Assembly (NCBI GenBank): GCA_965261605.1 | Contig: OZ253466.1 | Span: 336,724 to 400,723 of the forward strand | DNA length: 64,000 bases | Direction of reading: 5' to 3' | Source of the DNA: Dehalococcoidia bacterium | GTDB lineage: Bacteria > Chloroflexota > Dehalococcoidia > Lucifugimonadales > UBA2985 | Shown: one piece after another, positions 1-64,000 of the stretch | Layout of the letters: the number at the start of each line of letters is the position of its first letter | Numbering within the stretch: the stretch's first letter is position 1 | Notes under the pieces: model-generated | What the model was told of the DNA's origin: nothing | The model's database searches: none | Seen by the model: only the letters and a program-made list of their open reading frames with translations | Translations under genes and position numbers: made by a program

Positions 1-225
1 TCGGTCGCTGTACCATGCCAGCACCCGGTCCAACCAGAGAGCCAGTTCCCCGGCGAAAGATGGATCGCGTGGCTGCTGTTGCGCAATGCCGCGCTCTATC
101 TCCCCCACGGTAACAACGCTTATGTACAAATCCGCTGTGCGCTGGGCCTCCACCCAACGGACAGCCCCAGGATGCCGTTCACGCCTGCGGAGCGCCGACA
201 GCACGTCGGTGTCCAGGAGAAACAT
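1..225 (-). CDS. vapC: PIN-domain toxin VapC, N-terminal part (continues past the window edge)
   Basis: Minus-strand translation from the ATG at 225-223 gives MFLLDTDVLSALRRRERHPGAVRWVEAQRTADLYISVVTVGEIERGI..., a typical PIN N-terminus with an early acidic residue. The start overlaps the antitoxin stop (ATGA). Confidence 0.75.
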   Translation of the reverse strand, partial: MFLLDTDVLSALRRRERHPGAVRWVEAQRTADLYISVVTVGEIERGIAQQQPRDPSFAGELALWLDRVLAWYSDR

Positions 226-479
226 CACAGGTAGAATGACCGGGCGGTAATAGGCAGCCGCTTGAATTCCTGGTCGTCCTGCGGGATTTCAAGAAGCAGT
301 TCCCCCAGAGTCGGAGCGTCGGACCTCTCTAGGCGGCAGAGTCGTTCGTACTCCTCCGCCGCCAGCACGACCACGACGGGCTGTCCCCGGCGAGTAACGC
401 GCTGTGGTTCACCGGCTAGCGCGGCATTGACCAGGGCGCTGAACTTGTTCTTCGCATCTTGTAGAGGCCACTCCGCCAT
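225..479 (-). CDS. Type II antitoxin, Phd/YefM family
   Basis: The 84-aa ORF MAEWPLQDAKNKFSALVNAALAGEPQRVTRRGQPVVVVLAAEEYERL has the Phd/YefM N-terminal pattern. It sits directly upstream of, and overlaps, a PIN toxin gene. Confidence 0.75.
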   Translation of the reverse strand: MAEWPLQDAKNKFSALVNAALAGEPQRVTRRGQPVVVVLAAEEYERLCRLERSDAPTLGELLLEIPQDDQEFKRLPITARSFYL

Positions 480-489
480 GACAAACTCC

Positions 490-514
490 GGCTAGATGTT
501 CTGGCTAGATTATA
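490..514 (-). promoter_or_regulatory. Candidate vapBC promoter/operator
   Basis: A minus-strand TATAAT (plus 509-514) overlaps the second of two GGCTAGAT direct repeats (490-497 and 503-510, 13-nt period). A GGAG lies 7 nt before the antitoxin ATG. Confidence 0.35.
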
Positions 515-677
515 CGGTAACTCGTGTCTGATTGTCACTACCGGAAAGCTGCCCAACGCCGACGACAGTTATCCCGAGTCCGGTTTCGGAATACGTTTTG
601 AAAATGGAACCAAAAACCCAGCAATTAGTCCACCTTCCTGTTATCATAGGATGTCTTAATATGTGAGGAGATTAGAT

Positions 678-2516
678 TTGACTGACTGCCAAAACAACGC
701 CATTCGCAACCTGGCCATCATTGCCCACGTCGACCACGGCAAGACCACTCTGGTCGACGCTTTGTTGAAACAAGGCCAGGTCTTTCGGGACCACCAACAG
801 GTGGGCGCTTTGATTATGGACACCAACCCTCTGGAACGAGAGCGCGGCATTACGATCCTGGCCAAGAACGCCTCGGTCTCCTACGGCGGTGTCCGGATCA
901 ACATTATCGACACGCCGGGCCACGCCGATTTCAGCGGCGAGGTGGAACGTGTCATGAATATGGCCGATGGCTGCCTGCTGTTGGTGGACGCCGTTGACGG
1001 CCCCATGCCCCAGACTACCTACGTGTTGCGCCAAGCCCTCCAGCAGAACGTTAGACCAATTGTGGTCATCAACAAGATCGACCGCCCTGAGGCCCGCGTG
1101 ACTGAGGTGGTCGCGATGGTCCAGGACCTGTTCCTGAACGTGGTTACGAGGGATGACCAACTGGATTATCCGGTGCTTTACACCTCGGCCCGCCAGGGCT
1201 GCGCCACCACGGACCCGAACGTGCCAGGGGTGGATATGCAGCCTCTTTTCCAGGCGATATTGGACTCGGTGCCGCCGCCAACCGGCGACCCCGGCGCACC
1301 GCTGCAAATGCTGGTGGCGGCCTTGGACTACGACAACTATATGGGCCAAGTGTCCGTGGGCCGCATCTCCAATGGCACGCTCCGGCTACGGGATGCCGTG
1401 GCTCTGCTGGGCCGCGACGGCCAGGCAACCACCCACAACCTTGAGCGCATCTTCGTGTTCCGCGGTATGGAGCGAGTTGAAACACCCGAAGCCCACGCCG
1501 GGGACATCGTGGCTGTGACTGGCCCTGAAGACGTGTCCATCGGCGACACCATTGCTTCGCCGGAATGCCCTGAGGCCCTGCCGACTATCGACATCAACGA
1601 ACCCACGGTGCGCATGACCTTCGGCGTGAGCAATTCTCCATTCATGGGGCGGGAGGGTGACCATTGCACTTCCCGCAATCTTCACGAACGGCTGGTTAGA
1701 GAACTGCGGACCAACGTCAGCCTGCGAGTGGATCCCACCCCCAGCGCGGACGTGTTCGTAGTCGCAGGACGGGGTGAGTTGCACCTGTCCATTCTGGTCG
1801 AGACAATGCGCCGTGAACAATTCGAGTTTCAGGTGTCCCGTCCCACACCCGTCACCAAGGTGATCGACGGCAAAGTACACGAGCCCTACGAAATTCTGAA
1901 TATCAGTACTCATGAGGAGTATGTGGGTGTGCTGACCGAGTACCTCTCTGCCCATTTGGCTCAGCTCCGGGACATGCGGTACGACGAGAACGGTTACGTC
2001 CACATGGAGTACAAGATACCTACCCGGGGACTGATAGGATTCAACGCCTTCTTTCTTCGGACCACCCGGGGCGATGGAGTGAAGAGCAGCTTCTTCACCT
2101 CCTACGAGCCTATGGAAGGTGAAATCAGGTCCCAGCGCGACGGTTCACTCGTGGCGTCCGAGGGCGGCGTGGCTGTCACTTACGGCTTGCTCAACGCACA
2201 AGGTCGGGGCGACACCTTCATCGATCCAGGCATTATGGTCTATGCAGGGATGATTGTCGGCTCCCACCGCCGCGAGGGCGACATTGAGATCAACGTCTGC
2301 AAGGAAAAGAAGCTGACCAACATGCGGTCGTCGACGTCTGAAGTGACCAAGCGCCTCAACGCCACTGTGAGGATGAGCCTGGAGGAGGCCCTGTCGTTCA
2401 TCTCTGACGATGAACTGCTGGAAGTCACACCCCTGAATCTTCGTCTTCGCAAGGCGGAACTCTCTGCCTTGGACCGTAAGCGTAAACGCCGAGACGGAGT
2501 CCGAAGCCGGGATTAA
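678..2516 (+). CDS. typA: Translational GTPase TypA/BipA
   Basis: GTPase motifs [21 protein letters not shown] and NKIDR are present, and the protein has full-length BipA-like architecture. I moved the start to the TTG at 678, 7 nt after GAGGAG; the ORF track starts at the GTG at 663. Confidence 0.9.
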
Positions 2517-2725
2517 GCCATCTGTTTGCGCTCCCCGTGAACACTCAAGAAACGGACTCCCAGATCGGGGGGCCGCTTCCTGCGCCGACCAGTTACTCCT
2601 CCCGCTCCAGGCTGAAAAGCTCACTCGAAGAGGGACGTGGTGGCGGGCTTCGGCTTCCGCCTGCGGCTATTCGGCTTCACAGGCTCCTCCGCCGTGAACT
2701 CCGTACCGTAGCTGCCCGGAGTCGC

Positions 2726-3862
2726 TCAACTCAAAGTTGCGAGAACTCTCCTCAGCGCCGAACTGAACTCGCGCTTCTGCCAGCTCCGGACCTCAGGGCT
2801 ATCGAGTTCGGAGTGCAAGTCGCGTGGGCGCCGAGCCAGGCGCTCCAGACTCACCGCCGGCCACAGCAGGGCCGAGTCCATAGCTAGTTCCTTGCCCAAC
2901 TGGCTGCGCCACGTCTTGAGACTCTTGGAGCGAGTCCTGACCATCTCCCGCTCTGCTGGGCTCAATTTCTCTTCACTCCGCGTCGGCCTCGGCCGAGTCA
3001 CTGGGCCAGACCTGATCCCTTGGTGGATGGCGGCTTTCAGGCCTCTGTTGGCAGGGGTATGACCGTACCGGCCCAGCCCTTTGACGGCCGAGAGGTCGGC
3101 CTCGGGCTCGGACGACAGCTGCACCAGCGCGGAATCCGGTATCACCCTGAAGAACGAACGGTCGAGATGCTTGGCCTCTTGTTCGCGGAATTGGTACAGA
3201 GAGCGCAGTATAGCCAAACTCCTCCCGTCCAGATCACGGCTACCCTTGATCGAAAGGAAGGCCAACTCGCGTTCGGGAGGAGTATGCCTCACGTTCTCCA
3301 TACGTGCGAACTCCTCCTCCGCCCATGCGAGCCGCGACAGCGTCTCCAGCCGCGCCGAAAGTGATTCGCGGACCTGCAGAAGGTGCAGGACGTCGTCTGC
3401 TGCGTACTTCAGCGCTTCAGGGCTTATAGGCCGCATCGTCCAGTCTGACCTCTGGAGTTTCCGGTCCTTGACCAACTCCACCCCCGCGTGCTCTTCCACC
3501 ACGGACTGCAAGCCCAGCTGCTCTGAGCCAACGAAGGCGGCGGCAATACTGGTGTCGAACAAGTTGTTTACCCGGAATCCCCAGTCCCTGTCGAGGCTAC
3601 GGAGGTCGTAGTCGGGGGCGTGGAAGACCTTCTCCACCGATCGGTCACCGAGAAGTTTACCAAGCGGTCGGACATCGTCTATTGCCAACGGATCGACGAT
3701 GAAGGCGGTTTCGGTTGATGCGAGCTGCACGAGGCAGACGCGCTCGTGATACCTGAAGAACCCGTTCGACTCGATGTCGACTGCTACTCGCGGCGCCCTC
3801 GATATATGATCGACGACTTCGGCGAGGCGTGATTCCCCGGTTATCAACTCAATTTGGCTCAT
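2726..3862 (-). CDS. rnd: Ribonuclease D (DEDD 3'-5' exonuclease with HRDC region)
   Basis: It has the exonuclease motifs VAVDIESNG, HAPDYDL and YAADDV, and a length and C-terminal region typical of RNase D. Confidence 0.85.
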   Translation of the reverse strand: MSQIELITGESRLAEVVDHISRAPRVAVDIESNGFFRYHERVCLVQLASTETAFIVDPLAIDDVRPLGKLLGDRSVEKVFHAPDYDLRSLDRDWGFRVNNLFDTSIAAAFVGSEQLGLQSVVEEHAGVELVKDRKLQRSDWTMRPISPEALKYAADDVLHLLQVRESLSARLETLSRLAWAEEEFARMENVRHTPPERELAFLSIKGSRDLDGRSLAILRSLYQFREQEAKHLDRSFFRVIPDSALVQLSSEPEADLSAVKGLGRYGHTPANRGLKAAIHQGIRSGPVTRPRPTRSEEKLSPAEREMVRTRSKSLKTWRSQLGKELAMDSALLWPAVSLERLARRPRDLHSELDSPEVRSWQKREFSSALRRVLATLS

Positions 3863-4126
3863 CTACGTAGTCAGTAGCGTAAGTTATAAGTGGTTGCTCA
3901 GTCAAATGCTACCACCGTCCAGGGCGGGTCCCTCTACCGCGGTCTACCGTGGCACCGCCCGCCCCGGCGCGCCGCCGAGTTCGAGGTGATGGTCGACGAG
4001 TTCCCGCAGGCCCAGGCGCTGGGCGAGGGCGGCCTCGCATCCCGCTGCCGGGCTGGCCGGACGGCGATACGCCGGGAGCTAAGGTGACTTTAACGTACTC
4101 TATGCCGTAGCGCTCTCAAACGGTAT

Positions 4127-5389
4127 TCAACCTGAAGGCTGACTACCCGTGCCGTATTTCTTGTCAAACGCTCGTAATGCATCACGAAAGCATTCCATCG
4201 GGGGACGAGAAAGCCCGCCACCTATGATTGGGTACCCCGGGTCTTTATGTGCTATGGCCGTGTCTACGATAGGAAGAATCCCAGTTTGAACTACTTTCCG
4301 GATATCGATCCCCACAGCTGGTCCTTTGAAGTCGAGGGCCGGTATCGGAAACTCTGGACTCAGATCCACAGTAATGTCGCGCATGGCGTGGGTGTAGCCC
4401 ACGGCTTCTTCCAGCGTTCCACCAACCAGGGGGAGGATTCCTGGGGCGCTGCCCAGTAAGAACCCACCTAGACCCAACGTCTCAATAATGGCAGAATCTC
4501 CCATATCCCGGCCGGCGTCACTTCGGCCGAATCCGGGCAGAAATATCCCATCAAGCACTGGAGCACGAGCAACAAACCATTCAGAGTCTAGGCCACTGAC
4601 CTGGATACCGACCTGGTAACCATTCCTGGACATTACTGTCACCACAGTGGAGTAGGGAATCCCCTTCGCGGTGTCCGCTGTAGATTTTGCCGATGCCATT
4701 ACAAGTCCCATATAGAGCAACTCGTGGCTGGCCATAAAGTCGATCGTACTGAGCAGGTCATCCTGAGGAACGTCCGCTTTGATCATGGGAGCGACAATCG
4801 CATTCGCAAACATAGAAGTCGCTGCAGTCGTGCGGTTGTGTAACTCATCGCCCATCTGTAGCGCTTTCGCTGTCAGCGGTTTCAAGTCTAGACCGCCGAT
4901 GTGCCTAATCCCTTTGGCGATTGAGGGCGCCCAGACGTCTCTCCACATTCGCAGCTCCTGAATGGCTTCCTCATCGAACGCGCCAAACTGCTGCCTGTCC
5001 TCTACCAGCCGGCAGTAAGCCCTATTCCCAAAGGCTCGGTTCTCCACGACATAGACTGGCAGCGATTTGGTGATTGTACCGGCCATGGGGCCCACGGCGG
5101 AATGGTGATGATTGCAATCCAGCGCAACGTCTCCGCTGCTTAAGAGTCGCTCAGCCTCCTCTCTTGAGGAAGCCCACTCCTCGAATAGCGCCATTGCTAT
5201 GCAGGCGCCCTTCTGGGCACCGCTCATGTGCTCCCAGTCAACCGGGGGTCCCGAGTGCAGAACCATCCGGTCGTCCAGCCCCGGTACAACATCTCCTGCC
5301 TGGCATACATCAACGAGGACCGGATCGGCCCGGTTAATTCGGTCAAACGCTTCGCGGTTCGCCTGCTCTATCTTCTCTTCTACAGTAAT
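4127..5389 (-). CDS. DUF1116 family protein (E. coli YlbE/AllG-like)
   Basis: The body resembles YlbE (LHSGPP..W..M.G..KGA, HH.AVGPMAG, GDSAIIETLGLGG). The frame stays open upstream of the first ATG (5266) and encodes ITVEEKIEQANREAFDRINRADPVLVDV, which matches the family N-terminus. I therefore extended the 5' end to the ATT at 5389, 9 nt after AGGAGG. Confidence 0.7.
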   Translation of the reverse strand: MTVEEKIEQANREAFDRINRADPVLVDVCQAGDVVPGLDDRMVLHSGPPVDWEHMSGAQKGACIAMALFEEWASSREEAERLLSSGDVALDCNHHHSAVGPMAGTITKSLPVYVVENRAFGNRAYCRLVEDRQQFGAFDEEAIQELRMWRDVWAPSIAKGIRHIGGLDLKPLTAKALQMGDELHNRTTAATSMFANAIVAPMIKADVPQDDLLSTIDFMASHELLYMGLVMASAKSTADTAKGIPYSTVVTVMSRNGYQVGIQVSGLDSEWFVARAPVLDGIFLPGFGRSDAGRDMGDSAIIETLGLGGFLLGSAPGILPLVGGTLEEAVGYTHAMRDITVDLSPEFPIPALDFKGPAVGIDIRKVVQTGILPIVDTAIAHKDPGYPIIGGGLSRPPMECFRDALRAFDKKYGTGSQPSG

Positions 5390-5570
5390 AACACCGTACC
5401 TCCTGTCCTCAACATTTATTTCAAACCTGCAACATTCCGGTCGACTGTCCTACGCGCATATCCCACCTTCATACGATCCCAACCCTGGTTGTCGCCATAT
5501 CGAGTCCATGTTGCTAGCCCGATCCCCCTCTACCGGATTACGACTGCGTGGAACGCCATACCAGGGAAGA

Positions 5571-7070
5571 TCATGTCTGGGATTCAAGTGCAGACGCCAG
5601 AGCGAACAGGATGCCATCATCAAAGGGAGAGGCTACCATCTGAGCGCCAACCGGCAGTCCATCTGGCGTGAAGCCGCTGGGCACTGAAATCGCCGGGACT
5701 CCTATGAAGCTCCAGGGAATACAGTTGGTGGAGAGAATTATCAGATATGCGTCTGCATCCTCCAACTTTGGGGCCGCAACCTTGGTCGTGGGCATGATGA
5801 GAGCGTCAAACCCTGACAGATGGGCTAACATGCGTTCCTGAAACTCGGACCGGAAACGCTGCGCGTTTATATAGTCCATGGCCTTAACCTTGGACGCCTC
5901 ATCCAACTGCTCAAAGACCGGACGGGTGTATTGAGACCTTGCATTGGAAAAAGATTGGTGGTAGGCCGCCGCTTCACTTCGGCTTACGATGAGCCCGAGA
6001 GATGTCGCCAGGCGGTAATCCTCTGCCGATGGAGTCTCAGTTTCTACCACTTCTACACCTAATGAGGATAGGGTTTCTACGGTCTTGCTGAAAGCTGCAA
6101 GCACGTCCGGATCAACATCCTTCAAGCCGTTTACTGCCAAACCCACACGCAACCCGCGTACATCGCGGTGCAGGTAGTCCGTGTAGTCGTCCCTGGGACG
6201 ATCTAAAGACGCAGGGTCCTTGGGGTCAACGCCTTGAAGCGCGTTCATCATATGCGCCACGTCCTGAGCGGTCTTCGCCTGAAGACCAGCGTGGTCCATG
6301 CTCCAGGAGAGTGTAATAATGCCGTCTGTGGACACGAGTCCGAAGGTCGGCTTGTAACCCACAATGCCGCACAGCGCTGCGGGAACACGGATGGATGCCC
6401 TAGTGTCAGAGCCCAGGCTCAGAAAACTCATCCCGGACGCAATAGATATGGCGGAACCTCCGCTGGACCCGCCCGGGTCTCTCGTTGTATCCCAGGGATT
6501 CCGGCTCTGGGAAGTGGTCACGCCCAGAGCAAACTCGTGAGTATGGACCTTGCCCATCACAATCGTACCCGCCTCTTTGAGGAGCCGAACCGGGGTGCCA
6601 TCGTCCTCTGGTATGTAGCCCGCCAAGACCTTGGAACTCGCTGTGGTGGGCATTCCTTTAACGTGCACAATATCTTTCACGGAAATGGGAATGCCATGCA
6701 GAGGCCCCCGCAGCGCCCCTCTTTCCCGTTCCCGGTCAAGCGCATTTGCCTCCTCCAATAATGCAGCAGCAGGAGCTACGTGAACAAAGGCATTGAGCAC
6801 CTTGTCTTTGGATTCAATTGCGGCCAACGCTTCTAGCACCAGCTGTGATGCAGAAGTCGAACCCGCTGCCATGCGACTTGCAGCTTCGACCAGTGTTCCC
6901 TCTTTGGCGTGGCCGGGCGTAACCCTTGGTAAGGCCCTCACGTCACGGCGATTAGGGTCCTCATGTCTCGCCAGTGAGTATATGAATGCAGGTCGACGGG
7001 AAAGGCCATCGACTTGATATGCCTGAAGATCGGCCAACGCAGCTTGAAAATCGTCTCGTGCAGACATCAA
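5571..7070 (-). CDS. Amidase-signature family amidase
   Basis: It carries the GGSSGGSA amidase-signature core and is 499 aa long, typical of GatA/allophanate-hydrolase-like amidases. Confidence 0.85.
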   Translation of the reverse strand: MMSARDDFQAALADLQAYQVDGLSRRPAFIYSLARHEDPNRRDVRALPRVTPGHAKEGTLVEAASRMAAGSTSASQLVLEALAAIESKDKVLNAFVHVAPAAALLEEANALDRERERGALRGPLHGIPISVKDIVHVKGMPTTASSKVLAGYIPEDDGTPVRLLKEAGTIVMGKVHTHEFALGVTTSQSRNPWDTTRDPGGSSGGSAISIASGMSFLSLGSDTRASIRVPAALCGIVGYKPTFGLVSTDGIITLSWSMDHAGLQAKTAQDVAHMMNALQGVDPKDPASLDRPRDDYTDYLHRDVRGLRVGLAVNGLKDVDPDVLAAFSKTVETLSSLGVEVVETETPSAEDYRLATSLGLIVSRSEAAAYHQSFSNARSQYTRPVFEQLDEASKVKAMDYINAQRFRSEFQERMLAHLSGFDALIMPTTKVAAPKLEDADAYLIILSTNCIPWSFIGVPAISVPSGFTPDGLPVGAQMVASPFDDGILFALASALESQT

Positions 7071-7077
7071 ATGCTCC

Positions 7078-7776
7078 CTAGATTGTTATGCCCAGCGCTG
7101 TCAGAAATTGCTTGGAATCAGCTACTGCGCCAAAGACTCCGCCCTGCATCTTGATCATCTTCAACGATGATTCATAGTTCCCTTCGTCAGTGGCCCCAGT
7201 ACAATCGGAAAGAAGAAGACACTCGTAGCCGCGGTCATTTCCTTCTCGCATAGTGGTATGGACGCAAACGTCCGTAGTGATGCCTGTCAGCACCAGGTGT
7301 GTGATGCCGCGATTCCGCAACACCAGGTCCAGGTCCGTCGCAGTGAAAGCGCCCTTAGTGGGCTTGTCTATGATCATCTCCCCTTGTATAGGAGCAAGTT
7401 CATCAATGATCTCCCAACCCTCTTCACCGCGGATCAAAATCCGACCACATGGGCCTGGATCGCCGATACCAGCGCCAATCTGCTTTGACCGCCATAGTTT
7501 GTTGGGCGGGCAGTCGGACAGGTCCGGCTTATGGCCTTCCCGAGTGTGGATCACGGTAAGTCCTTTGGTAGCGCGACAGGCTTCCAGCACTTTACGGGTC
7601 GGAGCTATACCGCGACGGGTTGCGTTTATATCGTAGCCCATAGTGTCAACGTACCCACCGGGGCCACAGAAGTCATGTTGCCAATCTATCAATATGAGCG
7701 CTGTTTTGGCAGGATCGATATCGCCATCATATGGCCAGAGATAAGGTTCTGCGCCAATTACCTGCGCCATTAGCAT
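7078..7776 (-). CDS. Isochorismatase-family cysteine hydrolase
   Basis: It has [10 protein letters not shown] (catalytic Asp region) and [14 protein letters not shown] (Cys nucleophile). The start is set at ATG 7776, 6 nt after AGGAGG; the ORF track extends to 7803. Confidence 0.8.
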
Positions 7777-7856
7777 TAGTGCCCTCCTTTGTTGACATCT
7801 CACCGCCTCAGCCCTTTTTGTGGGACTGAGACGGTGAGTGTCGTAGAATCCGCCGG

Positions 7857-9155
7857 TTAGTTCGTGCTTCCTGAAATACCTTCGACCAGCCAGTCAATAA
7901 TCTGGAGCTCTTCGTCAGCCGGCGATTCCCCGGCAGCAATGCGGATAGTACCGCTCTGGTCAGATATAGGTCCAAGGAACGGCTGTATACTGCCGTCACG
8001 CAAACCTTCAACTGTGTCCAGCACCTCTTGCTGGATATCCGCCGGGACGTTTGCGCCAAAAGGCGCCAGCTTTACAAACCCCTCTTCAAGGCCGCCAAAG
8101 AAGACGTTGGTCTTGTACGTGCCGTTCCTGATTTCAGTCATCAACTCAGTGTAAACCGGGCCCCAGTTCCAGACCGCGCCGGACAGCCACCCATTTGGCG
8201 CCGCAGAACTGGCATCCTGATGGTAGCCCGTAACAAATATGTTGGCGCGTTCCGCTGCCGTGGTTAAAGTGCCTGTGCAGTCTTGGTGCTGGGTAATCAC
8301 GTCCACCCCAGCGTCCAACATGGTTTGCGCAGCCGCGGCCTGCTTGGCCGGATCGCACCAGTCACCGAGCAGCACGAATGTTGTACTGACATCCGGATTC
8401 ACAGAGAGGGCGCCCAAATGGAATGCATTGACGTTGAGCAGCGTCTGAGGGATGGGAAACGCAGCGACGAAACCAAGCTCGTTGGTCTTGGTGGAACGCC
8501 CCGCAGCTTGGCCCATGGCGTACTCCAACTGCCAGATGTTGCCGAAGTATGCTCCGTAGTTTGGCGTGCTCTCCAGGTCCCCCTGGTGGAGAAAGATAAT
8601 CCCGGGATGCTGCTCCGCAAGTTCCTTCGTGGCATCCGAGTATCCGAAGCTGGTGGCGAAAATCACCTTGGCTCCCTGCTGAATCATCCCTTCCATAACC
8701 GATTTCACCTGAGCGGTCTCCGGAATGTTCTCAGCGTACAGTATCTCCACATCCGGGTGCTGTTGAACGAGAAACTGGCTACCTTCATAGGCGGCCTGAT
8801 TGTATCCCAGATCCTGCTGAGAGCCTACAAAGATGAAGCCGATCTTCAGTTTCTCTCCAGCAGCCAAAGGCTTGGCCGCGTCGGCGTACTCAGAAGCAGC
8901 TTGGGCCGTGCTGGTGTTTATGGCGTTCTCAAAGATCCTGGCGAACCCCGCCGGGGAGCCTCCGCCCAGGTCTTCGGTAGTCGGAACGTAAGCAACTGCA
9001 GATACAGTGGGAGCCGATGTCGATGTGGCCTGCGGGACAGCAGTGGCAGGCGTGGTGGGAGTGGGATCGTCACCTCCGCACGCAATCGCCAATACCAGGA
9101 TGGAAATCATCGCGACCAGAAGCATGGGGACCTTGGAATTTAATGTATGGAACAA
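7857..9155 (-). CDS. BMP-family (PnrA/Med-like) ABC substrate-binding lipoprotein
   Basis: The signal peptide with lipobox LAIAC is followed by a Thr/Pro-rich linker and a BMP-type body. The start is set at TTG 9155, 7 nt after AGGAGG. Confidence 0.85.
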
Positions 9156-9235
9156 GCTAAATCCTCCTAACATCAGGTAATCTCTACTAAACAATTTGGT
9201 GTTGCGGTGCAACTTCAGAGGGGTACGATACCGAA

Positions 9236-10159
9236 TCACCCCCCTTCCTTCAGAACGCGTTTGAGACCCTCAGGCATAGCTCGAAGGGTCGGGCCGGTCC
9301 AGATAGCCAGTACGCCCAGGGTGGTGATATAGGGCAACATCTGAAGATAAAACGGTGATACCGGCGCATCAACGGTCTGGAGCTGCAACTCCAGGCCAAT
9401 GGCTGCGCCGAACAGAAGCGCTCCGGCCATGGCTCGGAGCGGCGTCCACATGCCAAAAATCACCAGCGCCACAGCTATGAATCCCCTACCGGCCGTCATC
9501 CCTTCGGACCAGGACTGTGTAAAGGCCAGGGAAAGCTGAGCGCCCCCTATGCCTGCAAGGATTCCACCCATAGCAATGGCTGCATATTGCACTACCGCCG
9601 TATTTCGCCCAGCCGCATATGCTACCTCCACGCTCTCTCCCACTGCTCTAAGACTCAGACCCCAACGCGATCGGAAGAGCACAAACCACAGCACTGGCCC
9701 CAGGGCATAGGCAATGTAGGCAAGTATATCCTGGTGAAAGAGCGCCTCACCGATGATGGGTATCCGGGAGAGGAGCGGAATGGATATCTGGTCGAGTCCG
9801 TCTATGCTGACTCCTACATACGATCGCCCAGCCCAAGACGTAATCCCAGCTCCAAGCATGGTTATAGCCAGCCCGGTAGCCAACTGATTAGCTCTACGGT
9901 TGATCACCATAAACGCGAACAAAAGGCTCAGACTGCCACCTGCCAGTGCCCCGGACAGCACCCCAACTGCTTCGCTCCCGGTCTCAGCCGCTGCGATGAA
10001 GCCGAAGCATGCACCCATGAGCATTGCTCCCTCAACCCCAAGGTTGATCTTGCCCGAACGCTCGGTTATGACCTCTCCGTATGTGGCATACATCACCGAG
10101 ATACCCGGACCAACCGCGCCGGTGAGCACTCCTTTGATGACAAGCCAGAAGGTGTTCAA
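9236..10159 (-). CDS. ABC transporter permease (BMP/nucleoside-sugar type)
   Basis: This is a polytopic membrane protein whose ends overlap the neighbouring permease and SBP genes by 4 nt. Confidence 0.85.
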   Translation of the reverse strand: MNTFWLVIKGVLTGAVGPGISVMYATYGEVITERSGKINLGVEGAMLMGACFGFIAAAETGSEAVGVLSGALAGGSLSLLFAFMVINRRANQLATGLAITMLGAGITSWAGRSYVGVSIDGLDQISIPLLSRIPIIGEALFHQDILAYIAYALGPVLWFVLFRSRWGLSLRAVGESVEVAYAAGRNTAVVQYAAIAMGGILAGIGGAQLSLAFTQSWSEGMTAGRGFIAVALVIFGMWTPLRAMAGALLFGAAIGLELQLQTVDAPVSPFYLQMLPYITTLGVLAIWTGPTLRAMPEGLKRVLKEGG

Positions 10160-11214
10160 CGGCTGGTCACCGCGCGATGACCGAACCCCAGGACCATAAA
10201 GAGGATCAACGCAATGAGAATATTGGAGGCTCCGGAGGGGACGTCCGCACTGAACTGAAGCAGGTCTCCACCAACCACCACGAGCGCCAGCAAGAAACCG
10301 GCGCCAATTATAGCGAGGGGGTTATGTCGAGCCAACCAGCTCGCCAAGAAACCCAGGAACCCAAGATTGTTGGATATCTCAGGCCGCAGGTGATGCTGCA
10401 CACCGGCAACCTCTATCATACCTGCAACCCCGGCTATGCCACCGCCTGCCAGCATCGCTACCAGCAGGTATCGGCCCACGGGTATTCCCCTCCTCTGTGC
10501 TGCATCAGGGTTACCGCCAATGGCCCGGATATTGTACCCCCAGCGTGTCTTGGCAAACACAAAGTACAGGACAAAGACGGCAATGACCGGCAGTACGAAT
10601 CCCCAGTGGAACCGTGTGCCGCCAATTGCCGGAAGGATCGCACTGGGGCTGAAGTTGGCGGTGTATGGGTAGCCGAATCCGTCCGGGTTCTTCCACGGGC
10701 CGAACACAAATACGTTGACAAGCAATATCGCAACAAAGTTAAGCAGCAGCGTTGAAATGACCTCGTTAACATTGCGCCAGTATCGGAGTAACATCGCCAC
10801 GCCGGCCCAGGCCGACCCACCGACAAAACCCGCAAGCACCATGAACGGGATTGTTATAAACAGAGGCCCGCCGGACGCGTAGAGCGCCACCCCAGTCGCG
10901 AGCCACGCACCAAAGTGAAGCTGGCCTTCGCCGCCGACGTTTATCAGACCCACACGCGCAGGAAGCGCGGTGGCAAGGCCCGCAAGCACGAAAGGGATCA
11001 TCCGGACGCCAATCTCACCCAATCCGCTCTTGCTCCCAAGGGTGCCGTTATAAACCTTGCTGTAGGCGTCAAGGACATCGCGTCCCATAAGCGCAAGGAA
11101 CAGGCCAAAGAGAGCAATGGCAACAAGAATCAGCCCAATGTTACGGGCCAACACAGGTAGGACGCCCCCACTGTTGAACCAGGACATTGGAGAGAGGAAA
11201 ATGTGCTGCGTCAT
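10156..11214 (-). CDS. ABC transporter permease (BMP/nucleoside-sugar type)
   Basis: This is a polytopic membrane protein lying between the ATPase and the second permease in one operon. Confidence 0.85.
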   Translation of the reverse strand: MTQHIFLSPMSWFNSGGVLPVLARNIGLILVAIALFGLFLALMGRDVLDAYSKVYNGTLGSKSGLGEIGVRMIPFVLAGLATALPARVGLINVGGEGQLHFGAWLATGVALYASGGPLFITIPFMVLAGFVGGSAWAGVAMLLRYWRNVNEVISTLLLNFVAILLVNVFVFGPWKNPDGFGYPYTANFSPSAILPAIGGTRFHWGFVLPVIAVFVLYFVFAKTRWGYNIRAIGGNPDAAQRRGIPVGRYLLVAMLAGGGIAGVAGMIEVAGVQHHLRPEISNNLGFLGFLASWLARHNPLAIIGAGFLLALVVVGGDLLQFSADVPSGASNILIALILFMVLGFGHRAVTSR

Positions 11215-11216
11215 TC

Positions 11217-12863
11217 CTAGTCCAGGTGTCCGGTCATCAACATGCCTACCTGGTGCGCAGAGGTATCAGCCGGGCGGGAATGACCAACCACCTCCCCACG
11301 ATGCATGACCATAAGCCTGTCACTAATAGCGAATAGCTCATCCAGGTCCTCAGATATTAGGACCGTTGCGGATCCGGCCTCCCTTGCCTTTAAGAGAAGA
11401 GCGCGGGTTATTTCCGCAGTCTTCACATCCAGACCGCGTGTTGGGTAATACGCAACCAGGACCCGCGGATCTCGAGTTAGCTCCCTATTGAGCACTACAC
11501 GCTGCATATTCCCACCGGAAAGTGTACCGACCTCCAGGCCGGGCTCCGGCATGGTCATTGGGAAGGCGGAAAACGAAGCATCAATCCGTTCCCGAATGGC
11601 CCCCCAATCCAGGAAGACATTCTGGTTTGCAAAGCTGTGAATCTCTCCCAACACCATGTTCTCTTCCACCCGCATATCCGGCACAAGCGCCATTCCAATA
11701 GCGTCTTCCGGAATATATCCAACGCCCGCGTTAAGGATGGCGGAAACGGACCATCCTTCCACATTCCTGCCATGTAGTATCACAGACCCAGACTGCTTGC
11801 GATGCAGGCCCAAGAGAACTTCCCCAATCTTCTCCTGGCCATTACCAGACACTCCCGCGATGCCCAGAATCTCACCAGGACTTACACGAAAACTAAATTG
11901 CTTGAGGCTAACTCCCTGATCCCCAGAAGGTGTAGTAACGTTATTGAACTCCAGCGCAATCTGAGTTGCCACCTTCTCAGCTCGGTTATCCTCAACACGC
12001 ACAGCTTGTGGTGGAGCGCTGCCTATCATCATGGTTACCAACTCTGCAGTTGTTGTCTCCTTCGGTGAAACAGTGCCCACCACCGCTCCATGTCTCAGGA
12101 CGGTGATTCTGTCTGCCGTGGCCATTACCTCTCGAAGCTTATGAGTTATAAAGAGGATTGCGTATCCGTCCGCCTTCAGCTCATCGAAAACCTTGAACAG
12201 CCCTTCAACCTCATGGGGCGCGAGGACGCTGGTAGGCTCATCGCAAATAAGCAGACGAGCATTCGCAATAATGAGTTTGATAAACTCCACCTTCTGTCGC
12301 TGGCCCATTGACAGAGATCCAACTCTTGCGCTTGGGTCAACCTCTAATGCGTACCTATCGGAAACCTCTTGTATCCGTGCCGAGAGAGTCTTGTGGTTCA
12401 GCACCATCCCCTGGTCCGGCCAGAATAGCGCTACGTTCTCCACCACAGTCATGGCAGGTACTAGAGTGAAGTTCTGGAACACCATGCCTACTCCTGCGCG
12501 TATGCTATCCTGAGGTGAACGGAACCTGGTCTCCTTACCATTCATTCGGATCGTGCCCGCGTCAGGCTGGTAGTACCCGTAGATGATTTTCATCAAGGTG
12601 CTTTTGCCGGCCCCGTTCTCTCCCAGTATGGCATGCACCTCTCCGTGTTTGAGTTCCAGATCAATGGCATCGTTAGCCATCACACCAGGAAAGCGCTTGG
12701 TGATGCCCTGCAGAGATAGCAGCGGCACGGTTGCCACTTCTGCCTCCTCACTGGCACGGGGTAAAGAAACATCCTCAATGATCTGAGAGTCAGATACTAG
12801 AGGAAGGTCAAGTTCATCGACAATGCGCTTGTTGCGCCACGGGACGTTAATCATAGCTTGCAT
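11217..12863 (-). CDS. ABC transporter ATP-binding protein (duplicated ATPase)
   Basis: It has two nucleotide-binding domains: Walker A GENGAGKST and GVSGNGQ, and signatures LSMGQRQ and LSGGNMQ. Confidence 0.9.
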   Translation of the reverse strand: MQAMINVPWRNKRIVDELDLPLVSDSQIIEDVSLPRASEEAEVATVPLLSLQGITKRFPGVMANDAIDLELKHGEVHAILGENGAGKSTLMKIIYGYYQPDAGTIRMNGKETRFRSPQDSIRAGVGMVFQNFTLVPAMTVVENVALFWPDQGMVLNHKTLSARIQEVSDRYALEVDPSARVGSLSMGQRQKVEFIKLIIANARLLICDEPTSVLAPHEVEGLFKVFDELKADGYAILFITHKLREVMATADRITVLRHGAVVGTVSPKETTTAELVTMMIGSAPPQAVRVEDNRAEKVATQIALEFNNVTTPSGDQGVSLKQFSFRVSPGEILGIAGVSGNGQEKIGEVLLGLHRKQSGSVILHGRNVEGWSVSAILNAGVGYIPEDAIGMALVPDMRVEENMVLGEIHSFANQNVFLDWGAIRERIDASFSAFPMTMPEPGLEVGTLSGGNMQRVVLNRELTRDPRVLVAYYPTRGLDVKTAEITRALLLKAREAGSATVLISEDLDELFAISDRLMVMHRGEVVGHSRPADTSAHQVGMLMTGHLD

Positions 12864-12890
12864 TCCTTAAGACATAGAAATAGATGCAAG

Positions 12891-12918
12891 AGTATAGTAA
12901 TCGTGAAATATCTCACAA
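12891..12918 (-). promoter_or_regulatory. Candidate promoter of the ABC/hydrolase operon
   Basis: Minus strand: TTGTGA (plus 12913-12918), a 16-nt spacer, then TATACT (plus 12891-12896), about 28 nt upstream of the ATPase start. Confidence 0.4.
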
Positions 12919-12919
12919 T

Positions 12920-12947
12920 TGTTACCGGGGTGTTACATAATTGTTAC
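12920..12947. promoter_or_regulatory. Three phased TGTTAC repeats abutting the -35
   Basis: TGTTAC occurs at 12920-12925, 12931-12936 and 12942-12947, exactly 11 nt apart. The outer two extend to AATTGTTAC. Confidence 0.35.
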
Positions 12948-13291
12948 GCAGACTATTCTCGTCCCAAGTTGTCGACCAGTGGCGTCCGTTGTAGAACTTC
13001 AGCGCGCTAGATTGGATGGCATGTTTACCGAGGGGGGATGAATCTATAGTTCGCATCTAAAAAACCTACCGATAGCGCCGTCTCGTTCCAGACTGCGCCA
13101 TTCCTGTCGAGAATCAGGCGGGATACGCGGCATTTATCCTGTGCATTTCACGCCTTTTCCGCTGTGTTGTCCCTTATAACCGCTCGAAGGGGAGATGCAC
13201 ACGGAGGTCACAGCTAGTGAGCAGTAATATATGCGACTATGGAACCCTACTACAGGGAGCAGTGATAACCTGAAGCTGCGTGAAGCACTGT

Positions 13292-13870
13292 CTACCGTAC
13301 AAAATGGTGGGCCCATCCGCTCTGGAAGTAACGGCGGTATGACTCCAGCTTGGCGGGAACCCGCTTGGGTGTAGTGGCACGGCGCTCGTACTCCAGAAAG
13401 TAGGGGCGCCACTGGCCCCTGTATCCCAGTTGGAAGGATGCGTCGGGGTGAACCACGTAGTTGGTCCCCATGTACCAGTAGCCGGCTGAGGAACGGGACA
13501 CGGGCAGCAGATCCAGCAGCTCGTAGCCGGGGGTGCGAGTTACCTCTGCTGTCAGGGCTGCGGCGAAGTCCGTGATTCCCGAGTGGTGTTGTAGCTGAGA
13601 AGCGATGGCTCGCACGGAAGCGCCGTAGTATACGTCAGCTTTGCCCCCCTGTCTTGCTTACGGCGTCGTGTGCCAGTCTTGGCGCTCCTCCGGGCCAGGG
13701 TAAGGGACACGGAGGCACGGTCACGGCGAGACAAGTAAGTCAGGCCGTCGTCGGTGAGGGCGTATAGTTGGCCGCCGCCACCACTCGCTGGTCGGCCTTA
13801 CTCGCGTAGAGTATCTTATGCAGCGCCACCAGGGCCTGGTCTTCTCCAAACTGGCCCATTATCGCGGACG
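13292..13870 (-). pseudogene. Decayed replication-relaxation (Replic_Relax-like) gene
   Basis: ORF 13292-13615 encodes ...VVHPDASFQLGYRGQWRPYFLEYERRATTPKRVPAKLESYRRYFQSG, which fits the PDA...E.DR.T...K...Y..Y pattern of that family. The expected N-terminal winged-helix part (YALTDDGLTYL) lies upstream in other frames across a G-run near 13640, and the C-terminus is truncated. Confidence 0.4.
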
Positions 13871-13920
13871 GTCTACACACCTGCCCAACCGGAGCCGTTG
13901 AAGAACCATCGGCCGCGCCG

Positions 13921-14913
13921 TCAACTCAGCCGGGCTATCAGCGCGTCCTCTTCCGAGAAGTCATATTCGCGTTGCTTGTCCAGCCCCTGTGCCATGAACC
14001 ACTCGTAGGTCTGCTCCACCGCCGACTCAAAGGTATAGAACGGCTCATATCCCAGATGATCCCACAGCTTCCCGATACCGAAGAGAGTGCTCTCGTCCCA
14101 GCGATGGATGTAGGGTGCGAGCCGCTGAATCAGGGGCCTCCGCATCTCCGGCGATGCCGAGTCCATGACCTCAGCGGGCACGAAGACCTTGTCAGCCTCC
14201 ACTCCCACGGCCTTGGCGCAGGTATCCACGTACCCCTCATCGCTGAAGTAGTCCTTTCCCGTGACGTTATAGATCTCTCCGTACGTTCTGGGGTTAAGGG
14301 CCATCATGCGCAGCGCCCTGGCCAGGTCGTCCACGTGGCCGACCTGGCCGAGCGTGGCGCCCCGGCCCGGCACCAGTATCTTGCGCCCCCTCAGCAGGCG
14401 TACGAACATCCTCTGCTCCCTGTCCAGGATTCCGTTGTCCGGCCCAAAGACCATGGAGAAGCGGGCAACCGTGATAGGGAATCGGCGCTGCCTGAACGCC
14501 CTCATCAGAAACTCCTCGCAGATGAGCTTGTTGCGCCCGTAGTCGGACTGGCGGGGAGTGCTGTCCACGGGAAAGTCCTCGTTTATGGGCAGAATGTTGG
14601 AGGCGGCGTATACGACTGTGGAGCTGGCGAAGACGTAGTGCCCAGTCCGCCCCTCGAATATGTCAACCATGCTCTCGACGTCCTCCAGCACGTAGGCGCT
14701 GATGTCGAATACCACGTCGAACTCCTCAGACCCAAGCGTCTCCTTGAGCTGCGACACGTCCTTCCGATCGGCGTAGAGACGGCGCACCTCCCTGGGCAGC
14801 CGGGCCTCCGTGACGCCCCTGTTGAGCGTGGTGACCGTGTGCCCGCACCGCACCAGCTCCTGGACGAGGTGCAGGCCGTTGAATCTTGTGCCTCCCATGA
14901 CCAGCGTTTTCAT
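13921..14913 (-). CDS. NAD-dependent epimerase/dehydratase (extended SDR)
   Basis: It has the N-terminal Rossmann motif VMGGTRFNG and is 330 aa long. Confidence 0.85.
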   Translation of the reverse strand: MKTLVMGGTRFNGLHLVQELVRCGHTVTTLNRGVTEARLPREVRRLYADRKDVSQLKETLGSEEFDVVFDISAYVLEDVESMVDIFEGRTGHYVFASSTVVYAASNILPINEDFPVDSTPRQSDYGRNKLICEEFLMRAFRQRRFPITVARFSMVFGPDNGILDREQRMFVRLLRGRKILVPGRGATLGQVGHVDDLARALRMMALNPRTYGEIYNVTGKDYFSDEGYVDTCAKAVGVEADKVFVPAEVMDSASPEMRRPLIQRLAPYIHRWDESTLFGIGKLWDHLGYEPFYTFESAVEQTYEWFMAQGLDKQREYDFSEEDALIARLS

Positions 14914-15074
14914 GTACTACCTCCTGTCCGCTATCCGACTGCGGCGGTCCCCGCGCTGCACGCCAGCGGTCCGGTGCGGCCCAGCGCGGACTCTACGAGG
15001 ATGACCCGATGAACGGCTCCATTCTAGCCTGCGAGAGGGCCGCAGTCGAGAGGAGGCCCAAGCCCTGAGCAATC

Positions 15075-15142
15075 CCAGCCCGCTCACGTGGTTCACTTCG
15101 GCAGGCTCAGGGCAAACCCTGGCATCAGCATGAGCGGGCTGG
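15075..15142. repeat. Perfect 12-bp inverted repeat enclosing a small hairpin
   Basis: CCAGCCCGCTCA (15075-15086) pairs perfectly with TGAGCGGGCTGG (15131-15142). An inner CAGGG-caaa-CCCTG hairpin lies at 15108-15121. Confidence 0.5.
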
Positions 15143-15430
15143 AATACACTACGCGTGGGTACCGTGGAAGCCGTTCATTCCGCTTATCCCAGTATCAAGT
15201 GCGGGGCCGGTTGGCGATAGGCCGAGCCAGGCTGAGCCGGTGCGACGCCGAACCGCCGATTGTATCGTGGCAGGAAGTCCGGCAGCATCCTGGTAACTCG
15301 CATCGTTAACTCCGCCGCCATTACCGACGCCGCGTGGCTCTGGCAAATTTGGACACTCACTTTGCTCGCGTCGGCCTTACTGCCACATTACCCCTTCGCA
15401 ACAAGGGGTTTCCGTCCGAGTTTCTAGTGG

Positions 15431-15476
15431 ATATCCCGATTGGGTTCCCAGGCCTTCCGGAAGCCCAATCGGATAT
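15431..15476. repeat. Long hairpin / palindrome upstream of ogg
   Basis: ATATCC(C)GATTGGG (15431-15444) pairs with CCCAATCGGATAT (15464-15476): 13 bp with one bulge. The loop contains the palindrome CTTCCGGAAG. Confidence 0.5.
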
Positions 15477-15617
15477 ACTAATGTCCAACAAGGCTAAAGG
15501 AGTGGTAGGAACGTTGGGAGAGCGATCGGCTCAGATAGGCGTGCGGGAAGCCGAATTGAATTGTCAGCAGATTCTTGGGCTTCCTCTGCAAGATTTTATG
15601 GTGCAGTGGTAGACGTG

Positions 15618-16484
15618 ATGAAGTGGCAACTTAACTTCGACCAGTCCCTCCAACATCCATTTGATTTGGCCAAGAGCTTGAACGGGACACAGGATTTCCG
15701 CTGGCGTAAGCTGGGCTATGGCTGGTATTCCTGTGTGCTGGGTGGAAACCCGATTCACATTCGGCAAAGCGACCACGGAGTGGAGTACCGGGCTCACTCC
15801 GAACTTAATGCCCTGTTGAGTGCTTACTTTCGCCTGGACGACGAGATTGAGGTCATCTACGCTTGCATCTCCTCCCGCGACGACAATGTCGCCGGGCTGG
15901 TGAAGGATTATCCGCATCTGCGCATCATGCGGCAAACGGATCACTGGGAGTGCATGGTTGCCTACATCTGCTCGTCCAATAACAACGTAGACCGCATCAG
16001 CAAGATCATCGAGAAAATAGCGGGGAATCTCGGAACGCCCGTAGAGCTGGACGGCGAGGTGCGCAATACCTTCCCCACGCCAGAATTGGTGCTCGAAGCG
16101 GGTGTAGGTCCATTAGAGGAGTTGGGTCTGGGCCTCGGCCGCCATTCCAAGATAGTCGACGCTGCCCAGCATATATGCGATGGCAAACTGGACCTGAGTC
16201 GTTTGGCGCAACCGCAAGTACCCTACGCGGAGGCGAAGGGGCAGCTGATGGAATGTCACGGCATTGGTCCCAAGGTCGCCGACTGCATCGCCCTGTTTTC
16301 TTTGGATAAGATGGAGGCTTTCCCGGTAGATGTGCATATGCGTCGAGCAGTGGAAGGTTACTTCCAGAGCCGGGGTCGGCCCAGCGACAAGTCGATAGTC
16401 AAGTGGGCACAGGACCGCTTCGGAGAGTACGCAGGCTATGCCAATCAGTTCCTGTTCCACCAGCAGTTCAATGCACAACAATAG
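15618..16484 (+). CDS. ogg: 8-oxoguanine DNA glycosylase / HhH-GPD family (OGG1-like)
   Basis: It has the HhH-GPD motif GIGPKVADCIALF followed by FPVDVH, and an OGG-type N-terminal domain. The start is taken at ATG 15618 (MKWQLNF). Confidence 0.8.
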   Translation: MKWQLNFDQSLQHPFDLAKSLNGTQDFRWRKLGYGWYSCVLGGNPIHIRQSDHGVEYRAHSELNALLSAYFRLDDEIEVIYACISSRDDNVAGLVKDYPHLRIMRQTDHWECMVAYICSSNNNVDRISKIIEKIAGNLGTPVELDGEVRNTFPTPELVLEAGVGPLEELGLGLGRHSKIVDAAQHICDGKLDLSRLAQPQVPYAEAKGQLMECHGIGPKVADCIALFSLDKMEAFPVDVHMRRAVEGYFQSRGRPSDKSIVKWAQDRFGEYAGYANQFLFHQQFNAQQ

Positions 16485-16671
16485 AAGCACGAGTCTCTTG
16501 GATAATGAATCGCGCCATGCCGATGTCAATCGACGCTATGCTTCACGGGCATGGAGGAACCCCTATCTGGCCGCGCCGTGGGAACGTCACAGAGGCGCAT
16601 TGAAAACCGTCTACTCCGATGGCGCCTTGAGCGCGCCCGGCGCCGGTAGGGGTTTGATAATGGAGGACTAA

Positions 16672-17685
16672 ATGGCCGAACCGACGACGGAACAGTGGCA
16701 AGACTTGCACAAATCATTCATGGACTACTGTGAGGCGGCGCCTTGGCAATGGCTAAACGACATGGATGTTCTGGCAGTTGAGGACCCATCTGGGGAGTAC
16801 AAGGGATACTGCGCGGTCATGGGTAGCGGCGAGATGGAATACGGACTGTCCGTACATATCGGCGACGAGGGCCTGGCTGGCTATCTGGCGCTGATGACGG
16901 GAGAGATTGAACCCGAGTCGTCGGAGGCGTTCGACCGAATGAATGCCCTGTCGGCCATGCTTGCTGACAGGGAAGACCTGGACACAACGGATCGCGCCCT
17001 CATACGTAGGTTGGGCCTCAGGTACCGGGGGCGAGGAAGGTGGCCTCTGTTTCGCAGTACCGCCACAGGCTACATGCCTTGGTACCTGAACTCAGACGAG
17101 GCTGTGTTCTTGACAATGGCGTTGAGAAACGTGACGGACGTAGCGTTGAGGGTGGCAGGTGGAGAAGAGGTCCTCTACTCGGAAAGCGACCCCAGCCTGA
17201 TCCTGACCCGTGTTTTTCGGGGCGGCGCGTGGCAGGACCAATGGCAACCCTTCAGACCACCTCAAACAACTGCGCCTGTTCCAGGCTATCCTGATTTGGA
17301 GCGGCTTCAACAGTTGGCTCGGTCGAAGTCCAAGGGACCTTCGGTCTGGGAGTTGAGTACATTCTATCTCCACACGCCGATTCAGGAGAAGAGAGGGGAA
17401 CGACCCTACTTCCCAGCGATTGTCCTTGTCGTCGACAGGGATTCTTCATTCATACTGAGTCCCGATGTTCTGGGGGCTGGCACATCGGCCACTGAGCGTC
17501 AGGACGTTCTGGTCAGACTGCTGGAGGCTGTGGATGTTTTGCCTGTGGAGGTGGTGGTCGACTCAACGAGCACAGCCCATCTGGTCGAGTCGGTCACAAG
17601 TTCTCTCGACGTCAAGCTCTCGGTGGGTGCAACTCCGACGCTGGACGAAGTGAAGGAATCGCTTATGACGTTAATGGACAGATAA
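16672..17685 (+). CDS. Hypothetical protein (337 aa)
   Basis: This is a long ORF with ordinary coding character and no strong competing ORF (only short antisense ORFs overlap it). I recognise no catalytic motif. Confidence 0.6.
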   Translation: MAEPTTEQWQDLHKSFMDYCEAAPWQWLNDMDVLAVEDPSGEYKGYCAVMGSGEMEYGLSVHIGDEGLAGYLALMTGEIEPESSEAFDRMNALSAMLADREDLDTTDRALIRRLGLRYRGRGRWPLFRSTATGYMPWYLNSDEAVFLTMALRNVTDVALRVAGGEEVLYSESDPSLILTRVFRGGAWQDQWQPFRPPQTTAPVPGYPDLERLQQLARSKSKGPSVWELSTFYLHTPIQEKRGERPYFPAIVLVVDRDSSFILSPDVLGAGTSATERQDVLVRLLEAVDVLPVEVVVDSTSTAHLVESVTSSLDVKLSVGATPTLDEVKESLMTLMDR

Positions 17686-17743
17686 CCGCTGAAGGGCAGC
17701 AATCGCGATCTGTCGGAGGGCCCGCCTACAGCACCAGCCTGAA

Positions 17744-17786
17744 CCTCAACATGAAGGTTCTTGATTTTCTCCAGTTTGGTGGGCCA
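17744..17786. repeat. Direct repeat copy A (matches the tRNA-Ile 3' end plus its downstream flank)
   Basis: 39 of 43 nt are identical to 19803-19845, and weaker similarity extends to about 17715. The last 10 nt (tggtgggcca) equal the acceptor 3' strand plus CCA of tRNA-Ile. Confidence 0.8.
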
Positions 17787-17951
17787 CCCACCACTGCATC
17801 TCTGTTCTGGATCGACACTAGGCGAGAAAAACACGGAAATCACCCTAGAGGGATTCTTGGTAGTCTTGGGTGAGGTCACAAAGCAATTGGAATCGGTGGA
17901 ACCGCCAGAAGAAGGCTAGGGGCCGCTCATCGAAGGCGGCTGCAACCATCG

Positions 17952-19481
17952 TCATTGGCGGGCTCCTGTGCGCACAGAACATGTCAAGAAATGTTGGTTC
18001 TCCGAACACACCCACTCCTCGTTGGAGGCGGGTGACAGCGTTGTTGCAGGTGAGGGCACATGTGTAGTCAGAGGCAGCTCCAGTCTCTCCAGATTCGCGG
18101 GATCTGTGAACACCGAACTATCTATTTCCGTCAGCGGATTGCTGTGGAGACTGAGGGTATCGAGACCCGTGAGTTCGCCGAACACACCCTCCTCCAACGA
18201 GGTTAGCTCGTTGATGCTCAGATCAAGCGATGTGAGCGAAGAAAGCCCTCGGAACACGCCTGCCTCCAGCGACGCCAACTCATTGTCGCTGAGATTAAGC
18301 GATGTGAGTGAGGAGAGTCCGTCAAATGCACCCACTTCCAGGGTTGTTAACCGATTGCGATACAGGTTGAGTTCCTCTAGTGCGTCGAGCCCCTCGAAGA
18401 CTCCCGCTTCCAGAGTGGTCAACGGATTAGGTGGGAAATGGAAATGGCCGCTGAGGTCGAGCTGCTTCAGTGATGTGATCCCGTGGAACAACTCCCTAGG
18501 TAGGGTCGCGCCAGTGTACAGACTGAGACGCGTTACAGGAAACCCAGTGAGCACACCCGCCTCCAGTTGAGCCACCCCAGTTACCATGCTGAGTTCCCTC
18601 AGTGAAGCGAGTTTGTCGAACAACCCATTGGGCGGCGCCGTCTCCCCGGCGTAGCTCAGCTGGAGTTCCGTCAGAGAAGTTAGGCTGTCGAACACGCCCG
18701 CCTCAAGGGAGGTCAATGGGTTGCCGCTTAGATCGAGATACTTAAGCGCGCTGAGATCGTCGAATATACCGGCCTCCAGGGAGGTCAATCTGTGGCCATC
18801 TCCCAGGTAAAGCGCTCTCAACGACGTAAGTCCCGCAAACACCCCCTTTTCTAACGATGCTAGGCGATTCTTGTACGGCGACCCAAGCCAGTCTGGATAC
18901 GCTATGTAATAGATGCCTCCTAGATTGAGCGCCGTGAGCGAGGCAAGGCCGTCGAACACTCCCGCTTCCAGGTAGGTGAAGCCGGCGCCACGTAGATCAA
19001 GGGTCTCCAGAGCTGTGAGACCATCGAAATCGCCTGGCTGAAAGTTGGCAGCGTTCTCTCCACCAGCAGGATGTATCTTGCCGTCAATGGTGGCCAGTTG
19101 TGCGGCAGTGACCGCCGCACAGTCATCAACTCCGTCGATCCTCTCAAGGATGGCATCGCGGACTTGCTCAGTACGATCGCAGATACCAACAGATGTATGC
19201 ACCCGAGTGGCAGCGTTCTCCTCGACTGTGGATGTAGGTGGTGGTGTAGGTGTATTGGTTGGTGTGGACGCAGCTATAGAGACCGGAGTGTGTGTTGGAG
19301 TCCTAGTAGGAACGGATTCCGATGTCGGCGTTAATGTTACCAGTGGAGTAGACGTGCTGGTCGGCTGCGTTACAGTGGTCGAAGCGGGCCCGTCATCACA
19401 TGCCGACAGAACGACGGCTAGCAGGCAAAGCAAGCCAACCCAAGCGAATCCCTGCATGGTTCTACGCGACGTAATCTGCAA
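17952..19481 (-). CDS. Secreted leucine-rich-repeat lipoprotein
   Basis: It has a lipobox LSAC after a hydrophobic signal, a Thr/Pro-rich linker, then more than 12 tandem roughly 24-aa LRR units (L..L.L..N.L..L..GVF..L). Confidence 0.8.
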   Translation of the reverse strand: MQITSRRTMQGFAWVGLLCLLAVVLSACDDGPASTTVTQPTSTSTPLVTLTPTSESVPTRTPTHTPVSIAASTPTNTPTPPPTSTVEENAATRVHTSVGICDRTEQVRDAILERIDGVDDCAAVTAAQLATIDGKIHPAGGENAANFQPGDFDGLTALETLDLRGAGFTYLEAGVFDGLASLTALNLGGIYYIAYPDWLGSPYKNRLASLEKGVFAGLTSLRALYLGDGHRLTSLEAGIFDDLSALKYLDLSGNPLTSLEAGVFDSLTSLTELQLSYAGETAPPNGLFDKLASLRELSMVTGVAQLEAGVLTGFPVTRLSLYTGATLPRELFHGITSLKQLDLSGHFHFPPNPLTTLEAGVFEGLDALEELNLYRNRLTTLEVGAFDGLSSLTSLNLSDNELASLEAGVFRGLSSLTSLDLSINELTSLEEGVFGELTGLDTLSLHSNPLTEIDSSVFTDPANLERLELPLTTHVPSPATTLSPASNEEWVCSENQHFLTCSVRTGARQ

Positions 19482-19667
19482 TCTCTCCAGCCCAATGATG
19501 TGGGCTCTATATTACTACATTACTACGTCCCCCATTTGACGTGTCGCTTAAGCAATCGCACACGTCTCGGTCCACATCCAAGTTACGCAGGTGTTCACCG
19601 TATCCTCCGCGTCGATGGAGGTTGCCACCGTGCTGGTTACTAGGCATGCGGCGATCAGGCAAAAGCA

Positions 19668-19707
19668 AAGAGGGCCCGCTGTGAAACAGTGGGCCCATCC
19701 CGCAACT
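19668..19707 (-). terminator. Rho-independent terminator downstream of tRNA-Ile
   Basis: On the minus strand, the stem GGGCCCACTGT-ttc-ACAGCGGGCCC (plus 19683-19707) is followed by TCTTTGCTTTTGCC. Confidence 0.5.
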
Positions 19708-19802
19708 CCGTTGTTTCTCGGTGGGAATCCCACTCGGTCCTCGGCTGGCATCGCTGCCTAGCTCACCGAGGTCAGTGGTCTACCTTATAGGACCAGAACG
19801 AA

Positions 19803-19845
19803 CGTCAACGTGAAGGTTCTTGATTTTGTCCAGCTTGGTGGGCCA
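19803..19845. repeat. Direct repeat copy B (overlaps the tRNA-Ile 3' end)
   Basis: This is the partner of 17744-17786. Positions 19836-19845 lie inside the tRNA gene. Confidence 0.8.
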
Positions 19846-19912
19846 GCGTGGATTCGAACCACGGACCTCAGTCTTATCAGGACTGCGCTCTAACCACCTG
19901 AGCTACTGGCCC
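19836..19912 (-). tRNA. tRNA-Ile (anticodon GAU), CCA encoded
   Basis: The minus-strand sequence GGGCCAGTAGCTCAGGTGGTTAGAGCGCAGTCCTGATAAGACTGAGGTCCGTGGTTCGAATCCACGCTGGCCCACCA folds into a canonical cloverleaf. The anticodon loop is CTGATAA. Confidence 0.95.
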
Positions 19913-19974
19913 AATGCAGAGAAATGAGGAGCCGGAGAAGCGTTCATCGGCTAAACTCCAGCGCCTCAGCCTGT

Positions 19975-20004
19975 ATAATACTTAGCCCTCAAGACGGGTG
20001 TCAA
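19975..20004 (-). promoter_or_regulatory. Candidate tRNA-Ile promoter
   Basis: Minus strand: TTGACA (plus 19999-20004), an 18-nt spacer, then TATTAT (plus 19975-19980), about 60 nt upstream of the tRNA 5' end. Confidence 0.4.
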
Positions 20005-20023
20005 GGAACGGCGCCGCACACTC

Positions 20024-21203
20024 CAGGGTATTTCGATTATTGTCATGGTAGTAGGCCTAGCAATCTGAGAGCGCCGTTGGGCTGCCAAGCGACGTTCCTT
20101 ATGGCTGCTGCGATGTTGGTAGCTCCGCTCAGTCGGAGGATATTCAGCGCCACGTTTCTCAGGGCTGCCATCATCTGTGGCGCTGAGCCGGTGCGCACTT
20201 GGGAAGCATCCTCCCCCATAGTCACGTCCCTCACATAGTGCAGACCATTCTCAATGCGCCAATGGCCGCGTACCAGTTGGAGCAGTCTATCAGCCGGTGT
20301 GTGAGTCCCAAGGCTGGTGATAGCGTAGCGCACCTGTCGAGTGGTCTTGCCTTTGATGCTGCGCCAACTCTCAACCTTCATCACCTGCCCGTGTCCGGGC
20401 CACTCCAGATAGGTCTTCAGTGTGTCTGTAGCCCACAACCTGCGATACTCTCGACGCTCTCCATGACTGTCCTCGGTCTCGGCATATCCATACGTCTCAC
20501 CAACCACAGGCCTATCGAAGCACAACTCTATGTCCTCGTACAGTCTCTTCTGGTTGCTCTTGACTATCAACAGATAGTCGCCACCTCCACCAACCACCTG
20601 TTCACACAGCTGTCTCTGGCAGTACAGCGCATCCCCGGTCACTACCCTGTCTGTTACGATCATTCTCTCCAACAGCGAGCTTGCCATAGCCAACTCCGAC
20701 TGATGCTTCTCAGCCGTCACCCCCCTTTTTGACTCACCACCACGCCCATGCGATGGCTATAGGCAGCCACAAGGCGGACTCCAGGCACCTCGTCCCCGTG
20801 TATCCCCCTAAGCGCCTTGCCATCTATTGCTATTGCCTCCTCTCCTGTTCCCAACTGAGATTCAACCCATTCCCCAAGCACACTCTCGAACGCATCCACG
20901 TCTATACTCCTGAACACCTTATGCAACGTGGATATCGCAGGGGTCCGCTCTCTGGTGAACCCCAACTCCTTCAGTGTAGCCGGGTCTTGCATCCTTCCCC
21001 ATTGGGCTATGGCATATAGACTACGGGCGCCACTTGCTATTGCACACACCGATAACGCCAAGATTGCACTCAGCGCATGGCGACGACCATGCCTGGACCG
21101 GGGATCAGGCACCTCCTCCAGAACTCTGAGTAGGCTCTCTCCCAGTCCCTCCGCATTCATACTCCAACTCTATCACTCTTCTTACCATAATCGAAAGACC
21201 CTG
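20024..21203 (-). mobile_element. ISAs1-family insertion sequence (1180 bp) with intact ends
   Basis: The terminal inverted repeats CAGGGTATTTCGATTATTGT (left) and CAGGGTCTTTCGATTATGGT (right, reverse complement) match at 18 of 20 positions. The element is flanked by a perfect 10-bp direct repeat CCGCACACTC (20014-20023 and 21204-21213). Confidence 0.85.
20043..21160 (-). pseudogene. ISAs1-family (H-repeat-associated) transposase, split by a frameshift
   Basis: The N-terminal ORF (20717-21160: ...PDPRSRHGRRHALSAIL...AIDGKALRG) and the C-terminal DDE ORF (20043-20720: ...VTGDALYCQ...RGHWRIENGLHYVRDV) overlap at an A5G6 run (CAAAAAGGGGGGTGA). Family members I know encode a single ORF. Confidence 0.8.
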
Positions 21204-21216
21204 CCGCACACTCGTA

Positions 21217-21245
21217 TTGACTTGCATTGTGTTTGGCGATAGAAT
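21217..21245 (+). promoter_or_regulatory. Candidate iscA promoter
   Basis: TTGACT (21217-21222), a 17-nt spacer, then TAGAAT (21240-21245), 44 nt upstream of the ATG. It starts 3 nt after the IS target duplication. Confidence 0.45.
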
Positions 21246-21289
21246 TCCTATAGGATAATCTACAAATTGCTCTGAGAGGTAAGGACGTT

Positions 21290-21622
21290 ATGCCCCTGAC
21301 CATTAGCATCTCCGATAAAGCAGCAAAGAAGGCACGGGAATTTGCCCATAAGGACGATGTGGAGGAGTTCGGGTTGCGTGTGGGCGTCAAGGGGGGAGGC
21401 TGCTCAGGCCTGACCTACACCCTCGCCATAGATGCGGAGTCCGGACCTGAGGACAAAGTCATAGAGGAAAACGGCATAAAGCTGTTCATAGACAAGAAGA
21501 GCTACGTTTTCCTGGCGGGCACGGTCCTGGAGTACTCCGACGGTCTCAACGGCAAGGGATTCGAGTTCCACAATCCCAACGCCAAGACCACGTGCGGCTG
21601 CGGCACATCCTTCTCCGTATAG
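21290..21622 (+). CDS. iscA: Iron-sulfur cluster insertion protein, IscA/ErpA/HesB family
   Basis: The 110-aa product has GGGCSG and a C-terminal CGCGTSF, the three-Cys HesB signature. Confidence 0.9.
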   Translation: MPLTISISDKAAKKAREFAHKDDVEEFGLRVGVKGGGCSGLTYTLAIDAESGPEDKVIEENGIKLFIDKKSYVFLAGTVLEYSDGLNGKGFEFHNPNAKTTCGCGTSFSV

Positions 21623-21705
21623 GAGTGGAACCGCTCGAAATTCACTCTACAAGGGTCGTCTGAAATCACAGAGATATCAGGCGGCCCTGATTGGTTTGTG
21701 AGCCG

Positions 21706-22782
21706 ATGCAAGAAACAGCCTCAAGCAAAATCACAGTTCTGCACGACGCGCAGGAGAAGGCCGGAGCGACCTTCGCGTCCTTCGATGTCTGGGAATTGCC
21801 CCGTACTTACGGGAGCACGAGCGAGGAGTACAGGGCCGCCAGGCAAGGCGCCGCCATGCTCGACCGCTCAGCCTTTGGCCGGCTGCGCATTTCGGGAGCC
21901 GACGGGCTTGACCTGCTCAACCGTCTATCTACCAACAAGGTAATCGACTTGGCCGCCGGAGAGGGCGCGTCTACAGTCCTCACCACCAACAAGGGCCGCA
22001 TCATAGACCTGCTCCCGATAATCAACCTGGGCGATGAGCTTCTGGTGATCACCAGCCCACAGACGATACAGAACGTGGTGGACTGGATCGACCTGTACAC
22101 CTTTGGAGAGGATATACAGGTGAGGGACGTCACGGAAGAGACTGCGCTGCTTTCCATCATAGGGCCTGATGCCGGAGCCCTTCTGGGCCCGGATGCTGCG
22201 ACACTGAGTCTCTACGGCACCCGGGAAGTTTCCCTTGAAGGCGTTCAAGCCCATGTCATCCGTACCGATGCATTGGGCACAACCGGCTACGACCTGCTCG
22301 TAACCAAGTCGCAGGCTGAAGAGGCGTGGGACGCCCTGCTCCGGATTGGAGCGGTCCCAATGGGAGAGGACGCAGCCGAGATGCTCCGAGTCGAGCAAGG
22401 GGCGCCCCGCTACGGCAGAGAGCTGAGCGAGGAGTTCAACCCACTGGAGGCGGGCCTGCTCCCGTCCATCAGCTTCGATAAGGGGTGCTACATCGGTCAG
22501 GAGGTTGTGGTCAGGCTAAACACCTACGACAAGGTGCAAAAGCATCTGGTTGGCATCGCCGTAACAGAGGGCAGCGCTCTGCCAGAGCAGCGCCTGGAGG
22601 TTGACGGGAAGGACGCGGGCTTGCTGACGTCTGTCGCGCACTCACCAATCCTGGAGGGCGACCTGGCCCTTGGGTACGTCCGCACGCGCCACGCCTCGGT
22701 GGGTCAAGAGGTGGATATCAGAAACGGCGATGGGCATTCCCGGGGCAGGATTGTGGCTCTTCCGATAGACCAGACCACCTAG
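21706..22782 (+). CDS. GcvT-family folate-binding protein (YgfZ-like)
   Basis: It has an aminomethyltransferase fold signature (LDRSAFGRLRISGADGLDLLNRLSTNKV) but lacks the GcvT FDVSHMG motif. It is adjacent to iscA. The start may be the ATG at 21706 or the TTG at 21691. Confidence 0.75.
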   Translation: MQETASSKITVLHDAQEKAGATFASFDVWELPRTYGSTSEEYRAARQGAAMLDRSAFGRLRISGADGLDLLNRLSTNKVIDLAAGEGASTVLTTNKGRIIDLLPIINLGDELLVITSPQTIQNVVDWIDLYTFGEDIQVRDVTEETALLSIIGPDAGALLGPDAATLSLYGTREVSLEGVQAHVIRTDALGTTGYDLLVTKSQAEEAWDALLRIGAVPMGEDAAEMLRVEQGAPRYGRELSEEFNPLEAGLLPSISFDKGCYIGQEVVVRLNTYDKVQKHLVGIAVTEGSALPEQRLEVDGKDAGLLTSVAHSPILEGDLALGYVRTRHASVGQEVDIRNGDGHSRGRIVALPIDQTT

Positions 22783-22797
22783 CAGACTCGGGCGCGC

Positions 22798-23550
22798 CTA
22801 GACGCCTATCAGGGAGATCCCTCCGTCCAGCACAAGCACCTGGCCCCTGATCATATCCGCATCCTCGCTGCACAGAAACGCCACCACCTTTGCCATGTCC
22901 TCGTCTGTAACCAGGCGTCCGGCAGGCGTGCGTCGCAGAGAGTCTCCCAACATCTCCTCTCGATTCGGGAAGTGCCTGAGAGCGTCGGTGTCCACAATCC
23001 CACCGGCAACGGCGTTGACCACGATTCCCCGTGGCGCAAGCTCGACTGCCAGGTAACGCGTCAGCGCCTCCAGACCAGCCTTGGAGACTCCCACAGCCAG
23101 GTAGTTGGACAGCACCAGCTGAGACCCCAGGCTGGTGATGTTGACAATGTGGCCTCCCTGGGTCATCAGGCGCGCCGCCTCCTTGGCGCACAGCCAGGGC
23201 GCTCTGGTGTTGATATCGAGGGTCCAGTCCCAATGCTTGGTCTCCAGGTCCAAGGCCGACCTCTGTACGCCGGAAGCGGCATTGTTGATCAGGATGTCGA
23301 GACGTCCAAACTCCTTCTCGACTTGCCGGAACATCTCCTGTATTCTGGCCGGTTCTCCCAGATGAGCCCTCAGCCGCAGACAGCGCACGCCTAACTCCGA
23401 GACCTCGGCCTCGGTTGCCCTTGCTGCCTCGTGGCCGCGCGCGTAGTTGATTATGACGTCGGCGCCGCGACGGGCCAACTCCAGCGCAATGGCGCGCCCG
23501 ATACCACGCGAGCCGCCGGTCACAAGAGCTACTTTATCATTGAAAGACAT
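22798..23550 (-). CDS. fabL: Enoyl-[acyl-carrier-protein] reductase, FabL type (SDR)
   Basis: It is close along its whole length to B. subtilis FabL as I recall it (INYAR, NNAASGV, THWDWT, VGVSKAALEALTRYLAVEL, DTDALRHFPNRE, ADMIRGQ). Confidence 0.8.
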   Translation of the reverse strand: MSFNDKVALVTGGSRGIGRAIALELARRGADVIINYARGHEAARATEAEVSELGVRCLRLRAHLGEPARIQEMFRQVEKEFGRLDILINNAASGVQRSALDLETKHWDWTLDINTRAPWLCAKEAARLMTQGGHIVNITSLGSQLVLSNYLAVGVSKAGLEALTRYLAVELAPRGIVVNAVAGGIVDTDALRHFPNREEMLGDSLRRTPAGRLVTDEDMAKVVAFLCSEDADMIRGQVLVLDGGISLIGV

Positions 23551-23689
23551 GAGGCTTCATTATGTCTGTGGTTTTCGCGGTAGTATGCGGAAAGACAGTG
23601 TCTGAGCAACCACTCCCGTACTCACTCTCATCACCCCAACATCAGCCTTCCCCTAGATGAGGGCATTGCAAATCTTCCCGTACCCATAG

Positions 23690-23795
23690 ACCACCCCTGC
23701 GAAACTTGTCCTCGTGGAAACGGGGAGCAGGGGTCTACTGGGCATTATCAGAGGTGTCCTGGATTCCTGCTTCCGCAGGAATAACGGATAAGAAC
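23690..23795. repeat. Diverged core-only copy of the double-hairpin repeat (opposite orientation)
   Basis: It contains ACCCCTGCG...GCAGGGGTCTA and TGGATTCCTGC-ttcc-GCAGGAAT in the order expected for the reverse complement of the MITE at 36739-36919. I could not find matching termini. Confidence 0.35.
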
Positions 23796-23908
23796 GATTC
23801 TTCCAGTACGGCGCCAAGTTGTTCAATGGTCTTCTAAATTGGGGAGAGAGGTTTCGGCACTCTTCAAGTGCGCCTGGCTAGAGCCTTACGGAGATGATCT
23901 ACCCCCTG

Positions 23909-24652
23909 CTACAGCTCTATGCCGCCATCCACCCTTATAACCTCACCTGTTATATAGCTGGCCTCATCGCTGGCAAGGAATCCCACCAGGCTGGCTACGT
24001 CTTCCGCCAATCCAAAACGGTTCTGAGGTATTCTGGAGAGGATGAGTTCCTTGAACTCGGGGTTCAGGTCTTCCACTATCTCCGTTGCGATATACCCCGG
24101 AGCCACGGCGTTGACGGTGATGCTGCGGGAAGCCACCTCCTTGGCGATGCTCCGTGAGAAGGCGATCATTCCAGCCTTGGATGCGGCGTAGTTGGACTGG
24201 CCCGGGTTGCCCTCGAGCCCAACGACAGAGACGATGTTGATTATCCTACCCCACCGCTTGCGTACCATATATCGCAGAGCCGCCTTGGTGCAGTAGAAGG
24301 TCCCCTTGAGGTTGGTGTTGATGACTTCGTCCCAAACATCCTCGGCCATGCGGAGGAGAAGGCTGTCGTGGATAATGCCTGCGTTGTTCACAAGTATGTC
24401 GACGCCGCCCCATGCGTCCTCAACCTTCTTGACCATGGCCTCGATTTCCGCCCCCTGGGTTACGTCGGCGCCTACGGCCATAGCCTCTCCACCCATAGCC
24501 TCCACGGCATCCACCACCCACTGGGCGGCCTTTTCGTTTGACTTGTAGTTTACGGCTATCCTGTTCCCCTCTCTCGCCAGTCTGAGGGCAATAGCTCTGC
24601 CTATGCCCCGCGATCCGCCAGTGATAAGGGCCACCCTGCCGTTGTTGCTCAA
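23909..24652 (-). CDS. fabG: 3-oxoacyl-[ACP] reductase FabG
   Basis: Classical SDR motifs are present: TGGSRGIGRAIA, NNAGI, YAASKAG. The product is 247 aa. Confidence 0.9.
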   Translation of the reverse strand: MSNNGRVALITGGSRGIGRAIALRLAREGNRIAVNYKSNEKAAQWVVDAVEAMGGEAMAVGADVTQGAEIEAMVKKVEDAWGGVDILVNNAGIIHDSLLLRMAEDVWDEVINTNLKGTFYCTKAALRYMVRKRWGRIINIVSVVGLEGNPGQSNYAASKAGMIAFSRSIAKEVASRSITVNAVAPGYIATEIVEDLNPEFKELILSRIPQNRFGLAEDVASLVGFLASDEASYITGEVIRVDGGIEL

Positions 24653-24653
24653 C

Positions 24654-25682
24654 CTATCTCTCCTGATTGCTTTGCATTCGCAACTGCACCTGAGCCAAGT
24701 CGCGCCTCATCATGTCCACCAAGCCCAGTTTCAGAGTATCACGGGCCATTTCTATTGCGGCGGTCACGGAAGGGGCCCTTGACCTGCCGTGCCCCACAAT
24801 TGCCACTCCGTTAAGGCCAAGGAGAGGCCCTCCTCCCACATGCTCCACGGCGTTGGTGAGCCGGCTCAACTCCGCCATTATTCCTTCGGCCATTCCCCGC
24901 GCCTCCTCCGGTATCCTGGCTCTTAGATACTCTACCACAGCCATACCAAGTCCTTCAGCGAACTTCATAAGAATGTTCCCCACAAAGCCGTCGCAGACCA
25001 CCACGTCAGCCTTGCCAAGAGGAACATCAACTCCTTCGATATTGCCTATGAAATTCAGACCGCTCGACTGGAAAAGCTGGTACGCCTCCCTGACCTGCCG
25101 GTTTCCCTTCCCCTCCTCCGTACCCACGCTGAGCAATGCCACACGGGGCTCCTGGATTCCATGGAGCACTTTTGCGATGGCTGACCCCAGGACGGCGTAG
25201 TTAAGCAGCTGGGAGGGTCGGCAGTCTATGCTCGTGCCCAGGTCCAGCACCGTGGTGTGGGGAGCGAGGCCCAGAAACGGTCCTCCCAGAGCCGGCCTCT
25301 CGACTCCCTCCAGAGTGCCCAGGGCCACCGCGCCCGCGGCCATAGTAGCCCCGGTGGAGCCCATGGACACAAAGGCGTTGGCCTTGCCCTCCTTCACCAG
25401 TCCGGCAGCCACTACTATAGATGCGTTGGGCTTGCTGCGAAATGCCTCTATGGGAGACTCGGCCTCCGTTATCACGCCGCTGGACGGGAAAACCCGGAGG
25501 TTAGGCGGCATCGGGGACGGCAGCAGTCCCTCCATAGCCTCCGGTTCACCCACCAGTAGCACATCTACGCTGCCATTGGCCGCTGCTTCCACAGCGCCCA
25601 GGATGATCTCCCCGGGGGCGAAGTCGCCTCCCATTGCGTCCACTGCTATGCAGTATCTGGTCTGTTCTCTATCGTTGGTCAA
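24654..25682 (-). CDS. plsX: Phosphate acyltransferase PlsX
   Basis: It has AVDAMGGDFAP near the N-terminus and full-length PlsX architecture. Confidence 0.9.
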   Translation of the reverse strand: MTNDREQTRYCIAVDAMGGDFAPGEIILGAVEAAANGSVDVLLVGEPEAMEGLLPSPMPPNLRVFPSSGVITEAESPIEAFRSKPNASIVVAAGLVKEGKANAFVSMGSTGATMAAGAVALGTLEGVERPALGGPFLGLAPHTTVLDLGTSIDCRPSQLLNYAVLGSAIAKVLHGIQEPRVALLSVGTEEGKGNRQVREAYQLFQSSGLNFIGNIEGVDVPLGKADVVVCDGFVGNILMKFAEGLGMAVVEYLRARIPEEARGMAEGIMAELSRLTNAVEHVGGGPLLGLNGVAIVGHGRSRAPSVTAAIEMARDTLKLGLVDMMRRDLAQVQLRMQSNQER

Positions 25683-25694
25683 TGTCTCTCTTCC

Positions 25695-26132
25695 CTAGTT
25701 GCTGTCGCTATTCTCTGACGGCATTGTAACCGATGCCTCTCCATTTATCACCTCCTCGCCGCCCTGCCTGCAGCACCTGACGGAGCAGTCTATACGCAGG
25801 AGGCCGTCTTCACGTGAGACCTTGAGGACTTCGCCCGAGGTTGTCACCTCATCCCCGGGATACACGGGGGCGCGAAACCTAACCTTAAGGCGTCCGCTCT
25901 CCGGCCAGCGCCTGCCGAAGGACCGGCCCATCATGTCCGATATGTAGGCCAGCACCAGCATACCGTGGGCCACGATTCGCCCGTAGTGCGTGCCGGCCGC
26001 AAACTGGGAGTCGAGGTGAAGGGGATTGAAGTCTCCGCTGGCCTCGGCGTACTTGCCTATGCCGTCCTGGGTGACCACCCTCTCCACCGGCGCAAGGGCA
26101 TCACCGGCCTTCACCGGGCCCGCATCAGCCAC
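25695..26132 (-). CDS. MaoC-like (R)-specific hydratase/dehydratase hot-dog protein
   Basis: It has the MaoC dehydratase motif region SGDFNPLHLD...AHG and is 145 aa long. Confidence 0.8.
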   Translation of the reverse strand: MADAGPVKAGDALAPVERVVTQDGIGKYAEASGDFNPLHLDSQFAAGTHYGRIVAHGMLVLAYISDMMGRSFGRRWPESGRLKVRFRAPVYPGDEVTTSGEVLKVSREDGLLRIDCSVRCCRQGGEEVINGEASVTMPSENSDSN

Positions 26133-26526
26133 GGTCTTCAGGCACGAGCACCGTGCTCCTCCCTTCCACTACCTGATTTTCATGGGCGTCAGTGGCAGAG
26201 AAGTCTATGGCCAGAAACCGCCATCCGCCTCGAACGGAATTCTGGGCAAGCCTGGCTCTGAACAGGACTGTATCTTCTTTGCCGACGGCCCCGGAGAAAG
26301 ACAACTCCTGAGCGGCGTGGACGGCGCCCGCCGGCAGGTCGATCTCTTGAAGGATAATTCCCAGCGCGTAGGCGCCCAAGGCTGTGGGAGGCACTAGGTC
26401 TAGATCCCGGAACATAGCGTTGGACTCCTGCACTGCCTCGACGTAGAGGTCTACTTCCTGAGGTTGAAGCCGGCGTGTAACCGGCGCAAACTCGTGGCCG
26501 ACGGGGAGTTTAGATATATCTGGCAC
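26125..26526 (-). CDS. Hot-dog fold protein, MaoC N-terminal-like partner subunit
   Basis: This 133-aa ORF overlaps the following MaoC gene by 8 nt. The arrangement resembles heterodimeric HadA/HadB-type dehydratases. Confidence 0.65.
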   Translation of the reverse strand: MPDISKLPVGHEFAPVTRRLQPQEVDLYVEAVQESNAMFRDLDLVPPTALGAYALGIILQEIDLPAGAVHAAQELSFSGAVGKEDTVLFRARLAQNSVRGGWRFLAIDFSATDAHENQVVEGRSTVLVPEDRG

Positions 26527-26749
26527 GTTGTCTTTCAGGGAGTGGTACTGCTCTGTTCAGGCTAGATCAATTATAATTATAAGGGGAGGCCAGGCGGCAA
26601 ATCAAGAAGATGAGCCATCAGCAACTCGCTTTTATACGGGCTTTAGCGAAAGCCCTGAAAGTCGTCAAACTCGCCCGTGAGAAACTATTGACAACGTTGT
26701 CCAGACTGAATAGGATTCACTTCGTCAGTAGAGGTACTGGACGCCAAAC

Positions 26750-27700
26750 TTGATAGTTGTTTTATTCAGACTCGTAGAGATCTGTGCACGGGCAGTCAAC
26801 GACTTCCTGGGGAAGAATGGACCCCAGCTAGCCGCAGCGGTGTCATACTACGCCCTCTTCTCCCTCTTCCCGCTGGCCCTCGCCATCATATTCGTCCTGA
26901 GCTTCTTTCTTGGGCCGGATTCCATTTCGAATCTAGCTCAGAGCGCCGCAGAGCAAGCTCCAATCTCCAGTGAGACCGTCAGAGACGCTCTCACCAGCAC
27001 GCTGAGCAGCAGGAGCATTGCGGGCCTGGCAGGTTTCATAGGACTCTTGTGGGCGGGCACGGCCGTGTTTGGAGCTATTCGTAAGGGTGTCAACGCCACC
27101 TGGGGCATCACCAAGCCGCGGCCGTTCTTGCAGGAGCGCCTCATAGACATCTCCCTCATGGCGGGAGCGACTATACTGCTGCTCGTATCCATTTCCTCCA
27201 CGGCGGTGCTGATCAACCTACAGTATATTTTGGAGTTCGTCACCAGAGAGACACACGTTAACAGCGATTTCCTGTGGGACTTGATCGCATCTCTGATTCC
27301 TCCAGTGCTCTCTTTTATTGTCTTCATATCCATTTACTGGCTTATACCCAACACAGTAGTTAAGGTGAAGGATGCGCTACCCGGCGCCATAGCCGCCACG
27401 GTAGCTTTTGAAGTCCTCAAGGGGGTCTTTGTCTGGTACGTAAGCAGCCAATCCGTATACTCCACAGTCTACGGGCCGATAGGTAGCATTGTCGCCCTTC
27501 TCACATGGGTCTACCTGTCCGCGAACATACTGCTTTTTGGGTCGCTGATAACGTATCGCTTCGCATCTTACCGCGCGGACAAGAGGACAAGAGAAGAGGC
27601 GTTGATGGTGTACGACGCAACCCAGGTCGTGCGGGAGCCTGTGCCTGCGCCGGTGCCTGTGCCTGTGGTCAGAAGGGCCCGCAGAGAAGGCTCATCCTAG
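26750..27700 (+). CDS. YihY/BrkB family membrane protein
   Basis: This multi-TM protein has the AA.VSYYALFSLFPL motif typical of YihY. The C-terminal tail contains a PVPAPVPVPV repeat. Confidence 0.8.
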   Translation: MIVVLFRLVEICARAVNDFLGKNGPQLAAAVSYYALFSLFPLALAIIFVLSFFLGPDSISNLAQSAAEQAPISSETVRDALTSTLSSRSIAGLAGFIGLLWAGTAVFGAIRKGVNATWGITKPRPFLQERLIDISLMAGATILLLVSISSTAVLINLQYILEFVTRETHVNSDFLWDLIASLIPPVLSFIVFISIYWLIPNTVVKVKDALPGAIAATVAFEVLKGVFVWYVSSQSVYSTVYGPIGSIVALLTWVYLSANILLFGSLITYRFASYRADKRTREEALMVYDATQVVREPVPAPVPVPVVRRARREGSS

Positions 27701-27904
27701 CCTCCACCTTCACTTCAGGACCAGATTTCACTCAGCGCTCGCAGCCCGGGCTACCTACACTCAACCCGTGCACCCGGCTTTACACCCAAGTTATTGATGC
27801 ACTAAAGCTACAAGAGCCGGCAGCCCACGGACACCCTTGAACCGCCGGCCCTTATTCGTATTACCAAAGGGTATCGCCTCGCGGACGACCGACCCTGTTA
27901 AAGC

Positions 27905-28213
27905 CTAGATGCCTCCCCTGCCACCGTTCCCCCCAAACTCGTGGTTGCTGAACACGCCCACGTCCCTACCCTGATGCACGTGTATTATCAGCTCGTCCCT
28001 GGAAACCCCCACCACGTCCACAATCTCCTCGTCTATTGTCTCGATGAGCTCCTGTATGGCCTCCTGGGTAAGGCTCTCGTCGACGCACAGGGTGGCGTGA
28101 ATGACGGCGGGAGTGAGATGGATGTCCAGACGCCCTACCGGCGCGTCCTCCTCCAGCACCGTGTACACTTCCGAATAGGGGGTGCGACACTCCCGCTCAA
28201 AGCCGTATTCCAT
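27905..28213 (-). CDS. Hypothetical acidic protein (102 aa)
   Basis: The ORF lies 15 nt downstream of proA on the same strand. I see no recognisable motif. Confidence 0.45.
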   Translation of the reverse strand: MEYGFERECRTPYSEVYTVLEEDAPVGRLDIHLTPAVIHATLCVDESLTQEAIQELIETIDEEIVDVVGVSRDELIIHVHQGRDVGVFSNHEFGGNGGRGGI

Positions 28214-28228
28214 GTACGCTCTCCCCTT

Positions 28229-29503
28229 CTAGGCCCTTACCTGGCCGGTGCCCAGGATGGTCCACTTGTAAGAAGTCAGCTCCCGAAGGCCCATAGGCCC
28301 CCTGGCGTGCATCTTGTTGGTGCTTATTGCCACCTCTGCCCCCAGTCCGAGCTGGCCGCCGTCTGTGAAGCGGGTGCTGGCGTTGACGAGCACCGCTGCG
28401 GCGTCCACGTCGTCCAGGAATCTCATGGCGCTGGAGTAGTCTTCGGTTACGATGGCCTCGGAGTGACCCGATCCGTACTGCTCAATATGCTCCAGGGCCT
28501 CATCCATCGAGTCCACCACCTTCACAGATGCCGTGAGAGACAGGAATTCCGTGCCCCAGTCCTCCTCCGTCGCCGGCTTCAGGTTGAGCACCTCAGACGG
28601 GCCGAGAATGCTCAACGCTCGGAGGTCGCAGTGCATCTCCACCCCGGCCTTGGCCCACTCCCGCGCTATGGCCGGCAGGCATTTGGGTGCGGCCTCAGAG
28701 TGCACCAGGAGTGTGTCCAGGGCGTTGCACACCGTTGGCCTGCTCACCTTGGCGTTGTATGCAATGGCCACGGCGCTCTCCAGGTTGGCGTCCTTGTCAA
28801 CGTACGTATGGCACACACCGACACCGCCGGTGATCACAGGCATCTGGGCCTTCTCTCCCACGTATCGGACAAAATCTGCGCCACCGCGAGGAATCAGCAA
28901 ATCGATATGCTCCTTCATAGCCAGCATTTGCTCAACCAACGCTCGATCTGTGGCGCCGACGAACTGCACCGCATCCCGTGGCGCGCCCGCCTCGGCGATG
29001 GCATCTCTCACTAGGTTGGCAAGCGCGGTGTTGGAGTGTATTGCCTCACTTCCGCCCCTAAGGATGACTGCATTGCCCGACTTGAAGCAGAGCACGGATA
29101 TGTCCACGGTGATGTTGGGACGACTTTCGTAGATGGCGCCGATGACTCCAAGGGGCACACGGCGGCGACCCACCTGAAGGCCGTTGGGCAGTGTACGCAT
29201 GTCAAAGGTCTCCCCTACCGGGTCCGGCAGAGAGGTCACAGTGCGAACGTCGGCGGCCATGCCGTCAAGCCGCTCCGAGTTCAGTAGAAGACGCTCAAGC
29301 ATGGCGTCGCTTAGACCGGCCTCTTTTCCGGTCTGAAGGTCTCTCCGGTTCGCTTCGAGTATCTCAGTCTCCCTGGTCTTGAGAGCGTCGGCAATGTTCA
29401 GCAGCGCCCGGTCCTTCACGCCCGTAGAAAGCCTGGCCAGATGGCGAGCGGCGGCCCTGGCAGCCAGTCCTTTGGCGGTTAGCTCATCTATTGCTGTGGT
29501 CAT
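28229..29503 (-). CDS. proA: Gamma-glutamyl phosphate reductase ProA
   Basis: It has a full-length ProA-like aldehyde dehydrogenase fold (IYESRPN, catalytic CNA region VCNALDTLLVH). Confidence 0.95.
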   Translation of the reverse strand: MTTAIDELTAKGLAARAAARHLARLSTGVKDRALLNIADALKTRETEILEANRRDLQTGKEAGLSDAMLERLLLNSERLDGMAADVRTVTSLPDPVGETFDMRTLPNGLQVGRRRVPLGVIGAIYESRPNITVDISVLCFKSGNAVILRGGSEAIHSNTALANLVRDAIAEAGAPRDAVQFVGATDRALVEQMLAMKEHIDLLIPRGGADFVRYVGEKAQMPVITGGVGVCHTYVDKDANLESAVAIAYNAKVSRPTVCNALDTLLVHSEAAPKCLPAIAREWAKAGVEMHCDLRALSILGPSEVLNLKPATEEDWGTEFLSLTASVKVVDSMDEALEHIEQYGSGHSEAIVTEDYSSAMRFLDDVDAAAVLVNASTRFTDGGQLGLGAEVAISTNKMHARGPMGLRELTSYKWTILGTGQVRA

Positions 29504-29544
29504 ATAGCACCTTGCCTGTCTTTCCGTATTGAATCTTACTACGT

Positions 29545-30426
29545 CTATGCTTTAGCCCATTCTACATTACGGCCAATAAGCAGTTCAGTTGTCTTTGTGT
29601 GATGTGTACCGGACATGGATATGGGCTCAACCTGAAATCCATATCGATCTGCCAATTCCTTTACCATAGAAGCATCGTCATAGGTCATCAGAAAGTCACC
29701 CTTGAGCTGTCTGGTAACGTCAAAAAGCAAAGCGTGATCCAGCTCGTAATGAGTGTACAACCGCGCCCCTGCTCGTTTCCCTCCTGCCGTGTAAGGCGGG
29801 TCCATAAAGAACACGGTGTTGGTGTCTTGAAGGTGAAGCTGCATGAATTCAATACCATCTCCTTGATGGAACTGTATATGCTCTCTCATTGAAGCTATAG
29901 CCTTGATACGTTTAGCCAGTGTTTCCGGATACCATCTTGACCTGAGGCCCTTACCGTTTTCGCCTTGTTTAATCAATCCGCTACCTGCCGCCAATATTCC
30001 ACCGTGGACAACCCTGTTTTTGAGCAGAGTCTGAAAAGCTCTCTCCTCAATGAAGTCTGGGCTGGAAGCAAGAACCTCCTGTACGTTTTCAAGAGTCAGC
30101 TCAAAATCGATTATCCGACTTGCCAGCCATTCGGCATGTCCATTAAGGATCGCATACCAGACACTACTGACGTTCTCGTCTACCTCAATCATCACCGCAC
30201 GGTCAGCCAAGCCCTCAAATACCGCGGTCAGACTTACTATGCCTCCGCCGGTAAAGGGCTCAATAAGCACTTTGGGGGGTTGCTGCTGACTCATCAACCA
30301 TCGTCGCACCCAAGGGACTAACCACGTCTTACCGCCTGGGTATCTAAAGGGGCTACGCTGAGGCACTGAGGATACGTTGACGGTGCGCCCGCCATAGTTC
30401 TGAGGTAGGAATGAAAGTTGAGTCAT
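29545..30426 (-). CDS. N6-adenine DNA methyltransferase, D12/Dam class (alpha order)
   Basis: It has FRYPGGK, motif I EPFTGGG, then motif IV FFMDPPY, in the order typical of Dam-like enzymes. Confidence 0.85.
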   Translation of the reverse strand: MTQLSFLPQNYGGRTVNVSSVPQRSPFRYPGGKTWLVPWVRRWLMSQQQPPKVLIEPFTGGGIVSLTAVFEGLADRAVMIEVDENVSSVWYAILNGHAEWLASRIIDFELTLENVQEVLASSPDFIEERAFQTLLKNRVVHGGILAAGSGLIKQGENGKGLRSRWYPETLAKRIKAIASMREHIQFHQGDGIEFMQLHLQDTNTVFFMDPPYTAGGKRAGARLYTHYELDHALLFDVTRQLKGDFLMTYDDASMVKELADRYGFQVEPISMSGTHHTKTTELLIGRNVEWAKA

Positions 30427-30429
30427 GGC

Positions 30430-31320
30430 TCAAAGATCCACTTCAATTGTTGGAGCATCCGGAGAATTGTCGTCCTCTAGTTTTCTATCTAGTTTCGTCT
30501 GAAGGTGTTCAATGAACTCATATTCATCGCCGGGGGCCGGCCGAGTAATCTGAGTCAAAGCAGTTTCAAAGCTTGTATAAAGAACACGGTGACGGGATAG
30601 AACGTACTCCGTTCTTGTTAAATTAGGTTGCAGATCATACACCAGCCAAGCGACTTCCGCCATCTCACGGCTTGTTTCCGTCAGATCGGGCAGCGTGCGA
30701 AAGAGGTTCTTGTCCATGGCAACAGCCATCTTTCGGCCCCAAGCGTTTAGAATGCCACCCTTGAACATCAATTGGGGAGCTAGGCGTTTGCGCGAGGAAG
30801 ACAAGTAATCCGCTCTTGGATAGTACTGCCTCCCTCTCCAGACCATATCTTGACGCGCAAAGGGGTCTTCCATGTAGTATTCGAAAGGACGCCTGACATT
30901 GCCCGAAATATAGACGGCTTGCACCTCTAACGCGCCAAACTCGAGTACGCGTCCGCGGTCATTGTAAGAGACAAGAACAACATCTATGTTTCCGGCGGAT
31001 TTCCCGTCCTTGTCGCTTAGACGCACTTCGGTCAATGAAGTCCACGAAGTGCCCTCGGGAAAGAAGAAGTTAGCCGCATCCTCGGCAATAATCCAGTCCT
31101 GTCTAAATCGAATAGGACATGTAACTGCGATTTCGCCCTCATCAAAAATACTACAAACGCCCAAAGGATCGCTGGCCTTGTCCTTTGTGCAACTGGGCAC
31201 CCTGTTGTTGAACGGACACAGCCGGTTATCGCGATACCTCTTTGCCTGATCAGATACGTTATTTGCGGGATATCCAAACACCTCGGCAAGAGGGTGTTGA
31301 GGAGCTATATTCTCAATCAT
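30430..31320 (-). CDS. Type II restriction endonuclease, NotI-family-like
   Basis: The N-terminal four-Cys pattern (CPF...SCTK...GVCS...CPIRF) and later blocks (LEVQAVYISGN, SSSRKRL..QL) parallel NotI as I recall it. It lies 3 nt upstream of the methyltransferase gene. Confidence 0.65.
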   Translation of the reverse strand: MIENIAPQHPLAEVFGYPANNVSDQAKRYRDNRLCPFNNRVPSCTKDKASDPLGVCSIFDEGEIAVTCPIRFRQDWIIAEDAANFFFPEGTSWTSLTEVRLSDKDGKSAGNIDVVLVSYNDRGRVLEFGALEVQAVYISGNVRRPFEYYMEDPFARQDMVWRGRQYYPRADYLSSSRKRLAPQLMFKGGILNAWGRKMAVAMDKNLFRTLPDLTETSREMAEVAWLVYDLQPNLTRTEYVLSRHRVLYTSFETALTQITRPAPGDEYEFIEHLQTKLDRKLEDDNSPDAPTIEVDL

Positions 31321-31344
31321 TTCTTATGTCCATAACGCCACAGT

Positions 31345-32475
31345 CTACAACAATACCATATTGTTGCGGTGCAGCACCTCTTCGCTGAACCGGTAGCCCA
31401 GGGCCTCCTCTATCTTGTCGGAGCGCAATCCCCTGATGGCGCTAACGTCAGTGGCGCTGTAGCCGGTGACACCGCACGCTATTCGCTCACCTTCGGGGTC
31501 CACCACCAGTATTATATCGCCCCTGAGAAAGTCGCCCTCCACCTCCCTCACACCCGCGGGAAGCAGGCTGCGGTGGTGCATGCGCAGCGCCTCGGCGGCC
31601 CCTGTGTCGACCAGAATCCGCCCGCGTGTGGAGAGTCCGCTGAGCATCCATCGCTTGCGGCTCTCCATCTTGCTGGCAGTGGGGGCGAAGTAGGTTCCTA
31701 CCGACTCCCCGGACGCCAGCCTTGACACTACCTGGTCAACCTTGCCGCTCACCAGCGAGACCGCTACTCCGGAGGCCGTCGCCAGCTTAATCGCTGACAG
31801 CTTTGCCTGCATACCGCCGCGGCTTCTGGAGCTGTGGCGCGGCCCGGCCATAGCCATTATCGCCTCGTCAATCACCTCAACCCGGGGGATTATCCGGGCA
31901 TTCGGGTCCTCATGCGGGTCTGCTGTGTAGAGACCGCCGATGTCGCTGAGAACAATGAGCATGTCGGCGTCGATCAGGTTCGCCACCATGGCGGACAGGT
32001 TATCGTTGTCTCCGAACCCCAAGTCTCGCACCTCATCCGAGGCGACCACGTCATTCTCGTTGATTATGGGAATAACTTTGAGATCCAGAAGCGCCAACAG
32101 CGTGTTTCGCACGTTGAGGTACCCCTCTCTGTCCAGCACGTCCCTTCTGGAGAGCAGGGCTTGGGCTACAGTGATGTTATGCGCCTCAAATAGCTGCTCG
32201 TAGGTTCGAACTAGACGGCCCTGACCAACGGCCGCCAGGACCTGACGGAACGGTATGTCATCCCTCCCACGATTGACGCCCAAGGTGTGCCTGCCGACGG
32301 CCACAGCGCCGGAGGTCACCAGAGCCACCTCCATTCCCTGACCATGGACGTACGCCAACTGCGCCACCAGAGAGGCGATGACCTCCTGGTCCAGGTTGTC
32401 GCTGCCTCCGGTCAGGACGTTTGTCCCGGCCTTTACTACAATGCGGCGGTACCTGTATGACTCTTGCGATTTCAT
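31345..32475 (-). CDS. proB: Glutamate 5-kinase ProB (with PUA domain)
   Basis: It has RIVVKAGTNVL and an amino-acid kinase core plus a C-terminal PUA region. An upstream GTG at 32514 is also possible. Confidence 0.9.
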   Translation of the reverse strand: MKSQESYRYRRIVVKAGTNVLTGGSDNLDQEVIASLVAQLAYVHGQGMEVALVTSGAVAVGRHTLGVNRGRDDIPFRQVLAAVGQGRLVRTYEQLFEAHNITVAQALLSRRDVLDREGYLNVRNTLLALLDLKVIPIINENDVVASDEVRDLGFGDNDNLSAMVANLIDADMLIVLSDIGGLYTADPHEDPNARIIPRVEVIDEAIMAMAGPRHSSRSRGGMQAKLSAIKLATASGVAVSLVSGKVDQVVSRLASGESVGTYFAPTASKMESRKRWMLSGLSTRGRILVDTGAAEALRMHHRSLLPAGVREVEGDFLRGDIILVVDPEGERIACGVTGYSATDVSAIRGLRSDKIEEALGYRFSEEVLHRNNMVLL

Positions 32476-32655
32476 CAACGCTGCTCTACTGATTCGGGAA
32501 TTCTCACAGCCCACGGCCGATTATATCAGCAATTGTCTATGTCGACAGCATTGCGCGTTCGACAATCCGCTTATAGCACAGAGGCCAGAGGCATCAGCCG
32601 CCGACCCTTCATACGGCAATGGAGCAGAGAACGGGTCGGCTGACACCGGCGTGCC

Positions 32656-33906
32656 TTATAATCCTCGCGGCCCGGTGGATGCCTTGTAGGCCCGCCAGTT
32701 GCGGCGCGTCTCCTCGATGTGGTCGCCCCCGAATTTCTCCAGCATGGCCTCCGCCAGCGCCAGCGCCACCATAGCCTCACCAATTACCGCGCAGGTGGGG
32801 ACGAAGGTGATGTCACTGCGCTCAAAGTGAGCGCGGTTCACAAAGTCACCTGTGGTCAGGTCCACGGTCTCCAGCCCATTGATGATGGTCGCTATTGGCT
32901 TGACAATAGCCCTTACCACCAGTGGCTCTCCGGTTGTCATACCTCCCTCCAGACCGCCGGAGTTGTTGGTGCGCCGCGGCCAGGGCCGCACCCAGCCCTC
33001 GTCAGCGCCGCGCTCCCACTCTTCCAGTGGCTTGACAACATCGTGTACCTGGGAGCCCCGCATGTCCGCCTGGGTGAAGCCTGCGCCAAATTCCACCCCC
33101 TTGACCGCGTTTATGCTCATAACGGCGGCGGCCAGTTTGGTGGTCAGCTTGCGGTCCCACTGGATGTGGCTGCCAAGGCCAATGGGCGCGCCGGTGGCCA
33201 CAACCTCCATTATGCCGCCGACGCTGTCACCCGCCTCTCGCGCAGCGTCGATCTCAGCTATCATCCGCTCCGCAGCATCGGGGTCGGCGCACCGCACCGC
33301 GGCCGTCTTTGAGCCTTCCTGGTTCTCCCTGTGGTAGGGCGTTTCCTCAAGCGCCCCCCAGTCTATGTTGTCCGGTCGGTTCGCATGTACACCGCCAATG
33401 CACAGAACATGACCATGCACCTCAATACCGAACTCCTCAAGAAAGCGCTGTGCCAGAGCGCCTGCAGCCACGCGCGCTGCGCTCTCACGAGCGCTGGAAC
33501 GCTCCAGGATGTTGCGAGCGTCCGACTGCATATACTTGACAATCCCAGGAGTGTCGGCATGGCCCGGCCGTATGCTGGTTATAGGCTCGAAGGGAACGTC
33601 CGACGGAGCGACGCTCATCTCCTCGGTCCAAGGTACGCCGTCCGGCCCCTTGCCAGTGATAAAATCCCTGTTCACGACGAGCATTGAAATGGGTGAGCCC
33701 ATAGTGAGGCCGTGTCGCACCCCGGCGAGGATCTCAGCACGGTCCTTCTCTATCTGCATACGGCCGCCGCGCCCGTAGCCCACCTGGCGTCGGGCCATAT
33801 GCCGCTCAATGTATTCCTCCGTAATGGGCAGGTTCGCGGGAATACCCTCCACAATCACAGTCAGGTTTTTGCCGTGGGATTCCCCCGCCGTAAGAAATCT
33901 CAGCAT
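32656..33906 (-). CDS. aroC: Chorismate synthase AroC
   Basis: It has MLRFLTAGESHGK, GRSSARE-like and other chorismate synthase signatures. Confidence 0.95.
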   Translation of the reverse strand: MLRFLTAGESHGKNLTVIVEGIPANLPITEEYIERHMARRQVGYGRGGRMQIEKDRAEILAGVRHGLTMGSPISMLVVNRDFITGKGPDGVPWTEEMSVAPSDVPFEPITSIRPGHADTPGIVKYMQSDARNILERSSARESAARVAAGALAQRFLEEFGIEVHGHVLCIGGVHANRPDNIDWGALEETPYHRENQEGSKTAAVRCADPDAAERMIAEIDAAREAGDSVGGIMEVVATGAPIGLGSHIQWDRKLTTKLAAAVMSINAVKGVEFGAGFTQADMRGSQVHDVVKPLEEWERGADEGWVRPWPRRTNNSGGLEGGMTTGEPLVVRAIVKPIATIINGLETVDLTTGDFVNRAHFERSDITFVPTCAVIGEAMVALALAEAMLEKFGGDHIEETRRNWRAYKASTGPRGL

Positions 33907-33919
33907 AGATCAGCTCCTT

Positions 33920-34417
33920 CTAAGAATTTACTTGCGCCATTAACTTTTGCTCCCGTCCGATAGTCGGGACGGCGTCACAGTCTTCAACTACCAAAGCGCG
34001 TCCAACCACTCTCAATGCCCTCTCGAGCTGGCTGACGTGTGTGCGGTATCGTGGATCGACGAGCTTTCGGACGGCGTCCTCGTCAAGGCTCAACTTTGAG
34101 GCCATATCGGCGTAGGTGATGCCCTGCTCACGCATGGCGGTGTAGATGGTCAGCTTGGCTGCTACCAGGAATGGCACGGGAATCAGAACCTGGCCGTCCC
34201 TGGCCGGGCTGGGCATCGGAAGGTCTTCACCGGCCTTCACGTACATCCCCAGCGCAACGCCCAGGCCGTCCTCGGCCATCTCAATGGCTTCTTCCCAAGA
34301 CCATCCGCACGTAATGGCCTCCGGCACGTCTGGGAAAGTCACTCCGTAGGCTTCCCTTCCCGTTGTCATTCTCTCTTCTTCATCAAGAACGATGTTGGAC
34401 GGATAAGCGTATCTCAT
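33920..34417 (-). CDS. hicB: HicB-family antitoxin with C-terminal HTH
   Basis: The N-terminal HicB fold (YGVTFPDVPEAITCGWSWEEAIEMAEDGL) is followed by an XRE-like HTH (GITYADMASKLSL). Confidence 0.8.
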   Translation of the reverse strand: MRYAYPSNIVLDEEERMTTGREAYGVTFPDVPEAITCGWSWEEAIEMAEDGLGVALGMYVKAGEDLPMPSPARDGQVLIPVPFLVAAKLTIYTAMREQGITYADMASKLSLDEDAVRKLVDPRYRTHVSQLERALRVVGRALVVEDCDAVPTIGREQKLMAQVNS

Positions 34418-34419
34418 AT

Positions 34420-34626
34420 TTAGAACTCCCGTCGATTGATGTCAAGCTGCCTCAGCATATTTGCTAGGGTGTTTGGGGCAATCTCGCCGTACTGCACTAT
34501 AGTCTTGAACTCGCCTATACGGACCTGCCCGTGACTGCCCTTTCCCCGGCTTGGGTCGAAGCTGAACTCTAAACCGTTGCGGCGGGCGTATCGCCTTGCT
34601 CGCCTCACGAATTCCCTACCGTTCAC
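34420..34626 (-). CDS. hicA: HicA mRNA-interferase toxin
   Basis: It has KGSHGQV (the GSH motif) and a HicA-sized body. I chose the GTG start at 34626, which overlaps the aroE stop as GTGA. The longer ORF-track start (34707) would lie inside aroE. Confidence 0.75.
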   Translation of the reverse strand: MNGREFVRRARRYARRNGLEFSFDPSRGKGSHGQVRIGEFKTIVQYGEIAPNTLANMLRQLDINRREF

Positions 34627-35489
34627 AATCCCGGCGGCTGCCTGGCTGCAAGAGCCTCCTCCGCAGCGCTGAACATCACCCGTACAGGCGCCTCCACACC
34701 GGTCCATATCTCAAAAGCGGCGGCTCCCTGGTACACCAGCATAGGCAGTCCGCCGAGGGTCTGTGCGCCGGCCATGCCGGCCTCTCGAAGCAGGGGCGTC
34801 ACCCTGGGATTGTACACCAGGTCGCAGACCAGCGTCTGCGGCGGGATGATGCCGGCGCTGATTGGAGTCTCTCCCTCGCCCGGGCCGCCAGTCATACCCA
34901 GAGAGGTGCAGTTGACGATAAGGTGGCTCCCGGACGCCGCCGGGCGAAGGGAGTCCTCACCCAGGGGAATCGCTTCAGCCGATACTCCCATGCGGCGTAT
35001 GCTCTCCACCAGGGCCACAGCCCTATTGAGAGTCCGGTTGGCGACGACTATGCTCTCGACACCTTCTCCGGCCAGGGCAACTGTCACAGCCTTGGAAGAG
35101 CCGCCGGCTCCCAGGACCAGCGCCGTCTTCCCGCGCGGGTCGAACTGGGCTTCCTCTCTCAAAGCAGTTAGGAAGCCTTTGGCGTCGGTGTTGTGGCCCA
35201 CCAGTATCCCGTCACGATTCTCTATGGTGTTGACGGCGCCAATCAGCCGGGCCTCTTCCATCACCGAGTCCAAGAATGGGATCACCGCTTCCTTATGAGG
35301 AACTGTGACGTTGGCCCCGAGCACATCCGGGTCTCGCAGTGAGTTGATTGCCTCGGGCAAGGATGATTCGGGCACATCCATAGCCTCGTAGCGCGCGTCA
35401 ATGGAGTGATGGTCGAGGGCGGCCTGCTGGAAAGCGGGAGATACGGAGTGGCCGACGGGATGGCCTATGAGAAAGATGCGCTTGGTCAT
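34623..35489 (-). CDS. aroE: Shikimate dehydrogenase AroE
   Basis: It has IGHPVGHSVSP, NVTVPHK and LGAGGSSKAV motifs. Confidence 0.9.
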   Translation of the reverse strand: MTKRIFLIGHPVGHSVSPAFQQAALDHHSIDARYEAMDVPESSLPEAINSLRDPDVLGANVTVPHKEAVIPFLDSVMEEARLIGAVNTIENRDGILVGHNTDAKGFLTALREEAQFDPRGKTALVLGAGGSSKAVTVALAGEGVESIVVANRTLNRAVALVESIRRMGVSAEAIPLGEDSLRPAASGSHLIVNCTSLGMTGGPGEGETPISAGIIPPQTLVCDLVYNPRVTPLLREAGMAGAQTLGGLPMLVYQGAAAFEIWTGVEAPVRVMFSAAEEALAARQPPGL

Positions 35490-35526
35490 GGAAGTAGAGA
35501 GCGGCCTTCCGGCCTCAGAGCAGCTT

Positions 35527-35565
35527 CAATGAGTATAGCAAGGGAAGCGAAAGAGGGACAAAGCC
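35527..35565. repeat. Promoter-containing direct repeat, copy L (aroE promoter)
   Basis: About 34 of 41 aligned positions match 36688-36725, including an 18-nt identical run CAATGAGTATAGCAAGGG. On the minus strand it reads TTGTCC-18-TATACT (35556-35561 and 35532-35537). Confidence 0.7.
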
Positions 35566-35667
35566 GAAAAGTACGGAGAGGCGGCGAAACGCTAAGGCGC
35601 CGGATTAACTCTGCGGCCACGGTGAGGAACCAGGGCTTCTAATCAGCCGCGGCCTCTTCCCTCGCTT

Positions 35668-35865
35668 CTATCCGAGGAAGTTCTTGATGACTGTCAACTC
35701 TACTGAGTGCTCGTTCTGGTTGGAAACGACGTTGTCCAGCAACTCAGCGACGGTCTTCAGGATCGTCGTATGCTCCCTCTGAGTCTCCACGACAGACCTC
35801 AGTATCACAGCAAAGTCGTTGTAGGAGTTCTCCAACGATTCGAGCCGATCATTGACTGTCGTCAC
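35668..35865 (-). CDS. Small coiled-coil protein (65 aa from GTG; 81 aa if TTG 35913)
   Basis: The GTG at 35865 follows AGGAGGGAGGAG. The product VTTVNDRLESLENSYNDF... is heptad-like with no TM segment. It is co-directional with, and immediately downstream of, the PLD gene. Confidence 0.5.
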   Translation of the reverse strand: MTTVNDRLESLENSYNDFAVILRSVVETQREHTTILKTVAELLDNVVSNQNEHSVELTVIKNFLG

Positions 35866-35916
35866 CTCCTCCCTCCTTGCGAGTAGTCTAGCAATGGGTA
35901 AACTATGTGTCAACTT

Positions 35917-36663
35917 CTAGCTGGCTACGAACTCCAGGACATCCTTGTACTTCCCGTAGCAGTCAGGACACAAGGGTTTGAGCAAAGTCGCCGAATGTTC
36001 GTTTCCGCAGGTGTGGCAGAGCTTTTCCTTAAAACCCCTGTTCTTGTGCCGATTCCAGATCGCGTAGCAACGTCTACAGTACGGCTGAGTCGGATTGGCC
36101 GGCAGGTCAACCTTGCACCGGATACAGAAGCCCTTCTCCGGTTTCGTCAGAGTGGGTTTGGATTCTCTTGTAATCATCTTCGGTGCTACGTTTTCCCTGA
36201 CATTTTCAGTAGCTTCTATCTTGTCGACGGTCACTCGGATGATTTCGCTTGCCCTTACAAGCCGCATAGATTCTTCTTTAATATCTTGGTAGAGTTCAGG
36301 GTCTTGGTCGCGGGATACAATAATGCCCATCTCGTTGTTATTTATCTGTGAGAACTCGTAAAGATTCATTGAGGTCAGGAGCGCCTCATTCTCATTCATA
36401 TAGCATTTAGCATGAAGGTTCTGCAAGAACCCGGTTTTGATCGAAGTCATTGACCTGAGCCAGTTATTTTCCTCGGGTCTCAGTTCGTTTTTTCCATAGA
36501 TTACCCACACATCTATCCTCAAGCGGTCCTTATCCTCAAGGAGTTCTTTGATACGATCGTTAACCCTGAGGAACGGGCTGATAATCACTAGACGCTCCCT
36601 GGCGTTCTTTATTATTTCTGAAAGCTGGAACGAGACCCCTGGTGTATCAAGGAATTTAGCCAT
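35917..36663 (-). CDS. PLD-family (HKD) nuclease-like protein with two C-terminal zinc ribbons
   Basis: It has a single HKD-type motif HAKCYMNENEALLTSMN. The C-terminus has CIRC-x12-CRRC and CHTC-x12-CPDC. The start is set at ATG 36663 (MAKFLDTPG) after GGGAGAG, because the ORF-track start at 36702 would overlap the predicted -10. Confidence 0.75.
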   Translation of the reverse strand: MAKFLDTPGVSFQLSEIIKNARERLVIISPFLRVNDRIKELLEDKDRLRIDVWVIYGKNELRPEENNWLRSMTSIKTGFLQNLHAKCYMNENEALLTSMNLYEFSQINNNEMGIIVSRDQDPELYQDIKEESMRLVRASEIIRVTVDKIEATENVRENVAPKMITRESKPTLTKPEKGFCIRCKVDLPANPTQPYCRRCYAIWNRHKNRGFKEKLCHTCGNEHSATLLKPLCPDCYGKYKDVLEFVAS

Positions 36664-36687
36664 ATTGAACTCTCCCTGAATGGATTG

Positions 36688-36725
36688 CAATGAGTATAGC
36701 AAGGGGATGCAAAGAGGGGCAAGCG
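36688..36725. repeat. Promoter-containing direct repeat, copy R (drives the PLD gene)
   Basis: This is the partner of 35527-35565. On the minus strand it reads TTGCCC-18-TATACT (36717-36722 and 36693-36698), 30 nt upstream of the PLD ATG. Confidence 0.7.
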
Positions 36726-36738
36726 GAGCTTGGATTGG

Positions 36739-36919
36739 GTATTCCCTATGCGTGTTGGTATTGCCAACTCCGCTAGGATAATGCGCCTTTCTTCATCCAT
36801 TCCTGCGAAGGCAGGAATCCACGACCCCTGTAATTGTGGAGGATAGACCCCTGCCTCCGCAGGGGTGGTTTGTTGCTTGGGTGGTGTTATTTGCTATTAC
36901 CAACACACCCCGGGAATAC
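36739..36919. mobile_element. MITE-like element, intact copy (181 bp)
   Basis: The termini GTATTCCCTATGCGTGTTGGTATTGC / GCTATTACCAACACACCCCGGGAATAC are inverted repeats. The element is flanked by a 10-bp direct repeat CTTGGATTGG (36729-36738 and 36920-36929). Inside are two hairpins, ATTCCTGC-gaag-GCAGGAAT and ACCCCTGC-ctcc-GCAGGGGT. Confidence 0.75.
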
Positions 36920-36947
36920 CTTGGATTGGGCGGCGGCGGCGCGTCCA

Positions 36948-36976
36948 TTGACAAGCGACAGGCGACGCATTAGACT
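36948..36976 (+). promoter_or_regulatory. Candidate higBA promoter (predicts a leaderless transcript)
   Basis: TTGACA (36948-36953), a 17-nt spacer, then TAGACT (36971-36976). The higB GTG begins only 6 nt after the -10. Confidence 0.5.
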
Positions 36977-36982
36977 TTTTAC

Positions 36983-37261
36983 GTGATCCTCTCCTTCAAG
37001 AGTCGCGGACTCAGGGCGCTTTACAACGGTCGAGGGTCTCGGAGGTTGGCCCCTGACCACACTCCAAAGTTGAAACGCATTCTTGCGGTGCTGGACCAAA
37101 GTCGGACGCCGCAGGACATGGATATACCGGGATTCCGGCTGCATCCTTTGTCGGGTGAACTAAGGGGTCACTACGCCGTTTCGGTGTCGGGGAATTGGCG
37201 GGTAACGTTCAGGTTTGAGGACGGACACGCCATCGACGTCGATTACACGGACTATCACTGA
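36983..37261 (+). CDS. higB: HigB toxin (RelE/ParE superfamily, plasmid maintenance killer type)
   Basis: MILSFKSRGLRALYNG...RLHPLSGELRGHYAVSVSGNWRVTFRFEDG matches the HigB pattern. It is followed by an HTH antitoxin. Confidence 0.85.
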   Translation: MILSFKSRGLRALYNGRGSRRLAPDHTPKLKRILAVLDQSRTPQDMDIPGFRLHPLSGELRGHYAVSVSGNWRVTFRFEDGHAIDVDYTDYH

Positions 37262-37270
37262 GGAGGTGGT

Positions 37271-37570
37271 ATGATGCCGATGCAGAACCCTCCCCATCCC
37301 GGGGAAATAGTGAAGCGGGAGTGCCTTGAGCCCCTGGGCCTCACCGTGACGAGGGCGGCGGAAGGCCTGGGAGTAACTCGTCAGGCGCTGTCAGACCTGG
37401 TGAACGAGAAGGCAGGCGTATCGGTCGAGATGTCCATTCGCCTGTCCCTGGCGTTCGGCTCTACCCCTGAGACCTGGCTGGCCATGCAGACGGCCTATGA
37501 TCTCTGGCAGGCGCGGGACAGAGCCAAGCAGATCAAGGTGGAGAGATTCGCGGCCACAGGGCCCGTATAG
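37271..37570 (+). CDS. higA: HigA antitoxin (XRE-family HTH)
   Basis: HPGEIVKRECLEPLGLTVTRAAEGLGVTRQALSDLVN is the HigA/VapI HTH pattern. Confidence 0.85.
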   Translation: MMPMQNPPHPGEIVKRECLEPLGLTVTRAAEGLGVTRQALSDLVNEKAGVSVEMSIRLSLAFGSTPETWLAMQTAYDLWQARDRAKQIKVERFAATGPV

Positions 37571-37587
37571 ACGCTGCGGTTATCACG

Positions 37588-38016
37588 CTAACCGCGTTTC
37601 GTGTCCAGATATGCCTGCAAAATCACGGAGGCGGCTGCCGAGTCCCTCAGGGCCTTCTCTCGCGACGGGGAACGTCCTGCCTCCCGGAGGAGGCGCTCCG
37701 CCTCTACCGTGGAGAACCGCTCGTCCTGGCTGTGAACTGGCACGGGCGATTTTCGAGAAAGAGATCTAGTGAACTCCTGGATGCGCCGGGCCTGCGGCCC
37801 CATCCTGCCGTTCAGCGAGATGGGAAGACCCACGACTATCGACTCCGCTTCGTATTTCTCTGCCAGGTCCGTTATGGCCTTGATATCGTCTTCAAGACCG
37901 GCGCGCTGAATGGCGGTCAAAGGGCTTGTTATTGTGCCCGTGGGATCGCTGACTGACACGCCGATGCGACGTTCCCCCACGTCCAACCCCAGCAGCCTCA
38001 GGACCCTTCCCTCCAC
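37588..38016 (-). CDS. ruvX: Holliday-junction resolvase-like RuvX/YqgF
   Basis: LGLDVGERRIGVSVSD at the N-terminus, a length of 142 aa, and a position downstream of alaS as in many bacteria. Confidence 0.85.
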   Translation of the reverse strand: MEGRVLRLLGLDVGERRIGVSVSDPTGTITSPLTAIQRAGLEDDIKAITDLAEKYEAESIVVGLPISLNGRMGPQARRIQEFTRSLSRKSPVPVHSQDERFSTVEAERLLREAGRSPSREKALRDSAAASVILQAYLDTKRG

Positions 38017-40862
38017 TGCCTTACGCTCTCCTCCGCTGATTGAAGCGCGTCCTTTAGCTTGTCGGGAGCGCGGCCTCCCGCCTGGCCCATATCCGGCCTG
38101 CCGCCTCCACCCCCGCCCATCGCCTTGGCTGCCTCCCTGACCACATTGCCGGCGTTGAACCCCTGGTCTACCACATCCCGCGTGGCCATAATTATCATGT
38201 TAGGCCGGTCCTCCACGACCGCGCCAAGTATCACCACGCCGCTCTTTAAGTCGTTCCTCAGCCAGTCGCCGGCCTCGCGCAGTAGATCCGAGGCGGATAT
38301 GGACAGGACGCCGGACACGATTCCGACGCCGGCAACCTCCCTCAGCGGCAGTTCCCTGACCTGGCGCCTCAGAAGCTCCCGTTCCAGGGCCTCGGCGCGC
38401 CGGGCGACCTGCTCCAGTTCCGACAGCAGGCTGTCCACCCTGGGGACAAGCTGCTGTGGTGGCACTTGCAGCCGTCGCGCCGCCTCCTCCAGGGATGCGG
38501 TGTGCTCCATCATCAGGGCCTCCGCGCTGCGCCCGGTCACGGCCTCTATGCGTCGAAGACCGGAACCTATACTGGTCTCGGAAACGATGTGGCAGTAGCC
38601 TATGTCCCCGGTCCTGTGGACGTGGGTGCCACCACACACCTCCAGGCTGAAGGGAACGTCGTTTGCCACCTCAACCACCCGCACCTGGTCACCATACCTG
38701 TCTCCGAAGAAGGCCAGAGCGCCCTGAGAGACGGCGTCACGGTAGGTGGTCTCGCGCCAGTCTACGCCCACGTTCTCCCGGATCTTCTCATTTGCCAGAA
38801 GCTGGATCTCTCGAAGCTCTTCCCGTGTCAGCGGGCTGACGTGGGTGAAGTCGAATCGCAGGCGGTCCGGGGCGACCAGTGAGCCGTGCTGCCGGACGTG
38901 AGTTCCCAGCACCTGCCGGAGCGTTGCGTGCAGAAGGTGAGTTGCCGTGTGGTTGCAGGCTATGGACTTGCGGCGCTGAGAGTCGACTCTGGCATCTACG
39001 GCGTCGCCCAGAGTGAAGCTGCCGCCGGCAACCTCGCACCGGTGAACCGTCAGACCGGCAAAGGGGGTCTGGGTGTCCTGCACGTAGATGACGTTTCCTT
39101 CCGCCGCGATCTCACCAGTATCCCCCACCTGCCCTCCCATCTCCGCGTAGAAGGGCGTCTCGCTCAGAAGCACCTCCACCTGCTGGCCCTCGACGGCCCG
39201 CTCTACCGGCTTGCCGTCGATGAGCATCCCCACAATCACAGATTGGGCGGTGAGCGCCTCGTAGCCAAGGAATCGGGTACCGCCCACGCCCAAGTCCTGG
39301 TATACCCGTATAGCATCGAAGTCGCCACCGAACCGCTCCGAGGCGGCGCGGGCGCGCTCCCGCTGGGCCTCCATCTCCCGCTCAAAGCCCTCCCAGTCTA
39401 TCCCCTCCAGGCCGTTCTCAATAGCTATCTCCTCCACAAGCTCAGGCGGAAGACCGTAAGTGTCGTACAGGGCGAATACCTCTGATCCCAGCAACGCCCT
39501 GCTGGATTTCTCCAGGACCTCAATGTCCTTCGACTCCCGAAGCGCCGTGACCAGAGGGTCCACGGCTTGCTGAAGGAGGGTCGGGTTTACAGCGCCGCCG
39601 ACACGACCAGCCAGCTCCTCAATGAAGCCCGGCAAGTGCGCCGGAAGCTGACCGGATGCAAGATCAAGCCCCCTCATCTCGTTGTCCAAAATGTTCTTGA
39701 GACTTAGGTGGAAAGGTATAAGGCCATCCTCCAGCATGGGCATCCCTGTACGCAGGGCTTGTCCAAACCGCTCTTCTTCCAGGCTTATCACGCGAAGGAT
39801 GAAGTCCCGGCGCTCCTCCAGGTCCGGGTACTGGTCTTTCATGCGGTCGATGACGGTTGCAGCCACTCCCGCAAGGAAAGGGTCTTCAAGCCCCAGCTTC
39901 CTGCCGTACCTTATGGCGCGGCGGATGACCCGTCGCAGCACATAGGCCCTGCCTTCGTTGCCGGGCACCACACCATCGCCGATGAGAAACGAGGCGCTGC
40001 GGGCGTGCTCAGCCACCACTCGAAGGGCGTAGTCGGTGTCCGAATCTTCGCCGTACACCCTGTCGGACAGATCTGCAGCGCTCTGCACCAGAACGTCAAG
40101 CAGGTCCGTTTCATACACATTGCGCTTGCCCTGAAGTATGACGGCAGCCCGCTCCAGCCCCATTCCAGTGTCGATATTGGGCGCGGGCAGAGGCGTGCGA
40201 GCGCCGTCGGCATCCTGGTAGTACTGCATGAAGACCAGGTTCCAAAGCTCCACAAAGCGGTCGCATGGGAGGCCGGCGCCGGGGGCGATATTCTCGCAGT
40301 TGGGGCCGCAGTCGGGCAGGCGGCAGCCGTATTGCTCGCCAAAGTCGTAATTTATCTCACTGCACGGACCGCAGGGACCCTCGTTGCCTGCCGGACCCCA
40401 GAAGTTATCTTCCTCGCCGAATCGCCGAATGCGCTCGGGTGGAATGCCCGTGTTCTTGATCCACAGGTCGAATGCTTCGTCGTCATCCAGGTATACGCTG
40501 GCCCACAACCGCTCCGGCTCAAGCCCCAGGCGCTCCGTGACGAACTCCCACGCGTACTGGATGGCCTCATTCTTGAAGTAGTCGCCTACGCTGAAGTTGC
40601 CAAGCATCTCAAAGAACGTAAGGTGCGTGGAGTCGCCCACATTGCCTACGTCTGTAGTGCGGAAGCACTTCTGCGACGAGGTGAGTCTTCTGCCTGGCGG
40701 TGACATCTCACCCGTGAAGTATGGCTTGAACTGCACCATCCCGGCGCTGGTGAGCAGGAGCGTGGGATCACCGGCGGGTATGAGGGAGGAACTGGGAATG
40801 CGCAGGTGTCCCTTGCTCTCGAAGAAACTTAGAAAGGCCTCTCTTATCTCGTCTCCGGTCAA
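37998..40862 (-). CDS. alaS: Alanine--tRNA ligase
   Basis: It has full AlaRS architecture (FFESKGH, KCFRT, WNLVFMQY, the editing-domain HTATHLL and C..GTHV, and a C-terminal DHHA1-like region). Confidence 0.95.
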   Translation of the reverse strand: MTGDEIREAFLSFFESKGHLRIPSSSLIPAGDPTLLLTSAGMVQFKPYFTGEMSPPGRRLTSSQKCFRTTDVGNVGDSTHLTFFEMLGNFSVGDYFKNEAIQYAWEFVTERLGLEPERLWASVYLDDDEAFDLWIKNTGIPPERIRRFGEEDNFWGPAGNEGPCGPCSEINYDFGEQYGCRLPDCGPNCENIAPGAGLPCDRFVELWNLVFMQYYQDADGARTPLPAPNIDTGMGLERAAVILQGKRNVYETDLLDVLVQSAADLSDRVYGEDSDTDYALRVVAEHARSASFLIGDGVVPGNEGRAYVLRRVIRRAIRYGRKLGLEDPFLAGVAATVIDRMKDQYPDLEERRDFILRVISLEEERFGQALRTGMPMLEDGLIPFHLSLKNILDNEMRGLDLASGQLPAHLPGFIEELAGRVGGAVNPTLLQQAVDPLVTALRESKDIEVLEKSSRALLGSEVFALYDTYGLPPELVEEIAIENGLEGIDWEGFEREMEAQRERARAASERFGGDFDAIRVYQDLGVGGTRFLGYEALTAQSVIVGMLIDGKPVERAVEGQQVEVLLSETPFYAEMGGQVGDTGEIAAEGNVIYVQDTQTPFAGLTVHRCEVAGGSFTLGDAVDARVDSQRRKSIACNHTATHLLHATLRQVLGTHVRQHGSLVAPDRLRFDFTHVSPLTREELREIQLLANEKIRENVGVDWRETTYRDAVSQGALAFFGDRYGDQVRVVEVANDVPFSLEVCGGTHVHRTGDIGYCHIVSETSIGSGLRRIEAVTGRSAEALMMEHTASLEEAARRLQVPPQQLVPRVDSLLSELEQVARRAEALERELLRRQVRELPLREVAGVGIVSGVLSISASDLLREAGDWLRNDLKSGVVILGAVVEDRPNMIIMATRDVVDQGFNAGNVVREAAKAMGGGGGGRPDMGQAGGRAPDKLKDALQSAEESVRQWREGS

Positions 40863-41028
40863 TTCATGCCCTCATTCGCGGGAGTAGTGGACTAGCTAGG
40901 ATTTTAGGTTAAGGCCACAGGGGTGTCAATGTGATGGCAAAGCGCGTGCATGCAGCCTCAGGAAGGACTGGGGGTATCCATGCGAGGCTCGGTAGTCACG
41001 CTTCTTGGGGCGACCCCCGCGGCGGCCC

Positions 41029-41400
41029 TCACACGTGCTGGTCTACCAGTACAGGGTTGCCGTCCGGGTCCACAACGACAAAGCTGGCGGGTCCAGCGCT
41101 GCTCTCGTCGGCCTCAACGACCAGCGGCACGCCCGCCGCCTTCAGCCGACGCTGCAGCTCTCGAACATCGGTAAAGTCGCCGACCGGCTGAGCTTCGTCG
41201 TCCCAGCCCGGATTGAAGGTCAACATGTTCTTGTCGAACATGCCTTGAAAGAGGCCGATGGTGTGGCCGGCATTTCTTAGAATCAGCCAGTTCTGAGAAG
41301 GGTCCCCTCCCACAACTTTGAAACCCAGCTTCTCGTAGAAAACCCGCGAAGCTTCCAGGTCCTGTACCGCAAGGCTGATTGAAAATGCGCCTAAATCCAT
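41029..41400 (-). CDS. VOC/glyoxalase family protein
   Basis: The 123-aa product starts with a typical VOC beta-alpha-beta-beta-beta module (FSISLAVQDLEASRVFYEKLGF). Confidence 0.8.
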   Translation of the reverse strand: MDLGAFSISLAVQDLEASRVFYEKLGFKVVGGDPSQNWLILRNAGHTIGLFQGMFDKNMLTFNPGWDDEAQPVGDFTDVRELQRRLKAAGVPLVVEADESSAGPASFVVVDPDGNPVLVDQHV

Positions 41401-41506
41401 GCTCTTCTCCTACTGCGCCTGCCGAAGCGGCGCAGGCTCTTAGTGTCTTATAGATTATGGCAACAACTGCCGGTTAGAAAGTTTTAATAGACGGCTTTGC
41501 TACGAG

Positions 41507-41740
41507 CTAGGAGGCGAAGTCAAAGACCTGCATCGATACAGACGCCGTTGCCTTGGCTTCCCCGTGGACCATCAGTCGGACCTTCTCGGTTGTTTCACGG
41601 CTGAAGGTCTGCTCACCACACCGAGCGCACACCTCAGCCGGGATCCTCCCGACCAAGACGTAGTGCCCGTCAACTCTAAAGACCTCGTCGACCAACTCCT
41701 CGCGGCTCTCTCTAGCGCTACAGACCACGCATGTAAACAT
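41507..41740 (-). CDS. YgiT-type zinc-finger protein (MqsA N-terminal-like), no partner gene seen
   Basis: MFTCVVC...CARCGE is a CxxC...CxxC zinc ribbon, with the layout of YgiT-type proteins. The start is the ATG at 41740, 7 nt after AGGAGG. Confidence 0.7.
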   Translation of the reverse strand: MFTCVVCSARESREELVDEVFRVDGHYVLVGRIPAEVCARCGEQTFSRETTEKVRLMVHGEAKATASVSMQVFDFAS

Positions 41741-41876
41741 AGTCACCTCCTTCTGGAGTACCCGACCCATTCATCGGTATTCTCTATACGCGTTGGTTTT
41801 GCCAACTCCGCTGGGATAATGCGCCTTTCTTCAACCATTCCTGCGGAGGCAGGAATCCACGACCCCTGTAATTGTG

Positions 41877-43387
41877 GGGACTTATATCGAAAACTACACA
41901 AGGCGTAGCTAATCCCTGTCCTTACTTCCTCCTAGTTGTACTCTCAAATCGCATTATCTCCACTGTACCCTCATCTGCTACAGCCGAAATGTAGCCATAA
42001 TCATTTTCACAACTTCTAATGCGGATGAGCATCAGGCGGAATGCCGCAGCGCAGCACCCCAGGGTCTGAATCTAGCGGATACATATCGTGATTATGCCGC
42101 TTTCCACCGTGATTATGCGACTGTTCACCACATGGCGAAGTAGTCGGCTCAGGGGTAGCTATTGGAGTCGGCGTTGGCGTTGGCGTAGCTATTGGCGTTG
42201 GCGTAGCTATTGGCGTCGGCGTTGACGTAGCTATTGGCGTCGGCTCAATAGTAGCTATTGGAATCGGCTCAATTTGTGTCGCAGCCCCCCCCGGAGTAGT
42301 GAAAGTTGTGTGGTTATCAGCTTGATACCAGCCGTTATTTCCCTCCTCGTTTATCGCTATAATTTGCATTTCGTACATTGTCCCGCTTTGCAATCCGTGT
42401 GGTGATTCTGGTGTGCGACGTACAACATACCGATGTCCGGTTATCCCGCCTACATTGCGAGTATTCAGTCTAATCTCCGCCTCACAACTATAGGTAGAGC
42501 TAGCTGAAACATCAATCTTTGTCCAATCATCTGAGCTATTATCTTCCCGGTAACGAAGCATGTATCTAGTGGTTTTGGGCCTTGCCGTGTCGCCGCGAGG
42601 TGATGTCAGCAGTGGGTCAATTAGCCAATCCCAAGGAGACGCCCACTCAAAAACCACCTCATACTCTGAGTTTCCAGATGCTACATGATCGATGGCGGCG
42701 GTTGGCTTATGCCAAAATACATCGGGAGTGTCGGCTGCGTCGACAATGTTCATGGTTTTGGTATATGTGTTGCAGGCATCATTGTCATCACATATCTTAA
42801 ACGTCACTTGATGAGAGGTCGCAGTCTCGTAATCCGTTGTACGATGAACTACAAACCTCAACCCATAACCGCGATTTAATGTACTTATGGGTCTACCCGA
42901 CGCTGCGGCGTTTTGCGGGTCATCAAAGCTAGGTTGCAACATCCCGTCCCAGGGGGGCACTATGGTAACGGTCATCGGGTCGTTTTCATTATCCTTAGCT
43001 GTCAGCGAACATAATTCAACGTTTCCCCCAATGCGATGCTCTGGCGCTGCCGACACAAAAGGCGCGGTGCGCCGAATAAACTCAAAGCCTGGCACTGCGT
43101 CACAGGCCCCTTCTGCCAAATATCTATGGTCTTTCATTGGAACTAGATAGGGAGCGGTGTTGGCCGCAGCCCCGTCATCAGCGAATACGACGGCATTAAA
43201 TAACAGCATACTTAGCCCTATCAATATAACCACCGCCACCGCTGATCCCCCAATTTGCATCAGTTGTCTCATATCCGTTCTCCTTCTTAACTCTCAATGT
43301 TCAATAAAATTGCGCCATATTTCACGCCGTCAGCGTACTGCTTAACATCTACTTGCTCCTGCTTGTGTAGTTTTCGATATAAATCCC
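41877..43387. mobile_element. Non-autonomous passenger-carrying transposable element (1511 bp; MIC-like)
   Basis: The 26-bp terminal inverted repeats GGGACTTATATCGAAAACTACACAAG (41877-41902) and CTTGTGTAGTTTTCGATATAAATCCC (43362-43387) match at 25 of 26 positions. The 8-bp target duplication TAATTGTG lies at 41869-41876 and 43388-43395. The same site is single-copy and unoccupied in the intact MITE (36831-36838). There is no transposase ORF inside. Confidence 0.8.
42016..43272 (-). CDS. Secreted protein with FN3-like domain, PTPIAT tandem repeats and a Cys/His-rich tail
   Basis: It has an N-terminal hydrophobic signal (AVAVVILIGLSMLLFNAVVFA) and an FN3-like block (...YMLRYRE...W...GLQSGTMYEMQIIAINEEGNNGW). 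About six PTPIAT-type repeats follow, then a C-terminal CGEQSHNHGGKRHNHD...CGIPPDAHPH. AAGGAGAA lies before the ATG. Confidence 0.75.
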   Translation of the reverse strand: MRQLMQIGGSAVAVVILIGLSMLLFNAVVFADDGAAANTAPYLVPMKDHRYLAEGACDAVPGFEFIRRTAPFVSAAPEHRIGGNVELCSLTAKDNENDPMTVTIVPPWDGMLQPSFDDPQNAAASGRPISTLNRGYGLRFVVHRTTDYETATSHQVTFKICDDNDACNTYTKTMNIVDAADTPDVFWHKPTAAIDHVASGNSEYEVVFEWASPWDWLIDPLLTSPRGDTARPKTTRYMLRYREDNSSDDWTKIDVSASSTYSCEAEIRLNTRNVGGITGHRYVVRRTPESPHGLQSGTMYEMQIIAINEEGNNGWYQADNHTTFTTPGGAATQIEPIPIATIEPTPIATSTPTPIATPTPIATPTPTPTPIATPEPTTSPCGEQSHNHGGKRHNHDMYPLDSDPGVLRCGIPPDAHPH

Positions 43388-43623
43388 TAATTGTGGAGGA
43401 TAGACCCCTGCCTCCGCAGGGGTGGACTGGCGCCTGGGTGGTGTGAATTACTATTGCCAACACCTATAGAGAATACCCATTCATCGGGATTTGGTCATTC
43501 AAGGTGTGTGAATGTTACACTAAACAGCCACTCTACGTCATTCAATCCCGAATACTCAGATGAGTTAAGGACAATCTTCAGTTCGGAGCCCCCGGTATCG
43601 AGCACCGGGGTTAGCTGCGGGCA

Positions 43624-43655
43624 ATGAAAAGGGACGCCTCTTTCGAGGCGTCCCT
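43624..43655 (-). terminator. Rho-independent terminator of hsp20
   Basis: Minus strand: GGGACGCCTC-gaaa-GAGGCGTCCC followed by TTTTCATT. A second GC hairpin lies at 43666-43685. Confidence 0.65.
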
Positions 43656-43707
43656 TGCGTATCCACCGGCGGGCTGTCCCGCCGGCTTATCTCTGCTACC
43701 GGACGGG

Positions 43708-44145
43708 CTACTCGGACACAACCTTCAGGCGCTTGGCCTTCTTGGACTCCGCCTTCGGGATGGTGATGGTCAGCACCCCGTTCTTGTACCCGGGCTGAAT
43801 CCTCTCCGTGTCCACCGTATTGGGAAGACGCAGCGCACGATGGAAGGAGCCGGTCCGACGCTCCCGCATCAGGTACTTGCCCTCCTCGCTCTCAACGTCC
43901 GAGTGGGTGGTCGCCTTGATGGTCAACACGCTGTCCTCTATGGACACGTCTATCTTCTCCGGGTCAACCCCGGGCAGAGAGGCATGCACCAAAATCTGGT
44001 CACCCTCTCTCACCACGTCCAGCGGCACACTCCAGCCCTCTACCGTGGGGTTGGCCGACCCGCCTCCATAACCCCGCCACAGTCGGTTGATGGTGTCCTC
44101 CATTGTCCTAAGCTCCCTCAAAGGCTCCCAACGTCTCAGCACCAT
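43708..44145 (-). CDS. Small heat-shock protein, Hsp20/alpha-crystallin family
   Basis: It has an alpha-crystallin domain (PLDVVREGDQILVHASLPGVDPEKIDVSIEDSVLTIKA...F.R...LP) and a C-terminal I-x-I-like ITIP. Confidence 0.9.
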   Translation of the reverse strand: MVLRRWEPLRELRTMEDTINRLWRGYGGGSANPTVEGWSVPLDVVREGDQILVHASLPGVDPEKIDVSIEDSVLTIKATTHSDVESEEGKYLMRERRTGSFHRALRLPNTVDTERIQPGYKNGVLTITIPKAESKKAKRLKVVSE

Positions 44146-44207
44146 TTCATTACCTCCTTCTATAATCTCTCTTTAGGCGCTCCACCCAACCTCATCCTCA
44201 CATTGTT

Positions 44208-44237
44208 AGTATAGCAACCTTGACAATATTTTGTCAA
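44208..44237 (-). promoter_or_regulatory. Candidate hsp20 promoter with overlapping palindrome (possible HspR operator)
   Basis: Minus strand: TTGACA (plus 44232-44237), an 18-nt spacer, then TATACT (plus 44208-44213). The -35 forms one arm of the palindrome TTGACA-atattt-TGTCAA (44220-44237). Confidence 0.5.
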
Positions 44238-44266
44238 CTATACTTATGGATTACCATTAACTATTC

Positions 44267-44295
44267 TTGACAAGAGCGTGTTATTAAACTATACT
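44267..44295 (+). promoter_or_regulatory. Candidate dnaJ-hspR-clp operon promoter
   Basis: TTGACA (44267-44272), a 17-nt spacer, then TATACT (44290-44295), 23 nt upstream of the dnaJ ATG with GGGAGA in between. Confidence 0.55.
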
Positions 44296-44318
44296 GCCAA
44301 TTGGGAGATACTAAAGTC

Positions 44319-45209
44319 ATGGCAACCAACTACTACGAACTTCTGGGAGTCGGCCGAAGCGCGTCGGAAAAGGACGTGCGCCAGGCCTACCGGCGTCTTG
44401 CCCGCCAGTACCACCCGGACGTGAATCCTGGGGACAAGTCCGCGGAGCAGAAGTTCAAGGAGATAAACGAGGCTTACGAAGCACTGTCAGACCCGGAGAA
44501 GCGCAAGAAGTACGACCGCTTTGGGGACAACTGGAAGCACGCCGATCAGATAGAACAGGGGCAGAATAGGTCGGGCAGCGGTCCGTTCGTATGGGATTTC
44601 GGCGGGGGTCACCCCTCCGATACGGGGTCACCCTCCTTTGACGATCTCTTTGGAGGCCGCGGCTTCGGACGCGCCACCACCGCGTCCCGCAGAAGGGCTG
44701 TCGTGGAGCAGCCGGTCAGCGTGTCCCTGGACGAGGCATTCAATGGCGCCACCCGCCTCATACAGCTCAGCAACAGCGTCCAGGGGTCGAGCCGGCGTCT
44801 GGAGGTCAAGATACCCCAGGGAGTGGACAACGGCTCCCGTATAAGAGTACGCCCGGACGAGTCAGGCTCTGAGGAAGTGTACCTGGTGGTGTCCGTAAGG
44901 CCAGATACCCGGTTCGAAAGGCGCGGCAACGACCTTTACACCAAGGTAAACGTGCCCCTTGTGGACGCTGTGCTGGGCGGTGAGGTAAGGGCGCCCACCC
45001 TGGCCGAGCCGGTGATGCTGAAGATACCGCCTGAGACGCAGAACGGCCGCTCATTCCGCCTATCCGGCAAGGGAATGCCGCGCCTGGGTTCGCCCCAGAC
45101 ACGCGGCAGCCTGTACGTCGACGTCCAGGTGAGCATCCCCACCAACCTGTCGGAGAGGCAGAGGGAGCTGTTCCGGGAGCTCAAGGCAACCCAGGAAAAG
45201 GAGGATTAA
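44319..45209 (+). CDS. J-domain co-chaperone, DnaJ/CbpA type (no zinc-finger region)
   Basis: It has a J domain (YYELLGV...YHPDVNP) and DnaJ C-terminal domains. The CxxCxGxG repeats are absent, as in CbpA-type proteins. Confidence 0.85.
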
Positions 45210-45213
45210 GCTC

Positions 45214-45561
45214 ATGGTCTCATTCAGAACTCAACCCTGGGATGATGACGAGCCCTGCTTCGTGATAAGCGTAGCCGCCAGAATGATACAGGTCCACACC
45301 CAGACGCTGAGGTACTACGAGCGGGAGGGACTTCTGGAGCCGGCGCGCTCCAGTGGCAACATTCGCCTCTACTCTCAGCGGGACATCGAGAGGCTGCGGC
45401 GCATCAAGACCCTGACGGAGGAGCTGGGAATCAACCTGGCCGGGGTGCAGGTGGTGCTGCGCATGATGGAACGCATGGCAGAAATGGATCAGGAGGTACA
45501 GAGGCTCACAAACCTGGTGGAGGAGCTACAGTCCAGGAATCGGACGCAGGAATCCGGTTGA
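45214..45561 (+). CDS. hspR: MerR-family heat-shock repressor HspR-like
   Basis: It has a MerR HTH (ISVAARMIQVHTQTLRYYEREGLLEP) and sits immediately after a dnaJ-type gene, the classical HspR position. Confidence 0.8.
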   Translation: MVSFRTQPWDDDEPCFVISVAARMIQVHTQTLRYYEREGLLEPARSSGNIRLYSQRDIERLRRIKTLTEELGINLAGVQVVLRMMERMAEMDQEVQRLTNLVEELQSRNRTQESG

Positions 45562-45607
45562 GGACGATACTCTCTCTGGACTGCTGAAGATAAGGAGGTA
45601 AACTGGT

Positions 45608-48055
45608 ATGGCGCTAAGGCCGGATGATTTTACAGAACAGGGTCAGGAGGTGTTGACCAAATCCCAGGACGTGGTTAGGAGATATCGCCACAGCCAGTGG
45701 GACGTGGAGCACATACTGCTGGCTCTGCTGGAGCTTGAGGAAGGGGTGCCGGTAAAGGCCCTGCGAGAGCTGGGAGTGGCAGTGGAGGCGATGAAGCGCC
45801 GGGTAGAAGAGGCGCTTGAGCAAGCTCCAAAGACAACTTACGATAGCGCGCAGATCTACGCGACACCGAGGGCCACCATGCTCATTGCGAACGCCAAAGC
45901 CGAAGCCGACCGGTTCAAGGACGAGTTCGTGGGCGCGGAGCACATACTCATCGCCATAACCCAGGTGCGCGACGGCGACACGCCAATGGTCCTCCGGGAG
46001 CATGGCGTAGACCGGGAGCAGGTCTACAAAGCCCTGGTGGACATCAGGGGCAGCCACCGCGTCACCGACCCGCGCGCCGAGAGCCGCTACCGCTCCCTGG
46101 AGAAGTACAGCGTGGACCTGACGGCCCTGGCGCGGGAAGGCAAGCTGGACCCAATCATAGGCCGGGACGCGGAGGTTAAGAGGGTCATGCAGACCCTCAC
46201 CCGCCGTACAAAGAACAACCCGGCCATCATAGGCGACGCCGGCGTGGGGAAGACGGCCATTGCCGAGGGCCTTGCGCAGCGCATCGTTTCCGGGGACGTC
46301 CCGGAGGTGCTGAAGGGCCGTCGCCTGCTGGCCCTGGACTTGGGGAATATGGTCGCCGGCAGCAAGTTCAGGGGCGAGTTCGAGGAGCGGCTGAAGAGCG
46401 TCATCGACGAGGTGAAACAGGCGCACGGGGAGATCATCCTCTTCATCGACGAGATACACACCGTGGTTGGCGCAGGAGCGGCTGAGGGTGCGCTGGACGC
46501 CAGCAACCTGCTGAAGCCGGCCCTGGCCCGCGGAGAGCTTCAATGCATAGGCGCGACCACCATTGACGAGTACCGCAAACACATCGAGAAGGACGCCGCC
46601 CTGGAGCGACGGTTTCAGCCGATCCTCATTGAAGAGCCGGACGTGGACACCGCCATAGAGATGCTGCGGGCGCTCTGCCCCCGCTACGAGGCTCATCACA
46701 AGGTCAAGATAGAGGAGTCGGCGCTGAAGGCCGCTGTCAAGCTCAGCCATCGCTACATTACCGACCGCAACCTGCCGGACAAGGCCGTTGACCTCATTGA
46801 CGAGGCGGCAAGCAAGCTGAAAATCGACGCCGAGAGCCTGCCAAAGGAGTTGAAAGAGCAGGAGGACAGCATCCGGCAGCTTAACAACGAGGAGGAGGCC
46901 GCCTCCCAGATGGGGGACTACAAGAGGGCGATGGAGTTGAGGTCGAAGCGCTTTCGTCTGGAATCCGAGTACAACTCCGACCGTGAGCGCTGGCTGCAAG
47001 ACCACAAGATAGACATGGTGGTGGACGAAGAGGACATAGGCGAACTCATTGCCCAGTGGACCGGCATCCCGGTGAGCCGTATGCTGGAAGAGGAGACGGA
47101 GAGGCTGCTGCACATGGAGGATAGGCTGCATGAGCGTGTGATAGGCCAGGACACGGCCATCCAGGCCGTCTCGGAGGCAATCCGACGCTCCAGAGCCGGG
47201 TTGAAGGACCCCAAGCGCCCCATCGGCAGCTTTATTTTCCTGGGTCCTACGGGCGTGGGCAAGACGGAGCTTGCCCGGGCGCTATCCCGGTTCCTGTTCG
47301 ACCACGAGGACGACCTGGTGCGAATCGATATGTCGGAGTACATGGAGAAACACACGGTGTCCCGCCTGGTGGGAGCGCCGCCGGGATACGTGGGCTACGA
47401 CGAAGGCGGACAGCTAACGGAGGCCGTGCGAAGGCGACCATTCAGAGTGGTCCTGTTCGATGAAATCGAGAAGGCCCACCCGGACGTGTTCAACATCCTT
47501 CTCCAGATTCTGGAGGACGGTCGCCTCACCGACGGCCACGGCCGCGCTGTGGACTTTCGCAATACCCTGGTGATAATGACCAGCAACCTAGGCACGGGAG
47601 AGGTGGGCAGGCAGGTGATGGGATTCCGGAGGGATGGCGAGTCCACAACGGAGATGGAGCGACTGCGAGCGTCCATTGAGGAGGCGCTAAAGAGGACGTT
47701 CCGACCCGAGCTGCTCAACCGCATCGACGAGATTGTTGTCTTCGAGCCGCTGACGCAGGAGCAGATTAAGCAGATAGTAGACCTGCTTCTGGCGGAGGTG
47801 CAGAGGCGTCTGGACGAGCGCGGCATCAGGATAGAGATGTCGGACAGCGCCAGGGAGTGGCTGTCGCAGGAAGGGTTCGATCCCGTGTACGGCGCCCGGC
47901 CCCTGCGCCGGGCGGTGCAGCGATACGTTGAGAACCCTCTCTCCACCAAGATACTCGCGGGGGAGTTCGGGAGCGGAGACGTCATTCGGGTAGATGCCTC
48001 CTCCGGGGCGCTCACCTTCGCACGGGTGGAAGCAGCCTTACCAGCCTTCGTATGA
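45608..48055 (+). CDS. Clp/Hsp100 AAA+ chaperone, ClpC-like
   Basis: It has two AAA+ modules ([16 protein letters not shown]) and a Clp_N domain. The middle domain is short with a UVR-like segment ([17 protein letters not shown]), and an MGF tripeptide sits where ClpP-docking IGF/LGF loops lie. Confidence 0.85.
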
Positions 48056-48070
48056 TAGTACAGGAGCCTT

Positions 48071-48895
48071 GTGGCAGAGCATAGATTTGTAACGGTAGAC
48101 GGAATACGCACCCACTACGTAGCAGCAGGAGAGGGAGAGCCTCTCCTGCTGCTACACGGCTTGGGCGCGAGCCTCATGGCTTGGGCGCTGAACATAGAGC
48201 CGCTCTCTCAGAAATTCAGCGTTTACGCCATTGACATCCCAGGGCACGGAGACTCGGAGAAGCCGGACATTGACTACCTGTTGCCCACCGCAGTCAACTT
48301 TGTCCGGGAGTTTATGAACGTACTGGGCATAGAAAGGGCTTCAATTGCGGGCAACTCAATGGGTGGGATGGTCGCGCTCAGAACGGCTGTGGAATTCCCT
48401 GAACTGGTGGACAGGCTGGTGCTGGTAGACGCAGCGGGCCTTGGTAGGGAGGTGGCATGGTTCATCCGCGCAATGAGCCTTCCCGTGGTTGGAGAGCTTA
48501 TGGAGAACCCCACACCGCGGAACACAAGGATGCTGCTGAAGAGGGTTTTCTACAATCCCGGCCTGGTCCAAGAAAGCCTGATAAGGGAGATCTACCGCAC
48601 AAGCGTGATACCAGGGTCGAAGCGAGCGTTCTTGAAGATCATCCGAGGATCAATCGGCTTGCGGGGAATTCATTCAAAGTGGATAATGGCGGATGAGTTG
48701 GAAAAGATGAATTCTCCTGTTCTCATAGTCTGGGGCGCTCAGGACAGGATACTCCCTGTGAGGCATGCCACTGACGCCGCACGACGAACTCCCCAGGTAA
48801 GCCTCAGTATCTTTGACGAATGCGGCCACTGGCCCCAGATGGAGAAGGGCCAGGAATTCAACCGCTTGGCCCTGGATTTCCTCACGGAAGAGTAG
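48071..48895 (+). CDS. Alpha/beta hydrolase fold protein
   Basis: It has HGLGAS, the nucleophile elbow GNSMGG and a C-terminal CGHWPQ (His). Confidence 0.8.
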   Translation: MAEHRFVTVDGIRTHYVAAGEGEPLLLLHGLGASLMAWALNIEPLSQKFSVYAIDIPGHGDSEKPDIDYLLPTAVNFVREFMNVLGIERASIAGNSMGGMVALRTAVEFPELVDRLVLVDAAGLGREVAWFIRAMSLPVVGELMENPTPRNTRMLLKRVFYNPGLVQESLIREIYRTSVIPGSKRAFLKIIRGSIGLRGIHSKWIMADELEKMNSPVLIVWGAQDRILPVRHATDAARRTPQVSLSIFDECGHWPQMEKGQEFNRLALDFLTEE

Positions 48896-48918
48896 GTCAT
48901 CACTCAATAAGGACATTA

Positions 48919-49545
48919 GTGAGCTTCCAACAATACGATCACTACTACAAGGAAAGCCCTCCCAGGAGGCTGTGGAACTATCTGAAGAGCCTCCAGCACA
49001 GCGAGAAGGCCATGAAGGCCTTCTCCGTCGGCGTTGTTGTAGCGTTCATCCCTACGGTGTTTCTGCTGAGAAACCACCTGCCTGACCTCAGCACGGTAGG
49101 ATACGTGGGAGTTCTCATTCTCAGTTTTGTTGGCAGCGCTTCCATACTGGTCCCGGTGCCGGGCATTGCAGCGGTATGTGTCGGGCCCAGCATAGTCGGC
49201 CTCTCGCCACTGATAGTAGCGCTCATGGCGTCAGTGGGAGAAAGCGTTGGGGAGCTATCCGGCTATATGGTCGGCTTCAGCGGACGCGGCTTCGCAGACA
49301 AGAACCGGTTTTACCCCAGGATAGAGGGGTGGATGCAAAAAAGAGGAGGCCTTGTTCTATTCCTGGCGTCTTCCTTCCCCAACCCTTTCTTCGACTTCGT
49401 GGGAATCGCCGGCGGGACCCTGCGATACCCTATCTGGCGATTCCTCCTAGCGGTGTGGGCGGGCAAGCTGGTGAAGTCCCTCATGATAGCCTACACCTGC
49501 TATTTTGGTGTTGACTGGGTCAAGAGCTTCTTCAACCTTGGGTAG
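48919..49545 (+). CDS. YqaA/DedA-related (VTT domain) membrane protein
   Basis: This multi-TM protein has P.PG...V and ..G.L.YP..RF motifs. The start is chosen at the GTG at 48919 to avoid a 75-nt overlap with the hydrolase gene. Confidence 0.65.
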   Translation: MSFQQYDHYYKESPPRRLWNYLKSLQHSEKAMKAFSVGVVVAFIPTVFLLRNHLPDLSTVGYVGVLILSFVGSASILVPVPGIAAVCVGPSIVGLSPLIVALMASVGESVGELSGYMVGFSGRGFADKNRFYPRIEGWMQKRGGLVLFLASSFPNPFFDFVGIAGGTLRYPIWRFLLAVWAGKLVKSLMIAYTCYFGVDWVKSFFNLG

Positions 49546-49554
49546 CCTCTATAC

Positions 49555-50445
49555 CTAAATCCCCAGGGTCAACTGGCCTCGAGGCTCCGCCGGACGCGCG
49601 TACCGCTCCTCAAGACGCCATTTCCGCCTCAAGGAGTCCACCGCCTCCAGGATGGCCCCCGTGTACTCCTGGGGCGCGTAGCTGGTCTTGTAAGCTTGCT
49701 GATGCTCCGGGTACAAATGGGGGTAGGCTTCCCGAAGGAATGGCATGAACCATTCTCTGGAGCCGGGCCTAAGGTGCAAGACATTGGGCGCGAGGTACAT
49801 CGCTTTGTGGTCTGAAGCGGCCTTTACCACTGCCTCCAGGCTTTCAGGACTATCTGATAGCCCGGGAATAATGGGGGCCATCAGGACTCCGGCGGATACG
49901 CCCGCCTCTACCAGCTCCTGCATTGCTTCCATGCGCTTGATCGGCTTAGGAGTCCCGGGTTCGGTCTTTCGCCACACGTCATCGTCAAGGGTGCCTACGC
50001 TGAAGTTGACCCGGCAGTCGGCTACCTTTGACAGCGCTGCCAGCAGGTCCACGTCTCTGGTGACGAGCGCCGACTTTGTTGTTATCGAGACGGGATTGGC
50101 GTGATCCCGCAGGAGTTCAAGGATTCTTCGTGTGAGTTGATACCTGCGCTCCGCCGGTTCGTAGGGGTCGCATGAGGTGCCGAGGGCTATCAGCTCCCTG
50201 CGCCAGCCGGGCCGACGCAGCTCCTCTCTGAGCACTTCCGGCGCGTTGATCTTCACAACGATACGCTGGTCGAAGTCGGCGCCCGCATTGTAGCCCAGGT
50301 ACTGGTGGGTGGAGCGGGCAAAGCAGTAGATGCAGGCGTGCTGGCATCCCCTGTACGGGTTTATGGTCCACCTGAATGGCATACCCCCTTGAACGCGGTT
50401 GATAAGGGTCTTGCACTGGATCTCTTCAAAGTACGCCTTGACCAT
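49555..50445 (-). CDS. Radical SAM protein (Rv2578c/SPL-related type)
   Basis: It has NPYRGCQHACIYCFA (a CxxxCxxC cluster). The start is the ATG at 50445, 6 nt after GAGGAGG. Confidence 0.8.
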   Translation of the reverse strand: MVKAYFEEIQCKTLINRVQGGMPFRWTINPYRGCQHACIYCFARSTHQYLGYNAGADFDQRIVVKINAPEVLREELRRPGWRRELIALGTSCDPYEPAERRYQLTRRILELLRDHANPVSITTKSALVTRDVDLLAALSKVADCRVNFSVGTLDDDVWRKTEPGTPKPIKRMEAMQELVEAGVSAGVLMAPIIPGLSDSPESLEAVVKAASDHKAMYLAPNVLHLRPGSREWFMPFLREAYPHLYPEHQQAYKTSYAPQEYTGAILEAVDSLRRKWRLEERYARPAEPRGQLTLGI

Positions 50446-50843
50446 CTGTCCCCTCCTCAAGCAAAGGTTATATGGGGGGACTCTACACTAGAATGTTTGT
50501 GCTTTACCAGACGCGCTTGTCGCACCAAGAGCGCGTGCCAGAGGTTACGGGGCGATTCAGAAGGGTGTCGCGTGGAAATGGCGCTTGAGCCGCGAGGGGC
50601 TATCGCTTGTAGGGCAGCCGTCCCGACATCTCGTATATGGCGCTCACGGCCATATCTTCGTCATCTCAACGGACGTATACTTGGCGGACGGCCTCGAATT
50701 CCGCGACTGTTAGCGCCGATTGTCTGACCACGGCAACACTCAGCCTGTGGCCGTTCAGGAAGGCTAACCAGTCGAGCGCTTTATCAAAGGCTCTGTGAAT
50801 TGTGACTTGCATAAGTTCCTCCAATCAGACGGTCTGCCTACCG

Positions 50844-52154
<1,311 letters not shown>

Positions 52155-52173
52155 TTACTCCCAAACCTTTGAG

Positions 52174-52202
52174 AGTATACCAAAGGGGAACACCTTTGGA
52201 AA
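52174..52202 (-). promoter_or_regulatory. Candidate purA promoter
   Basis: Minus strand: TTTCCA (plus 52197-52202), a 17-nt spacer, then TGgTATACT (plus 52174-52179 for the hexamer). Confidence 0.4.
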
Positions 52203-52322
52203 GATAGACCCAGTCTCAGATGCACGATTGTAACATATCTGCCCCTGCCTATGCACAGCCTTGACACCCGGGACATACGACGAGTCCCCGACCGAAGAGT
52301 GTGCAAGGCCAGGAAGCGGCTA

Positions 52323-52496
52323 CTAGGCCTTCTCTTCCGACAGCACCCTGGTCAGAGCGCCCTCGACCAAGTCCTGAATAAAGCGCATCTCGGCTGCGGT
52401 AAAGGGTAGCAACCGGTCCGAGCCGCTGCGGGACTTGGCCCCCTCCAGCGCCTCTGAAACGGCCTTCTGTATATTCTCTGCCGTTGGTGTAGTCAC
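52323..52496 (-). CDS. Hypothetical small protein (57 aa)
   Basis: The GTG at 52496 follows GGGAGGAA. I see no recognisable motif. Confidence 0.35.
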   Translation of the reverse strand: MTTPTAENIQKAVSEALEGAKSRSGSDRLLPFTAAEMRFIQDLVEGALTRVLSEEKA

Positions 52497-52592
52497 GATA
52501 GTTCCTCCCAAAGTGTGTCCCAGGATAAACAAAAGTGATGGTGAGGAGACCTCAAGCAGTCCCCGTGAATGTCCACATTCACAACGTGGAGG

Positions 52593-53132
52593 CTAGGAAG
52601 TCAAGACCTCCTCCAGTGACAGCTCTCTCAGGCTCTCCTTGTACTGCTTGGGCTTGGCCAGGTACCCGGTGCTGTGGCTCCAGTCAAAGTTCTTCTCCCT
52701 GTCCGGAGGGGCGTCCCCCACAATTGCAGCCGGCACTCCCATGAGCATCTTCCTGGGTGGAACCTTTGCCCTGGGCGCTACAACGGCGCCCGCGGCAATA
52801 GTGCACCAGTCCCCCACCTCCGCCCCGTCCAGGATTACAGCCTTTATGGCCACCAGCACGTGCTCGCCCAGGGTTACGCCGTGCAGGACACAGGCATGTC
52901 CCAGATGGGAGTACCTGCCCAGCACCACCTCTCTGCCGTGGATCACGGCGTTGTCCTGCAAGTTCGAAAAGTCACCCATGCGAATGGTGCCCTCGTCGGC
53001 GCGCATAGTGACGTTAGGCCCAATCCAGCAGCCTTCGCCAATGACCACATCGCCGATGAGGACGGCCGTGGGATGTACATAAGACGTAGCCCCTATTTGA
53101 GGGCGTTTTCCCTGAATCTCGTAGATTGGCAT
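52593..53132 (-). CDS. Gamma-carbonic-anhydrase-like hexapeptide-repeat protein (PaaY/YrdA type)
   Basis: It has left-handed beta-helix hexapeptide repeats and the N-terminal P.I....YVHPTAVLIGDV pattern. Confidence 0.85.
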   Translation of the reverse strand: MPIYEIQGKRPQIGATSYVHPTAVLIGDVVIGEGCWIGPNVTMRADEGTIRMGDFSNLQDNAVIHGREVVLGRYSHLGHACVLHGVTLGEHVLVAIKAVILDGAEVGDWCTIAAGAVVAPRAKVPPRKMLMGVPAAIVGDAPPDREKNFDWSHSTGYLAKPKQYKESLRELSLEEVLTS

Positions 53133-53187
53133 TCATCTCCCCCGCTGGTTAAGATTACGCGTATAAGTATAGATTCTTCCAAGAGCG

Positions 53188-53427
53188 CTAGCCTGCAAAC
53201 CTGTCGATTCCGATGAACACGGCCGCCGCCGCGATGATCGTACCCATTGTCCACCTGAGCATCCTGGCTTCGGCGCGGACTATATCGCCGCGTAGAGCTT
53301 CAATAGCCCTCTCGAAGTCTCCCCGCAACGTCATCATATCGCCTCGCAGAGCCTCTATATCCGCCCTTGTGGACAGATGCTCATACACACCCTCAAGCCG
53401 GCTCAATCGTTCCTCAACCGTTGCCAT
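53188..53427 (-). CDS. Small coiled-coil protein with C-terminal TM anchor
   Basis: MATVEERLSRLEGVYEHLSTRADIEALRGD... is followed by the hydrophobic stretch WTMGTIIAAAAVFIGI. The start is the ATG at 53427 after GAGAGGAA. Confidence 0.55.
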   Translation of the reverse strand: MATVEERLSRLEGVYEHLSTRADIEALRGDMMTLRGDFERAIEALRGDIVRAEARMLRWTMGTIIAAAAVFIGIDRFAG

Positions 53428-53533
53428 TCCGTTCCTCTCTAGCCTGCAAAACAAGCCTAAGAAGTATAGTAATCCTTTCTAAGGAATCAACGACCTGTGA
53501 ACAAATAGTGAATGGAGGCTAGGCAATTCTCTA

Positions 53534-54577
53534 TTAGGACTCCGGCACGTATATTATTTTACCCAGGACCTCGCCATTCTCCATAATTTCCTGCCCCTTT
53601 GAAACCTCCGACAGCGGAAATACGCGTGACACCACAGGTTTAATATCGCCGCGCTCCACAAATGGAAGGGCTTCCATAAGCTCGCTCTTGGAACCGAGGT
53701 GGGACCCCAGGAAATTCAGCTGCTTGTTCCACAGGAAGCGCAGGTCCGTCGCGGCCTCGAAGCCGGTGGTGGCCCCGCAGACCACCAGGGTGCCTCCCCA
53801 GCGAAGAGAGCGCACGCTGTCGGGCCAGGTGGCCTCCCCAACGTGCTCGAACACCACGTCCACTCCCCTTCTATCGGTGATCCTGCGCACCTCCTGGAAG
53901 ACGTCCTGCTCCTTCCGGTTGATGGTGTGTTCCGCTCCCAGGCGTCGCGCCATCTCCAGCTTCTCCTCGCTGGCTGCAATGGCGATGGGCTGAGCGTTAA
54001 AGAGCTTGCATACCTGTATTGCCATTGACCCCAGGCCGCCCGCAGCGCCCCATATAAGGACGAAATCGCCGGCCTTGATGCGCGCCCTCGTCACCAGCAT
54101 ACGCCACACGGTCTCCAGTATCAGGGGAAGTGAGGCTGCTTCCTCCCAGGACAGGTTCTTGGGCTTGGGCAGCACATTCATCGCAGGCAGCTTGACGTAC
54201 TCCGCGTGTCCGCCGTCCATAGGGCCGGTCTGGAAACCCCAAATCTTGAAGTCCCGGCAGAAGAACTCCTCTCCGCGGGCACAGAACTGGCACATGCGGC
54301 AGCTTATGCCCGGGTGGTCTATCACCTCGGCGCCCGGAGAGATGCCGCTGACCTCGCTACCGACCTCCACAACCTCGCCTGAGATGTCGCTCCCTGAGAT
54401 GTGAGGCAGTATTATCTGCACTCCGGGCAGGCCCTGCCTGGCCCAAATATCGTTGTAGTTGGCCGACGCCGCCTTGACCTTGATCAGCACTTCGTTGGGA
54501 GATATCTGAGGCTGGGGCACGTCCTGGTATTTGAGCTTGTCCGTGCCTCCCTGCTCCTCAAAAACCACTGCTTTCAT
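53534..54577 (-). CDS. Zinc-binding medium-chain dehydrogenase/reductase
   Basis: It has a GroES-like N-terminal domain, a structural-zinc Cys cluster CRMCQFCARGEEFFC, and the Rossmann motif GAAGGLG. Confidence 0.85.
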   Translation of the reverse strand: MKAVVFEEQGGTDKLKYQDVPQPQISPNEVLIKVKAASANYNDIWARQGLPGVQIILPHISGSDISGEVVEVGSEVSGISPGAEVIDHPGISCRMCQFCARGEEFFCRDFKIWGFQTGPMDGGHAEYVKLPAMNVLPKPKNLSWEEAASLPLILETVWRMLVTRARIKAGDFVLIWGAAGGLGSMAIQVCKLFNAQPIAIAASEEKLEMARRLGAEHTINRKEQDVFQEVRRITDRRGVDVVFEHVGEATWPDSVRSLRWGGTLVVCGATTGFEAATDLRFLWNKQLNFLGSHLGSKSELMEALPFVERGDIKPVVSRVFPLSEVSKGQEIMENGEVLGKIIYVPES

Positions 54578-54682
54578 ACGGGAACCCCCATATCCAAACG
54601 ACTTGAACCCCGCGGTAACGGGAACGCTTACTCGTAACCTAACACCGCTTAAACTCTCGCGTCAAGGCGCAGGCGCGGCCCA

Positions 54683-55099
54683 TCAGGACGCGGCGGCCCT
54701 CTCGTCCGTTACCTGGCGTACGAATTCCACTATGTCTTTGAGGCTGGATCCCGGCCCGAAGATGCCCCGGAGGCCCATCTCCTCCAGCTTGGGATAGTCC
54801 TCCTTGGGCAGAATCCCGCCGGCAAAGACCGCAACATCCTCCAACTCCTTCTCCTTCAGGGCCTGCATGACCAAGGGAAATAGCTCCAAGTGAGACCCTG
54901 ACAGGATGCTCAGCCCTATGGCGTCCACGTCCTTCCGGGAAGCCGTCTCCGCAATCATCTCCGGCGTCTGGCGGATGCCCGTGTAGGTAACATCAAAGCC
55001 GGCGTCTTCAAGTGCCCTTGCCACCACCTTTGCGCCCCTGTCGTGGCCGTCCAGGCCGGGCTTGGCTATCAGGACGCGTGGTTGTCGCTGTTCGGTCAC
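54683..55099 (-). CDS. Methylmalonyl-CoA mutase, B12-binding small subunit
   Basis: It has the DxHxxG cobalamin-binding motif (GLDGHDRGAKVV). Confidence 0.9.
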   Translation of the reverse strand: MTEQRQPRVLIAKPGLDGHDRGAKVVARALEDAGFDVTYTGIRQTPEMIAETASRKDVDAIGLSILSGSHLELFPLVMQALKEKELEDVAVFAGGILPKEDYPKLEEMGLRGIFGPGSSLKDIVEFVRQVTDERAAAS

Positions 55100-55141
55100 A
55101 GTTGCACCTCCCTAGGAGCTTTCGGGCGTACCAGTCCTTTG

Positions 55142-55927
55142 CTACCCTTTCTGCAGGGCGACCCTGAGGCCAACAAGCTGCTCAGGCGGGATAACAGCGC
55201 TGCCCTGGGTTGCCTTATAGTAGGGAACGCTCTCCAGGCTGGACGTCACCAGGGTTAGAGAATACACCCCTTCTCCTCGATCCTCTATGAAGTCAGCGAT
55301 GGCGCCTTGAGGTCCCAGCGGTTCCGCAAAACGGAAGACGGCGCCGGCTCTCGGATCTGAAATGCAAAGGTCCGCAACCCTTGCCGTATCCGCCGGCGAG
55401 CTTCTGAAACCGGCCTCCGCGCTCTCCACCATGCCGAAGTTTCGCTTCCACATTTCGGCTGCGGCGCCCGCGTCTTTAGAGGCGACGGTCACGTGCCCCA
55501 TCCGCAGGTCGATGCCGGTGGGCGTTCTCAGGCTGATCTGTGCCATCTCCACCAGCACGCCGGCCGCAGCGCGAGGATGCACAAACTCCACCAAGCCGAC
55601 GAACCCCTGTCGCGGCGCGCCCTGGATAAGCTGCACTTCGCGGCTGGTCAGGTCCTGTATCTCGGCTTCAATGTCGCCTACTTCAAAGCAGATGTGGTGA
55701 ATGCCCTCGCCGCGACGCTCCAGGAATCTGCCGACAACGCTCTCGGGATTTGTGGGCTGGAGCAGTTCGAAACGGACATCGGACGTGGGAAGCAGGGCTG
55801 CAATGAGCTGCTGGTCTTCCACGTGCTCGCGGGCTGCCTCAGATAGGCCAAGGGTCTCGTTGAACCTGGCGGCTGCCGCCTCCAAGTCGTTGACTGCCAC
55901 GCCTATGTGGTCAATTGACAGGAACAT
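55142..55927 (-). CDS. Methylmalonyl-CoA epimerase-like protein with two tandem VOC modules
   Basis: The first half (IDHIGVAV.DLE.A...GIHHICFEV) is a typical MCE. A second VOC-like half follows (MGHVTVASKD...GEGVYSLTL). Confidence 0.75.
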   Translation of the reverse strand: MFLSIDHIGVAVNDLEAAAARFNETLGLSEAAREHVEDQQLIAALLPTSDVRFELLQPTNPESVVGRFLERRGEGIHHICFEVGDIEAEIQDLTSREVQLIQGAPRQGFVGLVEFVHPRAAAGVLVEMAQISLRTPTGIDLRMGHVTVASKDAGAAAEMWKRNFGMVESAEAGFRSSPADTARVADLCISDPRAGAVFRFAEPLGPQGAIADFIEDRGEGVYSLTLVTSSLESVPYYKATQGSAVIPPEQLVGLRVALQKG

Positions 55928-55941
55928 AAGCTTACCTCAAG

Positions 55942-57597
55942 CTAGACGACCGCGCGGTCCTGCTGAACGCCAAATACGCTGCGGAACACGTCACATATCT
56001 CTCCGGTGGTGCAGTAGGCCTCCACGCACTCCAGGATAGCCGGCATGGTGTTATCGTTGCTGCGAGCGACCATCTCCAGGTTTGCCAAGGCCGCCGCGAC
56101 CCGGGATCCGTTGCGAGTGGAGCGGACCCTTTGCAGCCGGGCGATCTGACGCTGGCGCTCTGCCGGGTCAATGCGAAGTATGTCTATGGCCGGCTCCTCG
56201 CTGTTCTGGTAGGCATTGACGCCCACTACGGTGCGCTCCCCGTCCTCAATCTCCAGTTGGAACTTGTACGCGGCGTCCCCTATCTCCCTCTGCTGGTATC
56301 CCTCGTCAATCGCAGGCACCGCTCCGCCCAGCTCGTCCACCTCGGCGATGTAGTGCAAAGCAGCCCTCTCCAGGTCGTCCGTCAGCTTCTCAATGTAATA
56401 CGAGCCGGCCAGGGGATCGACAGTGTCCGTCAGACCACATTCGAAGGCGAGCACCTGCTGAGTGCGCAGCGACAGTGTCACGGACTCCTCCGTCGGCAGG
56501 GCCAGCGCCTCGTCTTTGGAGTTGACGTGCAGGGACTGGGTGCCGCCGAGAATAGCAGCCAGGGCCTGTATGCTGGAGCGGACAACGTTGTTGTCGGGTT
56601 GCTGCGCAGTGAGGGTCACGCCGGCGGTCTGGGCGTGGAAGCGCATCATCTGAGAGCGCGGATTCTGGGAGTTGAAGCGCTCCTTCATCAGGCGAGCCCA
56701 GAGGCGCCGTGCGGCTCTGAATTTCGCCACCTCCTCCATAAGGTTGCTCTGAGCCACGAAGAAGAACGTGAGTTGCGGCGCGAAGTCGTCCACGCTAAGG
56801 CCGGCGTTCACGGCGGCCCGGACGTACGCCATAGCGTTCGCCAGGGTAAAGCCGACCTCCTGTGCAGCCGTGCAACCCGCCTCCCGCATGTGATAACCGC
56901 TGATGGAGATGGTGTTCCAGTTGGGCGTTTCCGAGGCGCAGTAAGCAAAGAGATCTGTCACCAGCCTCATTGAAGGAGCCGCCGGATAGATGTGGGTACC
57001 CCTGGCTATGTACTCCTTCAGGATGTCGTTCTGTACGGTGCCCCGCAGTTCCTTCGGGTCGACGCCCTGCTTCTTCGCCATAGCTATGTAGTAAGCCAGT
57101 AGCAGTGAGGCCGTAGCGTTTATGGTCATGGAGGTGGAGACCTCCGCCAGGTTAATGCCCTCGAAAACGGTCTCCATGTCCTCCAGGTGGGAGATGGGCA
57201 CCCCTACCCTGCCCACCTCGCTATAGGCGATGGGATGGTCGGAGTCGTAGCCGGTCTGCGTGGGCAAGTCGAACGCCATCGATAGCCCCGTCTGGCCCTG
57301 CTCAAGGAGGTAGTGATAGCGTCGGTTGGTCTCCTCCGCCGATGCGAAGCCGGAGTATTGGCGCATGGTCCAAATGCGCCCTCGATACATGGTTGGCTGA
57401 ACACCCCTGGTGTAGGGAAAGCTGCCCGGAAAGCCAAGGTCGCGGTCGTAGTCCTGGTTGGACACGTCTTCGGGCGTGTAGATCGGTTCAACCTCTATCT
57501 CAGATGAGGTCTCAAAACGGGCTTGGCGCTCCCCACTGCGCTCGGTAGCGGGCTGCCAGACCTTCTCTTTCCATTCCTGTTTCCTGCCATTGGCCAT
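55942..57597 (-). CDS. Methylmalonyl-CoA mutase, catalytic large subunit
   Basis: It has FPYTRG, RQYSGF and the full-length TIM-barrel mutase domain. The B12 domain is encoded separately. Confidence 0.9.
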
Positions 57598-57821
57598 GAC
57601 AAGCCTCCTGCAAGGGATTAGGTGTCCGACACTTTATGAAGGTCAAAAACTACATTCCACAGGTAAGAACGCGGTTAGGATACGAAATGCCAAAAGTGGT
57701 GTCAAGCTGAGGAGTCGCTTGCGGGCAGGTGAAGCCAGTTGGAGACGCAGGCGCTGTCAAATGCTATTGGCTACATATAAGTTTGCTAAACAGCGTATAC
57801 AAGCACATGCAAGCGCTTGAC

Positions 57822-58568
57822 CTACGACCCCATCCCTTCCTCGATACGACGAATCTCCCCATCTACCTCTTGAATGCGCCGGTAGTCCTCTTCATACAGC
57901 TTGTAGCAGCGCTCCAGATAGAGATGGGTCAGCGTTGCGCCCATGTCCGCCGGCATCTCAGCAACCTGGATGATGCGAGGTACGCTGTAGTGCTCCGGCA
58001 GATGTTTTGCCAGAGTCAGCATCTCCTCCTCCGCTTCCTTCACCAGCCGGGAATCCGACCCTTCTACGCCGAAACGCAGTTTCCCCACCAGCTTCGCTAG
58101 CTCGCTCAGTTTGCCCGTCTCGCCCATCAACTCATAGAGAAGCTCGTTTACGTTGGGCTCTCCCGAAAGGGCAGGCGGCTGGCTTGCTTCCTGCGACTGC
58201 TGCCAGAGGCGCGTATACTCCTGCTGCAGGTCGTTCACCGTCTGCACCATATCCAGGGGATTGTTGGCGTCGCCGGTGCCCCCGTCGATGAGATCATCGT
58301 CCCTTGCATCGGCCAGGCGTTGGATCTCGGCCAGGCTATCGACCTTCTCCGGGAATGGGGGGAAGGCGAAGCCGGAAAGCTCCTGGGAATTCATACCCTG
58401 TATCTGGGCGGCAAACATAGGTGGGATGTACTTGGATACGTCCACTTTGATCGGCAGGGTGATGATGTACGTAGCCATTATCTCGTCCTGGTTATACCTC
58501 TGACGGAAGTAGACCAGTGCGTGCCCCTTGGGGGTCTCTCTCGACCCGCGCTCAAAATAAAGATCCAA
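57822..58568 (-). CDS. Hypothetical protein (248 aa)
   Basis: This is a long ORF with coding-like composition and no motif I recognise. Confidence 0.55.
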   Translation of the reverse strand: MDLYFERGSRETPKGHALVYFRQRYNQDEIMATYIITLPIKVDVSKYIPPMFAAQIQGMNSQELSGFAFPPFPEKVDSLAEIQRLADARDDDLIDGGTGDANNPLDMVQTVNDLQQEYTRLWQQSQEASQPPALSGEPNVNELLYELMGETGKLSELAKLVGKLRFGVEGSDSRLVKEAEEEMLTLAKHLPEHYSVPRIIQVAEMPADMGATLTHLYLERCYKLYEEDYRRIQEVDGEIRRIEEGMGS

Positions 58569-58739
58569 TGTCCAGCCTTTCGTTCTTCGTTTCTCGCTAC
58601 ATTATACACGAAAGCGCACCTGCGCCCCGCCCCCATAACACATGGCGCCACGCGCAGTATGGAGCGCCCGGACACCCGCAGAGGCCGCATACAATCTGCT
58701 AGAATGATAGCAAAAGGAATACTTCAGGGAGGAGCAGCT

Positions 58740-59921
58740 ATGGAAATAGACCTCAAGGAGGCAATCCAGGCCGAAGAGGAGGGTATGGTCTCCATAAGGC
58801 GAGACCTCCACGCACACCCTGAGCTGGCCTTTCAGGAAGAGCGTACCGCCAATCTCATCGCCGACAGACTGGGCGGCCTGGGTCTAAGGGTGTCTACGGG
58901 GATTGCATCGACGGGAGTGGTCGGCCTGCTGGAAGGAAGCGCGCCGGGGCCCACGCTTATGTTGCGGGCCGATATGGACGGGCTGCCCATTCAGGAGACT
59001 TCCAACGCGCCCTACAGGTCCCAATCCAACGAGGTTATGCACGCCTGCGGCCACGACGGTCATATGGCCGCGCTTCTGGGGGTGGCCTCGGTCCTGGCCA
59101 AGAACCGCACAGCGCTGAAGGGGCGGGTGAAGTTCGTCTTCCAGCCGGCGGAAGAGACCATGAGCGGAGCGCAGGCGATGATAGACCAGGGCGTTATGGA
59201 CAACCCGCGAGTGGACAGAGTCTTGGGGTTTCATCTCTGGAACGCCCTGCCGGTAGGCCAGATAGGACTGAGGCCGGGGGTAATCTTCTCCAGCGCCGAC
59301 GAGTTCAGACTGGTGATCAAGGGAAGAGGGGGACATGGCGCCTTGCCGCACTTGGCCGTGGACCCGGTGGTAATATCTGCGCAGGTAGTTACTGCCCTCC
59401 AGACGCTGGTGAGCCGAGAGAAGCATCCATTTGAGGGCGCCGTGCTCACCATCGGGACTATCCACGGGGGGACTGCCTTCAACATCATAGCCGACCAGGT
59501 GGAGATGACGGGAACGGTGCGCACTATAGATAACGACCTGCGCCAGCGGTTTCTGAGGCGTATACCGGAGATGTCGGCTGCTATCTGCGCCTCTATGGAT
59601 GGCAGCCTTGACTTCGATCACGTGAGAGGCTGCCGGGCCGTGGAGAATGACCTGTCAGTGACCGGAGCCGTATTCAAGACGGCCTCCCGTGTAGTTGGAG
59701 ACGCCAACCTGCCGCCCATTGAACCCAGCACGGTTGGCGATGACATGGCGCTGTTCATGGCGGAGGCGCCGGGGTGCTACTTCCTGGTGGGTTCCGCAAA
59801 CCCGGAGGCGGGCCTGGACTCTCCGCACCACAGCTCATCCTTTGACTTTGATGAGAGGGCGCTCTCCATAGCAGCGGAAATCATGGCGCGAAACGCTCTG
59901 GAATACCTGGGTCAGGAATAG
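58740..59921 (+). CDS. M20D-family amidohydrolase (hippurate hydrolase/aminoacylase-like)
   Basis: It has RRDLHAHPELAFQE, MHACGHDGH and GGHGA motifs. The start is the ATG at 58740 after GGGAGGAG; the ORF-track extension upstream overlaps the divergent gene. Confidence 0.85.
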   Translation: MEIDLKEAIQAEEEGMVSIRRDLHAHPELAFQEERTANLIADRLGGLGLRVSTGIASTGVVGLLEGSAPGPTLMLRADMDGLPIQETSNAPYRSQSNEVMHACGHDGHMAALLGVASVLAKNRTALKGRVKFVFQPAEETMSGAQAMIDQGVMDNPRVDRVLGFHLWNALPVGQIGLRPGVIFSSADEFRLVIKGRGGHGALPHLAVDPVVISAQVVTALQTLVSREKHPFEGAVLTIGTIHGGTAFNIIADQVEMTGTVRTIDNDLRQRFLRRIPEMSAAICASMDGSLDFDHVRGCRAVENDLSVTGAVFKTASRVVGDANLPPIEPSTVGDDMALFMAEAPGCYFLVGSANPEAGLDSPHHSSSFDFDERALSIAAEIMARNALEYLGQE

Positions 59922-59953
59922 CCGTCTGTAGTTCTGCGGGGCAGCGTTCTCCC

Positions 59954-61477
59954 CTACCCTCTTCCGCGAGGTCGATACTGGACAGCCTCCGCCAGATGCG
60001 AGACGCCGATGCTGTCTTCGCCTGCGAGGTCCGCGATGGTGCGGGAGAGCTTCAGGGTGCGGTGATACGCCCTCGCCGATAGCTGAAGCTGCTCCATAGC
60101 GGCTTTTGCCAGGCTCTGCGCGGCGTCGTCCAGCTTGCAGTGATCCCACACCTCGGCCGGTCCCATGTCCGCGTTGGTCTGTACGCTCGTGCCGGCAAAC
60201 CTGTGCCTCTGCCGCTCACTGGCCTGCTCAACGCGCTGGCGCACCGCGCTCGACTCCTCTCCGGCTGCGTCCGCAGTGAGTTTCTCGTACTCGACCCTCG
60301 GCACCTCAACAAAGATGTCTATGCGGTCAAGGAGCGGGCCTGAAATGCGCTTCTGGTACTTGTTGACCATGCTGGGCGAGCAGGTGCATTGTCGTTGGGC
60401 GTCGCCATAGTAGCCGCAGTAGCAGGGGTTCATTGCAGCCACCAGCATGAAGTTGGCCGGAAAAGTCACAGATCCCTGCGCCCGGCTGATGGTCACCACT
60501 TTGTCCTCCAGAGGCTGCCTCAAGACCTCAAGCACATTATGGCCGAACTCCGGAAGCTCATCCAGGAATAACACGCCTCGGTGGCTTAAAGAGACCTCTC
60601 CCGGTCGGGGCCATCTCCCTCCGCCCACCAGCCCGGCGTGGGAGATGGTGTAGTGAGGAGCCCTGAATGGTCTGTGGGACATCAAGGGAGTATCCGAAGG
60701 CAGCAGGCCGGATACGCTGTATATCCTTGTGACGTCCAGCGCCTCCGCAGAGCTCATGGTGGGCAGAATTGAAGGCAAGGAGCGGGCAAGGAGGGTCTTC
60801 CCACTGCCCGGCGGTCCGCTCATCAGAAGGTTGTGGCCTCCTGCCGCCGCCACCTCCAAAGCTCTCTTGGCGTGCTCCTGGCCTCGGATATGAGCCATAT
60901 CGCCTCCGGTCCAGGCCACATCATCGGTCGGACTGTTTTTATCCTCATTTACAAAGGGAGAAATGGCGCTCTCCCCACGAAGATGGGAAGCCAGCTGGCC
61001 CAGGGAGTCACTGGCATAGACCGTTATGCCGTCCAGCAAAGAGGCCTCCTTAGCGTTGATCGCGGGCACAAAGGCCTGTTCAATGCCCATCTCTTCCGCC
61101 AGTCCAACCATTGGCAGTATGCCATTGGTGTGGCGCAGCTTCCCGTCCAGAGAGAGCTCGCCCAGAAACACGGCGTTGGATATGTCAGCAGACACCTGGC
61201 CGGAGCTGCACAGAATTCCCACAGCAATGGGCAGGTCATACGATGGCCCCGCCTTCTTGAGGTCGGCCGGGGCCAGGTTCACCGTAATGCGGCGCATTGG
61301 GAATTCGTAACCGGAGTTGCGTATGGCCGCCCTCACCCGCTCACGCGCCTCCTGCACCGCCGTATCCGGCAAGCCAACAATGTTGAAGGCGGGCAGCCCC
61401 GGGGAGATGTCAACCTCCGTCTCCACCACGGCTCCCTCCAAGCCCACTATTGCGCAGGTAATAGCCTTAGCCAGCAT
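59954..61477 (-). CDS. comM: YifB/ComM-family Mg-chelatase-like AAA+ ATPase
   Basis: It has a Lon-like N-terminal domain, Walker A GPPGSGKT and a C-terminal ChlI-like region. The start is at MLAKAI (61477). Confidence 0.85.
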   Translation of the reverse strand: MLAKAITCAIVGLEGAVVETEVDISPGLPAFNIVGLPDTAVQEARERVRAAIRNSGYEFPMRRITVNLAPADLKKAGPSYDLPIAVGILCSSGQVSADISNAVFLGELSLDGKLRHTNGILPMVGLAEEMGIEQAFVPAINAKEASLLDGITVYASDSLGQLASHLRGESAISPFVNEDKNSPTDDVAWTGGDMAHIRGQEHAKRALEVAAAGGHNLLMSGPPGSGKTLLARSLPSILPTMSSAEALDVTRIYSVSGLLPSDTPLMSHRPFRAPHYTISHAGLVGGGRWPRPGEVSLSHRGVLFLDELPEFGHNVLEVLRQPLEDKVVTISRAQGSVTFPANFMLVAAMNPCYCGYYGDAQRQCTCSPSMVNKYQKRISGPLLDRIDIFVEVPRVEYEKLTADAAGEESSAVRQRVEQASERQRHRFAGTSVQTNADMGPAEVWDHCKLDDAAQSLAKAAMEQLQLSARAYHRTLKLSRTIADLAGEDSIGVSHLAEAVQYRPRGRG

Positions 61478-61560
61478 TGGACTCCTAGTACGATTGAAGC
61501 TAGGCCCTATGATACGGAGCTTCAGATTCCCCGTCAAATGCCCTCGCTAGACCGGATTGC

Positions 61561-61601
61561 TGTAATAAACGAAGAAGCGGGGACGATGGCCCCGCTTCTT
61601 C
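61561..61601 (-). terminator. Rho-independent terminator after the dpp/opp-type permease genes
   Basis: A perfect 12-bp stem GAAGAAGCGGGG / CCCCGCTTCTTC (61571-61582 and 61590-61601) is followed on the minus strand by GTTTATTACA. Confidence 0.55.
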
Positions 61602-61623
61602 GGATCACTGCGTCAATATGAGA

Positions 61624-62523
61624 TTAGGTCCCTCGCAGCCTCGGGTCAAGCACATCCCTTATGGCATCGCCAAAAAGGTTGAAGCCATACACGGCCATCG
61701 AGATAGCAACACCGGGCCAGATGGCCAACCAAGGGGCCACGGCGTAAAACTCCCTGGCGCGGCCGGAAAGCATACCACCCCAGGAAGGCTCCGGGGGAGG
61801 AACGCCCAGGCCGAGGAAGCTCAGCGAGGCCTCTGCGATGATGGCAGTGCCCAGTCCCGCTGTGGCGATTATGAGCCAGGGTGCAACACACTGGGGGAAG
61901 ATGTGGAGCGCCATTATGCGGATGTCCCCCGCTCCGATAGCCCGGGCAGCCAGAGCGAACTCCGACTGTTTCACTGCGAACGCCTGTGAGCGCACGATGC
62001 GGTTGGCCCTGGGGATCTGCACTACACCAATGGCCAAGATCACGTTAAAGACTCCTGTACCCAGGCTTGCCGTAATGGCCAGAGCCAGAATCAGGGTCGG
62101 GATGGACATCAAACTATCCATTGCTCTCTGCACTATCATGTCTACTTTCCCGCCGTAGAAAGCGCTGGCCAGTCCCAGCGCACCGCCTGTGCCGGAGCCA
62201 AGCGCGACCGCGGAAAAGCCCACGATAAGGGATATCCGAGCGCCGTTGATTATTCTCGACCATAGGTCTCTACCGAGGTCGTCAGTACCAAGCAGGTGCT
62301 CTGTGGATGGTGGTTCCAACGCGTCCACGATGTTCAGTTTAATAGGGTCTCCAGCGATAACCGGCGCCAGGATAGCCATAGCAAACATAAGGAGTATGAT
62401 GAGAGCCCCCACCGCCCCCAGTGGCTTCCTCACAACGAAGGTGCGTACACTCTTAAACAACCGGGAAGCCAGCCCCGGTTGACTGTAGGACACTACCTGT
62501 TCAGCTTCTTGTCGTGCTGCCAT
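61624..62523 (-). CDS. Peptide/nickel ABC transporter permease (DppC/OppC type)
   Basis: This polytopic permease has a binding-protein-dependent transport motif region (EASLSFLGLG). Confidence 0.85.
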   Translation of the reverse strand: MAARQEAEQVVSYSQPGLASRLFKSVRTFVVRKPLGAVGALIILLMFAMAILAPVIAGDPIKLNIVDALEPPSTEHLLGTDDLGRDLWSRIINGARISLIVGFSAVALGSGTGGALGLASAFYGGKVDMIVQRAMDSLMSIPTLILALAITASLGTGVFNVILAIGVVQIPRANRIVRSQAFAVKQSEFALAARAIGAGDIRIMALHIFPQCVAPWLIIATAGLGTAIIAEASLSFLGLGVPPPEPSWGGMLSGRAREFYAVAPWLAIWPGVAISMAVYGFNLFGDAIRDVLDPRLRGT

Positions 62524-62550
62524 TCTCTAGCCCCCCTTGCCGGGATTATC

Positions 62551-63513
62551 CTAGTCGTACCGCACCCGCGGGTCCAACATTCCGTATGTGAGATCTACCA
62601 GTAGATTGGCAAATATTATCCAAACTGAGAAGAAGGCAACCATAGCCTGGACTACGTTGTAGTCCCTCTGGTTCATGGCCTCCACCAGAAATCGCCCCAG
62701 ACCGGGCAATGAGAAAATACTCTCGATGATCACGGAACCCCCGGCAATGACGGCAAAGCTGATGCCAATTATAGTGACCACCGGAAGCATGGCGTTCTTC
62801 ATCGCATGCCGATACACAACCACAAGGTTCCTGAGTCCCTTGGCGTGTGCCGTCCTTATGTAGTCCTGGCGCAGCACCTCCAACATTGAGGAGCGCATCA
62901 TCCTCGCCTTGGTGGCCGATGTAACCCAGCCAAGAGTTATGGCCGGCCATATGAACATCCTGATGTTGTCCCAAGGGGCCTCCCAGGGTGAAACGTACTC
63001 CAGTCTGGGAGACCAACTGAACCAGTACAACCCCACCACCAAGATCAGCGTGGCAAACCAGAAGCTGGGTATTGATATCCCTCCCAGGGAGGCAATCCTC
63101 AAAACGTAGTCTATCCACGTGTCCTGCTTCAACGCCATCAAAATCCCCAACGGGATAGAGACGATGACGGAGATGGTGATGGTCATTAAGGCCAATTGTA
63201 AGGTGACGGGCAGCTTCCCCTTAAAGTCCTCCCACACGGAACCACCGTGGAAGTAGGAGGTGCCCCAGTCCAGGGTGAGCATATTTCCTACCCATTTCAG
63301 GTACTGCAAATGGACGGGATCGGACAGCCCCAAGTTCTCTCTGATCCTCTGCAGGGCCTCTTCATCTATGTCAGCAACGCCCTCGTCTCCCTGCGTATAG
63401 ACCATCATTGCAACGTCCCCAGGCGCCACCCGCAGTATAGTGAATATAAGCACCGACACTATGGCCACTGTCAACACTGCCAGCAGGAGCCGTCTCAATA
63501 TGTATGCCTGCAT
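62551..63513 (-). CDS. Peptide/nickel ABC transporter permease (DppB/OppB type)
   Basis: MQAYILRRLL..., DYIRTAHAKGL and ESIFSLPGLG are typical DppB motifs. Confidence 0.85.
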   Translation of the reverse strand: MQAYILRRLLLAVLTVAIVSVLIFTILRVAPGDVAMMVYTQGDEGVADIDEEALQRIRENLGLSDPVHLQYLKWVGNMLTLDWGTSYFHGGSVWEDFKGKLPVTLQLALMTITISVIVSIPLGILMALKQDTWIDYVLRIASLGGISIPSFWFATLILVVGLYWFSWSPRLEYVSPWEAPWDNIRMFIWPAITLGWVTSATKARMMRSSMLEVLRQDYIRTAHAKGLRNLVVVYRHAMKNAMLPVVTIIGISFAVIAGGSVIIESIFSLPGLGRFLVEAMNQRDYNVVQAMVAFFSVWIIFANLLVDLTYGMLDPRVRYD

Positions 63514-63582
63514 AGGACCCTCCAGATTCTATAACCTCTTCCCCACGCCCAGGATCTTCCAAGTCCATTCCACCGGTTACCA

Positions 63583-63624
63583 GAGATTCTCCTAGAGATT
63601 GTGGGTTGTCCCTAGGAGAATCTC
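63583..63624 (-). promoter_or_regulatory. Intercistronic stem-loop between the SBP and permease genes
   Basis: A perfect 13-bp inverted repeat GAGATTCTCCTAG / CTAGGAGAATCTC with a 16-nt loop and no U-tract. Confidence 0.5.
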
Positions 63625-63651
63625 GTATCACGTAGGTTTCCGCGTCCTCTA

Positions 63652-64000
63652 CTACTGGTCCTTCCAGTAACGCTCGTGTATCCAAGCATGCACGGCATAG
63701 GTACCGTAGTTGGGGAAGAGAACGCCCTTCATCCACGGCTGGCTGCCGTAGAACAGCTTGGCGTACTCTATGGTCGATCCCCAATATGCTTCAAGGAGTA
63801 TCTTTCTCTCAATCTCCCGGGACAATTCCCTTCTGACGGTTGGATCCAACTCAACGTCCACTTGGTCAATCAGGTCTGCAATCCCGCGTAGAACAACAGG
63901 ATCCGTACCCGCTCGGCAACCGGCGTTGAACCCTTTGCGGTCCACGTGCCAGTTCTGGTACTTGTATGTCGGGTCGTACAGCCAGATTAGCGTCGCGGGC
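63652..64000 (-). CDS. Family-5 (peptide/nickel) ABC substrate-binding protein, C-terminal part (gene continues past the window)
   Basis: The frame stays open to the window edge (...PATLIWLYDPTYKYQNWHVDRKGFN...). The C-terminal sequence and operon position fit a DppA/OppA-type SBP. Confidence 0.7.
   Translation of the reverse strand, partial: PATLIWLYDPTYKYQNWHVDRKGFNAGCRAGTDPVVLRGIADLIDQVDVELDPTVRRELSREIERKILLEAYWGSTIEYAKLFYGSQPWMKGVLFPNYGTYAVHAWIHERYWKDQ

Follow-up and report, generated by a model that had tools for sequence, protein, structure and literature searches.

The gene pair described here lies in a window of 64,000 nucleotides (the whole stretch of DNA that was analysed) from a Dehalococcoidia bacterium (Chloroflexota), and is a member of a cassette that NCBI annotates as a NotI family restriction endonuclease (R) followed by a DNA adenine methylase (M), with the same gene order and the same two families. 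More than 6000 homologues of R were found, and R is 58–66% identical across Chloroflexota, cyanobacteria, Thermus and others, with the same annotated pair on the Thermus brockianus plasmid pTbrSNM4-1c (NZ_AP025595.1). In 79 of 83 loci, M directly follows R in the same orientation, contig ends accounting for three of the four exceptions, and it also does so in all six gene contexts compared individually; the sequence comparison supports R and M as a predicted linked Type II restriction–modification (R–M) unit. The pairing is not unusual, being present in thousands of genomes and already named by NCBI, and the window pair, taken alone, is an ordinary Type II R–M system from an abundant family. 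Literature searches for "NotI family" with methyltransferase, for "NotI-like" methylomes and for Thermus brockianus methylation gave nothing usable, and a phage collection search gave one weak match only. What distinguishes the window cassette is its setting, i.e., a biosynthetic operon with vertical inheritance, whereas other NCBI-annotated cassettes lie on a plasmid by a tyrosine recombinase or by other R–M genes (L084, L160).

R–M complexes have been documented to behave as mobile units, with insertions into operon-like clusters (Kobayashi group, PMC2993543; Furuta et al. 2010, PMC2853133). The window cassette resembles these insertions in that an R–M pair without a linked mobility gene lies between co-directional housekeeping genes, both flanking genes are intact, and a related genome has the site without the insert. 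However, the documented insertions usually carry target duplications of ~40–100+ bp, none of which is convincing at the window cassette (spacers of 24 and 41 nt), and they are strain polymorphisms, whereas the window insertion is old and fixed in its clade.

Two further systems share parts of this architecture. CbeI/M.CbeI of Caldicellulosiruptor bescii (GG/CC, m4C) has the same R-then-M order and a D12-class methylase with a DPPY motif, but CbeI is a HaeIII-family nuclease (PF09556), whereas the window R belongs to the NotI family (PF12183). A CbeI/M.CbeI-type GGCC system was therefore rejected as a model for the whole unit, and serves only as a caution about which base is methylated. PD-lambda-5 is a compact prophage system combining RM and Abi functions (Vassallo et al. 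2022, PMC9519451), the methylase component of which (PD-Lambda-5_B) matches M with 143 bits; R, in contrast, has no PD-Lambda-5_A match and only a weak REase_II match, and membership in PD-lambda-5 was rejected since the methylase alone matches.

Gene layout and insertion at the proB–proA junction

All four genes of the locus are encoded on the minus strand. The upstream host gene is proB (glutamate 5-kinase; 31345–32514; TIGR01027, 407 bits), the open reading frame of which is intact, and the downstream host gene is the likewise intact proA (glutamate-5-semialdehyde dehydrogenase; 28229–29503; NF001221, 598 bits), both identities being taken from NCBIfam equivalogs. In the gene calls of relatives, proB starts ~13 codons later. 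Between them lie R (30430–31320; 296 aa) and M (29545–30426; 293 aa), as originally described, with gaps of 24, 3 and 41 nt. The first gap runs from the proB TAG to the R ATG (31321–31344), the second is read from the sequence as TGA-GCC-ATG between R and M, and the third runs from the M TAG to the proA ATG (29504–29544).

Comparison of the filled and empty junctions, together with the GC profile, places the inserted cassette at approximately 29535–31338 (minus strand, ~1.8 kb), consisting of a leader, R, the 3-nt spacer, M and a trailer of ~10 nt. In the proB–R spacer, the first ~6 nt match the beginning of the spacer at the empty site and the other ~18 nt form the cassette leader, while the last ~30 nt of the M–proA spacer (ATTCAATACGGAAAGACAGGCAAGGTGCTAT) correspond to the original proB–proA spacer. 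This retained stretch contains a Shine-Dalgarno-like AAGGTG for proA that is conserved at the empty site, and the proB C-terminus (...HRNNMVLL*) is identical in the window and the empty-site relative. The impression that the pair is more AT-rich than its neighbours was borne out by a GC content of 0.49 in R and M vs. 0.60–0.63 in the flanks, and by a third-position GC content (GC3) of 0.50–0.51 vs. 0.72–0.78. A foreign composition of the cassette is thus supported.

The empty site was found in a close relative, L004 (proB 89% and proA 90% identical), which has no cassette and a proB–proA spacer of 36 nt. In three other genomes (L001, L002 and L003), the proB|proA junction is likewise occupied by the cassette. 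Most Dehalococcoidia have the two host genes adjacent, with a gap of at most 150 nt in 37 of 59 relatives, so that the cassette is not universal at this position. None of the refuting observations named with the original prediction was encountered. The original prediction of an R–M system that had invaded a biosynthetic operon therefore stands as far as the insertion is concerned, because proB and proA adjoin in L004 and in these 37 of 59 other Dehalococcoidia; a recent invasion does not, as the cassette is common to four lineages with host-congruent divergence. No mobility gene is present in the cassette, and a search for target-site duplications or terminal repeats gave only marginal best matches of 8–12 nt, with shuffle p values of 0.01–0.03 in some lineages and no match in others.

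The nuclease R

The assignment of R to the NotI family was first made from a cysteine pattern, and is upheld by its Pfam match, predicted fold and aligned cysteines, together with a tentatively aligned ExQ motif. R matches the Pfam NotI profile PF12183 over positions 4–237 of 238 (E = 1.1e-60, 205 bits vs. a cut-off of 22), which argues against the possibility, raised with the original prediction, that a profile search would find no NotI-family similarity. An AlphaFold model of R (pLDDT 84.5, pTM 0.82) compared with the PDB by Foldseek matched NotI only (3C25/3BVQ; E = 2e-10, TM 0.70 normalised to the query), the next match having E = 0.05. Searches of PDB sequences with the single R sequence and with a profile of close homologues returned nothing, and only a diverse profile reached NotI.

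The N-terminal four-cysteine pattern corresponds to C35, C44, C56 and C68, which align with the four NotI cysteines in the contexts CPF, SCVK, GVCVV and VCPNR, respectively. C35, C44 and C56 do not vary among 60 homologues, in at least 90% of which C68 is conserved as well. R of L002 carries C68S at the fourth position, suggesting either that R can tolerate an incomplete Cys4 site or that the L002 copy is impaired. The diverse profile also aligned LE132-V-Q134 of R with LE182-I-Q184 of NotI in a sub-threshold HMMER segment. D113, E132 and Q134 are invariant in the same 60 homologues and are candidate catalytic residues of this putative PD-(D/E)XK nuclease, the catalytic Asp D113 being assigned by conservation and fold, without a significant sequence alignment to NotI. 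R resembles NotI (PDB 3BVQ/3C25) in its predicted fold, N-terminal Cys4 metal-binding motif and Pfam family, and probably in its ExQ catalytic element. However, it differs in being only 13–16% identical, in its length (296 aa vs. 383 aa for NotI) and in its D12-class methylase partner. At such identity, the NotI specificity, GCGGCCGC, would not be transferable to R.

The methyltransferase M and its target base

M matches the D12 methyltransferase family PF02086 (E = 4.8e-12, 46.6 bits vs. a cut-off of 22) and carries, in the alpha order recognised at the outset, motif I as EPFTGGG (residues 56–62) followed by motif IV as DPPY (209–212); both are invariant in 30 M homologues, and FRYPGGK is also present. 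It does not reach the Dam subfamily TIGR00571 (32.7 bits vs. a cut-off of 114.85, in the N-terminal region only). PADLOC reports M as MTase_II and PD-Lambda-5_B. The nearest solved relative is M.CbeI (PDB 7M6B), at 25% identity.

The original prediction reasoned that an adenine methylase implies an A-containing site and hence a possible new specificity. This is not secure, since the D12 family and the DPPY motif do not fix the target base: M.CbeI, annotated as a D12 adenine methylase and containing DPPY, was experimentally shown to form m4C at GGCC (PMC3425538, PMC8616854), and an R of the same subfamily, with 63% identity to the window R, pairs with a C5-cytosine methylase (L102). A label of "D12 adenine methylase + DPPY" thus does not prove adenine methylation, and specificity inferences from it are unsafe in annotation generally. 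The recognition site of the system probably contains C/G.

The traces that a recognition site might leave in the host DNA were sought as palindrome avoidance. No uniquely depleted site was found in the 62 kb of the window outside the cassette, in the pooled flanks of ~80 cassette loci compared with ~80 cassette-free Dehalococcoidia loci, or in a GC-matched analysis of GGCC-core sites with bootstrap. The motif depletion proposed with the original prediction as a check therefore singles out no palindrome, and this speaks, though weakly, against the host genome having been under strong restriction pressure over the long term.

Among the alternatives to the reading favoured below, the one that survives best, although we regard it as rather unlikely, is that M is an N4-cytosine methyltransferase like M.CbeI/DmtB, acting on a GGCC-core G/C site related to that of NotI, with A unneeded. 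GGGCCC and CGGCCG are examples of sites under such a scheme. The M family profile matches M.CbeI over its full length with E = 2e-10, compared with E = 0.3 for E. coli Dam structures, and the annotation history of M.CbeI provides a direct precedent for m4C formation by an enzyme so labelled. The pairing of the L102 R with a C5 methylase recurs on a Sedimenticola plasmid, where the NotI-family R is 33% identical. GGGCCC is also the most depleted 6-bp palindrome beside cassettes relative to controls (0.41 vs. 0.77; ratio 0.52, bootstrap CI 0.32–0.80), and CGGCCG gives 0.69 in the same analysis. However, the depletion of GTCGAC, GGATCC and CTCGAG is about as strong as that of the GGCC-core sites, and the window shows no avoidance of GGCC itself (0.93). 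Moreover, the identity between M and M.CbeI is low, the two systems are not homologous as units given the HaeIII-family CbeI nuclease, and D12 enzymes are mostly adenine-specific. Mrr restricts m6A- and m5C-modified DNA. The cloning of PD-lambda-5 needed an mrr-deleted host (PMC9519451), and its component PD-Lambda-5_B, which M matches strongly, therefore hints at m6A or m5C more than at m4C.

Selection, age and inheritance

Both genes are under purifying selection, with dN/dS of 0.04–0.13 for R and 0.07–0.14 for M, and the M genes in L002 and L003 are both intact. These values bear on the possibility that the pair has ceased to act as a restriction system, i.e., that R is inactive or repurposed and M is an orphan epigenetic methylase kept by its embedding in an essential operon. 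The unusually long vertical retention for an R–M system, the C68S substitution in the L002 R and the lack of clear site avoidance speak for such a state, but the selection on R is no weaker than that on M, D113, E132, Q134 and three of the four cysteines are invariant in 60 homologues, and R–M linkage is near-universal in the family, which makes it improbable.

The synonymous divergence of the cassette (dS 0.19–0.28, 1.15–1.25 and 1.2–1.6) scales with that of host genes (0.11–0.18, 0.6–0.8 and 1.0–1.1, respectively), and both give the same branching order. In all four genomes, the cassette has a GC3 of 0.42–0.51 vs. 0.72–0.88 for host genes. Within the cassette, polarised changes at third positions are balanced (15 from GC to AT vs. 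11 from AT to GC) and the cassette is therefore at its own compositional equilibrium, whereas those in host genes are strongly skewed (38:4 and 61:6), indicating that the high host GC3 is actively maintained rather than being a neutral end-point. Low GC as a sign of recent transfer was rejected by these dS and polarised-substitution analyses.

The insertion is thus old and vertically inherited rather than recent, because four lineages share it, it has diverged in step with the host tree, and it shows an equilibrium GC3 of its own. A recent horizontal acquisition, with the filled allele recently spread by homologous recombination through proB and proA, is very improbable, as the GC3 contrast in all four genomes, the higher amino acid identity of R (87%) than of proB (73%) between the window and L003, and the presence of the cassette in L002 but not in its sister lineage L004 are outweighed by the balanced third-position changes and by a cassette synonymous divergence that, for each pair compared, equals or exceeds that of the flanking genes and reproduces the branching order of the host, where a sweep would leave near-identical cassettes.

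Transcription and proposed mechanism

A scan of the minus strand between 27.5 and 34.5 kb with the sigma-70 consensus, from which Chloroflexota promoters may differ so that an internal promoter may have been missed, found no promoter-like site, and the sole terminator-like site in this region is weak, lies inside M and is below chance expectation. Given these results and the short leaders of 24, 3 and 41 nt, co-transcription of the cassette with proB–proA, as first suggested, is plausible from the sequence.

We therefore favour as likely the reading of a functional, promoter-less R–M cassette, anciently inserted, vertically inherited and most likely co-transcribed with aroC–proB–proA. In the proposed mechanism, a promoter-less Type II cassette with the order R then M would have inserted long ago into the ~36-nt proB–proA spacer of a Dehalococcoidia (Chloroflexota) lineage and have been inherited vertically since. 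It would most likely be transcribed within the co-directional aroC–proB–proA array of the host, and M would probably share translation with R, since the M ATG lies 3 nt past the R stop. R, modelled as a NotI-fold nuclease with a putative Cys4 metal site, would cut unmethylated copies of a short site that M would methylate in the host DNA. The outcome would be defence against incoming DNA and, upon loss of the pair, post-segregational killing. What we infer for this cassette is its enzymatic activity, co-transcription, translational coupling and addiction effect.

Wider significance and distribution of insertions

An R–M pair long resident in an essential amino acid operon under purifying selection offers a clean natural example that bears on the debate of whether R–M systems are selfish elements of short duration or persist stably in their hosts. 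A further reading, which we hold to be less likely than not, is that promoter-less selfish or defence modules favour the short intra-operon spacers of Dehalococcoidia biosynthetic operons as "safe-harbour" sites. If this is true, such modules would borrow host transcription and their polar disruption would be penalised, and they would persist vertically for unusually long (dS above 1) while stably keeping a codon composition unlike that of the host. Addiction or defence modules recur in the proB|proA spacer and in other Dehalococcoidia intra-operon spacers, which may be an insertion hotspot, possibly reflecting a general rule of genome architecture in these streamlined, uncultured bacteria. 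The cassette was also found at purM|purH and aroC|aroK, and the proB|proA junction in other lineages holds HicAB pairs, a different fused R–M system and a TIR effector.

Organization of the cassette locus

On the minus strand, proB (31345-32514; TIGR01027, 407 bits) is followed by a 296-aa ORF for a NotI-family nuclease, R (30430-31320; Pfam NotI PF12183, E 1.1e-60, entire profile covered), a 293-aa ORF for a D12-family methyltransferase, M (29545-30426; MethyltransfD12 PF02086, E 4.8e-12), and proA (28229-29503; NF001221, 598 bits), with spacers of 24, 3 and 41 nt as read from the sequence. Judged from sequence, the identity of the proB and proA flanks is unambiguous. The R-M cassette has a GC content of 0.49 vs. 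0.60-0.63 in the flanks, and a GC3 of 0.50-0.51 vs. 0.72-0.78. Thus, the gene order, spacers, two protein families and distinct composition described in the original prediction are all present.

The cassette lies within a co-directional array, alaS-ruvX-(PLD-like)-aroE-(hicA-like/hicB)-aroC-proB-R-M-proA-orf102. No sigma-70-like promoter was found on the minus strand between 27.5 and 34.5 kb, and the lone terminator-like site there is weak and lies inside M, such sites being rarer than expected by chance. These features make it likely that R and M are co-transcribed with proBA, and likely that M is translationally coupled to R.

The NotI-family nuclease

NotI was not reached from R by a single-sequence search or by a profile of close homologues. 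Against the PDB, an AlphaFold model of R built on 60 homologues (pLDDT 84.5, pTM 0.82) significantly matches NotI alone (3C25/3BVQ; E 2e-10, TM 0.70, 13-16% identity), the runner-up being at E 0.05. A profile from 35 diverse family representatives also reaches NotI by sequence (E 2e-4), aligning the four cysteines of NotI with C35, C44, C56 and C68 of R and, in a weaker segment, L-E182-I-Q184 of NotI with L-E132-V-Q134 of R. Across the 60 homologues, C35, C44, C56, D113, E132 and Q134 are invariant. The fold match to NotI alone, the aligned Cys and ExQ residues and the invariant positions argue that R, as modelled, is a genuine, highly divergent NotI-family PD-(D/E)XK nuclease. The R copy of the relative L002 (6001-6891, protein P0005) carries serine at the fourth conserved cysteine (C68S), with constraint otherwise like that of the other copies.

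Insertion and inheritance of the cassette

A close relative, the Dehalococcoidia MAG chromosome OZ242025.1 (L004), whose proB and proA are 89% and 90% identical to those of the window, lacks the cassette and has just 36 nt between the two genes. The gap is at most 150 nt in 37 of the 59 Dehalococcoidia relatives that have proB upstream of proA in the same orientation. Alignment of filled and empty sites bounds the insert at about 29535-31338, comprising a leader of ~18 nt, R, 3 nt, M and a trailer of ~10 nt, and nothing more; the proB stop and the proA ribosome-binding site are undamaged. No mobility gene was found in the insert, nor any convincing target duplication.

The cassette occupies the same junction in three other genomes (L001, L002 and L003), with intact M genes. 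By synonymous divergence of the flanking genes, the genomes branch as ((W,L001),(L002,L004)),L003, where W is the window; dS in the cassette ranks the pairs likewise and runs ~1.5 times as fast: 0.19-0.28 for the cassette and 0.11-0.18 for the host in W-L001, 1.15-1.25 and 0.6-0.8 in W-L002, and 1.2-1.6 and 1.0-1.1 in W-L003. For both R and M, dN/dS is 0.04-0.14. The congruent dS and low dN/dS suggest, as the simplest history, a single old insertion followed by vertical inheritance with both genes functional; L004, sister to L002, would then have undergone clean secondary loss or allele replacement of the cassette. The earlier proposal that an R-M system invaded a biosynthetic operon therefore holds as regards insertion, given the empty L004 site, and the dS order matching the host tree makes the event old.

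The low GC of the cassette is not a sign of recent acquisition, as polarised third-position changes in it are balanced (15 GC-to-AT vs. 11 AT-to-GC). Cassette GC3 is 0.42-0.51 in all four genomes despite saturated synonymous sites, and the balance of changes argues that the cassette is close to its own compositional equilibrium. In the host housekeeping genes (27905-33906 and the L001-L004 orthologues; GC3 0.72-0.88), recent synonymous changes show a GC-to-AT excess of 38:4 and 61:6, a bias that may be inflated because parsimony polarisation relied on saturated outgroups. This excess indicates that the high host GC3 is actively maintained; selection or biased gene conversion must be opposing an AT-biased mutation input.

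Methylated base and recognition site

The motif order of M (FRYPGGK, EPFTGGG, DPPY) is that of the alpha class, and M scores 32.7 bits against the Dam equivalog, far under the cut-off of 114.85. Its family profile matches PDB 7M6B, which is M.CbeI, over the full length at E 2e-10, whereas E. coli Dam reaches only E 0.3. M.CbeI, which is 57% identical to Anabaena DmtB, has the DPPY motif and had been given a D12 N6-adenine methylase annotation, but experiments showed it to be an N4-cytosine methylase for GGCC (PMC3425538). In the locus L102 (2747-4876), an R 63% identical to that of the window is preceded by a C5-cytosine methylase ending exactly at the R start codon, and no D12 methylase partners or follows R; this looks like a methylase swap inside one nuclease subfamily, which would bear on the possible recognition sites. 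A Sedimenticola plasmid likewise pairs a NotI-family R (33% identical) with a C5 methylase. The original prediction reasoned from an adenine methylase to an A-containing site and hence to a new specificity; these three cases undercut its first step, and a new specificity cannot be claimed from the sequence.

However, over-reading the cytosine evidence is unsafe, because M is just 25% identical to M.CbeI, the partner nuclease CbeI belongs to the HaeIII family rather than the NotI family, and M has a strong PD-Lambda-5_B match. The PD-Lambda-5 system required an mrr-deleted host (PMC9519451). Within the window, site-avoidance values are 0.68 for GATC, 0.71 for CATG and 0.29 for AAGCTT. In pooled cassette flanks relative to controls, GGGCCC is the most depleted palindrome (ratio 0.52, CI 0.32-0.80) and CGGCCG stands at 0.69. 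In these flanks, GTCGAC, GGATCC and CTCGAG are depleted similarly to GGGCCC and CGGCCG. Neither the window nor the pooled flanks yielded a decisive site. The recognition site likely contains C/G.

Cassette family and intra-operon spacers

A large collection holds 6369 R homologues (734 clusters at 50% clustering), most of them 60-66% identical, in Chloroflexota, cyanobacteria, Parcubacteria and other hosts, and many already named 'NotI family restriction endonuclease'. Of 83 additional loci, 79 have M directly downstream of R in the same orientation, and contig ends account for three of the other four. Cassette GC is systematically under that of the host (mean 0.49 vs. 0.56). On a plasmid of Thermus brockianus, the same pair is annotated and adjoins a tyrosine recombinase; other settings are beside MmeI-like genes (L084, L160) or in mixed-orientation contexts. 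The same cassette family is embedded equally tightly in other biosynthetic operons, at the purM-purH junction of a second Dehalococcoidia genome (L086, 5001-6793; gaps of ~13 and 7 nt, M overlapping purH) and at the aroC-aroK junction of a metagenomic contig (L099, ~3998-5756; gaps of ~17 and 3-6 nt). In L086, the purF-purM interval holds a PIN-domain gene and a small partner. The original observation stands, and its interpretation is supported in part. The pair belongs to an abundant R-M cassette family that is already known, and its genomic setting is of a known type as well. That R-M units insert into operon-like clusters is established (PMC2993543; PMC2853133). What the present case adds is a cassette insertion that is demonstrably old, vertically kept and selected, caution over which base M methylates, and a hint that selfish modules of Dehalococcoidia repeatedly settle in the spacers within operons.

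The proB-proA junction is filled by other cargo in 19 of the 59 relatives (proA loci among L004-L083) and may be an insertion hotspot. This cargo includes HicB/HicA pairs (L022, 5429-5949; L030, L036, L039), an N6/N4-methylase fused to a nuclease domain of Mrr type (L031, 4260-5975), a TIR-domain effector of CAP12/Pycsar type (L054, 4677-5843), retropepsin-like small proteins (L014, 5622-6005; L016, L025), UbiE-type methyltransferases, an ABC transporter and assorted enzymes.

Other genes of the array

A HicB-like antitoxin (PF15919) with a small upstream ORF (33920-34707, minus strand) lies between aroE (34623-35489) and aroC (32656-33906); L001 has a conserved copy of the pair, L002 two copies and L004 a diverged one, while L003 has none. 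The pair resembles an addiction-type module, which would be the second one nested within this co-directional housekeeping array. Between ruvX and aroE, a low-GC (0.44-0.51) PLD-like ORF (PLDc_2; 35917-36702, minus strand) may be a third variable insert of this array; L001 has it, L002 has a shorter version and L003 lacks it. Directly after proA, the 102-aa orf102 (27905-28213, minus strand) has no Pfam match; its amino acid identity is 91-100% and its dN/dS 0-0.08 across the four relatives, the empty-site genome among them, so that it probably belongs genuinely to the proBA array. Rfam and ARAGORN found a single RNA gene in the whole 64-kb window, a tRNA-Ile (GAT) at 19836-19912 on the minus strand.

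Follow-up and report, generated by a model that had tools for sequence, protein, structure and literature searches.

A transposase-less cassette with IS1595-type ends and a putative surface-protein gene, nested in a MITE of a Dehalococcoidia bacterium

Structure of the nested cassette and its gene

The window, i.e., the whole 64,000-nucleotide stretch of Dehalococcoidia DNA that was analysed, contains a MITE between hsp20 and an mqsA-like antitoxin gene, which is flanked by duplicated CCGATGAATGGG and interrupted by a 1511-bp segment at 41877-43387 (the cassette). The host MITE is ~183-205 bp long, and its duplication measures 8 bp if its ends are GGTATTC…GAATACC and 11-12 bp otherwise. A further MITE copy in the window is uninterrupted. 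The features are listed below by window position.

36738-36920, no strand: uninterrupted MITE copy 1, with the empty cassette site at 36831-36838 (copy comparison)
41778-41868, no strand: left half of the host MITE (copy 2), 93% identical to 36738-36839 and absent in the related loci L004, L006, and L007
41869-41876, no strand: left copy of the target duplication (TSD), TAATTGTG, an octamer that is single at the empty site 36831-36838
41877-41902, plus strand: terminal inverted repeat (TIR) on the 3' side of the gene, GGGACTTATATCGAAAACTACACAAG, aligned with IS1595-clade inverted repeats
41903-42015, minus strand: non-coding spacer downstream of the cargo gene, 43 bp of which are missing in the L003 copy (alignment)
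42016-43272, minus strand: cargo gene, 418 aa (ORF, domain searches, dN/dS)
42155-42273, minus strand: 18-24-nt tandem repeats coding the PT(P)IAT linker (repeat scan, copy alignment)
43273-43361, minus strand: non-coding leader with the ribosome-binding site AAGGAG, 49 bp of which are missing in the L003 copy
43362-43387, minus strand: TIR on the 5' side of the gene, GGGATTTATATCGAAAACTACACAAG on the minus strand
43388-43395, no strand: right TSD copy, TAATTGTG
43396-43475, no strand: right half of the host MITE (copy 2; comparison with copy 1 and orthologous loci)

The two 26-bp TIRs that bound the cassette are identical at 25 of 26 positions, and the ends read GGGAYTTATAT…AAAACTACAC. No further TIR match with three or fewer mismatches occurs in the 64-kb window, and 100 shuffles yielded zero matches. 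The octamer TAATTGTG is present on both flanks, at 41869-41876 and 43388-43395. Since the base that follows this octamer at the empty site is a G, the TSD is equally readable as 9 bp, with the element then starting GGACTT. The cassette has a G+C content of ~0.47-0.54, compared to ~0.57-0.65 in the flanking genes.

The sole long ORF of the cassette is the 418-aa cargo gene on the minus strand, all remaining ORFs being antisense frames of only 62-87 aa. No transposase domain was found in the long ORF, and tblastn with 89 IS1595-family transposases gave no match in the window. A promoter and terminator scan of the cassette leader revealed nothing convincing. A sequence-only reading of this locus had described near-perfect 26-bp TIRs, an 8-bp duplication, a single 418-aa ORF without a transposase, and about 100 bp of non-coding sequence at each end. 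Each of these descriptions stands: the repeats on the strength of the window comparison and the shuffles, the duplication through the two octamers, the gene content through the ORF scan and tblastn, and the non-coding ends through the spacers at 41903-42015 and 43273-43361.

The cargo protein comprises, in order, an N-terminal hydrophobic helix, a cadherin-like domain, an FN3 domain, a Pro/Thr linker, and a conserved, Cys/His-rich tail of 40 aa. The N-terminus (~aa 1-32) resembles a signal peptide or membrane anchor, with a possible cleavage at VFA|DD. Poly-G tracts lie in the region that encodes this signal peptide. The signal peptide, the PTPIAT tandem repeats (18-24 nt at 42155-42273), and the His/Cys-rich tail had all been noted before and were found again here.

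Domain searches place the two globular parts in a wider group of surface proteins. A phmmer search with the globular part against 1.84 billion representatives gave 167 matches, mostly multi-repeat proteins of 1,000-6,500 aa that matched repeatedly at two stretches of the query, and the top three matches tested against Pfam (the fragment P0033, P0035, and P0039) showed a strong Cadherin match. Matches to PDB were weak and pointed to protocadherin and fibronectin. As judged by these similarities, both globular parts are homologous to the repeats of giant cadherin/FN3 surface proteins. The FN3-like domain proposed earlier is thus upheld by phmmer homology, although the Pfam FN3 match taken alone (E = 0.019) is below the cut-off, and the proposal had left out the cadherin-like domain. 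An AlphaFold model made from the single sequence, with no alignment, had a pLDDT of 38 and was unusable. Between the window copy and the copy in L003 (described below), dN/dS was ~0.3 (globular part, 0.34; tail, 0.19), which indicates moderate purifying selection on the cargo; the Pro/Thr linker is the most diverged part. The cargo most likely serves in adhesion or binding at the cell surface and is predicted from its domains to be exported or membrane-anchored, and the surface- or adhesion-type role first proposed for it is supported at the level of cadherin/FN3 domain homology. The gene is presumably expressed.

Empty sites and further copies

The window holds a filled and an empty site for the cassette. 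MITE copy 1 runs through a single TAATTGTG at 36831-36838 without a cassette, and its two halves match 41776-41877 (93%) and 43388-43477 (83%), in keeping with the earlier proposal that the second MITE copy preserves the unoccupied target. As a single strand, copy 1 folds into a hairpin-rich structure (z = -5).

We also took the orthologous locus from five related genomes (L004-L008), which were chosen through the 90%-identity clusters of the AlaRS and ClpB proteins of the window (many members, contigs of 0.6-2.8 Mb). These loci share 93-98% nucleotide identity with the window over 12-22 kb. The hsp20-mqsA spacer without MITE or cassette was read in L004, L006, and L007, the overall tally being five related genomes; in L007 it runs …GGATGAATGGGT|CGGGTACTCC…, with differences of a few bases in L004 and L006. 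The uninterrupted spacer in these relatives indicates that both insertions postdate the split of the lineages, the MITE having inserted first and the cassette, inside it, second. Copy 1 is itself present in L007 and missing from the same spot in L004-L006, and the MITE is therefore polymorphic as well. The same nested insertion is present on L001, a 15-kb contig that comes independently from another assembly, which speaks against an assembly artefact. The recent insertion suggested by the sequence-only reading gains support from these filled and empty sites, both at the paralogous MITE and at orthologous loci that are 93-98% identical.

Cassette relatives were sought with the cargo protein. 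A protein search with the linker included returned mostly Pro/Thr-rich candidates; of 8000 that were scored, two were matches, among them the close relative P0001. The contig that encodes it, L003, has a gene content unrelated to that of the window and contains a second copy of the cassette at 9874-11281, inside an HTH_17 gene. This copy shares 93% nucleotide identity with that of the window and has the same order of TIR, leader, gene, trailer, and TIR, the two differing by indels of 49 and 43 bp just inside the TIRs. The shared layout indicates that the transposase-less form existed before the two copies diverged and that it has been inserted at no fewer than two sites. No MITE sequence surrounds the cassette in L003. 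Its neighbours are ubiquitin-like/E2/JAB/ThiF genes, an MmeI-type restriction-modification gene, and PIN and SNF2/PLD genes, a setting that resembles a defence island.

The copy in L003 is flanked by a perfect direct duplication of 184 bp (9690-9873 = 11282-11465), and an intact ORF of 167 aa results when the cassette and one of the two repeats are removed. Coverage of the contig is ~4x. The duplication may reflect a true insertion at long staggered cuts, two nearby insertions followed by recombination, or the chimeric assembly of two haplotypes.

The exhaustive phmmer search mentioned above, which used the globular part without the linker, revealed a third copy of the gene (P0034) on contig L039, which has 2x coverage and many frameshifts. 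Homology in L039 is limited to the gene, extending from the ribosome-binding site to 5 bp beyond the stop codon. Among ~15 billion proteins, the searches recovered the cassette twice and the gene without a cassette once. Searches with the ends gave a similar picture: a 21-mer of the TIR matched once in 185,579 species genomes, in a Cytophagales coding region without IS features that we judged to be a chance match; a degenerate 23-mer had no match in the JGI metagenomes or IMG/VR; and blastn of plasmids returned only low-complexity Pro/Thr-repeat matches and no cassette relatives. The cassette is very rare. The TIR nonetheless has copies elsewhere, for example in L003, which removes one possible objection to the earlier reading, namely that the repeat might be confined to this locus.

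Affiliation of the cassette ends

The ends of the cassette were compared with those of ISs found at related loci. In L039, GGGAATTATATACTTGACGATCC begins six bases after the stop codon of the cargo gene and is followed by a transposase ORF that matches the profiles Zn_ribbon_IS1595 (7.5e-11), DDE_Tnp_IS1595 (1.3e-7), and NCBIfam transpos_IS1595 (7.5e-21) and represents an IS1595-family fragment. The end of this IS and the cassette TIR have only the outer 11 bp in common. The complete relatives L040, L041, and L047 have inverted repeats that start with GGGAATTATATAC or GGAAATTATATAC; L043 lacks its left end and has a right end with the same tip. Several of these elements carry passengers: L040 (3936-6499), L041, and L043 a D12-class methyltransferase with a PDDEXK_11 gene, of which a decayed copy is present in L042, and L047 (2832-5282) unknown ORFs between the inverted repeats GGGAATTATATACAATCCTACCC and GGAAATTATATACCATTCTACCC. 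No TSD was recognisable for the complete transporter ISs L040 and L047.

A relaxed TIR pattern had 28 single matches in the JGI metagenomes, which is about the number estimated for chance. One of these matches, L015, proved to be the left end of an IS when tblastn was run with all 89 IS1595-family transposases against every locus; another, L035, is paired with an inverted match at a distance of 527 bp, and the other 26 are chance matches. The end in L015, GGGACTTATATACAAAACTACACTAA, is identical to the cassette TIR at 22 of 26 positions, and directly downstream of it lies an ORF with a full-length DDE_Tnp_IS1595 match (5e-42). By its end sequence, L015 is the IS closest to the cassette; the Zn-ribbon region of its transposase is interrupted by a stop codon and lacks cysteines that were lost, and the IS runs off the contig, such that the left end alone is readable. 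A Methylocystis plasmid carries an IS1595-family transposase, annotated by PGAP, that is 47% identical to that of L015 and has the left end GGGACATATATAC.

When aligned, the ends change stepwise from the cassette to L040, with L015, L035, and L047, in this order, in between. Within TIR positions 1-11, eight are invariant and two more are at least 90% conserved across an alignment that includes L015, L047, L040, L039, L043, and L046. By this alignment, the cassette ends group with the inverted repeats of a single clade of the IS1595 family. The sequence-only reading had likened the ends to those of ISL3, an assignment that found no support: the transposases next to related ends are all of the IS1595 family, no ISL3 transposase was found adjoining any related end, and the end series together with the attached transposases replaces ISL3 with IS1595. 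As the cassette encodes no Zn-ribbon/DDE_Tnp_IS1595 transposase, it is a derivative rather than a member IS of the family. A tblastn search of the window, the 15-kb contig L001, and all loci from the related genomes turned up no intact cognate transposase.

The IS1595 family usually generates TSDs of 8 bp and is characterised by a transposase with a Zn finger and a DDE domain (PMC8101967). The TSD of the cassette is 8 bp in the window (or 9, given the ambiguous base) and 184 bp in L003. The 184-bp duplication led us to consider IS1634/IS1549 as the parent family; this candidate was ruled out by the end sequence and the associated IS1595 transposases.

Interpretation and comparison with known elements

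We conclude that the cassette is very probably a mobile insertion cassette (MIC), i.e., a non-autonomous derivative of the IS1595 family that has kept only two 26-bp TIRs and one passenger gene. MICs are defined as transposase-less IS derivatives that can be activated by a cognate transposase (PMC3129680). The locus combines IS-related TIRs, no internal transposase, an unrelated gene, and a TSD with empty sites, and a second site is occupied in L003; the TIRs, the TSD, the empty sites, and the independent insertion in L003 together support the interpretation as a mobile insertion cassette that was first advanced from the sequence. By this model, an IS1595-family DDE transposase encoded elsewhere in the cell would bind both ends of the cassette, move it, and integrate it at staggered cuts made in A+T-rich target DNA, with gap repair producing the 8-bp duplication. 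The cassette came to lie in the A+T-rich loop of a MITE that had itself recently inserted between hsp20 and the mqsA-like gene. Such mobilisation in trans by a cognate transposase would, as the cassette moves together with its passenger, spread the passenger gene between genomes as a transposable unit.

Three other explanations were weighed against this one. The cassettes could be separate products of in situ decay of a transporter IS that carried both transposase and cargo, with the transposase gene deleted after each insertion and the cassette form never having moved as such. That transporter ISs of the IS1595 clade with passengers are present in these communities (L040, L041, L043, and L047), and that the cargo gene of L039 adjoins an IS1595-family transposase fragment, would fit such a history. 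However, the copies in the window and in L003 share the transposase-less layout and the junctions between TIR, leader, gene, and trailer, apart from the 43- and 49-bp indels, and identical junctions are not expected from two independent deletions; moreover, the transposase in L039 lies outside the homology block of the gene, behind a left end of its own with a different inner TIR. We therefore consider separate decay improbable. Ends beginning with GG and TSDs of 8-9 bp are common to several IS families, and the cassette might thus derive from ISL3, IS256, IS6, or ISKra4, given its GG ends, its 8 (or 9)-bp TSD, and the lack of a cognate transposase in the same genome at the loci examined. Against this origin, which appears still less probable than decay, all transposases physically attached to such ends are of the IS1595 family, the 22/26 match to the left end in L015 and the graded TIR series are specific, and no ISL3, IS256, or IS6 transposase was seen beside such ends.

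It is hardly conceivable that the 1.5-kb segment is ancestral and the MITE its deletion product, or that the pattern of TIRs and TSD arose by chance or through misassembly. Beyond the nesting itself nothing favours an ancestral segment, whereas the TIRs and TSD of the cassette are separate from the ends of the MITE, MITE copy 1 is continuous across one TAATTGTG, the copy in L003 has no surrounding MITE, and orthologous loci have neither MITE nor cassette. The sequence-only reading had named an origin of the MITE family from this segment as an outcome that would overturn it; the comparison instead identifies the MITE without the 1.5-kb segment as the ancestral state, and the cassette in L003 stands without a MITE. 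Chance and artefact are countered by the presence of the insertion in the independent contig L001 and by the zero matches in shuffles.

The cassette is of a known type, and its interpretation as a MIC leaves the understanding of such elements unchanged. Its value lies in an unusually complete natural record of transposition, with nested insertions, filled and empty sites in one window, and pre-insertion states in relatives. It also indicates that a minimal transposable cassette can be the vehicle of a cell-surface cadherin/FN3 gene, and it broadens the range of MIC-type derivatives to include the IS1595 family in an uncultured lineage. Mechanistically, the one surprise is the 184-bp duplication that flanks the copy in L003, on a contig of 4x coverage. 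A broader reading, which we regard as rather unlikely, is that an IS1595-type lineage in uncultured bacteria mobilises transposase-less adhesin cassettes and can make very long target duplications (184 bp instead of the usual 8 bp), with the poly-G tracts, which in this reading are variable, acting as on/off switches of the mobile adhesin. If true, such duplications would imply strand transfers at widely separated positions, as described to date for IS1634 and IS1549 alone.

The closest known elements are the MICs, e.g., MIC231 of the Bacillus cereus group and the qnrD and qnrS2 MICs of Proteeae and Aeromonas (PMC3129680; PMC3913671; PMC5444012). Like these, the cassette combines the absence of a transposase with IS-type TIRs, a target duplication, a passenger unrelated to transposition, and presumed mobilisation in trans. 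In contrast to MIC231 and the qnr MICs, which have ends of the IS231/IS4 type and carry a resistance or peptidase gene, it has IS1595-type ends and encodes a secreted cadherin/FN3 protein as predicted from its domains. It further differs from known MICs in residing in an uncultured environmental bacterium and in having a 184-bp duplication around one of its copies.

The IS1595 family resembles the cassette in its GG(G) ends, the 8-bp TSD of the window copy, the series of ends, and the passenger genes that the family is known to carry. Transporter ISs, i.e., ISs with passenger genes, are documented in the relevant passage of PMC3129680, where the IS1595-family paper of Siguier et al. (2009) is cited. 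The cassette departs from the family in lacking the defining Zn-ribbon/DDE_Tnp_IS1595 transposase, in the 184-bp duplication in L003, which is atypical, and, compared to the best-sampled IS1595 relatives, in the inner half of the TIR (CGAAAACTACAC in the cassette versus ACTTGACGATCC).

Long direct repeats of variable length (8-514 bp) are on record for IS1634 and IS1549 alone, and the IS1634 family has ends that start with C, a typical A+T-rich duplication of 5-6 bp, and an IS1634-type DDE transposase (PMC2266710). The cassette is similar in having duplications of very unequal length, i.e., 8 bp and 184 bp, but its ends start with GGG and are unrelated in sequence, it is associated with no IS1634-type transposase, and its single long duplication is on a contig of 4x coverage. 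Lastly, the cassette is akin to MITEs as a non-autonomous element with TIRs, and is nested in one whose presence varies between near-identical genomes; at 1.5 kb and with a protein-coding gene, it differs from MITEs, which are short and non-coding.

Target duplication and poly-G tracts in the cassette copies

The second copy of the transposase-less cassette, on contig L003, lies between perfect direct repeats of its target that measure 184 bp (9690-9873 and 11282-11465) rather than 8 bp. When the cassette and one repeat are taken out, an HTH_17 ORF of 167 aa becomes intact again. The 184-bp duplication could represent a genuine long staggered insertion, could have arisen from two close-by insertions together with recombination, or could be a haplotype chimera in the 4x assembly. 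The surroundings of this copy resemble a defence island:

L003:899-4288 and 11595-19661, Prok_Ub, Prok-E2, JAB, ThiF, MmeI/Eco57I-type restriction-modification, PIN and PLD-SNF2 helicase genes

All three copies of the cargo gene, including the one on contig L039, carry poly-G tracts in or near the signal-peptide region, and tract length differs by copy:

Window 43240-43250, 5 G
L003:9955-9970, 9 G, placing the annotated start out of frame
L039:1205-1222, second tract, 13 G

These length differences reflect either homopolymer error at low coverage or on/off switching by a slipped-strand mechanism.

The host MITE and other repeats in the window

The MITE that holds the cassette is approximately 183-205 bp long and was located at the following positions:

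Window 36738-36920, host MITE
Window 41778-41868 and 43396-43475, host MITE on either side of the cassette
L007:13702-13906, host MITE in a related genome

Its presence or absence varies at both sites among genomes that are 93-98% identical, and its single strand folds strongly (z = -5). The associated duplication is 8 bp if the ends are read as GG…CC, or alternatively 11-12 bp. A partial, weak match to the MITE occurs at window 23727-23782. In another genome, the hsp20-mqsA spacer that houses the cassette-bearing MITE in the window contains an unrelated insertion of ~270 bp (L005:8700-9090), possibly the gene that partners the MqsA-like antitoxin.

Elsewhere in the window, at 17700-19900, imperfect 72-nt periodic repeats of 63-72% identity occur inside a minus-strand ORF of 509 aa, and they suggest that the gene encodes a protein of the leucine-rich-repeat type. 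Positions 17712 and 19771 mark a pair of 75-nt repeats.

Small elements and transporter ISs

A small element of ~530-550 bp was found on a 1.4-kb JGI contig:

L035:371-897, minus orientation, small element

Its ends, GGGGATTTATATACAAAACTACCCT and GGGGAATTACATACAAAGTTACCCT, agree at 21 of 26 positions, and its single ORF (~120 aa) has a hydrophobic N-terminus. Within 371-897 there is no transposase, and a TSD is not clearly visible. The element is possibly another small cassette, the second with this type of end.

In transporter ISs of the IS1595 family, the inverted repeats GGGAATTATATACTTGACGATCC enclose two genes, one for a methyltransferase of the D12 class (Dam-like) and one that is PDDEXK_11 nuclease-like:

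L040:3936-6499, transporter IS with both genes
L041:235-2798, transporter IS with both genes
L043, right end at 6301, transporter IS with both genes
L042:3938-~6078, decayed copy of the methyltransferase/PDDEXK_11 type

This IS type was observed in three contexts, and a pfkB gene is interrupted by one decayed copy. The two cargo genes amount to a restriction-modification-like pair carried on an IS.
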